A stretch of 64,000 bases of DNA from Azolla caroliniana (taxonomy: Eukaryota; Plantae; Polypodiophyta), in the NCBI GenBank assembly GCA_043228905.1, contig JBHGNT010000001.1:33480001-33544000 (forward strand), read 5' to 3'. The position numbers and the translations under genes were made by a program. Positions 1 to 64,000 of the stretch are shown here, piece by piece. The notes under the pieces were generated by a model. It searched no databases, was not told the DNA's origin, and worked only from the letters and a program-made list of their open reading frames with translations. Within the stretch, counting starts at the first letter, position 1. Each line of letters starts with the position of its first letter.

Positions 1-1008
1 ACATAAATCAAACAAGTTAATTTCACAATGCATCTGTTGCATCTACAGTGTACTTTAGTCAAAGCAACACCCTGTGACGAGTGGCAAATTCAATGCACAA
101 CAAAAATCTGATGTCTTCCTCTGACCTTATCATATGCAAACAGCTGCCACAACTTTCTACAAGAAACCACTCATATTGGTGGTATATTTAACGAGGTTCT
201 ACCTAGAGATAGATAACTAATTTCTTCACCGAGACTACCTAGGGGGAACTCGTGATCAGCACCATAGCCCTGGCACCTCAGTATCATCCTGCTCAAGGAA
301 TGCATAGTTGATTGTTATCCTATGGCAGCTTTATGGAGCTTGATGTATGGTGCAGAACACACGCAAGTAGGCACTTTATTATGGATGATTTTGATGTCGT
401 GCTAGCAAAACCCACCCAGAACATCATGAAATGGCATATGTGTTTTCCCCTACTCATAGTCTTGTACATCTCCATATCCACCTCCCCATGGATCAGTAAT
501 ACTACTATTGGTCTAACAAGGTAAAACTACCTCTTCATAACAAGGTCTAACAACTTTGGGTTGTTATCAGAAATTGAATCAAATATCTCAACGGGATTTA
601 ATTTATTTTCATCTCATACAGGTCATCTTGACCTTTTAAAGATGGTACTATGATGTTTAATTTCATTCCCCTCCAATCTGTAATTGGATTTGGTCCATGA
701 AACATTAAGTTTAACTTTTAACTTTTTGTGCTTTTTAACTTTGATAAGGTAATATTACTTACACCTTTGAATTGTATAATGTATGTACATAACTTTAAAA
801 ACAATAGGGAATGCATTCCTCACTTCCCTAGGCATCCCAAAATGAGCATATGACCATCACTCCGAGCATATTATTGAAAAGAGACTATGGCATACCGAAG
901 CTCATCCAAAGAGCATAACAGACATATGTTTCACTTATCTGTTGCATTTTAAAATTTTCATAGAGCTAGCATTTTTATATGTGCCTCACGTATGGCAAGA
1001 AAACTCAC

Positions 1009-3486
1009 CATAATATACCCCACATCAAACCATTGCAAGGGCAAGGACACAACTCTGCAAACTTCTCTGCGTCACTGGAATTAACTCTTCGGGAGATAAG
1101 ATCATCATAAATGTCTGCAAATTTACCAAAATAATTATAATATTTTCAGTCCTGGTAGCCCAATCTCACAAGGATGACATTGGCATCATTCCCAGCCAAT
1201 GCCTTTCCAAATTGCACATGCTTAATGTTTGAGAAGCTTATTTATGCATATAATAAATGTCAATAATTATTGTTCAGTGAAAGATGATGAAAGAAAAAAA
1301 ACTACACCAAAGTTAGCATAAAATCAAGCAATTCTTCACTAAGATATTATATTGCAGAGTTCTATAACGAGAATGCTTCTATCATAATTCAAAGACATCT
1401 ACAGTTAAAACTTAACCTTGAGTTCCTAGATACTGTGATTTACTTGGAATATTGCAGATTTCTATAACGATAATGCTTCTATCATAATGCAAAGACATCT
1501 ACAGTTAAAACTTAACCTTAAGTTCCTAGATACTGTGATTTACTGGAAATATTCCAAGGACTGGCACTCGAGCCTATCCACCTTAAGATTAATTACACGG
1601 AAAGGTTGTAACGATAACATCAAAGTGAAACATGAAAGCAACCCTGATGGGGAGACTAAGAATCTACAGAAGAGTTAAATGCTTCAAATCTAACTGGCCA
1701 CATGGAGACCCTATTCAATTGTACAAGCAGTTTATTGTACGTGTACCTTCTAAACTATTGTGCATCATTTACTGCATTCTGCTCACTCCCATTGGGCAAA
1801 TAGAAAACTTATTCACACTATACACTAGGAGGGAAAAATGTCGATCAGTTTCCATTGATATTAAATGGTGGCAAAACTTTTCTTTTGCAAGGTATCCTAA
1901 TGCCACCTTCCAGTTATACCAGTCGGGTGGAACTAAGTGCAGCATAGGCAGCATAACTAGTTCCTAGACTACATTATCTTTTTCTGGTACTATAGATATT
2001 AATCAGAGTGTATAGCATATTTGTCTCATAGCTTATCATGAGCTAAAGTTGACATTAAACTTTCTCCTAGATTCACACTTATCAAATAAGATCTTTATGA
2101 GAGCACAAATCTTCATTAAGAACAGAAGAAAACATGAAAACAGAGGTAAAGGATTGTCAAAATAAGTGTAGCTCCATACCATAAACAGAAAACATGCTAT
2201 TCATAACACCTGCAACGCAAACAAAGCAAACTTAGGTATGATGATGATATTAAAACTAGTCATATAATTATTTTAAAAATTTCTCACCCATGAATAAAAT
2301 GACATATCTCAAGATTTTCACAGGTGTTGTCTCTTGTAATACCCAAATAATGGCCAAGAAAACAATGAAGCCTGCAAAGAATCCCATTACAATGAGCAAC
2401 AAACACATATTTATACATGTTCAAACTCTATAAATAAAAAGAGCAAATTACCAATGCAAAGTCCCCGAAGAAACCACTGTTTTTCATGGCATCAAAGAGG
2501 GGGAAAAATAAAGGAAAGTATCAGATTAGTATTCAAGGACATTTATAAAAAGCAGAACAGAAAAAACACATCAAATAGTTTACATTTTTTGCAACAAATA
2601 ATACAACTATCAATGCCACCCCAAGACAAGCTGCGGCAATTCTAGCTGCTACCAGATCAGTTGATGACAAAACAAGCACCATTCCCCAAAATGAAGATCC
2701 AAGGTCTATTTCATACAATGCAAGACCAAATACCAGTTATGTGAGACATTGCCTCCGTTGAAACAAAAAGAATGTCTGAAGCATCAATATTGCATATAGG
2801 GAGAAAAAGCATTACATCCAGCTGGAAGAATCAAGTATGCAGCACCCCCTCGTGTAATTGTTACACCACCTTCATTAGAATTCACTTTTATGCCCTCTAC
2901 CTGTCATATGACGGAAATCAATAAAAAAGAGTCCGGGGAGTGAACATTGTTCCATTAAAAATCAATGAGTCATCTTAGAAACTGTGTAAAACTCATGGAG
3001 AACCCATAACTGAGTCATAAAGAAAGAAGGTGAGCTACATGTGGAAAGATGTTGCTTGGAAGGGTTGACTAATGCTTTTTTGACAGAGCACTAGCAGCGT
3101 GTATTTGTTTTGTATTGATAAATATTACCTTCCTATAAATGTATTAAATTCCATAACTGAACATTTTCATAGAGTCAAAGCCACCTTTCCACCAGTAAGA
3201 ATGCATGCTATAGCATGGCTGGCTTCATGCAAAAATACTGTTATAAGCTTGAATGGAGTCAAGACAGGGGTCCTCCATAACTGTAATATGAGAAGAAACG
3301 CAACATGTGTCTCAGAGTAAATATTAAATACTCGTTTCCATGCATACCTAGCAACAACAAAGATTTCAATGGCAGAAAATATGGAGCTTCACATACTGCT
3401 AGGATAGCGAAGATGAAAGCACCAACAGTTGCAATGAAGACAACCTGATCATGAATGCAGCACCCATGGAGTTCCCAATTTATCAT
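1009..3486 (-). CDS. Peptidase M50B-like integral membrane metalloprotease (Arabidopsis AT1G67060-like). Coding exons 3486-3397, 3280-3185, 2900-2816, 2705-2584, 2476-2452, 2371-2288, 2209-2180, 1114-1009; terminal exon not located
   Basis: GT-AG spliced frame reads MINWELHGCC...LWRTPVLTPFKLITVFLHEASHAIAC (HExxH)...NSNEGGVTITRGG...LPAGYLGSSFWGM...GVMNSMFSVYDIYDDLISRRVNSSDAEKFAELCPCPC; intron phases consistent; matches the recalled plant M50B-like family. Confidence 0.9.
1349..1544. repeat. Local tandem duplication, 2 x ~99 bp, intronic
   Basis: atattgcaga(g/t)ttctataacga...ctagatactgtgatttact occurs twice with a few substitutions. Confidence 0.85.
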
Positions 3487-3768
3487 TTCCAAATCTGGAG
3501 ACAGAACCTTAAAGTGATCCTATTCTGTAAAAATAAAAATATGGTCAAGCAACTGGTTTAACATTTCATTGTCGGATCAAATTTGAGCATCCACATGAAA
3601 TAGCATTAACACAGTGCCATGGAGCTCCCAATTTATCATTTCCAAATCTGGAGACAAAAACTTAAAGTGACGCGATTCTGTAAAATAAAAAGATAGTCAA
3701 GCAACTGGTTTAACATTTCATTGTCGGATCAAATTTGAGCATCGGCATGAGATAGCATTAACACAGTG
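3464..3768. repeat. Tandem duplication, 2 x ~152 bp, covering the splice acceptor and start codon of the M50B-like gene
   Basis: ccatggag(t/c)tcccaatttatcatttccaaatctggagac...tagcattaacacagtg twice, diverged copies. Confidence 0.9.
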
Positions 3769-4540
3769 TGCGTTTCCCTCACTAAATGCTATACACTCAA
3801 GAGTGTAACTACCCCCGTAAAGGAAGGGGAGTCGGCTATAATGATTCTTCTCTTTTGGTTCAGTGGGCCATTCTGGCCCCCAAGGAAGTTAATGCTTCAT
3901 GGAGAGAGAGAGAGAGAGACGGGGGCCTCCTTATACAAACTTCAAACTTTTTGGATAGGCCACAACATCTTTCTTCTTCATTTTTTTGGGCAAAACAGGG
4001 CCTTTGTATATCACCTGTAGCTATAGTCTCCATCTCCCTCCCTCCCTCTCTCTGAGGCACGCACATTCATATAACAGGAAAAAGAACTTCACCTTGAGCA
4101 AGTTAGGGTTATTACCGAGCAGAAGAGGGGCAATGAGGCGCCCTACCTGTATTCTGCGGGACGAGGAGAGGAACAAAAAGGAAGGCGTTAGATTCCTTCC
4201 ATCCTTCTGACTGGTTTTTGCCTCGAATCTGCAAGCGCGCGCATACACAAATGTCAAACACACACACACTCTGTCTCTCTCTGTCTATCTGTGCTCTGTG
4301 CGGAACTGAACTGGTCTTGGGGAGCATGGGGGAGGGGGAGGGGGAGGGGGAGGGACCCAGATGATCTGGTCAAGCAAAGACTTGACTGGGTGGGTTGGTT
4401 AGTAGGACTGGGTACAAATATGTGGTCCTTTCATTCGCCAACAATACACGAGAAAGGCGACACACCGAGTGGCGAAGCTGTGGGGATATCATATTGCATA
4501 AGACGAGGAATCACTCCACATACGTACATACCTATATGAT

Positions 4541-4732
4541 GAAGACCTAACCTGGCCATGCATTGTCTAATCCTTTGGAGCGCTTCATTTCTATGAGATT
4601 CGTTGTCTTGGCATATTATCAGAAGACCTATATGAAGAAGACCTAACCCTGGCTTGGCCTGGCCATGCATTGTCTAATCCTTTGGAGCGCTTCATTTCTA
4701 TGAGATTCGTTGTCTTGGCATATTATCAGAAG
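4541..4732. repeat. Local tandem duplication, ~107-bp period
   Basis: cctggccatgcattgtctaatcctttggagcgc...gcatattatcagaag twice. Confidence 0.85.
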
Positions 4733-5998
4733 GCACTCGTTATGACATCCTCTTTCTTCTCTTCGGTGTTATCGTGTTCATCGGGTTGTTTGATTGGTTT
4801 TTGTTATCTTCTCAAAATTTTCTTCTTTTCAGAAACACCCACACAATTTTGCCCAATGACTTTTGACTTTTCATACCAGAACAAAGGAGTCGGTCCGCAA
4901 CTTTGTTTGGTTTATGTTTTAATTAACCGAGGTTTTTGGCATAATATATATATTTTATGCTTACCTTTCTATTCTCGAATCTCACCTATGTCTGGTTGTG
5001 AATAAGGTTCTCCGCTTGAAAGGAATTCTTATAGGATACTTTTCTCGTATTGTTTGGTTCTAGTCGATTAGTGTAGGAAAAGCCCTTCTTTATTGGGTGT
5101 TCTCAAGCTCCCATGTGCTATTGGTGTTGATGACCAATACAATACAATTTAAGAGAGAGAAAGAAAGATATATTAACGTCTTCTGAGACCAAAATTGGCC
5201 CATGAGACAATTGCTTTACAATAAAAATGGGGTATTTACCCATTCATCAAAAGTGAAAATAAAATAAAATAGAATAGAGAGGTGGTGAAGAGAAAGAGCA
5301 ACAACAAGCATTTCAACAATGTGATTTACAATGCTAATTCGTCATAAATTTAGAAGAAAGATTCTAGTTTCTCAAACCATACCAACCCCTTTTGAGGCAA
5401 ACAACTTTCCAAACAACGAAGGAGCAAGCTTTGCAATGCATTAGTGATCAACCGAGTCTATGGTATGAGGATAACAACAACCACGTCTCATTGCACACGA
5501 CAATAATATTTGGGGAAAGAAACATAGCAGGTCGAGCAAAAATGATGCATGAGATGGACAACAATGATGTACAAATACATGTGAATTCCCAAGCGCAACC
5601 AAGGTAGGGGAGGCGACTATATGGCATACAGTCGGCCGTTGTGTCATCCAAAGCATGCACGTCTCTCGAAACCTGGCCTCTGGCCTCGATGTAAATGAAC
5701 ACGAGGGATTAGGGTACGTGGGATCGCGAGCCATCGGGGAAATGGGAGCCGAGAGATATTACGGCAACTTTTGGGCGGGCGGGCGAGCGGCAAATGTTTT
5801 GGACAGTCCATATGATGGACAGCCCTATTCCGGGCGGGCGGCAAATGTTTTGGGCGGTCTGTGGGGAGGGATCCTCTCCCAATAAGCCCCCCTTCATTTA
5901 TGTATGTATGTAATAATATGTATGTTGTACACTTGTTACTTGTTACTTGTTACTTGCTCTTGCTTGGTTCTGTTTAAACACGAACTCTGCATCTGGCT

Positions 5999-6619
5999 AT
6001 GGCTATGGCGACCTTCCCCTTCACTCCTCTCCTGCACCACCACCACCACCACCACCACCACCATAACCCCCCATTTCTCCCTCCCCCTCCTCCCCTCCTC
6101 CACTCTGCCCGCACGAAATCCACCACCATAGCCAGCTCCTTCCCTCCCAGACGCAGAGATGACCCTAGCTATCACCAACAAATCAACCCTAACCCTATCG
6201 CCGCTAAGAATCCCAACCTCACCCTCAACGACCTCGACCTCGACCTCGACCGACTAGACCTCTCCCCTCATAAATTCCTTCAGAAAGGAGACCCTAACAC
6301 CATCCAAGCCCTAATCAAAGAGATCATCCCTGTCGGTCTCTTCCTTACTCTGCCAACAGGAAGGGAAGGATACCTGAGAGCCGAAGATTTAGGGTTCCCC
6401 GGAGGCCTCTCTGTCCTACAGAGGCTGTTCAGGGTTGGACAAGAGATATGCGTGAGGATTGTGTGCAGGGGAGGAGGCGATAGAGAGATCGTGTCCATGA
6501 GGAAGGTTGAGTTCGCTCCCCATGATGAGAAGAAGCTCGTGGAGAAGGTTAGGGCTCACTTCGAAGAGGAAAGGCGGTTCCGCGAGAACCGCCTCCGACA
6601 GGGGGGGATGAAGCAGTAA
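5999..6619 (+). CDS. Intronless single-S1-domain RNA-binding protein, 206 aa, with probable plastid transit peptide containing His10/Pro tracts
   Basis: GC-rich ORF; MAMA start and Ser/Thr/Pro-rich N-terminus; S1/OB-fold pattern IQALIKEIIPVGLFLTLPTGREGYLRAEDL...LFRVGQEICVRIV...REIVSMRK. Confidence 0.8.
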   Translation: MAMATFPFTPLLHHHHHHHHHHNPPFLPPPPPLLHSARTKSTTIASSFPPRRRDDPSYHQQINPNPIAAKNPNLTLNDLDLDLDRLDLSPHKFLQKGDPNTIQALIKEIIPVGLFLTLPTGREGYLRAEDLGFPGGLSVLQRLFRVGQEICVRIVCRGGGDREIVSMRKVEFAPHDEKKLVEKVRAHFEEERRFRENRLRQGGMKQ

Positions 6620-7080
6620 ACAAAAGGCACAGATCAAAGCCACATGATGCAGATAGAAGAGAATAGGTTGCAGGGTTCTGCAGTTGAAGACCTCAGACAA
6701 TGTCACCATTTATTTGGAAGAATTTTTCGAAAGGAGCTGTTTTTCTCTGTAAATATCAAATAAGAAACAAGGACATGGTTTTTCTGTTGCAAACCAAACT
6801 CCATGTAAGTGCAAGAGGAGAGCATTGATGATGGAGATGGCTAGGCTATGGAGCTCAATGTTACACATATCTGTGTTTCTGTAACTCAATTTGCTTAATT
6901 TCCGACATATATGTATTGCATGATTTCTTAGTTGATGCCGTGAACCTGATCCGAATGCCATGCTACATAAACTTCCTCCTCTCAATATAAATGGACACAT
7001 GCCACATTAACCCTTTTCTCTTGATACATTCCGCTCTGCGCAGACTGCCATCTTCATCTCTTCTGAAGTTGGTTTATAGC

Positions 7081-7750
7081 TCCACCATTGTAATTGTAAT
7101 GCAGCTAATATAATCTGACAATGTTAGCCTTTTACCATGAATGTTAGATCTCTCTTCTGCATAAATAGACAGCTGATATAATTTGACAGTGTTAGCGTTT
7201 ACCATGTATGTTAGATCTCTCTTCTGCGTAAATAGACAGCTGATATAATTTGACAGTGTTAGCGTTTACCATGTATGTTAGATCTCTCTTCTGCGTAAAT
7301 AGACAGCTTATATAATTTGACATTGTTAGCCTTTTACCATGTACCACCATTGTAATTGTAATACAGGTAATATAATTAGACAATGTTAGCCTTTTACAAT
7401 GTAGGTTAGATCTCTCTTCTGCATAAGTATACAGCTGATATAATTTTACATGGTTAGCCTTTTACTATGCACCACCATTGTAATTGTTATACAGGTAATA
7501 TAATTAGACAATGTTTGCCTTTTACCATGTATGTTAGATCTCTCTTCTGCATAAATAGACAGCTGATATAATTTGACATTGTTAGCCTTTTACTATGCAC
7601 CACCATTGTAATTGTAATACAGGTAATATAATTAGACAATGTTATCCTTTTACCATGTCTGTTAGATCTCTTTTCTGCATAAATACACAGCGAGTATAGT
7701 TTGACAATGGTGTTAGCCTTATTACTATGCATGTTAGATCTCTCTTCTGC
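7081..7750. repeat. Composite minisatellite of two related unit types (67 bp and ~56 bp)
   Basis: gttagatctctcttctgc...tataatttgaca.tgttagc.tttacc at a 67-bp period (7143, 7210, 7277), interleaved with caccattgtaattgtaatacaggtaatataattagacaatgttagcc units. Confidence 0.9.
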
Positions 7751-9909
7751 CCTTATATGTGTGTGTGGTTGGTTGTGCTCTGGGAGGGGCCATCAATGTT
7801 GTTGGGTGGAGAGGCCATTACTTTGTCTCCAAAGTGGGAGATGGTCTTACAATGGGGAGATGGAAATGGCCATCTAGGCACATTACAAAGTCCATTAAGA
7901 AGGGTATTCCTCCACTTAGGGTAGACACTTGTGGGTAGGTGGGAATGATCTAGGATTACCCACACCATAACTCTCCACATATGTGTATGCTTCCCATCTT
8001 GGAAAGTGCAAGAGCTCGTTCACATCCAAAAGGAACTCGTTTCAAAGAAGGGCTTGTTAAACGTCCACAACAGATTTATCCCAGAGGAGAGGTTATTTCG
8101 ACAAAATATCAATACAACCTATGGGGTATATCTTAACCGTTGGTGGAGATAAAACACAAGGGCGACAACCAACCAAAGAGTGAGGATGGAACTTGGGTTC
8201 TTGCGATTTTTTAAACTGGCAAGGGGGAGGAGAAGAGATTGTAACATTAACTAGAAACTAGAGTATGGTTAGGACAGGGCCAATCTTATGTCGAGTAGAG
8301 TTTGTCAAAGCAAAATGTTAGGCGTCCCTTGGATACCTAAAGCTCATAAGCTCAACCCTTACATTCTCCGATAGCATCTAGTAAAGTAGCCCAATTAGTG
8401 AAACTTTTAACATAGATGTATATATATATATGGGAGCTATTTTCATTACAACCCAATTTGATTCTATGTTGATCTTTAATGCACTATTTGCTATATTGTT
8501 AATACGTATTCCTGTTCTTTTCTTCTTGTTTGGATTCGATGTTGTTCTTGGCTTTGGTCCTTGACATGTAGATTCTTGTGTGTTAGCCATTGCTTAGAGG
8601 CATTTTGTTTGAGTAGTTGGGTAGTCAAGCAAAGTACACACCTATTGCTATTGAAGCTAACTTTATTAGTGTTATGGCGTGTTTGTTGCTTCTCATCATG
8701 TCATACTACCACTCATCTCTATTTGGAGCAAATGAGATTTAGTGCATGTGAAGGTGACGCGTCATTGTGACATATAGGTGGGTACACATACTTTGGGTTT
8801 TATTTTCGATATCACTTCCAATATTGTTTTTAGTTTATTATAATTGGCATGGGAAGTGTTTGCTTTGTGCACATATTTTGCTAGTCTTGATTTTCTCGCC
8901 TTTGGAAATGCTCCTCCCTTTATGTTTGTAGAGGAATGTCACCTTTTGTTGTATCATCACCAACATGTCTTTTTTTACATGGTTGTAGCCTTTGTTTCTC
9001 CCAAAGACCAGATTGGGTTTCACTTTTTCCTGAATATTTTGCCAAATTGCACACAAAAGCCAATAAGTTTATCCCAGAAGCCAAAGTTTAGGGGTCAAAT
9101 TGCTTTTGTCCCATCTAACAACGTGCCCCTTTGTGGACACCATTGCCTCTCTCTCGTGAACCTATTCCTAATCCAACTTTGACCTTTTTACATGGCCCAC
9201 TTGGCTCTGTGTTTAATGCATTCTTCATTCTTCAACACGAGATTTCTTGAAATCAATATTGAATTGCAATGCAATAGTACTTTTAGAAAAGCACGTTATT
9301 ACACATAAGAAGGTTTGTACGCGTCCTTTGACCCTCTCTTTCTCTCTAACCACATTACGTGAAAAATGTGGCACTCTTTGCTGTGCCATGGATAGCCAAG
9401 CCTACTAGTGCTCGTATGACTCGAGCAAGGCAAAGGCCTGGAACAAATCATCAGGGTTTCCCCTACCCACACCTCTCGTGCGTTTGTCTTATTGTACCTC
9501 TCTTTGTCTGGCTTAACTGCCATTACCCATGGAACAAGCACGAAGTGTATATGGCAACAATACTCCGTTGTAAGTCAAATCAGCCATAGCACGAATGCAA
9601 GCAACAAATGTAAAGCCTTGAAAACTTACATGCCCACGGATATGAGGAGGAGCCTTAGAAGAAGAGCGGTGTATATGGCCGAGGAACCTTCCGGGCCGGA
9701 TGCCGTATAAATGGATGGATGGCTATACATATCCATATATATGTGTATATATACTTGAGAGAAATCATGTGTCTCTCAAGATTTGGCAGACCTTCATCCG
9801 GAGATGAAGATTATATCCGATAGGATATGCTTTGATGGATGCCATAAAAAAAACCGAAATTAATTTTACAACCCAAAAAACTGATGTGGATTTTATTTGA
9901 AATTTCCCA

Positions 9910-9983
9910 CAGCAGCAAAATGCAGAAAAGCAGAAAAGCAGAAAGCTGAAGGCAGAAAAAGCAGAAAGCTGAAGGCAGAAAAG
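9910..9983. repeat. Degenerate GCAGAAAA / GCTGAAG short tandem repeat upstream of IFRD1
   Basis: gcagaaaagcagaaaagcagaaagctgaaggcagaaaaagcagaaagctgaaggcagaaaagc. Confidence 0.75.
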
Positions 9984-10035
9984 CACACTCCCAACAAAAA
10001 CAACAAGAAAACAGACTCTGTTTTGTTTTCCATGG

Positions 10036-10038
<3 letters not shown>

Positions 10039-10075
<37 letters not shown>
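10039..10075. repeat. (CT)n microsatellite in the IFRD1 promoter/5' region
   Basis: Perfect CT dinucleotide run. Confidence 0.9.
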
Positions 10076-10080
<5 letters not shown>

Positions 10081-10323
10081 GTAATTAGTTTCTATTCTAT
10101 TCTGTGAAGCACAGCGTCTCTAATACACGCGGCGATTAGCTTCTACCTCCTCCTCCTTCTCTATCTCTCTCTCTCTATGGATTGCTCTGTTCCTGTTTCT
10201 TCAATTGCCATTGCTTTTACCTCTTCTTTTTCTTTCATCTTTGTTCCATTTCATCGTATGTGTTATTGGCGCTAAAAAGCAAATTCTTCAACTCCATTCT
10301 CTCTCAACACCAACCCTGGACAA

Positions 10324-13300
10324 ATGGGCAGAAGTAAGTACTCCGTTTCTATTTAATTCTCTTTCAAGTTTTCTTCTATGCCCATGTTTATATTCTATGT
10401 TCTCTGTACATTTTTTTCCTTTGCAGGGCTTGAACGATGCAAAATCCGTGTCTTAATAAAGAACATGATTAATCATAAAACTATTATTTCTCTTTCTATC
10501 TCTCTGCTTTGCAAAGCTTGAATGCCGCAAATTCAAGGTCTAAATAAAATGCTATGAAATTCTCTGTGTTTCCTGTGGTCTCGTATATATTTGCTTCATT
10601 ATTGTTATTTTTCATTTCATATATTGCGTTGTCTCTGTCATGATTAAGGTTACGAGTCAAAACCCACATATAAAGAGTCCATTTATTTCCTCGGAAGCTG
10701 CTGATTTTTTAGGGTTGATTGTTGCTCTCTGTCATAAACTAGGCAATGAACCAAAACTCAGGTCTCGAGGTTAGGTTAGATATGAAGAGAAAAATGGTCA
10801 CTTTTCTGTTCTATCTTATGAATCAACACCCACGTGTAGAGAACAGATTAGGTAAGAACCCATGTTTTTCTTTCAAGAAATATAGTGACGTTTTAGGGTA
10901 AAATTGGCACTTCTTTTCTCTTTCTAAAGTCACATCTAGAGGACATATTTTGTAAGAACCTGTGTAATGTTTTTAAAGAACCCATGTATTTCTTCAGAGA
11001 ACTAATGTGGGCTATGTTGACCTGTTTCTATATGCTGCTTGGTATTTACATTTAGCATGGAAGTAAGGGTTGTTAGGAACCTTATTGAGTACAAATTTGC
11101 ATTCCCATGTATTTCTTCAGAGAACTAATGTGGGCTATGTTGACCTGTTTCTATATGCTGCTTGGTATTTACATTTAGCATGGAAGTAAGGGTTGTTGAG
11201 AACCTTATTGAGTACAAATTTGCATTCCCATGTATTTCTTCAGAGAACTAATGTGGGCTATGTTGACCTGTTTCTATATGCTGCTTGGTATTTATATTTA
11301 GCATGGAAGTAAGGGTTGTTGAGAACCTTATTGAGTACAAATTTGCATTGTGTAAAGCAGGCAGGAATAAAGGAAGGCGTGGGGGAATGGATGATACTGA
11401 AGATGATGACACAATTAGTACAGGCTCTACTGCTACTTCTTCGGAATTCACTATCGTACAAGATGTCGAGGAGGAAGGAGATGATACCTCCAAAATTAAT
11501 GAATTCATTGACTACCTCTACGAGAAAAGGTCAATATTTTTTGTTGTCCCTGGACTTGATCCTCTGTATGCTCTTGTGCTTAAGAGTCTTTGGATTGCAG
11601 GGCAAAAACACGGGAAGAAGGGTTCCAAGGGCTCATAAATGCCTTGAGGAACACTGTCCTAACAGAGTTTGTTGAGTCTAAGTAAGGTTGCCCTGTTTCA
11701 TTCTGCTGAACGACTAAAGGTATGTTAATGTTCTTATTGCAAATATATAATGTATTTCTCTATATTTTTCAGGTATGAAACTCTTCTTCATTTGTGTATT
11801 GGCTCCATCAAGAAAGGAACAAGCTCCGAGATTGCATTAGCATCTCAAGTTATCGGTAACAAAACAAAATTAAATTGAATTTTTGTTAAAATACATGAAA
11901 CATCCCTGGAATAAATAACATTCAAGCTAGTAAGCCTAGCTTGGGTGCATGAAGAATAATTCTGGTAAGGAAAAATGACTATCCTAAGTCCAGTTATAGA
12001 TAGATAGATATCTTTTAACATCCACCAGAGCCTGAGTGCAATCTATGAGACAGGGCCTAGTCCACGGTGAAGATCAGACCTCGGTTCTCTCAGTTCATGA
12101 CATTTGATGCAACAATGTAAACCACCAAGCCAACAGTCAGAGAAAATGATGAGGTGAACCCCTCCAGAGAAATTTGGACAACATTCCAGACCTCTACAAC
12201 CTGTGAAGAGAGAAATTGTGGTACAAGATATGACCTATATGACCAACATCCACCTCTGGGAGAATAGGGAAATAAATAGAAGATCTTCCGTTTTCAAGGT
12301 GCTAGATGAGACCAACATCCAATTCTGGGAGAATTGGGAAATAAATAGAAGATATTCCATTTTCAAGGCGGTATATGAGGAAAATCCAACATCCAACTCT
12401 GGGAGAATAGGGAAATAAATAGAAGATCTTCCGTTTTCAAGGTGCTAGATGAGACCAACATCCAATTCTGGGAGAATTGGGAAATAAATAGAAGATATTC
12501 CATTTTCAAGGTGGTATATGAGGAAAAAGAGACATACTTTAATGATACACGACTCCAGAAACAGAGTTACATCCATTGGATACTAACTTGACATATAGGA
12601 CAAAATGGGTAGATCCATTGTCCATTATATGAGACTTGCTTGTTCTCACTTAGGAGGTAGGCAGGTAATATCGGTCCTCTTGACTTCTCCTGGGGCTTTC
12701 CTCCTGCGGAAGCTCTTTATGGTTTTACCTGTAGATGGTTGGGAACATCATAAACACATATTTTGGGGTGGAAACATGTTTCATTTCCTTTGGTTTTGAT
12801 ATTCTTAGATGATTACTAGACCTATTCAAACCCACCATTTGCCTGGCATGTTTCCCTCTTTTCTATCTTTCTATTCCTTACTCCTATTCTTTAGTTACTG
12901 GGATTTCATCTGCAATCTAAACTGATGTGCCCTTGAAGGACTTCATTTGTTTATGGTCTCACTTAAGAAGTACTTGTTGAAAGGAATGAAAGTGTGTCCT
13001 CCTATGGCGTGGCATTAGTTTCTTCTTGTGTCTGGGTTATCATTTTATTGTTGGTTCCATAACTAATATGTTTGTTCACTGCCATCAAGAAACAAATAAC
13101 TTCCTCATAAGGGAGAGGATATATTCCTTTCACTGAGGGTAAAGGCTATGTTAAGTTCCTGAGAGGAAAACAACGTGGTTGCAAGAACCCCAAAACCTGA
13201 CCTGCAACAATTGCTTTAGTCTAAATTGAGATCGTGGCCATCAAGCCCCAACACCCCTGGTGGGGGACGGTCAGTCCAATAGCTAATGAGCCCACTTTAG

Positions 13301-15912
13301 TGCTAATTAATGCCAACTAATTTAGTCAAGCATATGCTCAACAGCTCATAACAGACATAGCTCTACAGGCTTTACTTTATTCTCTCTATTGATTGGGTTA
13401 TGTAATCCAGGATTGATTTCTGTAACAAGTGGAGCTGGAGATATAGCCCAGCACGTTTTATCTGAAGCTTCTCCTCATTTAATTAAAGTTGCAAAATTGG
13501 GCTCTGAATCTAAAGCAAGAACTGCTGTATGTCATGTTTACTGATATCAATATTCTTGAAAGTGGGCACTGTGAGATGTGCAGTTACAACTTAAATTTTG
13601 GCAGGCATTGGAAGCACTAGCTTTAGCCTGCTTTATTGGTGGAGATAATTATGAGGTAACAGAGGACGTAATGGTTGTGCTTTGGCAGATGGGTAAACAT
13701 AAAGGAAATCACCATTCAGATCAAGTGAGTGAATTGTTCAAGCTTCAAGATCTTCTTGTCTCTGGTTACTGCAAATTTAATCTCTTTGATTTATCAGACT
13801 TTGGGGATCAGCACACCTAAAGCTGATGTTAGAGCTGCAGCTTTGTCAGCTTGGACCTTCCTTCTAACTGATATTCCAAAATCACGTATTATCAGCTCTC
13901 ACATGCCTGGGTAAGGAGAATATAATGGTCAAATGTTATTTGTTATGATTTTTTTCTAATGATAGACTTTTTTTAGGTCGTTATCCACACTATCATCCTT
14001 GCTTGAGAGCGAAGACCAAACTGTACGCATATCGTCTGGGGAAGCAGCTGCTCTTCTTTTCGAAACAAAAAATTCATTTCAGTTAGAGAACTCAAATACA
14101 AATGAAGAGGATTTAATTGAACAGTTGCGGCGATTGGCTCTGGAGGCTGGTGGAAAGGGGCAGGCAAACAAGAAGGTCCAGCGCAGCTCATTTAAGGAAA
14201 TTCTTTCTATTGTTGAGGTACTTGGCTAAACATTTATCTTTCCATGAGTTAGATTGTTTGGCATTCCACATAATAAGATTTTTGCTTGTTTTGATCGCAT
14301 CATAGTTCTCTCATTGTTTATTGATATATCATTAGTAAAGCAGTTTCACTCTGGTTACTGACAAGAATCCTTAGCATATGGTTGGGGTAGCTGAACATGG
14401 TCAGTTTGGGCTAATTCTCTTGGTCACAACCGCTCTTAGGAATTTCTGATGGACATAGTCAGCCAGCTGTAATGTAGTTGCCAATAACATGTAGGGTTCT
14501 GCTTCAGCCACAGTAGTGTTTAGAGATTAGGTATTTTGTGCTTGTGTTAATTTGTTAAACTTGTAGCTTGTATTTAAATTTCATGTTCACAGGTTTTTTT
14601 TCTTGTTCCTTATTTAATGCATTAATGATTATTTTAAGCTGGCAATGTGTAGCTTTGTATGTTTCACATCCAAATTATTTAGTTTTGTTTAATCTTTCTC
14701 TCATTTTATTTAGCCTCGAGCCTCTCAGATGTTTATAAATCTGTTCATAGCATCTCTAGCGTGTAACATGTTTATATAAGATGCATTTATTAATATTATT
14801 TAATGACATCCCCATTTAATATGGGTGTCTTTTGCAAAGTTCCTTTTTCTTAGTACTCATTCTACCTCTTGTTTGCAGGGTGGGTCTGCATCTGGTATTT
14901 CTATTAAGCTTAAGCAGAGAGATGTACTCTCTCTGCATTCCTGGACTCAGATGATCCAGGTTTTGAATATCATTATTTATAATTTTGATTCACGGTTTTA
15001 GTATATATAATGACTTAAAGCCAATAAAATATTCTTTCCAAAACTGATCGTTGATTCCTTTGATTACTCAGTACAAATTCTTCAGACACATTTTAGCAGA
15101 CGGTCTTCAGAGGCATTTACAGGTGTTTGAGGCTCATTTTCTTTTGATATTGTCCCAACTCAATCCAGATTCTTTTTTATTTTCTCAACTTAATGGATGC
15201 TTTTCATGTCCTAATTGATCAGGAAAATTCTTTACTTCATGAAATATTTGGGTTTGTGCCGCTCCAAGAGAAGATATTGCCACTTTCCACTAAAGAGAAG
15301 GTCCACTTTTTTTCCTGCAACACTACCAGAACTGTTGGAAATTTGTGGCCATATTCATATTATATATATAGATAAATATGAAGAGATCTATTTTCATTAA
15401 AAATAAATATTGCCGAAGATCTAATTTTATATGTTATTTGATGGATTGCTAAAACACAATACAATTGTGAGGAGAGGGGAGTTATTTCATATATTATTAT
15501 AGAGATCTATTTTCGTGACGACGAATTCAATGGAGTATTTGAAAATAAATCTCTCCAAAAATGTAACAAAAATAACACAATTTTAACGTTAAATTCCAAA
15601 CCAAGCATTGAAACTACTTGTCATGAAAAAGGGGTGTATAAGAGGTGAGCAATATGTTGGTTTTCAGTAACTTTTTATCTCAGAAAGTATTTTCTTTTGT
15701 TGCAGAGAATGTATATGTCACCAAACTCTGTTTTGAGTAAAGCACGGACACAACAAATGAACCAAAAGAGATCTCTGGCTCATGTAAGTAATGTGTTTCT
15801 TAGATTCTTGATAGGATGTGTTAAAAATATTCTTGACTGAAAGTTGTTATTGTGCAACAAACAGGCTGGGCAAGTTGGTCACTATGGAGCAAATGGAGAC
15901 GATTGTGACTAA
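10324..15912 (+). CDS. IFRD1: Interferon-related developmental regulator (IFRD1 / plant SAT32 homologue), 13 coding exons
   Basis: ATG GGC AGA A|GTAAGT microexon (10324-10333), then exons starting 11361, 11601, 11773, ~13411, 13605, 13798, 13977, 14879, 15072, 15223, 15706, 15865. Motifs IDYLYEKR, AALSAWTFLLT, RISSGEAAALLFE, QRSSFKEIL, QRHLQENSLLHEIF, SPNSVLSKARTQ; TAA at 15910-15912. Confidence 0.92.
10981..11349. repeat. Tandem triplication, 3 x 123 bp, ending 11 nt before IFRD1 exon 2
   Basis: cccatgtatttcttcagagaactaatg...gtacaaatttgcatt starting at 10981, 11104 and 11227. Confidence 0.95.
12242..12526. repeat. Higher-order tandem repeat: four ~70-bp subunits arranged as a duplicated dimer, intronic
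   Basis: ccaacatcca..tctgggagaat(a/t)gggaaataaatagaagat.ttcc.ttttcaagg four times, with alternating variants. Confidence 0.9.
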
Positions 15913-17042
15913 TTATATTTATTGTTATACTAGTACCTTCTTATTTATTCATGAATCCGGTTCAAAAAAAGCTGATTTAGGGCTGTCTGCTCTCTCTTCC
16001 CCTCCCTCTTGGACTAAAAAAACGAATCCAAATGTGAGAAATACTGCACCCATACATTGATTGCCACCATTGTAGATTCAAAGTTTACCGTGTTAATAAA
16101 AACAAAAAAAAATTGATCGTTTTGTGTAATAATAATAACCAATTCATTCGTAAAGAGGCAAGTAAATTGTGGTATAGAGTAATGAATTATAGTTTCAGTC
16201 TTATTGACAGGACCCTTTCTCATATTGATAAAAGAACCATGATGGTCAATGAACTAGGATTGCATAGATCTTGTTGGAACAAGGCGTTGTTCCATTGTTT
16301 GTTTATTCTATTTTAATCCATCTACTTACATTATGGTCGATATTATTCAATTTGAGGTCCCATCAAGAAATTCTACCTTGCCTAGTGCAGTGCATACAAT
16401 TATATGATACAATGGATCAATTTGTAACCAAGTACAAAATTTTTATACAAATGAAGACCCAAGTCATCGAGGGGCTGTGATTTCATATGGTAGTTTCATT
16501 GAACCAAGTGATAATCTCTGATGGGTAGGATAGTGGTCTCCTAAGCTTTTCAGATATTGCTATTGGACAAGATTGATTGATAGCCATGTGTATATGGACA
16601 ACCTCCATATATAGAAGAGTAAATTTTAATCACATAATATAATAATTTGGTGTACATTAGTGAAAGGGGGCTAGAAGATGTATACATGTTATACTAAAGA
16701 TGCTCATTGAAAAACATATCAGCAAATTTCGGAATGAAACAATAAAATGGAAACTTTTGGCCATTCATTACCATGAATTTCAGTATGCATAGCACATTCA
16801 TATGGAAATCTCATAAAGACAGGTTATGAAAAACTCCCCAAACAGATTAATATTCATAATAAGTTACTCAAATCTTAGAACGTTCCTTGACAATTCTCAA
16901 TGCAAGGTTCTTATATTTTTTAGCAAAGGGAGGTCACTCCTGAAACTGAAACTTAGAGTTTGCAATTTCATGCAAATATGATTATCCTTGCATCTCTCAA
17001 CTGACGAGGATAGTAAAATGATAAGGGTTTGAGCTACTCAAC

Positions 17043-17309
17043 CATGATTATCCCCAAACCCTTCAATTAGTTAGTCATCCATGCTTGAACTAAACCATTC
17101 CATTCGTTAGCTCTAAGTAGGGATTGAAACTTCAAAGCCATTTGATACACATAAATATCTTCTATTTCCTAAATTTCATGATTATCCCCAAACCCTTCAA
17201 TTAGTTTGTCATCCATGCTTGAACTAAACATTCCATTCGTTAGCTCTAAGTAGGGATTGAAACTTCAAAGCCATTTGATACACATAAATATCTTCTATTT
17301 CCTAAATTT
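17043..17309. repeat. Tandem duplication, 2 x ~134 bp, between IFRD1 and RpoT
   Basis: catgattatccccaaacccttcaattag...ttctatttcctaaattt twice. Confidence 0.92.
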
Positions 17310-17905
17310 TAAATAGTCTCATGCAAGCATTGAACAAGCCTTTCCTGCATGCCACAAATGACTGAGATGCTTACATGTGTAAAATGGGTAGGTGATGAAT
17401 TTCTTTAAAATCCGTACATATTCATGGGCTCAAGACAATTTACATATTCTAGAAAATGGCCTCCACCGTCAGAAGCAAATGTGTCCATCCAAAACACAAT
17501 GGACAGTTATGCCTCATTAAATAGCTTGATAAGAATTTACACAATATTGAAAGGTTATTCAAGTACTGTTTCTGGCTTATCGTTGTTTTTCACAAGCTCG
17601 ATGAGCAGTTATTAACATGGTGCTGAAAACTGATGTTTCACAATTGTAAGCTCTCTTTTGGTTTATACAACTTCACTTGGACAGCCTTCCCTACTTTAAG
17701 ACGAAATATGTGCTTCCTTGAATTGTATACACATTGCCTCGATTAAAAATGGTGAGTGAGTAATGATCATAGTTATAGCCAGCTTTTGCACCTGTTCCAA
17801 CTTTCGATGATTCATGATATATATATATTCCTTCTGATGTCTTGGATCAGGGCGGACAGTAGTATACATAAACCTTTGCTCATTTGCATTCTCAACAATC
17901 GCCAT

Positions 17906-20900
17906 TTAATTAAAGAAATAGGGTGCTTGTAGCACCTCTTTCAGATTGAAATTGCCTCGTTCAGGAACTGGAGGAAAGTTAACATCTGGGAAACTCTCTT
18001 CAAAGCTCTTTAACAACTGTGTACGAAAAAAGTACCAGCAAAATAAAAATTTAAGGCATAACCAAAAGAATAAAGAACAAGCAACATAAAAATTCCAACC
18101 ATTTTAAATCTACATACAATACTTACTGAACCAAATTGAAATTACTCTAATTTACAAAAAAATTACTGATCTATGAGATAATATTTGACCATTGAATTTA
18201 ATCCATTACATAATTTGATTTTTTTTTGTAGTTTAAATCATTTAACATTGTTTATTTTTTTATTTTATCCAGCTGAACATGCACATGCTAATTGATTTAT
18301 CCCTCAGATTAATGTAACTTTCTTCAAAGCCTTACCAAAATGGGTTAATGCAAATTATATTCGAATACGAAATCTTTGCCAACTGATGGCTTAGGGAAAA
18401 CTCATTAGACATACTGAGGGGGAAGCTCATTCAAAATACTTTCATCATAAAACATTCTTAAAGGAAACCCATTCAAAATACTTACATTTTCTAAGATAGG
18501 TTGGTCATAAAGCTCTACAAACTTCTCTCTCAGAATCAAATTCATCTTATCAACATTGCCCGCATGTGTCCAATATGAGTCATGAACACCTGAAAGCAAG
18601 AGAAAAATACCCTCCATAGTGTTTTACTAAGCCAGGTTGCAAATATATTTTGCTTAAATAAATATCACACTAACCAGCAAATGTTAATCCTGCTTTTTTG
18701 CAAGCAATAGCTGTCATCATCATATGTGTGCTATCAAGGGAGTGCACAAAGTTAGGCGGGAAAGCTGTCCTTTGTCTTTTTACCATAACCTGAAATTTTG
18801 GCAGTAAAAGTCAAAGAGTAATAAACATGATAGGCTGTACTTTGATTTCCATTTTATTTTTGATCCTGTTCAAGAGGCTAATAGAATTCTTTTGAATTCT
18901 CGGGAAAGCAAACTTAAGCCCTAATCTTCAATGGAAAACTGTAAAACCCTAGATAAAAAAGCAGTCCTATTTGCTACTAGTGCTGCTCCTCAGTTCATGC
19001 TGCTAAAGGAAATAAAGAGAAACATCGGTAACCTCAAGATCTAGCATTTATTAATAATGATATTTCCCCAGGGAAAACTTTTGAAGTTGCACAAAAACAC
19101 AAAACACAGTCATGGGCACACTGGTCATCATAATTATGTAACAAGATTAACTTATATAAGCTATAACACGCTATTATTCCAAATCATAACTTAAAAATAG
19201 AGCAAATGTACACATGAAATAAAGCAGGCTATAAATAAGTAAAGATCATCATACCCTTGTATCATTGGAATGAACTAGGCAGAGTGTTTGCAAAGATGTT
19301 CTGACCTGCAAAATCAACTAATCAGTTGATTGACATCGTATATATACATATACATCTGCATATATAACCCAGTAGAAATAACCTGGAAAGAAATATTACC
19401 ATCACTTTGTGAGGTTTCCGGTAAGGCTGAACAACTGGAAGTCCTAAGGGTGTTATCCATTTCACAGGCTGGTTATGAGATGCAATAACCTACACAAAGG
19501 AAAGGTTGAAACTAATTTTATATCAACGGCCTCAGACTCTATTTCATTAATCCACACTAATGACCTTAGCACAATCCCCTAGCCAACCCATGATGATTCT
19601 GGCTGCTTTGAACATCTCTCCAAGGGCAGCCAATGTCGTCTGCATGCTTATGAGACATCCACACCATAAGATACCAATTTCTAAAACTCATTGAACTGAG
19701 CAATAGAAACTCAAGAAAAAGTTTCTACAGACCTTGGCAGCATAGCAGGAAACATTAAAAGCTTGCTTATCATCTGTCAATGTGTGCCTTTCTTGTAGCC
19801 TATTCAATATTTGATCTCGTGCTCCTATATATGTTACTCCATAAACTGAGGTCATAACAGTTTGCTTCACCAGCTTCCGGTCAACCTATTGAAACGATCA
19901 TAGTAAATGGTGTTACAATCTCAGATTTTAAGTTGTTCTCATAGACTGTGAACACTTGATGATATGACTGTAAACCTGTGAGTGTAAAAGCTTGGCCAAT
20001 TCCATTGTGCTTTCATCGCTAAACTCTTTCTCAAGTAATTCTTTGACACTGCACTTGCCATATGTTGTACCCACACTTAATTCATGATATATCAGTTGCA
20101 ACCCGACCATTACACCAAATACCAAAACCATTTTGTATGCTAAGAAACGAAAACACATATCTTCTTTAATAAAGCTTAACCTACCTACAAAGTTTCCTAC
20201 GAATATTAAAGACAAAAAACACATCCACAGTTTTCAAATTCCAAAATAGCTCCCTAGAAGTTGACAAAATATAGCCGAAACGAGCATAGTGTTTCGATTG
20301 TTTTTGGTAGCAAAGCATTCATGCAAAATCTGAGCACAAAGATAGATAGTTTTGAAGTGGACTACCGTACTGCTATATCCGTATATACATCAGCAGGTTT
20401 CTCTTGTACAGTTAAATTTACTGATTCAGCTCCTAACTGGATATAGGAAAGACACAAGTGAGCTATTTATACATTTGACCTTTTAAAGATATGTCTATAT
20501 AACAAAATATTATCATTTACTTACAACATCCCTTCCTAATGCAGCATAATGTTGCAAACCATTACAAGAACCATCCTGCAGGAGGCAACATAAGCAGCCT
20601 CAATAGAGGAAAACCAAGTTTTCATTAATGGAAAAAACCAAGTTTTCATTATTAAGGAAAACAAATCTCCAAATAAAATCACAGAATTATTAACTATTTC
20701 TCTATCAATGTCATTTCAGAAAGAAACTCTTGAGAAAAAGTGAGCGATGTTCACAAAAAGATCCACAAAACTTACTTGATGAATCGGCAAATATGAACAA
20801 TATGTTTCTAGATTTGTTGACAACAATGCACTAGATATTTCCATGCAAGTAGCAAGACATTGGAAAGGATCTTCTGCTGTAAGCCACCATCGCCTACCCT

Positions 20901-21430
20901 CTAAAGGTTTGTTAGCTGAATCAAGAATATTGTCCATGTTCTTCTCCACAAAGGCAAGACGACCTTCAAAAGAGAACTTGTCCACACCATTTCCATACAC
21001 ATTGGCCAAATGAATCTTCAGCCAGTGGAATCCTGTCTTCCCTAAAGGATGTCCTTCTGCAAACTCTAGCAGTCCACGACACATGTCAGAGCCAAGGTGG
21101 TTCAGGTGCGGATGCATAGGATACGCTCGACCACGGAAATCAATATTGTGTGGATAATAGAAACACTCTTCATTCTTCATCTGTCGAGCTACCTGGAAGT
21201 GTGAATCTCTATTCAGTGAAGATAATAGAAATATTATATACAATCTCCCTCTCTCTCTCTCCCCCAAAGACAAGACAACACTTAAGATGTAATCTCTTGT
21301 TTGGTCTTATAGGTCAATTTGGCCTCTTAAAAGACGTTAATCTCTCTCTCTCTCTCAAAGACGAGACAATACTTAAGATGTAATCTCTTGTTTGGTCTTA
21401 TAGGCCAATTTGGCCTCTTAAAAGACATTA

Positions 21431-21477
<47 letters not shown>

Positions 21478-24400
21478 ATTATTCATGCATATTTCTAGCT
21501 ATTCATATTCTTAACTTTCACTTTTTTGAAGATTGCTGAAACTACCCATATTTGTAATCACGATTTATCATATAAGCTAATTTCAGCCTCCAGCAGGCAT
21601 TAGTGTATGGTTCTTTTCTTTGTCCCTCTCCACTAGTACACTCTGAATTGAAGTACAATTCAAATATATCTACCATGAACTCTAGCAACTTTAACAATGG
21701 TATGGACAAAAAGAGAGGAGAGTATCAAGGATTTACAGAAAGCTTTAATTCAATGTCACAGCGCTGTGAATGCAGCTCTCGGTTCGTTCGTCTTACTTTA
21801 GCTCTTTCCCACCTCCATTTCCGCAGCACCTCTGTATCATCCGTTTCTGGTTTCTCTGGCTCTGGAACCTGTCACCCAAAAAAGATAGCAGCTTTCCGAT
21901 TTTGTTAACTACAGGTTACCAAAACTTGAGATATAAGTCACTAAGGATTTATATTGATTCAAAGTTCATATTAGAACTAGGAGGTACAAATGCCAGATTC
22001 TAAGCTAAGACAAATGCTGAAGGTTTTTGAGATTGTGCAATAATTCAGAATGCGCAGAAACTTCCAATCATAAGCCAATAAGTAACTCAACATGCAATAA
22101 CATACATATCTTTATTAGACAGGTGTCGTTTAGGTTTTGTTGCAAGTGAATGAGAGATTAAACCAGTATAAAATAAATTTAAATAAATAAGTAGAATCAA
22201 TGCATAAAGAAATCATGAAGATAAGACATGGTACTTTCATCTAAAACATTATTGCATCTATCTATATAATGTCACAGAAATTTACAAGAGCTTTTTACAT
22301 CTTCACGATCAACCATATCTGCAAGACGACCACCGCATTCCCAAATCCTTTCCACAACATCAAGCAGCTTGTGATTGATTCTCCATTTTGTAGATCCAAG
22401 TATGTCCAAGGCCTGATACGTTCCAAATGTATAATCATGAAATCATATTAACATACTTAAGAAACCAGATCCAATCATGCAACATGCCATTGATGTTAGC
22501 AAGAGTAATCTAAAAACTGATGTTTATACTACATAGCTACATGCAATCTGCCAACCAGTGGAACAGATAACAGAAAGAAAAATATATAAAGCCACAACAA
22601 CATAATCACCTACAAGACCTGTCAAAGAGTACAACTGTTTACATCACCCTGTCCATTTGAGCAACAAAAATAAAGAGTTTCTGTGCTATCTTCCAAAATC
22701 TAAATTGTTTGAAACATAATCATGAATCATGAATAATTAATAATCACCAATCATATTTGGTGCCTGACCGTTGGAACTGAAATTATTGCCCTTTTATCAA
22801 AATTCAAGTTTGTTATATGCCCACTTTACAGACTGTCCTTTTATCGCTTATTTCTCTCTGACTTTTTGGCACATCCAAGAATGGCAGTCAAGGATATACT
22901 CAAACTACCGTTGTAACTATGGGGCTTGCTACCAACTTAGACCTAACTATCAAATTGGTTACTAATAGTTTTCTCTTTATCAGATAGGCAATTATCTGAA
23001 TTAATACCCTTACATTTTTTCTCCGATTTTCCACATTGCAGAGGTTTGACTCCCATAGCTCCACTGTCTGCGATTCAATTTATACAAACCACAGCTGAAA
23101 AAAATACCTCAGTGACTATTGGAACTGCTACCAACTCAGAACCTACAATCGAATTGATTACTGACATTTTTCTCCTTATCAGACAAGCAATTATCTTAAC
23201 TAATAGCTTAATGATGTTTTTCCAATCTTCTGCATTGCAGACAGAGGCTTGGCCTGCATAGCTCTCCTTGATACAAGAGGGAGCATGTGATAATTCAACA
23301 ACCATAGCTTGACACATGGTTCTTAGAATTGTACATAAGCACAAATCTGGATAGCCTTCACAGAGTCAGGAAGTAGTTACCTCTTTCAAGGAGAAACGAG
23401 CTCCAGTGTTTGTGGCTCTCAATTTGCATATAACTTTGAGAACTCTACTGGCTACCCGCATGATAGGAATTGGGGATCCAACTTATTCACTCATGGCTGT
23501 TGTGTAAAATATAATAATCTTGGTCTTATCAACTTCATAAAGATATTTCTTTCTTTACAAAATACATGTAGAGCATTTAGATGTTTATTGAGTACTCCCA
23601 CAAGACTTGCACCAGGTCTATTTATGTAATCTCTAAGAGACATTGGTCGAAAGTGAAGAGAAAATGTAGCATTATCTGTCAAATGACCTATGAGACAGAG
23701 GAGTTACAAACGCCATATGACACATGGAACAGTATAAAATATATGCTACAAAAATACAAATAAAGGAGACCATAAGTTACCTATGGGACAATTTTAAACT
23801 AGCTATCAGCCTCTATTATACAAAGGCAACATTTTTATTAGCTTGTCTGTAGATACTATACTCCACTATTTAAGCAAAATATGTCCCCAACGTCAACGTT
23901 ATAGAGTGATTTTTTGTTAAAACTTCTTTGGATTGGAGCATTTGTTATTACAAAATATTGATGACGTATTTAACATATTGGTGTATGTTAGAAAAATGAG
24001 CACAAAATATTCCTCTGTCTCCAACATATTCATGTTGCATAGCATTCATAATCTTTTCTTATATGTTACTGAGCTCTTAAGCCAATGACAAAGAAGACCT
24101 GGGGGAGAGGGGATAAATTGATACTTACTTCAAAAACAGGTTGTAATTGTCGTTTAGGAGTCATTTTCAAAGTATCTCCAAGTTCTTTGGCTCCATGGGT
24201 CCGCATGATACATGAGGGCAAAACCAGATGACCACCTTTTCGATACCTACAGAATAAAAAAGAGAACCTCTAAATTATCTAAGCTTCAAGATTGAAGGCA
24301 AGAAATATCGAAACAAGGGTCCCAGTTGATACCCTTTCCAAGGTAGAGGCTTCACAAGCATTGGCATATATGGTGTCACTACCCCACGGGCCTGAAAACA

Positions 24401-27400
24401 TTTGCATGCCGGTCGTCAGATTTCATGAGAAGAATGAATCAAGAAATATTAAATGGAAAGCAGAAGATACCAAGTACCATTTTGTGAATGCCTTTAGATA
24501 TGTAAGGATCACATTCTATAACACCATACTTCTTACTGCATGCAGTTTTATGTCCACTACATTGTAAGAAAAATGCCTTTAATTAAAAATAATATAGATA
24601 TTCTAAGCTTAGAGCATCAATGATCAACTCCTGACGTATCACCTCTCTTTTCCAGTAACAGTTCTGACAGCATGCCGGAAAGCTGGTCTGACTTCCACAG
24701 TTCCCTCTTCCGGATTATCCCCTGGATCTTGAATATAAGCTGTCTCAATGAGAAGCTCTAACAATCTACATCCTACCTAAATCCAAGAAGAAATAAACCA
24801 AAGAAGCAGGTGTTAATATGGAATTCAGTAAAACAAATAGCTAAGCAAACAAAACCTGATTAACACAGACATGAGCTTGGATAATGCGGCTCCATGGCTC
24901 TGAGCTGTCTGCCTCCCGAACCTTCTTCATCAATACTCTCAACTTCTTTTGTTTGATAAATTTCTGTACTTGCTTCTGCAAGACTCTGTGTTTAGCTAGT
25001 TCCTCTTTAGATGCCTCATCCTCAACAGCTGCCTCCAGCTTGCCTTTCTTGCGAGACTTCTGCTTGAGGACCTGCTGCAATCTAACCTGAAAAAAACATA
25101 AAAAGCAAATGCTTATGAACCTATAATAACTATCAACATACAAATGAATAGCTCTACATCCTGTGAATTCTCGTCCATTTAGGTCGCTAGAAAAGTGAGG
25201 GCAAATTTGCAAAAACTGTCTCAGCTTAAATCATATTAGTTATTATCATGTCAAAGAAACAGATATCCTCAGAGGCTACTTATACATGAGCAGAATGTGC
25301 AACTGATCTCATTAGCTTTCTTGCAATATAGCCACAATTGATCATATGGTCAAATATATAGCCTAATCCATAGTGATTTGCACACAATAACACGCAATGA
25401 GTTAACTGTGCAGTGAAAATATCAAGAAAAGAGCACATGAAGCAGAAGTATTCATCCGCCCAATTACCATGGAAAAAATGTGAAGATTCAAGACCTACCA
25501 GTTAATTACATTTTAAGGATTTTGCATGGACAGGGCAATCGTGGAGACGAGCTTAAAAACTCAGTATACATGAAGGAGTCATAAGTTATAAACGTCTGCT
25601 AGAATTTCTGAGGTGACATAATTATGCCACTTAACCTAGAATGTATGATGTGTCGTCGATTGTCAAGGCAGTAGCTAACTTTGAAGGGCATAATGCTTTT
25701 GGGTAAAGTACAACAAAGACTTACCTCTTGCTCTACAGCTTCACCAATGCTCAATACAGGTACAATTACCCTCAACCCAACATTTGCATCCTCGGTCAGT
25801 AATTTGGCAACTGTCTTGTGCATAGTGATGACTGCTAACTTGTCAGCTGGAAGCAGACCAAGATATGGACCATAAGAGCTCCGGTTCAGCCTATACTCTC
25901 CCTTCTGGTATGCCTCTTGTTCAGCAGTTATAGCATTCACGAGGGGCTCAAACCAGCTCAGAAACATCGATTTCATAAAAGGTAGATTTGGAGCAAGCTG
26001 GTGTTTGCACATCTCTTCGAGTGTGTCCTTGTATTCTTGTATTGCTCGTTGCCATGCTTCTGATTCTATCTTCATTTGTCTTCGCATTAATTTGAGATGA
26101 TTTCCCCTTGATATTTCTTTACCTGGGCCCTTCCTGTTACAAGTATCTGCCACAACATCAGGATTCTGTCGCCGTTTTTCTTTAACTTCCATCTCTAAGA
26201 TATCATTTTCTTCAACCACTTGCTCTACAGCAGAAGCCTCAACAAGTTGTGCTGTGAAGGGAGCTGATCTAATAAAGTCGAAGTCGCTTCCCCAGAACTC
26301 CGTTAGTTCAAAGAGTAATAAGGGTTCAGCAGGGACATTCTCTGCTCTTAAAGCTTGAAAAAGAGCATTCTCGATAGTTGGAGCTTCAGGAGTCTTTGAC
26401 GTCATCTGATTCGCAATCATGGGTATACCCCATAAGACTGTGTTCAAGGTTCCATGGACATCAGTTATTGGCGCAGGTGCTGAAGAACAGCAGTTTTCAT
26501 CTCTGAATCTTAAACTCAATAGGGCTGCATCTTGAGGCTGCCTCTTATCAAATGCTATAGACAGAGCTGAAGAATGAAGGCTCTTCACGAAAACTTGTGC
26601 TGAAGAGTACCTATGGAGATGTATCCACAATCTGCCAAACCCAAAATTTGAGTGCTAATAAGCGAATGCATGTGAGGAATCGAGATCCTAACAAACAACT
26701 CAGTTAATCTAAACATGAACATCAAAAAATTTGGAAGCTAGCATATACCACTCATACTCAACCAAACCAATGAGCTGCGAGCCGTCGTTTAATTATTTCC
26801 TATACTGTACGTAGGGGCTTCTTACATGCTTCTTCAATAGTAAATATGCAATCCCACATTGCAAGGATAGGGGAGGCTTCTTGCATGCACCTTAGATATC
26901 AAACATGCAAGCCACCACCACAAGACTGGAGGAGGCATTATCATAAGTTGGGAAATACCAATAGGGTCATTATGAGAATAATCAGAAGAGAAGAGCACGA
27001 TAAAGCTGGTATTCCTTTACGTATTCATTCCCAGGTCATTGCGTTGTGGTGGTCCTATCTCTAGCCTTCATCCATGGACGTCTATTATTCATTGTTATGT
27101 GTGTGCACATGATACGTATAACAATATTTTTCCAAATAAATGAAATACCAAAAGAGTGATAGTGAGAATAATGTACGAAGAAAAGAGTGTACAATAAGAT
27201 AGCCAACGCTTGATGTATCCAAAAGTTCATTGTGTTGGGACCATAGCTATCTACCAGGTACTTTGAGTCCTATACCCTAGCATGTAAGAATGCGTCATGC
27301 AAGTAAAGAGTATTGATCGGATCAAGTCAAAGCAAGACCATTCGAATAAGACAGAACCATACCTTGATTGCTGTGCATAAGCAGAATCCAAAACCAGAAC

Positions 27401-27721
27401 AGAATCTGATCCTGAAACCGAAACCCAACCTGAAAAGTGTAGATGCACGATATAAGAACCACACCAGGATTGCTTTGCAGGAGCCATATCCTAACCTAGG
27501 AATAAACACGGAGCTCAATCAAATCCCAAACCTGAAAGAAGGGAAGGCCTGAGGAGCTTTGAATTGGGCAGTGAGGAAGCCGGAGCTGAAAGCAAACACG
27601 AACCCGGAACTGAAACCGAAGGAGCTGGGTCTAGGTCTTTGCTGAGGGGATTTGATTTGGGTTTAGAAGAATGGAATCGGAGGCGAAGAATCCGAGAGTA
27701 GAATTTAGTGATTCTCCACAT
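17906..27721 (-). CDS. RpoT: Nuclear-encoded phage T3/T7-type single-subunit organellar RNA polymerase, multi-exon
   Basis: Exons encode [61 protein letters not shown]|[13 protein letters not shown] (catalytic Asp), [36 protein letters not shown] and the C-terminal APYFFN*. The MWR start resembles a mitochondrial presequence. The exon1-exon2 junction is uncertain. Confidence 0.95.
21248..21477. repeat. Intronic tandem duplication (~90 bp) bounded by (CT)n runs
   Basis: aaagac.agacaa.acttaagatgtaatctcttgtttggtcttatagg.caatttggcctcttaaaagac twice, each flanked by CT repeats. Confidence 0.85.
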
Positions 27722-29877
27722 GCCTTGAAGGGCTGTACAGCAGAGGCTGAAGGGTGGGCGATGTGATAAGCGCGCTCTCACTCTCTGTCTGTCTGTCTGT
27801 CTGTCTAGGAACTTGCAACATATACGTAGAGCTCCATCTATGGAGAATGAAGGGAACAGGACAGTGGCCAGATATGTTTCTCTCCCTTCCCTCCCTGGCT
27901 CTCTCACTCTGTCTCTGTTTGTCTGCCGGGAGAGAAAAGACAGAGTGTGTGTGTGTGAGAGAGAGAGGTCTGTGATTAAAAGAGCCCAACAAAAAAGCCC
28001 CCCTAAAACCCTCCCCAAACCACATACATACATACATACATACATTACCTGCCTCCAATAACTCTCTCTTCTTCTTTTATCAGAGAAGTGATGAAGTGTT
28101 ATTATGTACATAGACTGACTATAGTAGTAGTAATAGTAGTGCAATAACTAACACGAAGTCTTCTCCTTTCCCCATGAGGAGGACCTCTCCTCACTCGCGA
28201 GTGCCTTCTCCTCCGGACACAAGACAAACTCTCTCTATGTTATGTATATGTATTGTATGCTCATGATCCGAACATCGCTTTCTCTTCTTCGCCTCTGTAC
28301 CTACCCACATGCTTCTTTTATACGCCAAACAATGAAACTCGTTCACATGAAATGGAAGATGAAATCGGCATCTAATATCGTATGCATCAAGGAATGTACC
28401 ACGAGCTTGATACATTCACGACTAACCAAGGTTCCTCTTCAAACAACTTGTGATAGACATCATTGCTATCACCACAAGGATCAACTTTATACCATTGAGT
28501 ATATTGTCTTTCATTGGTTCATCAACCAATGATTCCCAAATAGAGTTTACAAGAATATACAATGTGAATAATGATCACCAAATATGATTATATCCATATT
28601 GTGGTGTTACCACAGTGCATTTCACAAATATGAAACTTAATTTGGGTTGTTTTTGGAGGCCCTAATTTATCTAGGTGGCTCTAAAACTAGCATTTTGCAC
28701 AATTACCTCGCGAAGCTCTTCCATACAATTGCATTAAGAGGTTTGACAAACACATATTGATGATCGAACTACAAATCACTTGCATAGAGGAGATTTGGTG
28801 TTTATGTATAAATGATCAAGTTTTAAATCTCACTCAAGCAGATGATATTTGTATATCGTAGGTATAAAAATATATTATTAGCATCCTTGGAGGTAAAATA
28901 TAACTTATGGAACCAAAGTGAAACATTTTCATGTAGTCTATGTGCAATTGACATATGGAAGAACATTCAATGAACCAAGTTCATCTGTAATATTGAACGT
29001 TCAATAGTGGTCCGAATTCTATGATGTTTTGAGCCAAAGACCAACAAATAGCTAATGAATGAACACTGCCATTAATCAAAATCTAATAATCATAATTTAC
29101 AAAGAGCAATAATCAATAAAATAGCAATAATCTACAAAGAGCATTGATTTGATTAAGAACATGAAGTATTAATAAGAATTTGATCTTAAGACATTTTAAA
29201 ATGCACTTTGAAATGTTTAGAATGATGGGAGGCTTAGTATCCCCCCAATCGTTATCCCAAGTGTGAGTTACATTAGCTATTTCTGTTGTGGATTCACTCT
29301 CCCATCCCATAACGCTCTGTCTAGCTCGTATCTTGCTTTGGTGAGTAGAAATGGAGGATGATATCGTATACTGCTCAGATGAAAGAGAATCATACAATGT
29401 GAAAATTTGATAATGAAGCAGTGCATATGGTAGCTACATCTTTATACATAAATAATGCCTTTCTAAGAAGAGTCGCTTTGAGTGGCTCTTCAACCATCAA
29501 TAGCAAATCATATCTATTTTTAATATTCAGAAGATCAAGGAACAGATGAATACTCCCATGTCTTGACCATGTTTTGAAGACATTGAAAAAACAAATCATA
29601 GCCATGCTCAAATTATATTTAAGCGGGAAATCAAATCAAACAGAATTTGATTAGTTTACGACTTCCACACGAGAATTAGGTTGCTAATTACTTAGGTTTA
29701 GAAGCATAAATTTGATACAAATTAAACAAATGATTAGGGCTGCGTGTTTATTAATTTGATAAGACGCGACATATATAGCTAGCAAGCTTGATCTGTGACA
29801 ATAGGAAAACAAATTGATAATTTCTGTCAGTGTACACACAAGGAACATCAAATTTCTTATTGAAAGGGATGTCAACA

Positions 29878-32800
29878 TCAAATACGGCTTATAATTGTCT
29901 GGAGCTGTAGAAGGTCTGCCATGGCAGTCTCATATACATCTTGATCATTCCATTCATCTCTATATGTGTCAGGTGATGACCTCTTATTATAGCTGCTGTT
30001 CACATATATCTTCCTTCGCCAAATTTCCAATGTTTCACAACCACACTCATTTGCCAACCAATCATCATACTCAAACTGATGTCATCAAACACATCCATCA
30101 GGTAGGATAAAACCAACTCTCATTTAAATAGCTATAACATTATTATCATACCTGATATGAACTAAGATCATGGATTTTACTTTCTGGAAGACCTTTCACT
30201 TTGATACTGTCGTACAAATCATCTACCCATCTTTTCATTTCTTCACTTGATGGCAATGCCAACTTCCCTGATAATGCCATAGCAATCCACTTCGATTGCA
30301 GTTCCATCAGAGGAAAAGGTATAACCTAAAGGAGACAGTAAGCACACTGACATATTAAATACAGATTACTTTGAAAGCATTGTTGACAGATACTACTGCC
30401 ACCCACTTCAAGTTTTCACATATCTAACCACACAATATTGGGATTCTTGCACTACCTGAATCAAGAAACCGAGTCTAAAGAAAATCTTTTCACACGAAAA
30501 AACATTGAGCTACCTTATTGTCTTCGGATAAAGTTTTCATCAACTCAACGATGGTTTAAACATTGTTGGACTTAAACAATTTTTATTGGTAAGAGGCGGT
30601 GAAGAAGAGGTTTAGAAGAGTAAGAAATTTGAACCTCTTTTAATGATTAATAACGTTTATGACAAAGTTGAAGAGGACCAAGAACAAGCATGTTCATGTG
30701 TTTTTCCTTACCAAGGGGAGCCCCAAGAACATTATTGTGGTTTTAGCATGAGTGACGACATATCAAGGAGTTTCCATAAGACTTGAAAAGAAGGAAGAGG
30801 CAGTTTTTGCAAAGACGATGAATGACCTACTCTAGGAAAGGAGAATAAATGATATCTAAGACCTTGACGATATCACACAGAGTGCCAAGCATGAAGAAAC
30901 AATAAACACTATAGAAAAGTAAGTTGTCCATACGAATGTGCGTTGTTTTCCGTTACTTTGAGTTAGAATCTTTTGAAAATCAATTGATATAATTGTCAAG
31001 AATGGCTACAAGGGAAGATTTGCATAAAATAAACATATAGATAGATGGTATCATCATCCTCAAAAGTCAAATATGACTTACGAAACCAAAGTTCTATACA
31101 TGGCGAGTGAATAGAGATCAAAATAGCCTATGAGATACTAGATCTTAAAACGATACGGAAATATAGGTAGTATAACTAGACTCTGTAATGAATGAATAAA
31201 AGGAACTCCCTTTTGATGTAAAACCCAAAATTCAGCTGTAGAGCTAATCAAAGTACTGGCATTTGAAAGATGTCATAGCTCAATAGCTCTTTTCTATTAT
31301 GCTGATTAGAATTTACCTTGACAGCCCTATGCGCGTGTTTTCTTTGCTGAAGAGGGGTTAAACAGCTGGGTGTTGCTGTATGGTTTGGCTCTTCCATTGT
31401 ATCCTCTTCTGTAACTAAAACCCTAACGTAGAGCTTCCAAAGTATTCTCCACTGACCATACTAGCAAAGAGAGTAAATTAGCTACCTTTCGTCTTTCTCA
31501 AATAAATATCCCCTCTCTAAAACTGAATTTCATGTTCTACATCACAAGAGATTGTTCAAATAAGGCAAGTCTTTCTCATGTTGACAAGAATCACCTCTTC
31601 CAAAAACTATCTTAACCCTCTCATTACCTAATCATAGTTAATTTTAAAGTCTTTTTTGATCATGACCCTGTCCGGACGGAACTAAGGGCAATAAGGCTTC
31701 TGATGGCTTATTATATTTTTCCTGATCGTGATAACTTTGTGCATCCAACTTGTGCTAAGATCTTCTGACATCCACCTCAAAAGTGTTTGTCAACCATGCA
31801 GACAACATAACTTGCTTGAATTGGACTTATGAAGGGGTAGTTGCCTTTGTGCATTTTTGAAGATTAGGTGAAGTTTCCCCCATGTTTATGCTGCACCTAA
31901 TTGTTTTATAACAGTCACGGCCTTCAACTCATCTTGCGTAATGCTAAAATTCTCAAACTTCATTGTCAGCACTAACTTTCTCATAATTCTTTGATTTTCC
32001 TAAAGTTATCAAGTGGTAATGAGGTACTTCTAAAATGATGTTCCACCATCATATGGTCCTCTAGCCATATCAGAGTTGTCCACATTTGGTTGATAAAAAC
32101 CTGTTATTCTAAAATGACCTATGGGAGCTTCAATGTTTCCAAACGCCCTTTGCAACCAATATTTTTGTACAAAGGATGAGCTATTCTAATACATTGTAGC
32201 TGCTTTTGTGATCAACACTATTTGTGTGGCCATTGAACAGTAGCATGACGGCGATGGGTGAGAGTTGATTGTGCTAAAGAAGGCCGTGGTCATTATTTGC
32301 TGATGAGGCTTTGTGGCTGTATTGTTCTCCTTCAACATATTCTTTCATTTGTCTCTTGATTTCTAACAATAAAAATCTCATGCATCAACATCTTCGTATT
32401 CCATTACCTTGTGGTAACGGCTAAAGCCTTGTTCAATGAAGCAGTTATACTTCTCCTTTACTCCCTAGAAAACAGTGCAACGGCAAACACAGTGCAACTC
32501 CATATCCCAATGGCACAATTGGCAGATCTGTTTCTCCATAATTTTGCTTGAATATCTACATGTCTCAATATTTAACTGATGTGAAGAAGTTCTGAGCTTC
32601 CGTATCACACTACTCGGCGCATGATAGAGAGAGATATCCATATATAGGGCCTTCTCAGAAGTGAAACCAAGGACCAAATCCATCGTAGACTCGTTACATG
32701 GTGATTGAGTTCTGATATTTCTATAGCATTGGAGTCCTTAAAGTGAAATCGAGTTCAAATAGACAATTATTCTATGATATGATATACAAATATTCAAATT

Positions 32801-35800
32801 CTGGTTGCATCTACACCCTTATTGAAACAACCTTCTAGAAGAGCTGCTACCTTTAGTATCTCATACTTCATCACCGTAACTCATTCCATACTTCCAAAAG
32901 GAAAGATTATTATTTTATTATTTTATTATGTTTCTTCGCTAGAGATTCACCAACCAACAATCAATCCTATCCCACATTGAGGAAGGTTTCGGGGATTCAA
33001 ATTCATGGTTGAATAGAATCTGCTTAAGCAAGGCAGTCATCTAGACTCCTTCGCTTGATCCTAGAGGAGAACAATGAGAAAAAAATAAAGAATTTTTTAG
33101 TTTTTATCTCTACATACCTTAAATGGAATCCCAACAAAGGAAAGGAATGGTGCCAACAAAGGCGGATAAACATGCTGATATAGTGGCCCAATGTGATCAT
33201 CATCTACATTCACTATGCCTTCTAAATGCAAAAAAGGCAAAGAATAACCATACCTACAAGGAAAACACAACATTTGGCGTATCGACAAGAATATCTCCCA
33301 GCATATTTTAGTTTTTGACTCATTATCGAAATTGGGGAAGACATGGAGAAAATGAAATATATTATTACCCTGTACAATATAAAATTGCATCTGCAAGAAT
33401 TGATGTACCATCTTCAAAACCAAGGTGCCCATCCTCTTGAGCTGAAATTACCTGCAAAATGTGCCACACATAAACTAAAAACATGAATATGACATTAGCA
33501 ATAACAAAAAATGATTAGTAAAATAATCATTGGCATTAAAATGTCTCATTTGAGAGGGTCTAAACACCTTTCATTTTCATTATTCTTTCTAATAATTTCT
33601 TCTCAAGTCATTATAATTGGCACGTTATTGTCTTATTGTAAAATATCCATACATAGCATTCACGTCACAAACTCACATCTGCTGTCTAACCCTGTTATAT
33701 ATAGCCAAGAGAATGACTGGGTGTGGAAAAACAGTAGTGACTATATATATCTGTATATCTCTAACTGAACCCATAAATTTTGAAACCTTCTTTTATATAC
33801 ACTGTCTAACCCTGTAGTATATAGCCAAGAGAAAGATTGGCAGTGAAAAAAAACAGATAATGATCATATATATCTGCATATCTCTAACTGAACCATAGTT
33901 TTTGATTTTGTAATTTATCTACGATCGCCCGAAATTCCTCAACTAGTATACTACTAACCATTATTGTACAAGCACTACCTGTGTATCTCTAACTAAACCT
34001 ATAATGTTTTATACCTTAATTTTTCTATGATCACCTGAAATTCCTCTACTAATATACTAACCAGTATTGTGCAAGCACTATATATCTTACTCTCCACCCA
34101 GCTAATTCTAATCTCATGATCTTTCTCCTCTAATCCTAGTGTTGCCAAACCTGGATAACTCGGGTGGTATTCGCTAACAAACACCTTGGCAATCCTACTT
34201 TGGATTCCAAAGAAAGAAAGAAAGAAGTATTTTCTACAAAAGGCCCACGTTATCTATGATACCAAAGCATTAGTAAAAATGTATGAAACTGACATAACTG
34301 TATCTCATAAAAAATGATAGAGACAATAAATTAATTAAAATCTAGAAACTACGTGTGTCTCAATATTATATCCCTCAGATATTCTAATCGAGAAGGTTCC
34401 TGAGGCTGTGTCTGTTTTGCATGACAGTGCTGTAGCGCTTTCCAGAGCAACTGCCCTAGGGTGTGCTCTATTGTGTTTTAAGCTCTTGGGTAACTCCTTC
34501 CAAAGAAGCAATATATTTAACTTGTTCATGGAACAATAGCTCTAGACGGTCTTATTTCCCTAAGGGTTTTTCTATAGATGATATGATACTTATAGAATGT
34601 TACGACCCCCCACATGGTTTAACATATTCCAAAATGACAGAATTTGGAATATGTATGACCAATTTTATCAATTCCAATTGACTTTCTAAAGGATATAGTT
34701 TACATACCATTGGATGCAAATTTATGTTATTTGAAGCACCAACGCGTTTCTGAAGATCAACATTTGCTGGCCATGTTCTTGCCGCCCAATGAACTTCCTT
34801 AGCAACTAGAGCTAGTTCCCTAGAGATGTCCATCCCACTTGATGAATTTCCAATGACCACAACCACCTAGAAAAGCAAATAGTGAATGTACATATACAAT
34901 AAGATACTGACCAGAAGAATTATTAGTTTATCTAGCAAAGTGGTGTTAACCTCAAGCCCTTATTAATAAAGTTAGGGAGCAGCGTCTGGTATATCATACA
35001 CTCAATTATAAACCAAAAACTATAAATAGAATTCAAGCCTCTGACAAGTCTCCTTGACTATTACACAAAAGAAGCAGAGTCATTTGAAATGTTGCATCTT
35101 GAGAGAAGACAAAAGCAAGTGGAAGCCCATCCGTCAGCATACATATTTAGTAATAGGGAATGATTGGGTTCTGCTCATACTTGTTTGGAGCTGTAGAATT
35201 CATTTGGTGAGACCATCCCAACTTGGGCTTGTCTTTCAGCAGATGTGTCACAACAGCAACGACGTCATCCTCATTTATTTTCGCATCTAGAATTGTTGCT
35301 ATATCTGAGAAGACTTGATCCTTGACCTAATCATAAAATACACCATCAGAACTAGCAACCCTCTCAGAAGTCTGCAAGTGTATCCCAACTACTAGTCTCT
35401 CCACAAATGCACAATATCTTGCAGATTAATGACCCTTTTATCAGAGTAACTTTCTAGCCTTATTGCATTATCCATCACAAAGGAGACATGCAGATTATGA
35501 TAATACTTATGTCTCTGGCTATTGTTGTCCGACATTCCTCCTTGCACAGTGCAACCTTAGCCTGTTGATAAGATTTCCACTGATAATATTTACACTGAAC
35601 CCGTGTAGAAACACAAACACCAAGACACAATCATGTGGACAATCAGCTACAAGAGAAAGCATCTATGCCAAAGGATCTCAAATCTTCCAATCAATATGAA
35701 AAAACATCACGACTTTTGAGTTAAATGTGTTTCAGATTAGCATTTTCTATGACATGCAAAATTTTCAATAAATACTTTCTCTTGCCTTAGTTTTCATCTT

Positions 35801-38520
35801 TCAGTATGATACCATATTCTCTGCATAATATTAGCTCTATGACATTGTTCATGTCTATGTGTGTGAAATTATTCATAGAATATTTCCAAGACATCTGCAA
35901 TATTCTTTCAAGCACTTTCTTCCAGCTATGTATAGGTTGGGATATCCTCACCCAAGGATTGCATGAAGTAACTTTAACGAAGTTCCACTGGCCATATGCC
36001 TAAAGCAAATTCTTCATTTCCATCAACTTGACATGTCATGTGCAATCTGCCATCTGTAGTTCTCTTTTTCAATGGAATCCCCTTTTAAAAAACCAGAACA
36101 TTGTATGGTAAGTAAATGATATCCTCTTGTTTTTACTCCGAAAGTTTTTGTAAATGAAACCATATAAAAAAAAATCTTGGTTCAGATTTTTCCATTCTAG
36201 ACTCTGCAAGATCGTGTGCAGAAGAGCAGTGTATCTCTTTCCTTCCATTTTCAGTTCAGTCAGCATGAACCTTCTTGCTGACTTGATGCTTTCTCATTTT
36301 TTTAATCTGTCATAGGGTTCATTGATGCAATTTCTGTCGTTCCCTTTTTTTTTTAACTGTCATTGTCTGACACTCTATTAATTAGGTTAATAAACTTACT
36401 AAATCTTGAAACTCTCATGTAATTAGTCAGCATTAAAGTCCTGAGATACGAACCATATTTATCCTGTTACTAACCTGATCACTGAAAGAATCTGGCACAC
36501 GGTAGCTGTGGCTATGTGATTGTTTACCAGGCCATTTCTCAATCCCTGCACTCCAAAAAACTTTCTTTAAGGCACACAGTTATTCAATTAATTTGTCAAG
36601 CTGCTACCAAATCCTTTGAATATTAAAGAGTGGCATTAATAATCCAGGTTGAGCCCCCTCAAGCAGTGACCCCATCTCCCTACCACACGATTAGACACAA
36701 GGGAAAAGAGCTCTTATGAAGGGAAAAGACAAAGAAAACGAGTAAAGGAACCTGAAAAGACTTTGCTACTTTTGCAATCACATCATCAGACCCAAGATGA
36801 ATCCCCATCGAAGAGATATTAATCAAGAGGTGGCAAACACAATCGAAGAGATCGGGGCTGAAGTGGTGTGCCCACATGTCTTAGAAAACCAAAAGAATGT
36901 TTGCTGGAGTTGGAGAAAAGTATTTATGACAAAGATATATACCCACTATCTACTATGAGGACAATGCCAACTGCTCAGGATTTTCCTTCCAGTTTCAATA
37001 CAATTTCTTTAGGTTGCACAATTTCAAGATTGTCTCTAAAAAAATTACATCCTTTCTCTTTTAATACAAGGTATCAAGTACATAGGACTAAAGTGAGCGC
37101 ATTACGACAGAAACACCTACATAAAAATGGTTGAGATCAGAGAAATTCGACCACAACCATTTATATGTACGTGCTCCGGTCGATATATATATTTCACCAG
37201 GAGAGTGCTAATTGAGAGCCTACTGAGTTCACGTTCAATGGCTAACGTAAACGCAATCAATGTTCTACATATGTCTTCATAATTCTACTCCCTCGAAGGA
37301 TAAAATTTCCTGTTTTACATACCTTCGTTTAGCCACCACAATAAACCATTAATCCATGTCAACAACAAACTAGTCATCATTGGTACATGTGAGTACTGTA
37401 CATGGATACATGTGTGGCATGAAATACATAATATGCAAGTTCAACTGTTTGTTATCTGTAAACAATGCAGAATATTGAGTCACGTACACGAGGTCTCATA
37501 AATTTCTACATATGCAATACATGCTCAATAAACAACTTTCAATGGTTATTAATAAACTACTAATAAATTTCTTAACACCATTATATAATCAACCTGCTCT
37601 ACAGAAATGTATCATTTAATCATGGATGTGTCCATGATTTCTCAACATCAGGCTTTAAAAACAGCTTCAAATACTCAACTTACAAGAATGTGTCTAACAC
37701 CATAAACATAAGTATCTTGATCTAGAGAAATATTTTCATTGAATCAAGCAATATGTGCGGAAGTACCTGGGATTGAAGCGAATTTGGGTTGGAAATAATG
37801 GCCATTGCAGACAACAACAGCATCAAAGACATCGGCTGTGACATCTGAATGATTGTTCACAGCCTCTGATTCCACACACCATTGAATTCCACTTCGTTTA
37901 GCTGTCGACGGTTCGAGCTGGAGCTGTGAATTGAGAATAGAAAGGAGATCAGAGGTATTGGCAGAAGAAGTTACACCAGAGGTCCCGTCGATATGTTTTA
38001 TGTGAACATGAGTCACTCTCCTTCCGAATTGGATGAAGCGGAAAAGGTCGAAATGGTGCGCAAAGTCTTGAAGGTAAGAGAGGACCTCGCGGTGATGAGG
38101 GTAGCGACGGGGATCTCTACTCTTTAGGAAGGGGTTTTTTTTCTCCTCATCATCGACGGTGGTGGTGGTGGTATTGGTATTGTGATGGGAGGGCAAGAAG
38201 GGGAAATCGAGGAATCCCATGATCTCGCGAGGGAGATTGGTCCGAAGGGAGAGGTACATGCTGGAATGATGATGTTGACTAGGTGTGGAGGAGTCGCTAT
38301 AGCACCAGGTGCCGCCGATACTGTCGATGCTCTGTTCATAGATGACAACAGAGTGGCCTTGGCGGAGGAGCTCCCTAGCCGCAACGAGACCAGCGGCTCC
38401 CGCACCGATCACACCCACCGAACACCGGCGCCATAGCCCAGTGGGGAGAGGAGGAGATGTGGTGGTGGAAAGGGGGAGGATGAGAGGAGGATTGGCGCTG
38501 CTGCAGTGTGCCGCCGCCAT
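29878..38520 (-). CDS. Flavin-containing monooxygenase, FMO GS-OX-like. Exons 38520-37767, 36545-36475, 34866-34708, 33451-33369, 33253-33118, 30325-30152, 30075-29878
   Basis: FAD motif VIGAGAAG, HSSMYLSLRTNLPRE, DAVVVCNGHY, FMO signature WPGKQSHSHSY, NADPH motif VIGNSSSG, YCTGY, C-terminal PDTYRDEWND; phases consistent. Confidence 0.93.
32465..32640 (-). mobile_element. Decayed non-LTR retrotransposon (LINE) ORF2 C-terminal fragment in an FMO intron
   Basis: IRKLRTSSHQLNIETCRY...ICQLC...HCVCRC resembles the R.SSH.L.IE.GR...C..C...H....C tail of RTE-X/CR1-group LINE ORF2. Confidence 0.55.
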
Positions 38521-38632
38521 TTTGGCGGTGGGGGTGATGGCTAAAATTAGACGTAGTGTTGGAGGAGGAGGAGGGGGAGAACCATGTAGAATTGCTGCTC
38601 AATTTGGCACCACATCTCAGAATCTATCTATG

Positions 38633-38702
38633 CATACATACATACATAGTTTATAGACATACATACATAAATTGTTTATATACATACATACATACATACA
38701 TA
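38633..38702. repeat. (CATA)n-GTTTATAGA minisatellite, left half of the MULE target locus
   Basis: catacatacatacatagtttatagacatacatac...; continues at 52988-53072 beyond the element. Confidence 0.85.
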
Positions 38703-38719
38703 ATAGACACGTCGCATAG

Positions 38720-38877
38720 GCTCGTGTCTATTCTGCATCAAATCATAAAGAGGGCTGGTGAGGGAATCGCGGCCACAGACGGTGTAGGTCGCTTAGAGGA
38801 ACGCGCGTGCGATCTGCACCGTCAGATTTTGATAAGGAAGAACGCGCGAAAAAAAAAGTTGTCAGAGGTCGCCCAAC
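38720..38877 (+). repeat. MULE left terminal inverted repeat (~158 bp); subterminal GGTCGCCCAAC repeats continue to ~39058
   Basis: cgtgtctatt.tg...caaatcataaagagggctggtgagggaatcgcggccacagacggtg...gataaggaagaacgcgcg(a)ngttgtcagaggtcgcccaac is the reverse complement of 52830-52984. Confidence 0.92.
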
Positions 38878-39432
38878 TCTGAGTCGATGGTCGCCCAACC
38901 CTGTCAGAGGTCGCCCAACTCTGAGTCGTTGGTCGCCCAACTCTGACTGTTACAATTCTGACTGTTGCAAGTCGCCCAACCGTTTTAGGTCACCCAACCC
39001 TGACATTTGCAGGTTGCCCAACCGATTGGTCGCCCAACCGTTGCAGGTCGCCCAACCAAATGTATCATTTCAACCAAAATCTTCAAATAAGCTTGTTCAT
39101 TACCCTTAAAACTTACAATAACATATCAAACAGTCATAAAATCCAACCTTAAATTATTCAAAATCGACGATCTTTACCATACTTATGTTAAAACAAATAA
39201 TCATATTAAAACATAAAAGTTAAAAGTTAAAAAACATAAAACTTAAAACAGAGAACGTAAATCCACTTTAAACACCGTAAACCCAAATCAAAGGATGACA
39301 TACTTGAATAAGGAAACTTAAAACATAAATCAACATATGACATACTCCCAAATGCACTCATAAATCAACATAAATCCACTTGAAACATTGTAAACCCAAA
39401 TGCACTGGTCCGCAAAACCACCCAAGCTATGT

Positions 39433-41643
39433 TTATGGCTCATCCAAAGATGATGGCAAGATGCGACCACAATTCTTGCAACAATCAACATTTGAGTCCC
39501 TTGATCTAAAGGTCAAGGCATCGCAATGCAAGCATCGCATCTTCTCTGTTGCACATATTGGCAACCGCCTCCTAGCTCGACTTGTGCCTCTTTGCATTTT
39601 TCCTCTGTGTGCCTTGCAAGTGTTTGGGGAGCTGCCAATAAGATCTTGTGAAATGTTGATTGATGCTCCCCCTTTTGCACCAATTGCTTGCCTACGCCCT
39701 ATGGATCCACGGTCTTCTTCATTGGTTGGTTTCGGTGCACCTAGGTGATACACCAGCGTCTGACCTATTTCTTCAATGGACTCCATACATGCCAAAATTG
39801 TTGCACGGTCGAGGGATCGTAACCCTTGCCTAAGACATTGAATAGCCCCCTCAACCGTTTGTATTTTCGACTCCCATTCCTCCATTTGTGCTGTTATAGG
39901 GTTTGTCTCCTCGACTGGTTCTACTTCTGTCTCCACTTCCGTCTCTGTGAAATGGTCATTGCGCATATGGGTTGCATGATCTATAAAAGGCAATGACCCA
40001 CATAGATGTGGCATGTGCCTCTCAATAATCATCCTGATGCCGAGTATATGCTTACATTTACTCGTAGGGTCTTGGCAATCACAATATGAACATTGGAGCG
40101 ATACATTATACCATACATTTGGTTTTGTCAAGTTCAATATTTTAAACCAATATCGGGGCTCGTCCACAATATGCATTGTCGCATCATTAGTTTCATACCT
40201 CTCTAGTAGCCTTTCGGCCTCTTTAAGTCTTGTTGTTTGATCCCTACAATTTGCACGTGGTGCAAATCTACCACTCTCACATATTTCTTGTCGTTGCTTG
40301 TACCATTCAATAACAGTACCCCCGATGCAAGTGCCAGTTTGACTGTCCCCGATTAAAACATGCACAAGATCGGTAATTGATCGGTTTATCCTCCCTCTTA
40401 AGGCAGTATATTTGATAAACTGCCAATGTCTCTCCACAAGATTGGTAGTGTCAACATGTCCGTAGTTGAACATTCTACCAAATTTGGGCCACAGTTTCCT
40501 CCACACACATGTCAAGCCACACCATCCTCCTTCTATATATTGCCAAACACCTGGCTTGTTTGCATATTCTACCTTTAACTCCTCACATTGGGCATTGAAT
40601 GTGGATTCCGTAATGCATTGCATGAGTTGGCACATCCGATTATAAAGATGGTTTCTCTCAGTTACACTTACCTTTGGCAACAAATTGTCCAACCATGCTT
40701 TTTTTGCGTGGAAGTGACACAACAAAAGTCGACAATGTGTTTGCGACCTTTGCCCATTTGTAACTATCCAAGATAATCGGTCTGTTGCAATCACATTACT
40801 TATGGCATTATATGATGTCCAACTTTTATCGATGACTATGGCATTTGGCCTCACATTGGGCATCCGTGCAAATATGACTCTCAAGCAAGTTTCTAAAGCT
40901 ACTTGCTCATGGTTAGACCCCTTATCAGAACTACATATCATGTACCATAATGGGATACCAACTCCCATGGCATTTGGGGCCACAGCTGCATATAATGGCA
41001 AGCCAAATTGGTTTGTTTTAAACGTGGAATCGATTGCCCAAGAGTTGTTTATTGACAATCGCTCACACATCTCTAACATCCATTCATCTTGGAGCACCAA
41101 GATGAACGGTTGCCTTGCGGGAGATCCATATTCACCAGGCAAGTAGGGTTGGACATGAGCCACCTTCCCAAGATCTCGGAGGGCATAGGCATCTTGCATC
41201 ATCAAAGACCAATCAACCGCTGACATGGCACTCCCAATTTTTAACTTGTTGGCCATGTTATTGACCTCCTTTGGTATCATAAAGAACCTATAACTCACAA
41301 GGTCTAATGGACTAGCCTTGGACTTATGATATGCTTCCTTACGCATGCTCATTTGTGCCACATGTCGTGCGCAACCAACATCAAAAAGGTCATCTCTACA
41401 ACAACTTATAACATTTGGGGCCACTGGCAAATAGTACGCATCTGGTCTACTTCCCGGTACATGACCCGTATGAGGTCCATATATTGAAACGGTCACTGTC
41501 CCATGGTCAACCCCGCCATTCATTCGAGCGTTCACATGAAAAGTACACCCACATCGAGATGAATGCTTTCTACGTCGAGTGCATGGATATTGCTTGTTGG
41601 CCACACCGCATCGGTGACAATTATACCTAGTCACATGTGCACC
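39433..41643 (-). pseudogene. MULE transposase, C-terminal 736 aa (gene interrupted by copia)
   Basis: WRKY/GCM1-like finger YNCHRCG...CGCTFHV...HTGH; MULE DDE core DSTFKTN / IVIDKS / LLCHFH / TTNLVERHW; SWIM CDC..PTSKCKH; terminal CLHC...CKNC. Confidence 0.93.
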
Positions 41644-41648
41644 CCTTG

Positions 41649-42256
41649 TGTTGGGATTACGGTCCCTTCGGATGGGATGGTCGGATATCGGAGATGAATG
41701 CCGACAAGCCCGGTTTCGGTTTCAGATCCGGATGACGAAGACCCCGGTTTCGGTACCGGATGACGAATGTACCCGGAGAGCGATCCGAATGCAGGGACAT
41801 ATCCGTGAATATGTCTGCTATGGGCCCCTGAGGCTATAGTTGTAAATAGCCCCAAAGTCATATATGTATAAATATGACTTAGGGCAACTCGTTTTGTAGT
41901 AGCTTATCATTTTTCTGTTTTTCCACTCAAGAGGAGTGAAGAGGGAGCAGCCGTGAGAGAGAGAGAGATAGAGCGCGAGAGAGGAAGAGGACGACGCCTC
42001 TGTGTATTTCCGCCGCCTGTGGCGAGGACAGCGAGCTCAAGGTCGTCGCCTTGGAGCTCGTCATTGTATACTTCTCTTTGTATAGTGTTGTTTGGAGTCT
42101 TGTACTCCCGTGGTTTTTTCCCATCTAGGGTTTTCCACGTTAATCCCTGTGTACTCGTGTGTTTCTCTCTTTGGTTTCTATTTTCTGCTGCATTGATCCG
42201 CGATTACTCGGTTGTGGCGGAGCGAAGAAGGTGAATCGAAGCGTTGATTCCCAACA
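41649..42256 (+). repeat. copia 5' LTR (608 bp)
   Basis: TGTTGGGA...TCCCAACA; 3 substitutions relative to the 3' LTR. Confidence 0.97.
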
Positions 42257-42259
42257 AAC

Positions 42260-42271
42260 TGGTATCAGAGC
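42260..42271 (+). promoter_or_regulatory. Primer binding site for initiator tRNA-Met
   Basis: TGGTATCAGAGC, 3 nt after the 5' LTR. Confidence 0.93.
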
Positions 42272-42286
42272 GAACTGCTGCAGAAA

Positions 42287-45200
42287 ATGGAAGGCGGCGG
42301 CAGCGGGCAGCCGGGGATGATGGTGCTGAATGCACAGAATTACGCCGACTGGAAGATCAAGATGGAGGATCTCCTGATTGTTCGGGACCTGTACGAACCG
42401 ATTGACAGGTCGGAAATACCGAAAGGAGTACTTGAGTCGGAGTGGAAGCTCCTGAACCGGAAAGCCGTAGCGACGATCCGACAATATGTCGATGTAAGCG
42501 TCCTACAACATGTGGCGAACGACACCAACGCATATGAGATGTGGAAGAAGCTGTCGGGCCTCTATGAGAGGAAGAATGCGTTGAACCGGACCTCCCTGAT
42601 GAGGAAGATAGTGAATCTCAAGTACCGGGACGGCGAGAGTATGGTGGAACACGTAAGCACGTTCATGGGATTCGTGAATCAGCTTGCGGCGATCAAGTTC
42701 CCGTTGGAGGATGCAATGCAAGCCATCATCCTGATGTGTACATTGCCGGAAAGCTGGGAGAACTTGGTGGTGACTCTCAGCACCTCCTGCACAGAAAATA
42801 ACTTGTCCTTGCAAACGGTAAAGACAAGTATTTTGAATGAAGAAGCGCGTCGGAGAGATAAGGAACCGGCCTCCGACCCGAAGATGTTGTTTACCGAATC
42901 GGATCGGGGAAGACAATGGAACCGGAGTCCGCAAAGACGGGAGAAGTCGGGGACCCGGTCGCAGTCAAGAGGAAGGCCCACATGCTTCCATTGTGGGAAG
43001 CCCGGGCACTTCCGAAAGAATTGTCGGCATTACCGAAAGGACAATGGAACCGACAACACCGATTCGAAGAAGTCACCGGAGAGAAACGGTGCATACCGGG
43101 GAGCCACGGACCGGAGAGGTTCGGATCGGCGAGGGCAGGACCGGAAAGGAACAACGGCACTCGCGGCAAGTGAGGAAGAAATCATGCTCATCACCGAAGA
43201 AGGTGAGCTAAACGTTGCCGGCGATGAGACGACCTGGGTGGTCGATTCCGGAGCATCGTTCCACCTGAACCCGGAGAGAAGATACTTCTCATCCTACACA
43301 GCCGGTGAGCATGGCTGTGTTCGGATGGGAAACGAAGGTACGTGCCGGATTGCCGGCATAGGAGACGTGTGGTTGACAACCCCGACCGGATGCAAAATGC
43401 TGCTGAAGAATGTCCGACACGTTCCGGAGGTCCGACTGAACCTGATTTCGGCCGGGAGGCTAGATGATGAAGGCTACACGGGTAGCATCCGGAACGGTGT
43501 CATGAAGTTCAGCAAGGGGAGCTTGATAGTGGCTCGGGCCCGGAAAGTCAACACACTGTACCTGATGAATGCCCGGTTATGTCCGGAAGAGCTGAATGTG
43601 GCAGCCGACACTGCCGGTGAGCTGTGGCACAAGAGACTGTGCCACATGAGTGAGAAGGGGATGAAGAGGCTTGCAGAAGACAACCTTATCCCAGTGAAGC
43701 ATGTGCACCTGGAGAAGTGCACCGATTGCCTGGCCGGTAAGCAGAACCGAACCTCCTTCCACTCAAGGCCACCGAAGAGACGTAGTGTACCATTGGAGTT
43801 GGTACACACTGATGTGTGTCAAGTAGAAACGAAGTCACATGGCGGAGCCCAGTACTTCGTGACATTCATTGATGACCACAGCCGGAAGCTGTGGACGGCA
43901 CCGATGAAGACAAAGGACCAAGTGTTGTGCGTCTTCAAAGAACTCCACGCGAGAGTGGAAAGGGAATCCGGCAAGAAGCTGAAAGCGATACGAGCGGATA
44001 ACGGAGGGGAATACCGGGGGCAGTTCCAGGAGTACTGTCGCTCGAAGGGAATCCGACTCGAGTTTACTGTGCCGAAGACGCCGGAACTGAACGGGCTGGC
44101 CGAGAGGATGAACCGGACCATAATGGAGAGGGTCCGGAGTATGCTGGCGCATGCGAAATTACCCAAGGGGTTTTGGGCTGAGGCAATGTCGACGGCGACA
44201 TACGTGATAAACAGATCACCCTCAGTACCTTTGGACGGAGACACGCCGCAGAAAGTGTGGACCGGTAAGGAAGTGTCCTACCGGCATCTGAAGGTGTTCG
44301 GGTGTCTCGCATACGTGCATGTGGCAAAGGACCGGAGAGGAAAGCTAGATCCAAAGACCCGGCCATGCATATTCCTCGGTTACGGCGATGACGAGTTCGG
44401 CTACCGAGTATGGGACCCGGTCGACAAGAAGATATTCAGGAGTCGAGACATCATCTTCATGGAGGACAAGACACTCGCCGACTAGGAGTCGGAGAAGAAG
44501 ATGAAGAGCTCCAAGTCGACCGGCGAGGATCAACTCTACAAGGAGCAGTCCCGACCGGCAAGGGACCGGTTAGCACTCGAGGATCCGGCCGAAGACGGTG
44601 AAGAAACAGAACCGGCCGAAGAAGATGAAAATGATACCGGAACCGGCCCCGATCCCGAAATGGATTCGGATGAAGAAGAATCGGAAGAACCGGTTACCGA
44701 AGCTCCGGAACGAAGATATCCTCTAAGAGAGAGAAGGGCCCCCCGGAGATTTCCGGAACCAGAGCACGTGCTGCTAACCGACGAGGGGGAGCCGGAGAGC
44801 TTTGAAGAAGCAAAGCATGACACCCAGAGCCGCAGGTGGTTGAGTGCCATGCAGGACGAGATGGATTCCCTGCATGAGAACCACACATATGAACTTGTGG
44901 AGTTGCCGAAAGGAAAGCGGGCACTTCGAAACAAGTGGGTGTTCAAGCTGAAACCGGGAGATGCCGGAAACCCCCCGAGATACAAAGCCAGGATCGTGGT
45001 GAAGGGGTTTCAGCAAAAGAAGGGCGTCGACTTCGACGAGATATTTGCCCCGGTAGTGAAGATGACCTCCATCCGGACGGTGCTGAGCATAGCGGCAAGC
45101 ATGGACCTCGAGGTAGAACAGATGGACGTAAAGACGACATTCCTTCACGGTGACCTCGAAGAAGAGATCTACATGCAGCAACCGGAAGGATTCGAGAAGA

Positions 45201-46360
45201 AAGGGAAGGAGCACCTGGTATGCCGGTTGAAGAAGAGCCTTTACGGACTGAAGCAGGCTCCCCGGCAATGGTACCGGAAGTTCGACTCCTTCATGACCGA
45301 CGAAGGGTACCTCAAAACGCAGTCCGACCACTGCGTGTTTGTGAAGAAGTTCGAAGAAGGAGACTCTCTAATACTCCTCCTGTACGTGGACGACATGTTG
45401 ATCGTCGGACGGGACCAGGTCAAGATACGGATGCTGAAGAAGGCTCTTCACCGAACCTTCTCAATGAAGGACCTGGGTCCGGCGAGGCAAATACTAGGGA
45501 TGCACATCATTCGGGACCGGAAGAAGAAGCAGTTGTGGCTGTCACAGGAGAAGTACGTGACGAAGGTGCTTCACCGGTTCAACATGTCGGAAGCAAGACC
45601 GGTCGGATCGACCCTCCCGACAAACTGCAAGCTGTCCAGCAAGCAAAGTCCCAAGACAAAGGCTGAAAAGGAGGATATGATGAAAGTACCGTATGCCTCA
45701 GCCGTCGGGAGCTTGATGTACGCCATGGTGTGTACGAGACCGGACATCGGATATGCAGTCGGAGTGGTGAGCCGGTACATGAGCAATCCCGGCAAAGAGC
45801 ATTGGAACGCGGCCAAGTGGATACTCCGATACCTGAAGGGCACAACGAATGTGTGCCTCCGATTCGGCTCCGGTAAACCCGAACTCGACGGTTTCACCGA
45901 TTCGGATATGTCGGCTGATGCAGATACCAGCCGGTCCACATCAGGGTATGTGATGACGTATGCAGGGGGAGCTGTTTCGTGGCAGTCGAGGCTGCAGAAG
46001 ACGGTTGCGTTGTCAACCACGGAGGCGGAGTACATGGCAGCTGTTGAAGCCGGCAAGGAAATAATATGGATGAAGGACTTCATTAGAGAGCTCGGTATCC
46101 AACAGGAGGAGTACCGACTCTACTGCGACAGTCAGAGTGCAATCCACCTTGCGAAGAACGCGGCCTATCACTCCCGGACGAAGCACATCCAGCGAAGATA
46201 TCACTGGATCCGGGAAAGGATAGAAGACAAGGAGTTCGTGCTGACAAAGATCCAAACGGACGAGAACGGGTCGGATATGCTGACCAAGGTGCTCACACCC
46301 GACAAGCTGGAAGCATGCCGGAAGAGGATCGGATTGGAGAGACATCCCATGCCGAAGTGA
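42287..46360 (+). pseudogene. copia gag-pol polyprotein with one in-frame TAG at 44483-44485
   Basis: The ORFs 42287-44485 and 44501-46360 share a frame. Zn knuckle CFHCGKPGHFRKNC, protease VVDSGAS, WHKRLCH, integrase D-D-E (HTDVC/ADNGGEY/AERMNRT), RT YVDD, RNase H TDSD/TEAEY/CDSQSA. Confidence 0.95.
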
Positions 46361-46368
46361 AGGGGGAG
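46359..46368 (+). promoter_or_regulatory. Polypurine tract
   Basis: GAAGGGGGAG, 2 nt before the 3' LTR. Confidence 0.9.
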
Positions 46369-46370
46369 TT

Positions 46371-46978
46371 TGTTGGGATTACGGTCCCTTCGGATGGGAT
46401 GGTCGGATATCGGAGATGAATGCCGACAAGCCCGGTTTCGGTTTCGGATCCGGATGACGAAGACCCCGGTTTCGGTACCGGATGACGAATGTACCCGGAG
46501 AGCGATCCGAATGCAGGGACATATCCGTGAATATGTCTGCTATGGGCCCCTGAGGCTATAGTTGTAAATAGCCCCAAAGTCATATATGTATAAATATGAC
46601 TTAGGGCAACTCGTTTTGTAGTAGCTTATCATTTTTCTGTTTTTCCACTCAAGAGGAGTGAAGAGGGAGCAGCCGTGAGAGAGAGAGAGATAGAGCGCGA
46701 GAGAGGAAGAGGACGACGCCTCTGTGTATTTCCGCCGCCTGTGGCAAGGACGGCGAGCTCAAGGTCGTCGCCTTGGAGCTCGTCATTGTATACTTCTCTT
46801 TGTATAGTGTTGTTTGGAGTCTTGTACTCCCGTGGTTTTTTCCCATCTAGGGTTTTCCACGTTAATCCCTGTGTACTCGTGTGTTTCTCTCTTTGGTTTC
46901 TATTTTCTGCTGCATTGATCCGCGATTACTCGGTTGTGGCGGAGCGAAGAAGGTGAATCGAAGCGTTGATTCCCAACA
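46371..46978 (+). repeat. copia 3' LTR (608 bp)
   Basis: Direct repeat of 41649-42256. Confidence 0.97.
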
Positions 46979-47692
46979 CCTTGTGATCCCTGTACGGAAG
47001 CATGTGTGATACCTCAATTGAACATCTATGAGCGTATCATCAACCCTATGTGCCTCTATCTTGATCACTTCTATGGGTCTAGACTTTTTATATTTCACGA
47101 CACTTGTCCCCTCCATGTCAGATGGAGTTAACCTCGACACAACTTGACAACCACATTGGTCAATCACTGCTTTCACATACGCACTAGGGATCCCATGGTC
47201 ACGAAGGTCATTGGACCAAAGTCTCTTTAACTCTAACAGAGTACTTGTCAAAGAACGGTGTGATGCGCCACAATGTGACGCCAATACTATCTCCCTCCAT
47301 TTCTCTACGTGCGTAATCTGAAGATGAGGCGATGCCTTAAGGTGTATTGCATTCTCATTTCTAAGCGTGAGGCGACTCTTCATGCGCCTCCATGCATGTA
47401 AATTAAGAGGTGCACCCCTTGCGAGTGTGCTTAATATTTCAAATGTTACCTTAACTTGACCCAATAAATCTTTAAGCATTAAATCGTACATACCTCTAGT
47501 GAACGCAAAATACCTCGCCGAACAATACATGAAGGGATCAACCTCCTCCGCCTCTTCTTCAGATGAAGCCGACTCATAGTCTTCGGATGTAGACGAATCC
47601 AAGTCTTCATCGATGGTTGCGGAGTATGGTGATGCATAACCATCCTCAGAATCATACAAGGACGTGATGAAATCTATTTCATTTTGATTCAT
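46979..47692 (-). pseudogene. MULE transposase, N-terminal 238 aa (acidic tract + HHCC-like motif)
   Basis: Removing the copia plus one TSD gives the continuous frame ...FRTGITR|GAHVTRYNCHRC... Confidence 0.92.
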
Positions 47693-47709
47693 CTCGACAA
47701 CTTGGTTTA

Positions 47710-48100
47710 TAAGAATGTGATTAATCAGAGGTAATTTAAGCTAGAGAATGTGATAAAGTAAATTTGATTAAGACAGAGATTATGATAAAGATAGAGAATC
47801 TGATTATGATTAAGATAGAGACGACGATTATAAGAATATGATTAATTGAACATGATTAAGCTAGAGAATGTGATTAAGTGAATTTGATTAAGACAGAGAT
47901 TATGATTAAGATAGAGACGGTGATTACAAGAATCTGATTAAGCTAGAGAATGTAATTAATTGAACCTAATTAAGATAGAGAATGGGATTATAAGAACGTG
48001 ATTAAGATAGAGAATGTGATTATAAGAACTTGATTAAGACAGAGAATGTGATTAATTGCTTCGGATTAAGATAGAGAATGTGATTAATTGAATCTGATCT
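47710..48100. repeat. Degenerate short-unit tandem array (gattaagatagagaatgt-like) immediately upstream of the transposase ATG
   Basis: Many copies of gattaag(a/c)tagagaatgtgatta variants. Confidence 0.85.
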
Positions 48101-48223
48101 TAAAAGGTAATTAACTGGAGATGGAGTCAGCTCTGATTAAAATGACGGTGAAGGGTTTAATATGACTTAAAATGTGACCGTTTTTTTGGCCGTTTAGGTA
48201 ACAGGTTGGGCGACCTAGATTAT

Positions 48224-48710
48224 GAGGTTTGGGCAACCTGGTTGGGTGATCATATCAACATAGAATAAATTTTAAGAGGTTTGGGCAACCTAGTTGGGTT
48301 ACCATATTAAAAGAGAATTAATTTTAAGAGGTTTGGGCAACCTGGTTGGGTGACCATATCAAAAGAGAATTAATTGTAAGAGGTTTGGGCAACCTGGTTG
48401 GGTGACCATATCAAAAGAGAATTAATTTTAAGAGGTTTGGGCAACCTGGTTGGGTGACCATATCAAAAGAGAATTAATTGTAAGAGGTTTGGGCAACCTG
48501 GTTGGGTGACCATATCAACATAGAATAAATTTTAAGAGGTTTGGGCAACCTTGTTGGGTTACCATATTAAAAGAGAATTAATTTTAAGAGGTTTGGGCAA
48601 CCTGGTTGGGTGACCATATCAAAAGAGAATAAATTTTAAGAGGTTTGGGCAACCTGGTTGGGTGACCATATCAAAAGAGAATTAATTTAAAGATGTTTGG
48701 GCAACTTGGT
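48224..48710. repeat. 52-bp tandem array, 9 full copies plus a partial, each carrying two copies of the MULE subterminal motif
   Basis: gaggtttgggcaacctggttgggtgaccatatcaaaagagaattaattttaa; variants of units 1-2 recur in units 6-7 (260-bp higher-order period). Confidence 0.95.
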
Positions 48711-49191
48711 TTCTCCGTTGAATGAAAAATCGTAGTTCATTAAAGAAATAAAAAAAGTCCTTTTTTTAGACATACGCGAGGAAGGTTCTAGGAACGTTGC
48801 TAAAGTCAATTGAAAGTCTTTTAGGAACTAGGAGTTGTGTGAAATTAGAATTTACCAATAAGATAGAGAAAGGATTAAGTAGATGATTGGTTAAAACGTC
48901 AAATCTATTGGAGAACACAACTTGAGAAACTTTTAAAACAAAAAATCAACTTTAGATCACAACTTAGATTGGTTGAAAACAACAAATCACCTTTAGATCA
49001 CAACTTGTGATTGGTTTAAAACAACAAATCAACTTGAGATAAACACTTGTTGTAAACAACATTTCCATTAATAAGTAATCGCGATATACAATGAGTCGAT
49101 TCTCGCTATACAAAATTTGTGTGGATTCCAAAATATAGTTATAACATCAGCTCTATAGCAAAATTTGTGCTGAAAACAACATTCACAAAAT

Positions 49192-51244
49192 TTACAATAT
49201 GGAGCCACCGGTCGTAGGTGCAAATCCTAGTACCCTTCGTGCCCACTCGTCCATATGATTCCGAAGTGAATCCACTTCGTGTTTGGTGAACCACATCTCT
49301 GTGCCCTGTCACCAAATATGTATAAGAACACATCTATACACAATCCACATGAATAAGGCATTGCAATTACACTTACAAAAGTCGGAGATATCCATCCTTG
49401 TAAGAACTCCCCCACCAACATTTGGATAGTCTTCATGACGTAAAAGCCACAATCCCAACAATTTGGCTGAGTTGGGATGTGCAATACGTGATGTTGACCC
49501 TCAGGCACAATGGTGTGGTCTAACAGTTCAGATGAAATTTCCCGAATCACCAACTCTGCCATTCTCTGCATGTTGTCAGTCGCTGCGTTGTTCAATGGAT
49601 CGCAGAAGACTACTTTGCTAGTTAGCTTAGAAACTTTCTGTCGCATCTTCGTCCACAACACCCAATGCCCGTCAAGCACGATTGGAATGAACATATAATC
49701 ACATTCAGCCACCTTCCTAAGGATGGCTTGCCCTTTCATCGTCTGTTGGTGTAGCGTCACCCAGAGTGGGTCGACGACGGTGAAGCGTTATGTCACCTCG
49801 AGTGGCAACGAATACTCCATCCACAACGTGAATAAGGTCATAGTCCACGTCGATGCCATTTCACGACACTTGCACATGGTCTCAAGATCTGACTCGGTAA
49901 CGTCAAGGGCCAAATCGAGACGTTGGCAGGTCAGCTGGTACCTGAATGCATAGAAATATGTAGTTTGAGTAGGTACATCACACCCCATGTCAGTTAGTAG
50001 GATACTAGTTTATATTTCACATAAACCCTACCTGGAAAAGTGTTTATTTGGTGTTTGGATCCATAACCTTATGCCCTTGCCATGCTGAATTTGAACTATG
50101 GCCACATTCGGTGCAGCGTCATCTGAATCTGATGTTAGGGAATAAACATCAGTGTGTGACTCGACCTCCTTCCGTCGGACTGGCATCTTTTGTCGTCTCC
50201 GTCTCGGTGGAGTGGACACACCACCCTCAGATGGGTTTAGAGCCTCATCCACATCCGTGGACACACCCTGTGGTTGGGTGGATATCCCCGCCTTTTTAGA
50301 CTGTTTCACCACAATAAGACACATGTTATTATTTGAATTCTACCAATAAACCCTCCAACACATATATGAAATGAAATCCTCGCTCATACTTACATAAGAA
50401 TCCAAACCGGATGATATCTTCTTCGCCAACATTTCCAAACGCTCATCCTTTTTGGAGTCGTATATGGCCATCTCATTGTCCATAAATTGCGCCACGAACT
50501 CTGCCTCTGTGTCAAGACGGAGTTCAGACGGAATAGAGTGGTACCTCGAAACAACCCTAACCTTCAACTTCTGGATATATGTTTGCCGATTTCTGTTGTA
50601 CTTGATTTCGGGGTCCATGAATCTTCTGAGTGATCTCTGACTCTCATAGTTATTAAAGCATACCCCCAGAATACCCTCCTCCTCCTCTATACGCATCCCT
50701 CGTGGTAGGACTATGTCTATTCCATGTTCCCTGCGTAAATGTGATTCCATGTCATTTTTTTTGCGATACCACCTTGGCGAGAGGCGGCAATACTCAGTAT
50801 AGATACACGCACGGGCCTTGTTCCTATTTGCATCTCTTCCAACCTTATACAACGAGTCTGGGCGAGGAGCATCTGTTCCTTCTGTATGTGTTACATATTT
50901 AAGATTGACATAAAGATTGGCATAAAGATTGACATATTGGAACGACACCAAATCCACATACCATTTGGAGGAGCATCTTGGTCAAATGTTGCCATGGCCT
51001 GTATGGGCTCGATCTGAGGCGTATGTGTTTGATCCATTCTGTCCCCACTCGTACACATGTCGGCTGACAAACTTCGCCAATGTCTTCTAACGAAGACCCT
51101 TTAACAAATCACGAGTCAACATACATGCATCAAACCCTAAACCAGTATTAGGGGAGATTGGTTCGTGACATACCTCTCTTGAGTTGGATATATGTCACTG
51201 TTATCGAAATCCCACCAATCTTTGTACTTGGACTTGGAAGCCAT
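49192..51244 (-). pseudogene. MULE-borne Ulp1/SENP-family (peptidase C48) cysteine protease with an N-terminal C2H2-like zinc finger. Exons 51244-51174, 51098-50962, 50881-50394, 50300-50032, 49941-49377, 49305-49192 (547 codons); premature TAA at 49790-49788
   Basis: Five GT-AG introns with consistent phases (total 1644 nt). Catalytic H (IPIVLDGHWVL), D (FCDPL), Q and C (PTQPNCWDCGFYV); CIYTEYC-x15-HLRREH. Confidence 0.85.
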
Positions 51245-52581
51245 CTACCACCATTCAAGTAATCAAACATTTTTTGAATTTAATACTCAAACACACACAA
51301 TATTAAGTTTAAGCAAGCAAATCATTAAACCCTAAACCCGAAACCCTAATCCCTCATTTCCAAATCTCCCCATATGTTATATCCTACTTATCATGTTCCA
51401 AATCTCTAATTAGAGGAGGAATATAATGATGATGGTGGTGACCCTCCCTGTATGTAAGGATTGTGTGTAAAACAACATATGAAGGTTAAATGATTTAGTA
51501 AATGTGGTTTGTCCTAAAAGGAAAAGTCATGTGTTGCAGTGAATGTGGTTGATGTGACCTCTAAGAAAAAAAGATGAGGATGGAACAATGGCAATGCTTT
51601 AGTGCCATTGTTACACATTATTGATGACTAAAAAAATGAAGAAAAGAAAAGATGACAATGAGATTGTTACACATTGTTGATGACAAAAAAAAATTGATGA
51701 TAATGATATGAATGACTTCAGGGTTAAATCAATGCCATTCTGAATCAAACAAGGATTGAGACAGTTTAAACATGGCACAGAGTTGTCTCTGGGGATTGAC
51801 AATAAAAGAGAGTTAATTGAATCAAAGCCAGAGTCTCTGGTGTTGGTAAACTAGAGAGAGTATAGGATTAAAGAAGTAAGAAGGTTTATGAAGAGGGGGT
51901 AAGGCTATTGATGATGGTATGGAACCATGATTATGATGATGAGTGAATGTGTAATTGATAGAACATAAGATAGTTTTCCTTTCGTTATGTAGAGGTTGCT
52001 TGCATGCCGCTCAACGAAAAGTGTTACACATTCTCGAAGAAGATTAAAAAAATGTGGTAATTGATGTGGATGATCTTAGGGGGAAGATTGAAATACCCCT
52101 TTTTGAATCAATCAAACCAAGGATTGAGACAATTCAAATGCAACTTCGTGATTATTATTACTATTTTTTCCATTTGTTTTGGGGGGATAATAGTGATGGC
52201 ATATCCATGTTTTGTACCTTAACTATGCAGTTAAAAGACTCAGGATGCAATATTGAATACTGCTACCTTATTCAATGCATAGATTTCATGTCTAAGGTAG
52301 AGCCTTCTACATGATTTTAGTAATGAATCCTTATCCTTGTAATCCCTCAACAAGAAACAAAATCCCTCAACTACTCCAAACCCTAATCCCTCAACTATTC
52401 CTACCACATGTAAAAAAAACAGAAAAAGTGATGTGATAGGGTTTAGTACATACCTGGGAATAGTGATGGAGGAGATTGATTGTTGTGTATGTTGATTGCA
52501 GGCCGCCTAACGCCCAACTCTTTCCCGGCAAAAGAAACCTGTCAATCTCGTTTGAAAAAATGAGAGATAATGACAGGTTTT

Positions 52582-52591
52582 AGGCTTTTAT
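52582..52591 (-). promoter_or_regulatory. Candidate TATA box of the Ulp1 gene, with a putative 5'-UTR exon ending 52454 and intron 52453-51245
   Basis: TATAAAAGCC on the - strand; CAG|GTATGT donor at 52453; TAG|ATG acceptor directly at the start codon. Confidence 0.5.
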
Positions 52592-52829
52592 AGTCATCGG
52601 TTGGGCGACCTACATCTTTTATTGGGTTGGTTGGGTGACCAACTCAATATAAACCCTAAAGCAGTTGGGCAACCTACTTTTGCAAGTCACCCAACCGCTT
52701 TAAAAATAAATGGTTGGGTGACCTGTATCTTTTATTGAGTTGGTTGGGTGACCAACTCAATATAAGCCCTAAAGCAGTTGGGCAACCTGCTTAAACTGGT
52801 CACCCAACGGTTGGGCGACCTCTGACAAG

Positions 52830-52987
52830 GTTGGGCGACCTCTGCACAACTTTTTTTTTCGCGCGTTCTTCCTTATCGAAATTCGACGATGCAGATTGCA
52901 CGCGCCTTCTCTGAGCAACCTGCACCGTCTGTGGCCGCGATTCCCTCACCAGCCCTCTTTATGATTTGTGTCATAATAGACACGTCG
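52830..52987 (-). repeat. MULE right terminal inverted repeat; subterminal GGTTGGG(C/T)GACC motifs at 52599-52840
   Basis: Reverse complement of the left TIR with scattered mismatches. Confidence 0.92.
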
Positions 52988-53072
52988 CATAGTTTATAGA
53001 CATACATACATACATACATAGTTTATAGACATACATACATACACACCTAAATAGTTTATATATACATACATA
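52988..53072. repeat. (CATA)n-GTTTATAGA minisatellite, right half of the MULE target locus
   Basis: catagtttatagacatacatacatacatacatagtttatagacatacatac. Confidence 0.85.
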
Positions 53073-56000
53073 TCAGCAGAGGCATTTGGCTTGGCTTGGC
53101 TTAGCCTAGCCCTGCCTGGCCAAATACCAACAACTAACTAACTTCCCCAAGTAAGTAAGTAGCCCGCCCATACACCCCCCCGTATTTGACCTACTAGTAC
53201 GGGAGACTATGAGTTTGTCTCATATTTGTTTGTTTGCCAATGTAGCAAGGAAGAAACTATTAAGCAAACATAAGGAGAACGCCAAACAGAAGTATGAGCC
53301 GGAGGTAATAATAGTATAACAAGTTGCATATCCAAATAGACATTTCATAGACAAAGAATCAATGTGCAAGAGATACAATCCCTTTTTTATATTACAACAA
53401 TATACATGATGATTTATCTATTGATCAACAATTAGCTACCATGCTCGATGGCTTAAGCACACATATATTGCAAGTTGGTGGAGAGAGTGATGTGGGTACC
53501 AGTTACACCATAAGAGCAAATTATTCTCTCGCTTCCGAGGGATCTGGGTGGAGAGAGTGGTTGATTGAAAGATTCATTGTTTTTGGTCCCATGGTTGTGG
53601 AGGATGATTCTCCGATGAATTCATGATATATCTCCAATTGGTGGAGATAGCCACATGTCAGATACATGCCACAAAAAAGAAGAGTTGATACAACACAAAA
53701 ATGGCATGTGTAATGATGACAAAAGGTGCATGTCACACTCATATTGGGTGGAACCAACATACACAATCCTTTACCTAATGAATGAATGCCTAACCTCTAG
53801 AGTGCACAACGTGAGTTTGCATAAACGCTTCATAGAGTAAAGCTTGATCTATCACATTTGAAAGTATTTGGCAACATCGCTCATGTACACATACTTGGAC
53901 TTGAAGTCAAATAAGTGTCCTGAAGTTTTAACAATAAGATTGGCAAGAGCAACGACATTGACCTTAACCACCTCCTATTGATGTATGCATTCTTGTAATT
54001 CCAATTAGCTCTACCATATTATGCTTAGCCTTTGTTTTCACCAATTGTTGACAATGAAGTATGTTTGAAATTTCACTTCATATAGGCTATTTGCATTACA
54101 TTTAACCCACTGGTCTTTGCCCCAATTTTTCAACATGAAAATGACAAGAAGGCTTGCATAATCATGCGAATAAGTGGCACGATGATTTGAACGAAAATGA
54201 TGGAGACAAAGTGTACTATTAGCATTTGAACAAGCAACATCACATAGATTGCCTGCAATATGTGAATTTCCCTTGAATCTTATCCATGACCCAAAAACCA
54301 ATTTGGGCATTCATATTTGGATCATTATGAGGATTAATTAGAGTTCAGAATACAACTTATAGTTGTAATGTTATTGTTCATTTGAGCTTAAATGGTAACA
54401 GATTTTTAGTTTGAAAATTTGGGCACACTTGTGTGATTTAAAAAGTGTAGGTGTATATCATATCATTTGTAAAACAATTGGGGGTATATTTGTGTTCTCC
54501 TATGACATTCGATGTTAAACAAATAACTCAAAGTATGCGGACATAAGTAACTTGAAGCACTCACGATGCTTTATAGATAATGAACATTAAATTTTCAAGT
54601 AAAAAAGGAATGGTCAACTATATCATGACCAATGAACACTGTAGGCCATATAACTCACCCACTAGGTGGACAACAGTTAGATATTGTGGAGTATGGGATC
54701 ACTTCCAAACTAAAGTTTTCATCAATGGACTCAATTTCCACTAGGAGAAAACAACTCCAAATGCTAATAAGATGGCATTATAACAAAAGCTATGGTGCAC
54801 TCTTAAAGGTTGAAAGAATTTTTATACTTCAACAATTCGAGCATTGTCTGTGATACTAAAAACACTTCATCCATTCGACAATAATATTTAGGAAGCACCT
54901 ATTGCAATATTATTACAGGATCCTCAATATTTTTGTACTTGTGGTACAATACATGGTTGTCTTTTACCGATCATTGGTCTAGGTGGTTGTGGATAAAATA
55001 CACATTCTTTGCACTGCAAAATGCACACGAATTTGCTTTATTAATTCCATGGGTCAATGATAATAACAAAAACTTTTTGTAAAGTATAACTTTAAGGGTA
55101 TACAAGGGAGGCCACTTCATCTTATATATACAAAAGGAAGTTCATGCATGATCCATACATATACTCATAATTGTGACACTATTCCATGAAATTTCCCACA
55201 AACCAATGTAGCATTTGCCAGTACCCTTGTCCTATTAAGTGCTCATGATAATAAAAAGAAATAAAAAATGAAGTGGGAATTTTCAAACAATGTGAAAATA
55301 ATTGGGCGCTAATATGGTGGATAAAGATAAGAATAAGTTGAATGTGATTAGGTGTTTATATGCTAGGTGATATTGGAACTCACATTCAGAGAGAGAGAGA
55401 GAGAGAAATTTATTAGCATCCCGGTAGATGAAACACTTGCACATAACATGTTGATTGTCGGCTCTCAATGTTCTAGACTTTTGTAGTTGAGACTTGAGAG
55501 TGCACATTGTCACTACAAGAGAAATATGTGCAAAAATATTTCTCCATTGAAAATATGGTGAAAGTGAACTCGAACACCATTGAACATGGAGCATTGTTGT
55601 TTGATACTTGATTCATAAACTTTTTGAAGGAGGAATATGCACAGTAAACGCATCTCTTCTTTCACATCCCAATTCCCATCATGTCATGTGGAAACAATGG
55701 TGTAGATAGCAAACCCTTGTTCAATGATGATCCCTGTTCAATAGGTTATACATTCTATTAAGTATATAAAGTATCTAGTCGTATTTCTTTACCATATATA
55801 CAATGGAGATCTAAAATCTCGTGTGATAGTTGTGTGTTATTGATTCTCACGGCTAGACATGGGCCACACTTTCTTTCATGACAAAAGCATGTAATGGGGG
55901 CTACCTTGTTTACTCTCTGAGAGAAGGTAGATGTTACATTACATCGAAACCTTTATTTATATAATTAGTAATTTATGAATTCTTGCTTATACACTCCACA

Positions 56001-57404
56001 TTGCCATGAGAGATGCATATTGCATGTCAAGACATAAGAAATTTGAAATATTTCAAAATTTCCATTTCAGAATATAGTTATGCTATGCATATAATTAGAG
56101 TTAGTTTATAATGACAAGAAGTTTCGTCCTCCAAATTTTTCTTGTAATTTTTGCAAGATGTTGCCTATTATTATCAAATCATGTAAAAGCAAGGGAATTC
56201 ATAAGTTAGGATGTCAAGCGAAACAAACTTGTATACACATGTAAACTAGTGCAATGGAAACAAGGAGTCATGTTAACAAATGACAAAACAATTTGGACTA
56301 GAGTATTAGCCTTAAATGGAAAGAATACAAAAAACTTGTGCAAAGATGATTCATCAAGCAAGTACGAGTAGTGAAAATTAGCATTAGGATAATAATGAAT
56401 GAAAGAAGAAGAAGAAACTTTCAAATTGGCTTTGGCTTTAGTTATAGTATGATCAAGATTCCTAGAAGGTAATTAGTAGCTTGTAAGGCAATTCAAGGAG
56501 ACAATCACATGGTCATGTGAGTCCAATAAAAAGTCAGATCCCTAATTAATAACAATAATGGCATTTATAAAAAACCCTACCTTTGATGTATAAAAAAGTT
56601 TATAAATGAAAACTAAAAGTCAACAAGTCTCACTCTTATTCATAAGAATAGGGAATAAATTAATAAGTCATGAACAAACATGTATATAACCTAATTCAAA
56701 AAATCCTAATTTTTAAAACTTCATAATAGGTGAGTAGGTGTTTTAGATATGTTGGTAGCCAAGAAAATTAAGTTGAATTACTAGTTTAATTTAGATATAA
56801 TTGAATGAGTTGGTTGAATTCTAGGCAAATATTGAGCAATCTTAAAGACCATCAAATTAGTGACTACCGAGAAGGCTTCAAGCATCAATGCATCAACAAT
56901 ATTAGATTATGAATCAAATATAATTTTGATGCTGCAAGAAGATGTAAAGCAATGGGGGTTGAGTTATGTTTTACTGTACCAGGTTGAATAATCATAAATG
57001 TTGCATCTATAACATATAGTATGTTTTCATGCTCGAAATTCATGATGAGCCACATGAGAAAATCGATATGCCAAAACCAAAGCGATGTATTGACCACAAC
57101 CACCATTGAATTGTCATATAAAACAAAAAATTCCTATGAATGTTTGCACAAAATATGAGCCATCAAAATATGAAAATCAATCATAGCAATATAATTGATC
57201 GATTAATTCGTTGGTATCCAGTAGCTCTCATGAGATAAGCTTGAATTCTCCAACCGAAGGAAGATCATGAAGAAACCTAATTCAAGTAAGAGGGGATGCA
57301 ATGGCAATTATAGTGTATTATGCATAACATTTGTAAATGAAACAGAAAAATGAGGGGAAGATTAAAACTAAAGGAAAAGAATGGAGACATGTTGAAACCT
57401 CAAT

Positions 57405-57683
57405 TTCTTCTCTTCTCTGTCTCATCAAGGGTCTATATAAGTGATGAACATATCACACGCCTTTGCCACACGAAATCCATGAAGCACATGTAGAAATGCT
57501 CCGCGATCGATCCATTCCAAGTTGTGATAGCAACACCGCGACTTAATCGGTGCGGTTAATATGCGTGTCGAAGTAGTACATTTAAGTGCCATGGGTGTCG
57601 TTTGGTAAAGCCGTGTGATATTTCCACATAATATGCACTTATAGAAACCACTTACAAGAGAGAGTAAGAGTGAGAGTGAGGAA
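57405..57683. repeat. Imperfect foldback (inverted repeat), possible old MITE
   Basis: tatcacacgcctttgccacacgaaatccatg (57451-57481) pairs with catgggtgtcgtttggtaaagccgtgtgata (57590-57620); tataagtg/cacttata and CT-rich/GA-rich outer arms. Confidence 0.6.
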
Positions 57684-57747
57684 GGATTGTATCATCATCT
57701 CTGAAGAGGCCATATATGATATATGTGTATATATATATAGATAAACA

Positions 57748-57748
57748 C

Positions 57749-57791
<43 letters not shown>
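57748..57791. repeat. (GATA)n(GA)n compound microsatellite
   Basis: Directly visible. Confidence 0.9.
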
Positions 57792-60496
57792 TCACAAAAA
57801 TGGAGTGTCAAGCACAATTCTTATAAGGGTCCATGATTTCCTTTGTACTTACACTTTCTTGCTTGTAAACATGTTTGTACTTCTTTTTCACGACATTATT
57901 TGTTGGGGTTTGTACTACAAAAACGGATGACCCCCTTCTTCATAATGTTTCATCTTCTCAAGTGCACCCCTCAAGTACTACTACTACTCATTCGGCCTTG
58001 CAAACGCTACCCTTTTAGTACAAAAAACAAATAGGAAAAAGCGTAGTACACTCTCTCTCAAAAAAAAGTGAGATCTATTATTTTATATGTACAGAGACTT
58101 GGCGTATTAAAGTCCTCCTTATGACCCTTTACATTGAAGTCAAGTCATACATACCCATAGGACCACACATATACAAGAAGATAACATTGTGCTACTTACT
58201 ACTACTAATTAGAAGTCTAATGGCTAGTGGATTCCTCCAAACAATTGTTTGCCTGGGGATAGTAATCTGTGTTTTTTTTATGCATTACCTTGTGTCCTAT
58301 CGTTAATAACTTGATTGCCCGATTGATGAAATTCCCACCTTGATGTCACCGATAATCACAACTGGACACTATTAAGTGATCTCCAAATCATCAGACACTA
58401 TAATTACTTAGACACCCATTAATTCTCGTTTACCTTGAACAAATTCCAGTCGATTCTTAATAGACATGGGTGGTTATCATCAATAATTAATTACCTCTTT
58501 ATATGGTCATGTTTTGTTGCACCGTCAAATTTTCAGTTTATGGACTTAACCCCCCCTTTAACCTTTTTGAATTCACTGATCATAAGCTTCTAATCTTGAT
58601 AATAAAAAATCTTGGTTGAATAATTGAAACTTTGGAATTGCGATTTTTGAATGTGAACATGAACAATCTAGGGGCTGATGCAACAAAAATAATATCACAA
58701 AGATGCGATGTATAGTCGTATAAGATTATAAATTATATGGGGCTTTTCAATCAGGCGTGAAAATCTTGTTGTCTTCTTTGAAATAGCTCTGTCGATTGTT
58801 TTGTACATATTTGACTGACAACAACGTAGGATAAACGCAGCAATTTCTTTACTAATAAACAAGACTCGAATAAATTGTCTCTGGAAGAAACCTCTTTGAT
58901 TAATCCTCTCTGGAACATCTGGCTTATACCACAAATAGGAAACTTTGGAAATTTTTTAGCATTAACAAGTTAAGCCAATTCTGTTAAAGGCGTCCAAATA
59001 TTGCAGAAGACAATATGAGATGTATATATTAGTGGATCTGTACTATACTAAAGACATTGTGCGTTTTTTGATGCGAGAATTGTGGGTGGGAAGATATCAG
59101 GATTGGATTTTGCACTCAAACTTGGAATATTATGTACTACTATCCAAATGTAAACAGCTAAATTAGTAAGTTGTTCGGGCATATGTTAATTAATATGACT
59201 GCTTGAGCTTTATCATGAAGGATTTCCAAGACATGCACCTTGAATTTGCAATACTGAATCTATTGCATACATTTCCTAATATTGATGCATGTGCTGATAT
59301 TGGTATATATTGAACTGGCCCTTGCAACAAGCATTATATGGCCAAATTACTGTGACAGCATAGGCTTGCTATACTGAATATATTGCATACATTTTTCCAA
59401 TACTAGTGCATGTGCTGATAGTGTAGATTAAATTGGCCCATGCAACAAGCTTTAATTGTCCAAATTTGTTTGACAACATATTGTACAATGTACATAATGT
59501 GAGGTACAACGTCCCAAACTTGTATATGTAGAAAACATTATGGATTAGTGTTGAGAGTTTGTGATCTTTAACCTTGAATTTTGTAGAATAAAATCTCTTG
59601 AAATTGCTTGATGTTGTATTCATTACAATCCTACTATTTTTGTGATGAAAATGGAACATAACCAATAGCCGAGTAATCACAATAAATTGATCCATCTTAC
59701 ATACATAGTTATCTTATGTGTAGTAAAGCTTTGATGAACAAGTTCACAGTTTGGGTGATTAGATTAGATTTTTTTGAAAGGGTCAGCCAAGGAGTGGGAG
59801 GGCATTTCATTTCAATGTTCAATAGATGAAGTGATGTATTAATATCTATCTTCATTGGTTCAGTTTTAGGATTCAATACGTATGGCATATTTCACAAACC
59901 CTCAAATTCCCAACAATAAAAAAGCTCGACCCTTCGCACATCAATTTGAAATATTAATTGCCAAATAAGTCATCTCATAGCGCATTTAGCTTTTGCATAC
60001 TTCATGAGTACTATATCTTTTTATAAACCTAGTTTTAAATCTAGTTGCCTGCTCAACTTTGCCGACATCACCAATATGATAAATATCATGAATGGCTTGC
60101 CACTTCCAAATTAAATATGTATCAACTTTATTTCAACCGATGAAAAGAGCATCAAAATGGAAAGGATTCTTCCCTCAAAACAAAAGAATCCTTTTGAGGA
60201 GCACATAATTCATTTCTGTCATAAGGTTCCAATATATTGCAACAAGAAGGCTATAGATCATTTACTCCACTCTAGGCTAAAGTATGATATAGGGTTTAAG
60301 GTTTAGGGATTCTTTGGGTTTCAGGTTTCGGTTTTAGGTTTCTAAATAGGGGGTGTGGGGTTGATACAAAACTAGGGTTTAGGATATGATGCGAGGGTGT
60401 AGAGAGGTTCTAGGATTTTGTAGAGTAGTTCTATGATGAGGAATCTAGAGCTGAGGGTTTAACACCAGTGTACAACACTTAACATTACAACTCCTA

Positions 60497-63048
60497 TCAT
60501 GTGTAGACCTTAACGGGAAGTAAAATGAACTTTTTCTCTTGAACTGTTTTGCAAGTGGGGCACTCCATCTTCTTCTTCTTGGTTTTTGCAGCCTTCCACA
60601 ACTTTTCAGCACATGTAGAGCATATGTTGGCATGGCCACAATCTTTAAAGAAGGCCCGTTCATGAACTTCTTTTCCAAACTCACCGAAACATACAGCGCA
60701 TTCAGACTTCATGCAAAAAGAATTAAGAAAACAATACAGATCAGGATAACTCAATCTCTCTAAGAAAAGGAAAGGGAATGTACCAAAATACCCATAATTT
60801 TCCTGAAATTCAAAGTGCTCCTGGTATTTTGGGTATACCAAAAATAACCCTCAGTTTCCAAAAGCTGAAGAATATTACTCAACAATTTCTCTCTTCCAAC
60901 TTTTCTTTCTCTCTTTCCCCAAAGGGAGTGAATTGGAGCGAGAGGGAGGGAGAAGGCATATTTTGATAATACCTTTGAAATAACTAAGGAAATTTTCATC
61001 AAATAAAGAGGGCAATTCGGGTACTCGGACAAATTCCCAACAAACAAAATAGTAAACTCTCCATACCTGTGCCTCTTCTTGCTTTTTCTGTGTATTAGTC
61101 TTGGCCACCGTCACTTCAACTTTGAGGGCTTCCATCTCTTGGAACTGGTTTTGAAGCAGCTCTTCCTTTTCAGCCGCGATTTTTTCCTTCAACTGTGGTG
61201 GTGGTTCCACACCACAATGCCATATTTAGAAATTTTACCTCCAAATAAATCATCCGATATAATCAAAATCCTACTGAGGGAGAAAATATATATGGCAGAT
61301 TACTAAAATTTACTTACATGGATTAGAATTTCAAACAGTAGGATCGCTATTCTTTTTTATAATAAGGGTTTTTTTTAGCTGAAATACAGATAAGGATATA
61401 GTCATTTTTCCAAAAGAGTATATGAACCATAAGTTTGCTAAAAATTTTGTGTGCCATAGGTAGCCAGAGAGAGAGCTTTGACCTAAAATAGTGTGATAAT
61501 AAAATTTGCAAGGAGGATTAAGAGATGTATACTCATGTAAGGTATCACACAGTTCCCTTCGGATTTTTTCCTGATGTTCTTTCTTGGACTTTTTCAAATA
61601 TATACACAGACACAAACACATATGTGTGTGTGTACTTCAAAAACGAGACAATTCAAAAGACCAGAAAAGTTAGTTAGCCCACACTCACCTCCACAATCTG
61701 CTCATTGTGCTGCTTCGTCAACAACAACACCTTTTCCCGAAATCTCTCTTCATGAGAAGTCAATTCTTCCTCCATCTGCAACTGCAAATCTGCATTCAGC
61801 TTCATCCTGTCCATTGCATCTATTTCCTTCTGTTCGACACGCATAATCCTGTAAAAATAAGGAAGATAAAATAAAATGGTCCTAACCATAAGAAAAGAAA
61901 AAAGTGTTCCCACTCATTGAGAAAATGCATATATATTATCAAATTAATTCATGGATTTATAACCACTTACTCCAGAGTTTCCTTTTCCATGCTGATTCCT
62001 TCCTTTAGCTTTTTAGCCGCTTCTGCACATCGTTTTAATTCATTCATCTTTTCAGCTTTGTTTTTCTCCAAGAGACCTCGAATCTCTTTTTCACGTCTCC
62101 ACAATTCTTCAAGTTTCCTTAATCGCTCTACTTCATGCTTTCCCCTCCTGTCCTCAATCTGTAACAACAACCCAGGACATGATAATCTGCAACTACATTC
62201 TCATTTAAAAAAATTGTCAGAACAATGCACAATATAAGTAGACTTGTGTTGATTCCCCTACAAGAGAATACTCAACATAGATCATACAAACCAAAACTTT
62301 CAATTATAGGTGAAATGTAAGTGAGGATGGCAACAAACTTTACAATGTCACAAAATTAACAAACTTTATTAAAATTGTCAGAACAATGCACAATATAAGT
62401 AGACTTGTGTTGATTCCCCTACAAGAGAATGCTCAACATAGATCATACAAACCAAAACTTTCAATTATAGAGAAAATGTATGTGAGGATGGCAACAAACT
62501 TTATAATGGCACAAACGGAATCATGATGACCTGGTTTATTTGGTGCAGTTTACCCAAGAATTTCTTCTTTAGTTGATTTCGGTGCAGTTTATTGTATTAT
62601 GCACCTTGTCTAATGTTTATCACTCCATTGTCTTTATCTTTTAACAAAGAGAATAAATTTTAACTTTTATTTACGAAATAAATATAGCCATTTTATGTAT
62701 CCATGTCTGTACCGGAAAAAAGAGAGTTTTTTGCCAGATAGCTACCATAAAGCTAGTTGCTATGGTAGACAAAAATGTGTACTTATTCTACCTGGTAAGA
62801 CCAATAATAAATTCAATCATATAATTATCATGTACAAATTCCATAAGAAATATGAAGTTGCATACTTGTTTTTTGTACATTGCCTCCAGCTCTTTTTCTT
62901 CCTTTCTCTGATGACGAACCTCCTCACTAACTTTCTTCAGCTCAGCCTTTGCCTTGCCAAACTCTGACTTGTTACGCTCAAGAGCACACATCCGTTGCTT
63001 CGCCTCTTCAGATAACTCCACTATCTTCCTCGTCGCCTCTTCTTTTTG
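60497..63048 (-). CDS. Coiled-coil protein with C-terminal C3HC4 RING finger (putative E3 ligase), 3' part. Exons 63048-62866, 62158-61971, 61848-61689, 61192-61067, 60706-60497; 5' end not located
   Basis: E/K/Q-rich heptad exons with consistent phases; CAVC-x16-CGH-ANI-CSTC-x16-CPTC then stop. Confidence 0.8.
62210..62513. repeat. Intronic tandem duplication, ~161-bp period
   Basis: aaaattgtcagaacaatgcacaatataagtagac...gtgaggatggcaacaaacttta twice. Confidence 0.9.
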
Positions 63049-63087
63049 CTGGATATTAGTAACAAGGCTTAGTAACAAGGCTCTCTT

Positions 63088-63091
<4 letters not shown>

Positions 63092-63154
<63 letters not shown>
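63092..63154. repeat. (CT)n microsatellite, intronic
   Basis: Long perfect CT run followed by a C run. Confidence 0.92.
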
Positions 63155-63157
<3 letters not shown>

Positions 63158-64000
63158 CCCCCCCCCTCTCTCTAGATTTAGGGTTTACCAAGTCTTAACA
63201 AGTCAAATAACTGGAAAAATTTAGAGAGAGCTTTAGTCTCAATGATTACCCGCATGATAAGGAGCAAAGCATCAGTGCCCCGTGGTATAATTCATGCAGA
63301 GATTGAAGCAACCCCTATAACCACTGAGGCATTATTCCCATCAATGACCTGTCTCCAATTGCATTGGGAGCTCCCTAAACAAAGGTATGAAGGTTGGCAC
63401 TTATGTCCTCAAAACAACTTGGTGAACATGGAGATATTCATTGTTGGTATGCTGAAATGCAAAAATGGATCGCTCCTCTTTCACTCTATTGAAGCAAATG
63501 AGGACAATCATGGATCAATAGGGACAAAAACTTTGAATGTCGCTATTCTATCTGAGAGCATTATGCAGCACTCAAGTGTTGGCAAAGTATTTCTCATGAC
63601 AGAATTCGAAATTAGGTGATAGTTATAACTTCACACTCGATATCTTCAGAAAACTTACGAGCTTGTAGGAACTCAGCCAACTCAATCTCAGACAACACAG
63701 GATAGGGTAAACATGTATTAGACCTTGGGCCTTGACACCATCTAGATATCTACAACAGGATGAAATCAAGGCCCGATTCTAGTGGCCTTGTCACCAACTT
63801 CGTCCTCCCCTTGAGCAAACAGATATGTTTAGTCAACATGTTTATAAGGATTCCATCATCTAGATCCAACCATACTCCATGATGGCCTCAACTCCCAACA
63901 TTCTAATCTATCCCATAACTCTGCCATCAATAGTTTCCTTACCACACACCATCTACATGTTACATTCCCAGGAAGATACATCATGTAAAGAGCGAAACTT

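What the first reader, a model, noticed from the sequence alone, without database searches (positions are those of the whole stretch)
38699..38732. MULE left boundary looks like a right-end/left-end junction (circle- or tandem-type), not an ordinary TSD
Seen: the 21-mer CATAATAGACACGTCGCATAG occurs at 38699-38719 and again at 52972-52992. Its first 16 nt are the tip of the RIGHT TIR, since they pair with the left TIR CGTGTCTATT. The left flank therefore reads [right tip]-CATAG-[left TIR], a local hairpin ATAGACACG/CGTGTCTAT with an 11-nt loop. Deleting 38703-52991 restores a perfect host unit (catacatacatagtttataga), so the extra tip is element-derived rather than host target. Established: MULEs normally make 9-11 bp TSDs; their bacterial relatives (IS256 family) transpose via circles with abutted ends separated by a few flank-derived bases, and extrachromosomal Mu circles are known in maize. 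Inference: this may be a genomic fossil of a circle junction or a collapsed head-to-tail dimer, with a short (5-bp CATAG) spacer/TSD.
Basis: partly seen in the sequence, partly recalled or inferred. Interest (0 to 1): 0.8.

Follow-up and report, generated by a model that had tools for sequence, protein, structure and literature searches.

The report
Copied transposon tip beside fern MULE
A 14.3-kb Mutator-like jumping gene in a fern-like genome has an exact 16-base copy of its own right tip just outside its left end; this is real but private to this copy, and it is most likely a DNA-repair or copying scar rather than a relic of a circular transposon.

Summary
The 21-mer occurs exactly twice, at 38699-38719 and 52972-52992, with none expected by chance.

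Ten ends of the same family, read from metagenome contigs, fix the termini at 38720 (left, starts GCT) and 52987 (right, ends TCG). The 21-mer is therefore 16 nt of right terminus plus CATAG. The left flank reads [right tip]-CATAG-[left end]. Only 5 bp flank the element as a direct repeat, so the rival reading of a 9-bp duplication with ends at 38720/52983 is not supported.

The circle-fossil reading is weak:
- None of 10 independent other ends has an abutted opposite tip.
- The locus holds one full element plus 21 nt, which one circle cannot supply.
- The one MULE studied biochemically cuts and pastes through hairpins on the flanking DNA.

My best reading (about 0.5) is a short templated copy of the element's own right junction. 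It would have been laid down by template switching during break repair or replication, using CATA and CATAG microhomology.

A collapsed head-to-tail dimer (about 0.2) and a second insertion beside an old remnant (about 0.1) remain possible.

The family's normal duplication length could not be measured. An unverified first-reader note (s1-514490) describes a similar architecture elsewhere in this genome.

The parts
38610..38698 (.). Host satellite, left flank: units of (TACA)n-TAG-TTTATAGACA type
   Evidence: Units of about 29 nt. Other ends of the family also lie in TACA-type microsatellites.
38699..38714 (+). Extra 16-nt copy of the element's right terminus. The first 4 nt (CATA) could equally be host. 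The last 12 nt have no counterpart in any host unit of this window.
   Evidence: Identical to 52972-52987. It carries right-type diagnostic bases (TCG after CACG), not the reverse complement of the left tip.
38715..38719 (.). CATAG, left copy of the only direct repeat that abuts both true termini (spacer or 5-bp duplication)
38702..38732 (.). Local hairpin: extra tip paired with the left inverted-repeat tip, 10-bp stem and 11-nt loop
   Evidence: -10.6 kcal/mol, z = -5.6.
38720..38862 (+). Left terminal inverted repeat, including the left-specific 3-nt tip GCT
   Evidence: Seven left-type ends with differing flanks (six independent) all start here.
38867..39056 (+). Left subterminal array of the 11-nt family motif
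   Evidence: 25 matches in the window, all inside the element, against 0.34 expected.
39433..41634 (-). Transposase, C-terminal 733 codons, with the MULE domain
   Evidence: PF10551. 94% identical to residues 242-974 of P0001.
41649..46978 (+). Nested Copia retrotransposon that splits the transposase gene
   Evidence: gag, integrase and RT domains. The 608-bp LTRs differ at 3 positions. 5-bp duplication CCTTG at 41644-41648 and 46979-46983.
46979..47692 (-). Transposase, N-terminal about 238 codons
   Evidence: 90% identical to residues 1-238 of P0001.
48205..48667 (-). Internal array of the family motif
49227..49760 (-). Ulp1 (peptidase C48) domain of the second gene
   Evidence: PF02902, E = 1.6e-11.
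52600..52840 (-). Right subterminal motif array
52846..52987 (-). Right terminal inverted repeat, including the right-specific 3-nt tip (TCG on the + strand)
   Evidence: Right ends in L001 and L003 stop at the same base and have different flanks.
52972..52992 (+). Right junction (16 nt of terminus plus CATAG), the presumed template of the extra copy
52993..53075 (.). Host satellite, right flank

Best explanation
The extra tip is a scar private to this copy. It is a 16-17-nt templated copy of the element's own right junction, inserted at the left junction.

Proposed course (inferred). A DNA end or nascent strand ending in the host CATA repeat mispaired with the CATA that lies 12 nt inside the right terminus. 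It copied through the terminus into the flanking CATAG. It then returned to the left junction through that same CATAG and went on into the left end.

The two junctions are 14.3 kb apart on the chromosome. They would lie side by side at the base of a stem formed by the 140-bp inverted repeats, or in a transposase-held paired-end complex. Replication slippage, interrupted gap repair after an excision attempt, or end joining with filler synthesis could each do this.

Shown here: the sequence identity, the true termini, the microhomologies, and the absence of the feature in other copies. Inferred: the copying route and its timing. The hairpin is then a by-product with no function.
For: 1. The insert matches the right junction exactly, 21/21, with none expected by chance.
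2. Family termini lie at 38720 and 52987, so the copy spans the right terminus plus 5 flank bases.
3. Both edges of the 16-nt insert sit in microhomology: CATA on the left and CATAG on the right.
4. The CATA 12 nt inside the right terminus is conserved in all right ends seen: the window, L001, L003 and P0073.
5. Ten independent other ends lack any abutted opposite tip, so the feature is not a family trait.
6. Removing the insert and the element restores a host unit of normal length.
7. The tip carries right-end bases, so fold-back copying of the left end is excluded.
8. The transposase was intact until a very young Copia insertion, so excision attempts were plausible.
9. Templated filler and microhomology-guided template switching at transposon breaks are documented (PMC8277862; PMC4423477). 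Replication slippage has been proposed for excision of the rice MULE Os3378 (PMC5499845).
Against: - The template lies 14.3 kb away in cis, so the model needs the two ends to be brought together.
- It needs two switches in one event.
- It works cleanly only if the flanking repeat next to the left terminus ended in CATAG. That implies either a 5-bp duplication, which is atypical for MULEs (8-10 bp), or a 9-bp duplication plus a further small loss (TTTA on the left, or one CATA unit on the right).
- A dimer collapsed through the same CATA microhomology would give an identical sequence.
- No reads, empty allele or second example were available.
Confidence: 0.5

Rival explanations
1. Collapsed head-to-tail dimer. 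Two copies once sat in tandem, separated by CATAG. The tandem could have arisen by unequal exchange between the flanking duplications, by insertion of a sister copy, or by homologous re-integration of an excised circle into the resident copy. A deletion between the host CATA and the CATA 12 nt inside the first copy's right end then removed nearly all of the first copy. The reader's circle or tandem idea belongs here.
For: The geometry matches a right end-spacer-left end junction. The deletion edge has 4-nt microhomology. Bacterial relatives of the IS256 family make such junctions, with 6-8-bp spacers, and form tandem copies (PMC7780238). Closely spaced MULE ends (VANDAL21) undergo alternative transposition (PMC12312487).
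Against: It needs at least two rare events, or three if it starts from a circle. Only 16 nt of the first copy remain. No junction appears among 10 other ends. A monomer circle alone cannot give one unit plus 21 nt. If the family makes 8-10-bp duplications, the spacer should be that long, not 5 bp. Muta1 excision goes through flank hairpins, and the paper holds no mention of circles.
Confidence: 0.2
2. Two hits at one hot spot. An earlier copy landed in this microsatellite and was lost, leaving 12-16 nt of its right tip. The present copy then inserted into the 5 bases right next to that remnant.
For: The family repeatedly lands in TACA-type microsatellites (earlier notes s1-504171 and s1-514428). 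The right tip is identical across copies, so a remnant of another copy would look the same.
Against: The second insertion would have to fall exactly at the remnant's terminus and make a 5-bp duplication. With a 9-bp duplication the two 9-mers at the true termini do not match. MULE-type excision cuts at the element ends, so footprints of 12-16 element bases are not expected.
Confidence: 0.12
3. Assembly or polishing artefact that added 16 bases next to a long inverted repeat.
For: None directly. The junction lies in a microsatellite beside a repeat, which is hard ground for assemblers.
Against: The insert is an exact, in-register copy of a specific distant junction with clean microhomology edges. 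That looks like biology rather than consensus error. The surrounding satellite units are regular.
Confidence: 0.05
4. Ordinary insertion with a 9-bp duplication (ends at 38720/52983) into a host site that already held the tip-like bases by chance.
For: The host unit contains ATAGACA, a 7-nt match to the tip.
Against: Right ends in L001 and L003 continue through the final four bases (GTCG) before their flanks diverge. No other host unit in the window holds the 12-mer.
Confidence: 0.03

Closest known systems
Filler DNA and templated insertions from microhomology-guided template switching (interrupted gap repair, end joining, fork stalling and template switching) at DNA-transposon breaks
   Same: It is a short exact copy of sequence that can lie close by in space. 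Microhomology sits at both edges, and it is a one-off at a transposon junction (PMC8277862; PMC4423477).
   Different: The template is the element's opposite junction, 14.3 kb away in cis. The copy sits outside an intact terminus, so it mimics an end-to-end junction.
IS256-family circle and tandem junctions (IS256, ISCth4)
   Same: The transposase belongs to a superfamily related to MULEs. The right and left ends face each other across a few bases that match the flank of the left end (PMC7780238).
   Different: Only 16 nt of the right end are present. The spacer is 5 bp rather than 6-8 bp. The structure is chromosomal rather than circular, is unique to one copy, and no circle pathway is shown for eukaryotic MULEs.
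Alternative transposition and fractured ends (maize Ac/fAc; VANDAL21 head-to-head pairs in Arabidopsis)
   Same: An extra end fragment lies next to a whole element, with ends in reversed orientation (PMC12312487).
   Different: Known fractured ends are hundreds to thousands of bases long and keep transposase-binding sites. This one is 16 nt and probably inert.
MULEs with multiple terminal repeats (tomato, Arabidopsis)
   Same: They carry an additional terminal sequence at one end of a MULE (PMC3310237).
   Different: Those extra repeats are at least 50 bp by that study's search criteria, mostly lie in tandem, are internal to the duplication and are mobile in many copies. Here the extra piece is tiny, comes from the opposite end, lies outside the terminus and is private to one copy.
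Ulp1-carrying Mutator-like elements (KI-MULE or VANDAL-like two-gene elements)
   Same: It has a MULE transposase and a Ulp1 protease gene, long inverted repeats and motif arrays.
   Different: It is a fern-type family with conserved unlike 3-nt tips and a liking for TACA microsatellites. Earlier notes of this scan raised both features.

Membership tests
Mutator-like element (MULE) | Transposase with the MULE DDE domain | tested here: met
   PF10551, E = 2.2e-09 and above the curated cut-off. 94% identical to a 974-aa intact relative.
Mutator-like element (MULE) | Long terminal inverted repeats (>100 bp) | tested here: met
   About 140 bp at 91%.
Mutator-like element (MULE) | 8-10 bp target-site duplication | tested here: not met
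   At the family-defined termini only CATAG (5 bp) is repeated. This holds for this copy only. The family value could not be measured, because the one other complete copy (L003) shows no duplication at all.
IS256-type circle or tandem junction | Right and left ends abutted head to tail with a short spacer that matches the flank | tested here: met
   Right tip-CATAG-left end at 38699-38732.
IS256-type circle or tandem junction | A complete, functional right end on the far side of the spacer | tested here: not met
   Only 12-16 nt are present. Host satellite starts directly upstream.
IS256-type circle or tandem junction | Junctions recur among copies or exist as circles | tested here: inconclusive
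   0 of 10 independent other ends, but the sample is small. Circular DNA and reads cannot be tested with these tools.
Templated filler insertion by template switching | Inserted bases are an exact copy of an identifiable template | tested here: met
   21/21 identity with the right junction.
Templated filler insertion by template switching | Microhomology at the switch points | tested here: met
   CATA (4 nt) and CATAG (5 nt) at the two edges.
Templated filler insertion by template switching | Sporadic: absent from sister copies | tested here: met
   Absent from all other ends sampled.
Templated filler insertion by template switching | Template near the break | not testable with these tools
   The template is 14.3 kb away in cis. 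Closeness through pairing of the inverted repeats or a transposase complex is inferred, not shown.

The most novel reading that the evidence does not exclude
The junction is a true right end-spacer-left end product of this fern MULE family's own transposition chemistry: a relic of a tandem dimer or a re-integrated circle. That would mean this lineage keeps an IS256-like end-to-end joining step and makes 5-bp rather than 8-10-bp duplications.
Probability: 0.12. Interest if true: 0.7.

Novelty: new member of a known kind. Interest (0 to 1): 0.3.

Why it matters
If the best reading holds, this is a cleanly readable example of a templated repair scar. It copies one transposon junction onto the other, and it shows that such scars can imitate circle or tandem junctions. 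That matters for anyone who mines genomes for transposition intermediates.

It also fixes the true, unlike termini of a fern Ulp1-carrying MULE family. It adds independent ends that support the family's habit of landing in TACA microsatellites.

The conserved CATA inside the right end gives a testable prediction. Similar scars, and 12-nt solo tips, should recur at low frequency in TACA repeats.

Only the minority reading, real end-to-end joining in a eukaryotic MULE, would be a major finding.

Tried and rejected
- **Family-intrinsic left hairpin or terminal direct repeat.** Rejected: other left ends start at the same base with unrelated flanks.
- **9-bp duplication with ends at 38720/52983.** Rejected by the right ends of L001 and L003.
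- **Fold-back (snap-back) copying, or a hairpin on the left transposon end.** Rejected: the extra tip carries right-end bases and the palindrome is not centred on the terminus.
- **Monomer circle integration.** Rejected on content: the locus holds one unit plus 21 nt.
- **Measuring the family's duplication length.** The only other complete copy (L003, 7,724 bp) has no duplication and unrelated flanks. It is possibly a chimeric short-read assembly. No other locus holds both ends.
- **Source of the 21 odd bases left of L003's element.** None found.
- **The look-up of encoding contigs.** It was closed, so the 8-kb ENA contigs of the closest transposases could not be fetched.
- **Collection scans.** The single metagenome scan went on the inverted-repeat word, so the junction pattern and the host flanks (empty site) could not be searched there. 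Scans of bacterial and archaeal genomes and of viral contigs found nothing.
- **Earlier-findings look-ups by sequence.** Blank.
- **Proteins translated from the inverted repeat.** Searching them gave three more ends, but only 2-11 residues of flank each.

Full report
**Observation.** It has no other match in the window, even with three mismatches allowed, and none appeared in shuffles. The inverted repeats span about 140 bp at 91% (38723-38862 and 52846-52984).

The terminal 10-mer occurs three times only. Two sites are the inverted-repeat tips. The third, at 38702-38711, lies in the left flank in right-end orientation. With the left tip it forms a hairpin of 10 bp and an 11-nt loop (-10.6 kcal/mol as single-stranded DNA, z = -5.6).

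**What the element is.**
- ORF 39433-41634 (-) carries the MULE transposase domain, and ORF 49227-49760 (-) carries a Ulp1 protease domain.
- All 25 copies of the 11-nt subterminal motif lie inside 38867-52840.
- A Copia element at 41649-46978 splits the transposase. It has 608-bp LTRs with 3 differences, a 5-bp duplication CCTTG and a tRNA-Met-type primer site.
- Intact relatives encode one 974-aa protein. Residues 1-238 match 46979-47692 at 90%, and residues 242-974 match 39433-41634 at 94%, with no stops in either half.
- So this copy had an open transposase frame until a very recent Copia hit.
- The nearest named homologues are Adiantum proteins at about 40% identity. That fits the fern origin given in earlier notes.

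**True termini.** I therefore spent the single metagenome scan on a 21-nt word of the inverted repeat, which returned seven ENA contigs.

Read inward from the flank, all left-type ends begin with GCTCGT directly after unrelated flanks. These are L002, L003, L004, L005 (the same locus as L006) and L007. Right-type ends in L001 and L003 begin, on the reverse strand, with CGACGT after unrelated flanks (alignment A2).

The termini in the window are therefore 38720 and 52987. The two tips differ in their outer three bases, and that difference is conserved. The alternative of a 9-bp duplication with the right end at 52983 fails.

**Is the junction a family trait?** No. None of the contig ends has an opposite tip nearby.

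To widen the sample I used the fact that one frame of the inverted repeat is open, so gene callers predict spurious proteins running from the flank into it. A word search with that peptide returned seven such proteins. Three come from contigs not already held and carry enough flank to read: P0070 and P0072 at left ends, and P0073 at a right end. All three flanks translate TACA/TGTA-type repeats, and none shows a tip.

In total, 10 independent other ends carry no junction.

**Host site.** The flanks are 29-nt satellite units. Removing 38703-52991 gives a unit of the same length as its neighbour with one mismatch. No other host unit holds the 12 non-host bases of the insert. Every model considered below restores the same host unit, so the reconstruction does not discriminate among them.

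**What the structure allows.**
- The extra tip carries right-end bases, so fold-back copying of the left end, or a hairpin on the transposon end, is excluded.
- The locus holds a whole element plus a second copy of its right junction. That is more than one unit, so a single circle opened anywhere cannot supply it.
- The 16-nt insert is bounded by CATA on one side and CATAG on the other. The CATA 12 nt inside the right terminus is conserved in every right end seen.

**Best explanation (about 0.5).** A strand ending in the host CATA repeat mispaired with that internal CATA and copied through the terminus into the flanking CATAG. It then returned to the left junction by the same five bases.

The two junctions would meet at the base of a stem formed by the 140-bp repeats, or in a paired-end complex. 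Slippage across such a base has been proposed for excision of the rice MULE Os3378 (PMC5499845). Microhomology-guided template switching and filler DNA at transposon breaks are documented (PMC8277862; PMC4423477).

The route is inferred. The identity, the termini and the microhomologies are shown.

**Rivals.**
- *Collapsed head-to-tail dimer (about 0.2), including one made by a circle recombining with the resident copy.* It gives the same sequence but needs two or three rare events. It predicts a spacer as long as the family's duplication.
- *Second insertion next to a remnant of an earlier copy (about 0.12).* This fits the hot-spot behaviour. It needs a 5-bp duplication placed exactly at the remnant's end.
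- *Assembly error (about 0.05).* It cannot be tested here.
- *A host-born tip with a 9-bp duplication (about 0.03).* contradicts it.

**Open point.** At the true termini only 5 bp are repeated, whereas MULEs typically make 8-10 bp. I could not measure the family value. The only other complete copy, L003 (7,724 bp, no Copia), has unrelated flanks and no duplication. It is perhaps a chimeric assembly.

If the family makes about 9 bp, this copy has also lost TTTA on the left or one CATA unit on the right. That would favour a repair scar over the dimer and two-hit models.

**Comparison with known systems.** The geometry resembles IS256-family junctions, where ISCth4 spacers are 6-8 bp and the duplication is 8 bp (PMC7780238). 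It also resembles fractured-end arrangements that drive alternative transposition, now reported for VANDAL21 (PMC12312487). But only 16 nt of the right end are present.

Multi-repeat MULEs (PMC3310237) differ in the size, orientation and mobility of the extra piece.

**Verdict.** The circle-fossil mechanism is unlikely. I file the feature as a new instance of a known kind of repair scar in a fern Ulp1-carrying MULE, with interest 0.3.

An unverified first-reader note (s1-514490) describes a MULE with a terminal direct repeat and a left-end hairpin in a microsatellite elsewhere in this genome. If it proves to be the same architecture, recurrence would raise the interest.

Noticed in passing
window 41644-46983: Young Copia retrotransposon of 5,330 bp. 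It has 608-bp LTRs with 3 differences, a duplication CCTTG and a tRNA-Met-type primer site. It sits inside the MULE transposase gene and splits it near residue 238-241.
   Followed up: yes
window 38720-38743 and 52964-52987; alignment A2: The outer bases of the two ends are conserved but unlike: GCT on the left, and CGA on the right when read on the reverse strand. The next 7 variable bases also mostly differ between left and right ends across copies. P0071 shows a mixed tip.
   Followed up: partly
L001-L007 flanks; P0070, P0072, P0073: Most ends of this family lie in TACA/TGTA-type microsatellites, in either orientation. The host unit here also contains ATAGACA, a 7-nt match to the inverted-repeat tip.
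   Followed up: partly
L003:1111-8834: A complete 7,724-bp relative without the Copia. It has a microsatellite plus 21 unexplained bases on one side and unique sequence on the other, with no target-site duplication. It is either a chimeric assembly or a rearranged copy.
   Followed up: partly
window 38556-38882 (+) and 52873-53019 (-): One frame of the inverted repeat is open for about 55 codons. Public protein sets therefore contain spurious 'proteins' (P0069-P0075) that run from the flank into the repeat. These can be used to read flanks of other copies.
   Followed up: yes
window 48205-48667: Internal array of the family's 11-nt motif, spaced 52 bp apart, between the transposase start and the Ulp1 gene.
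   Followed up: no
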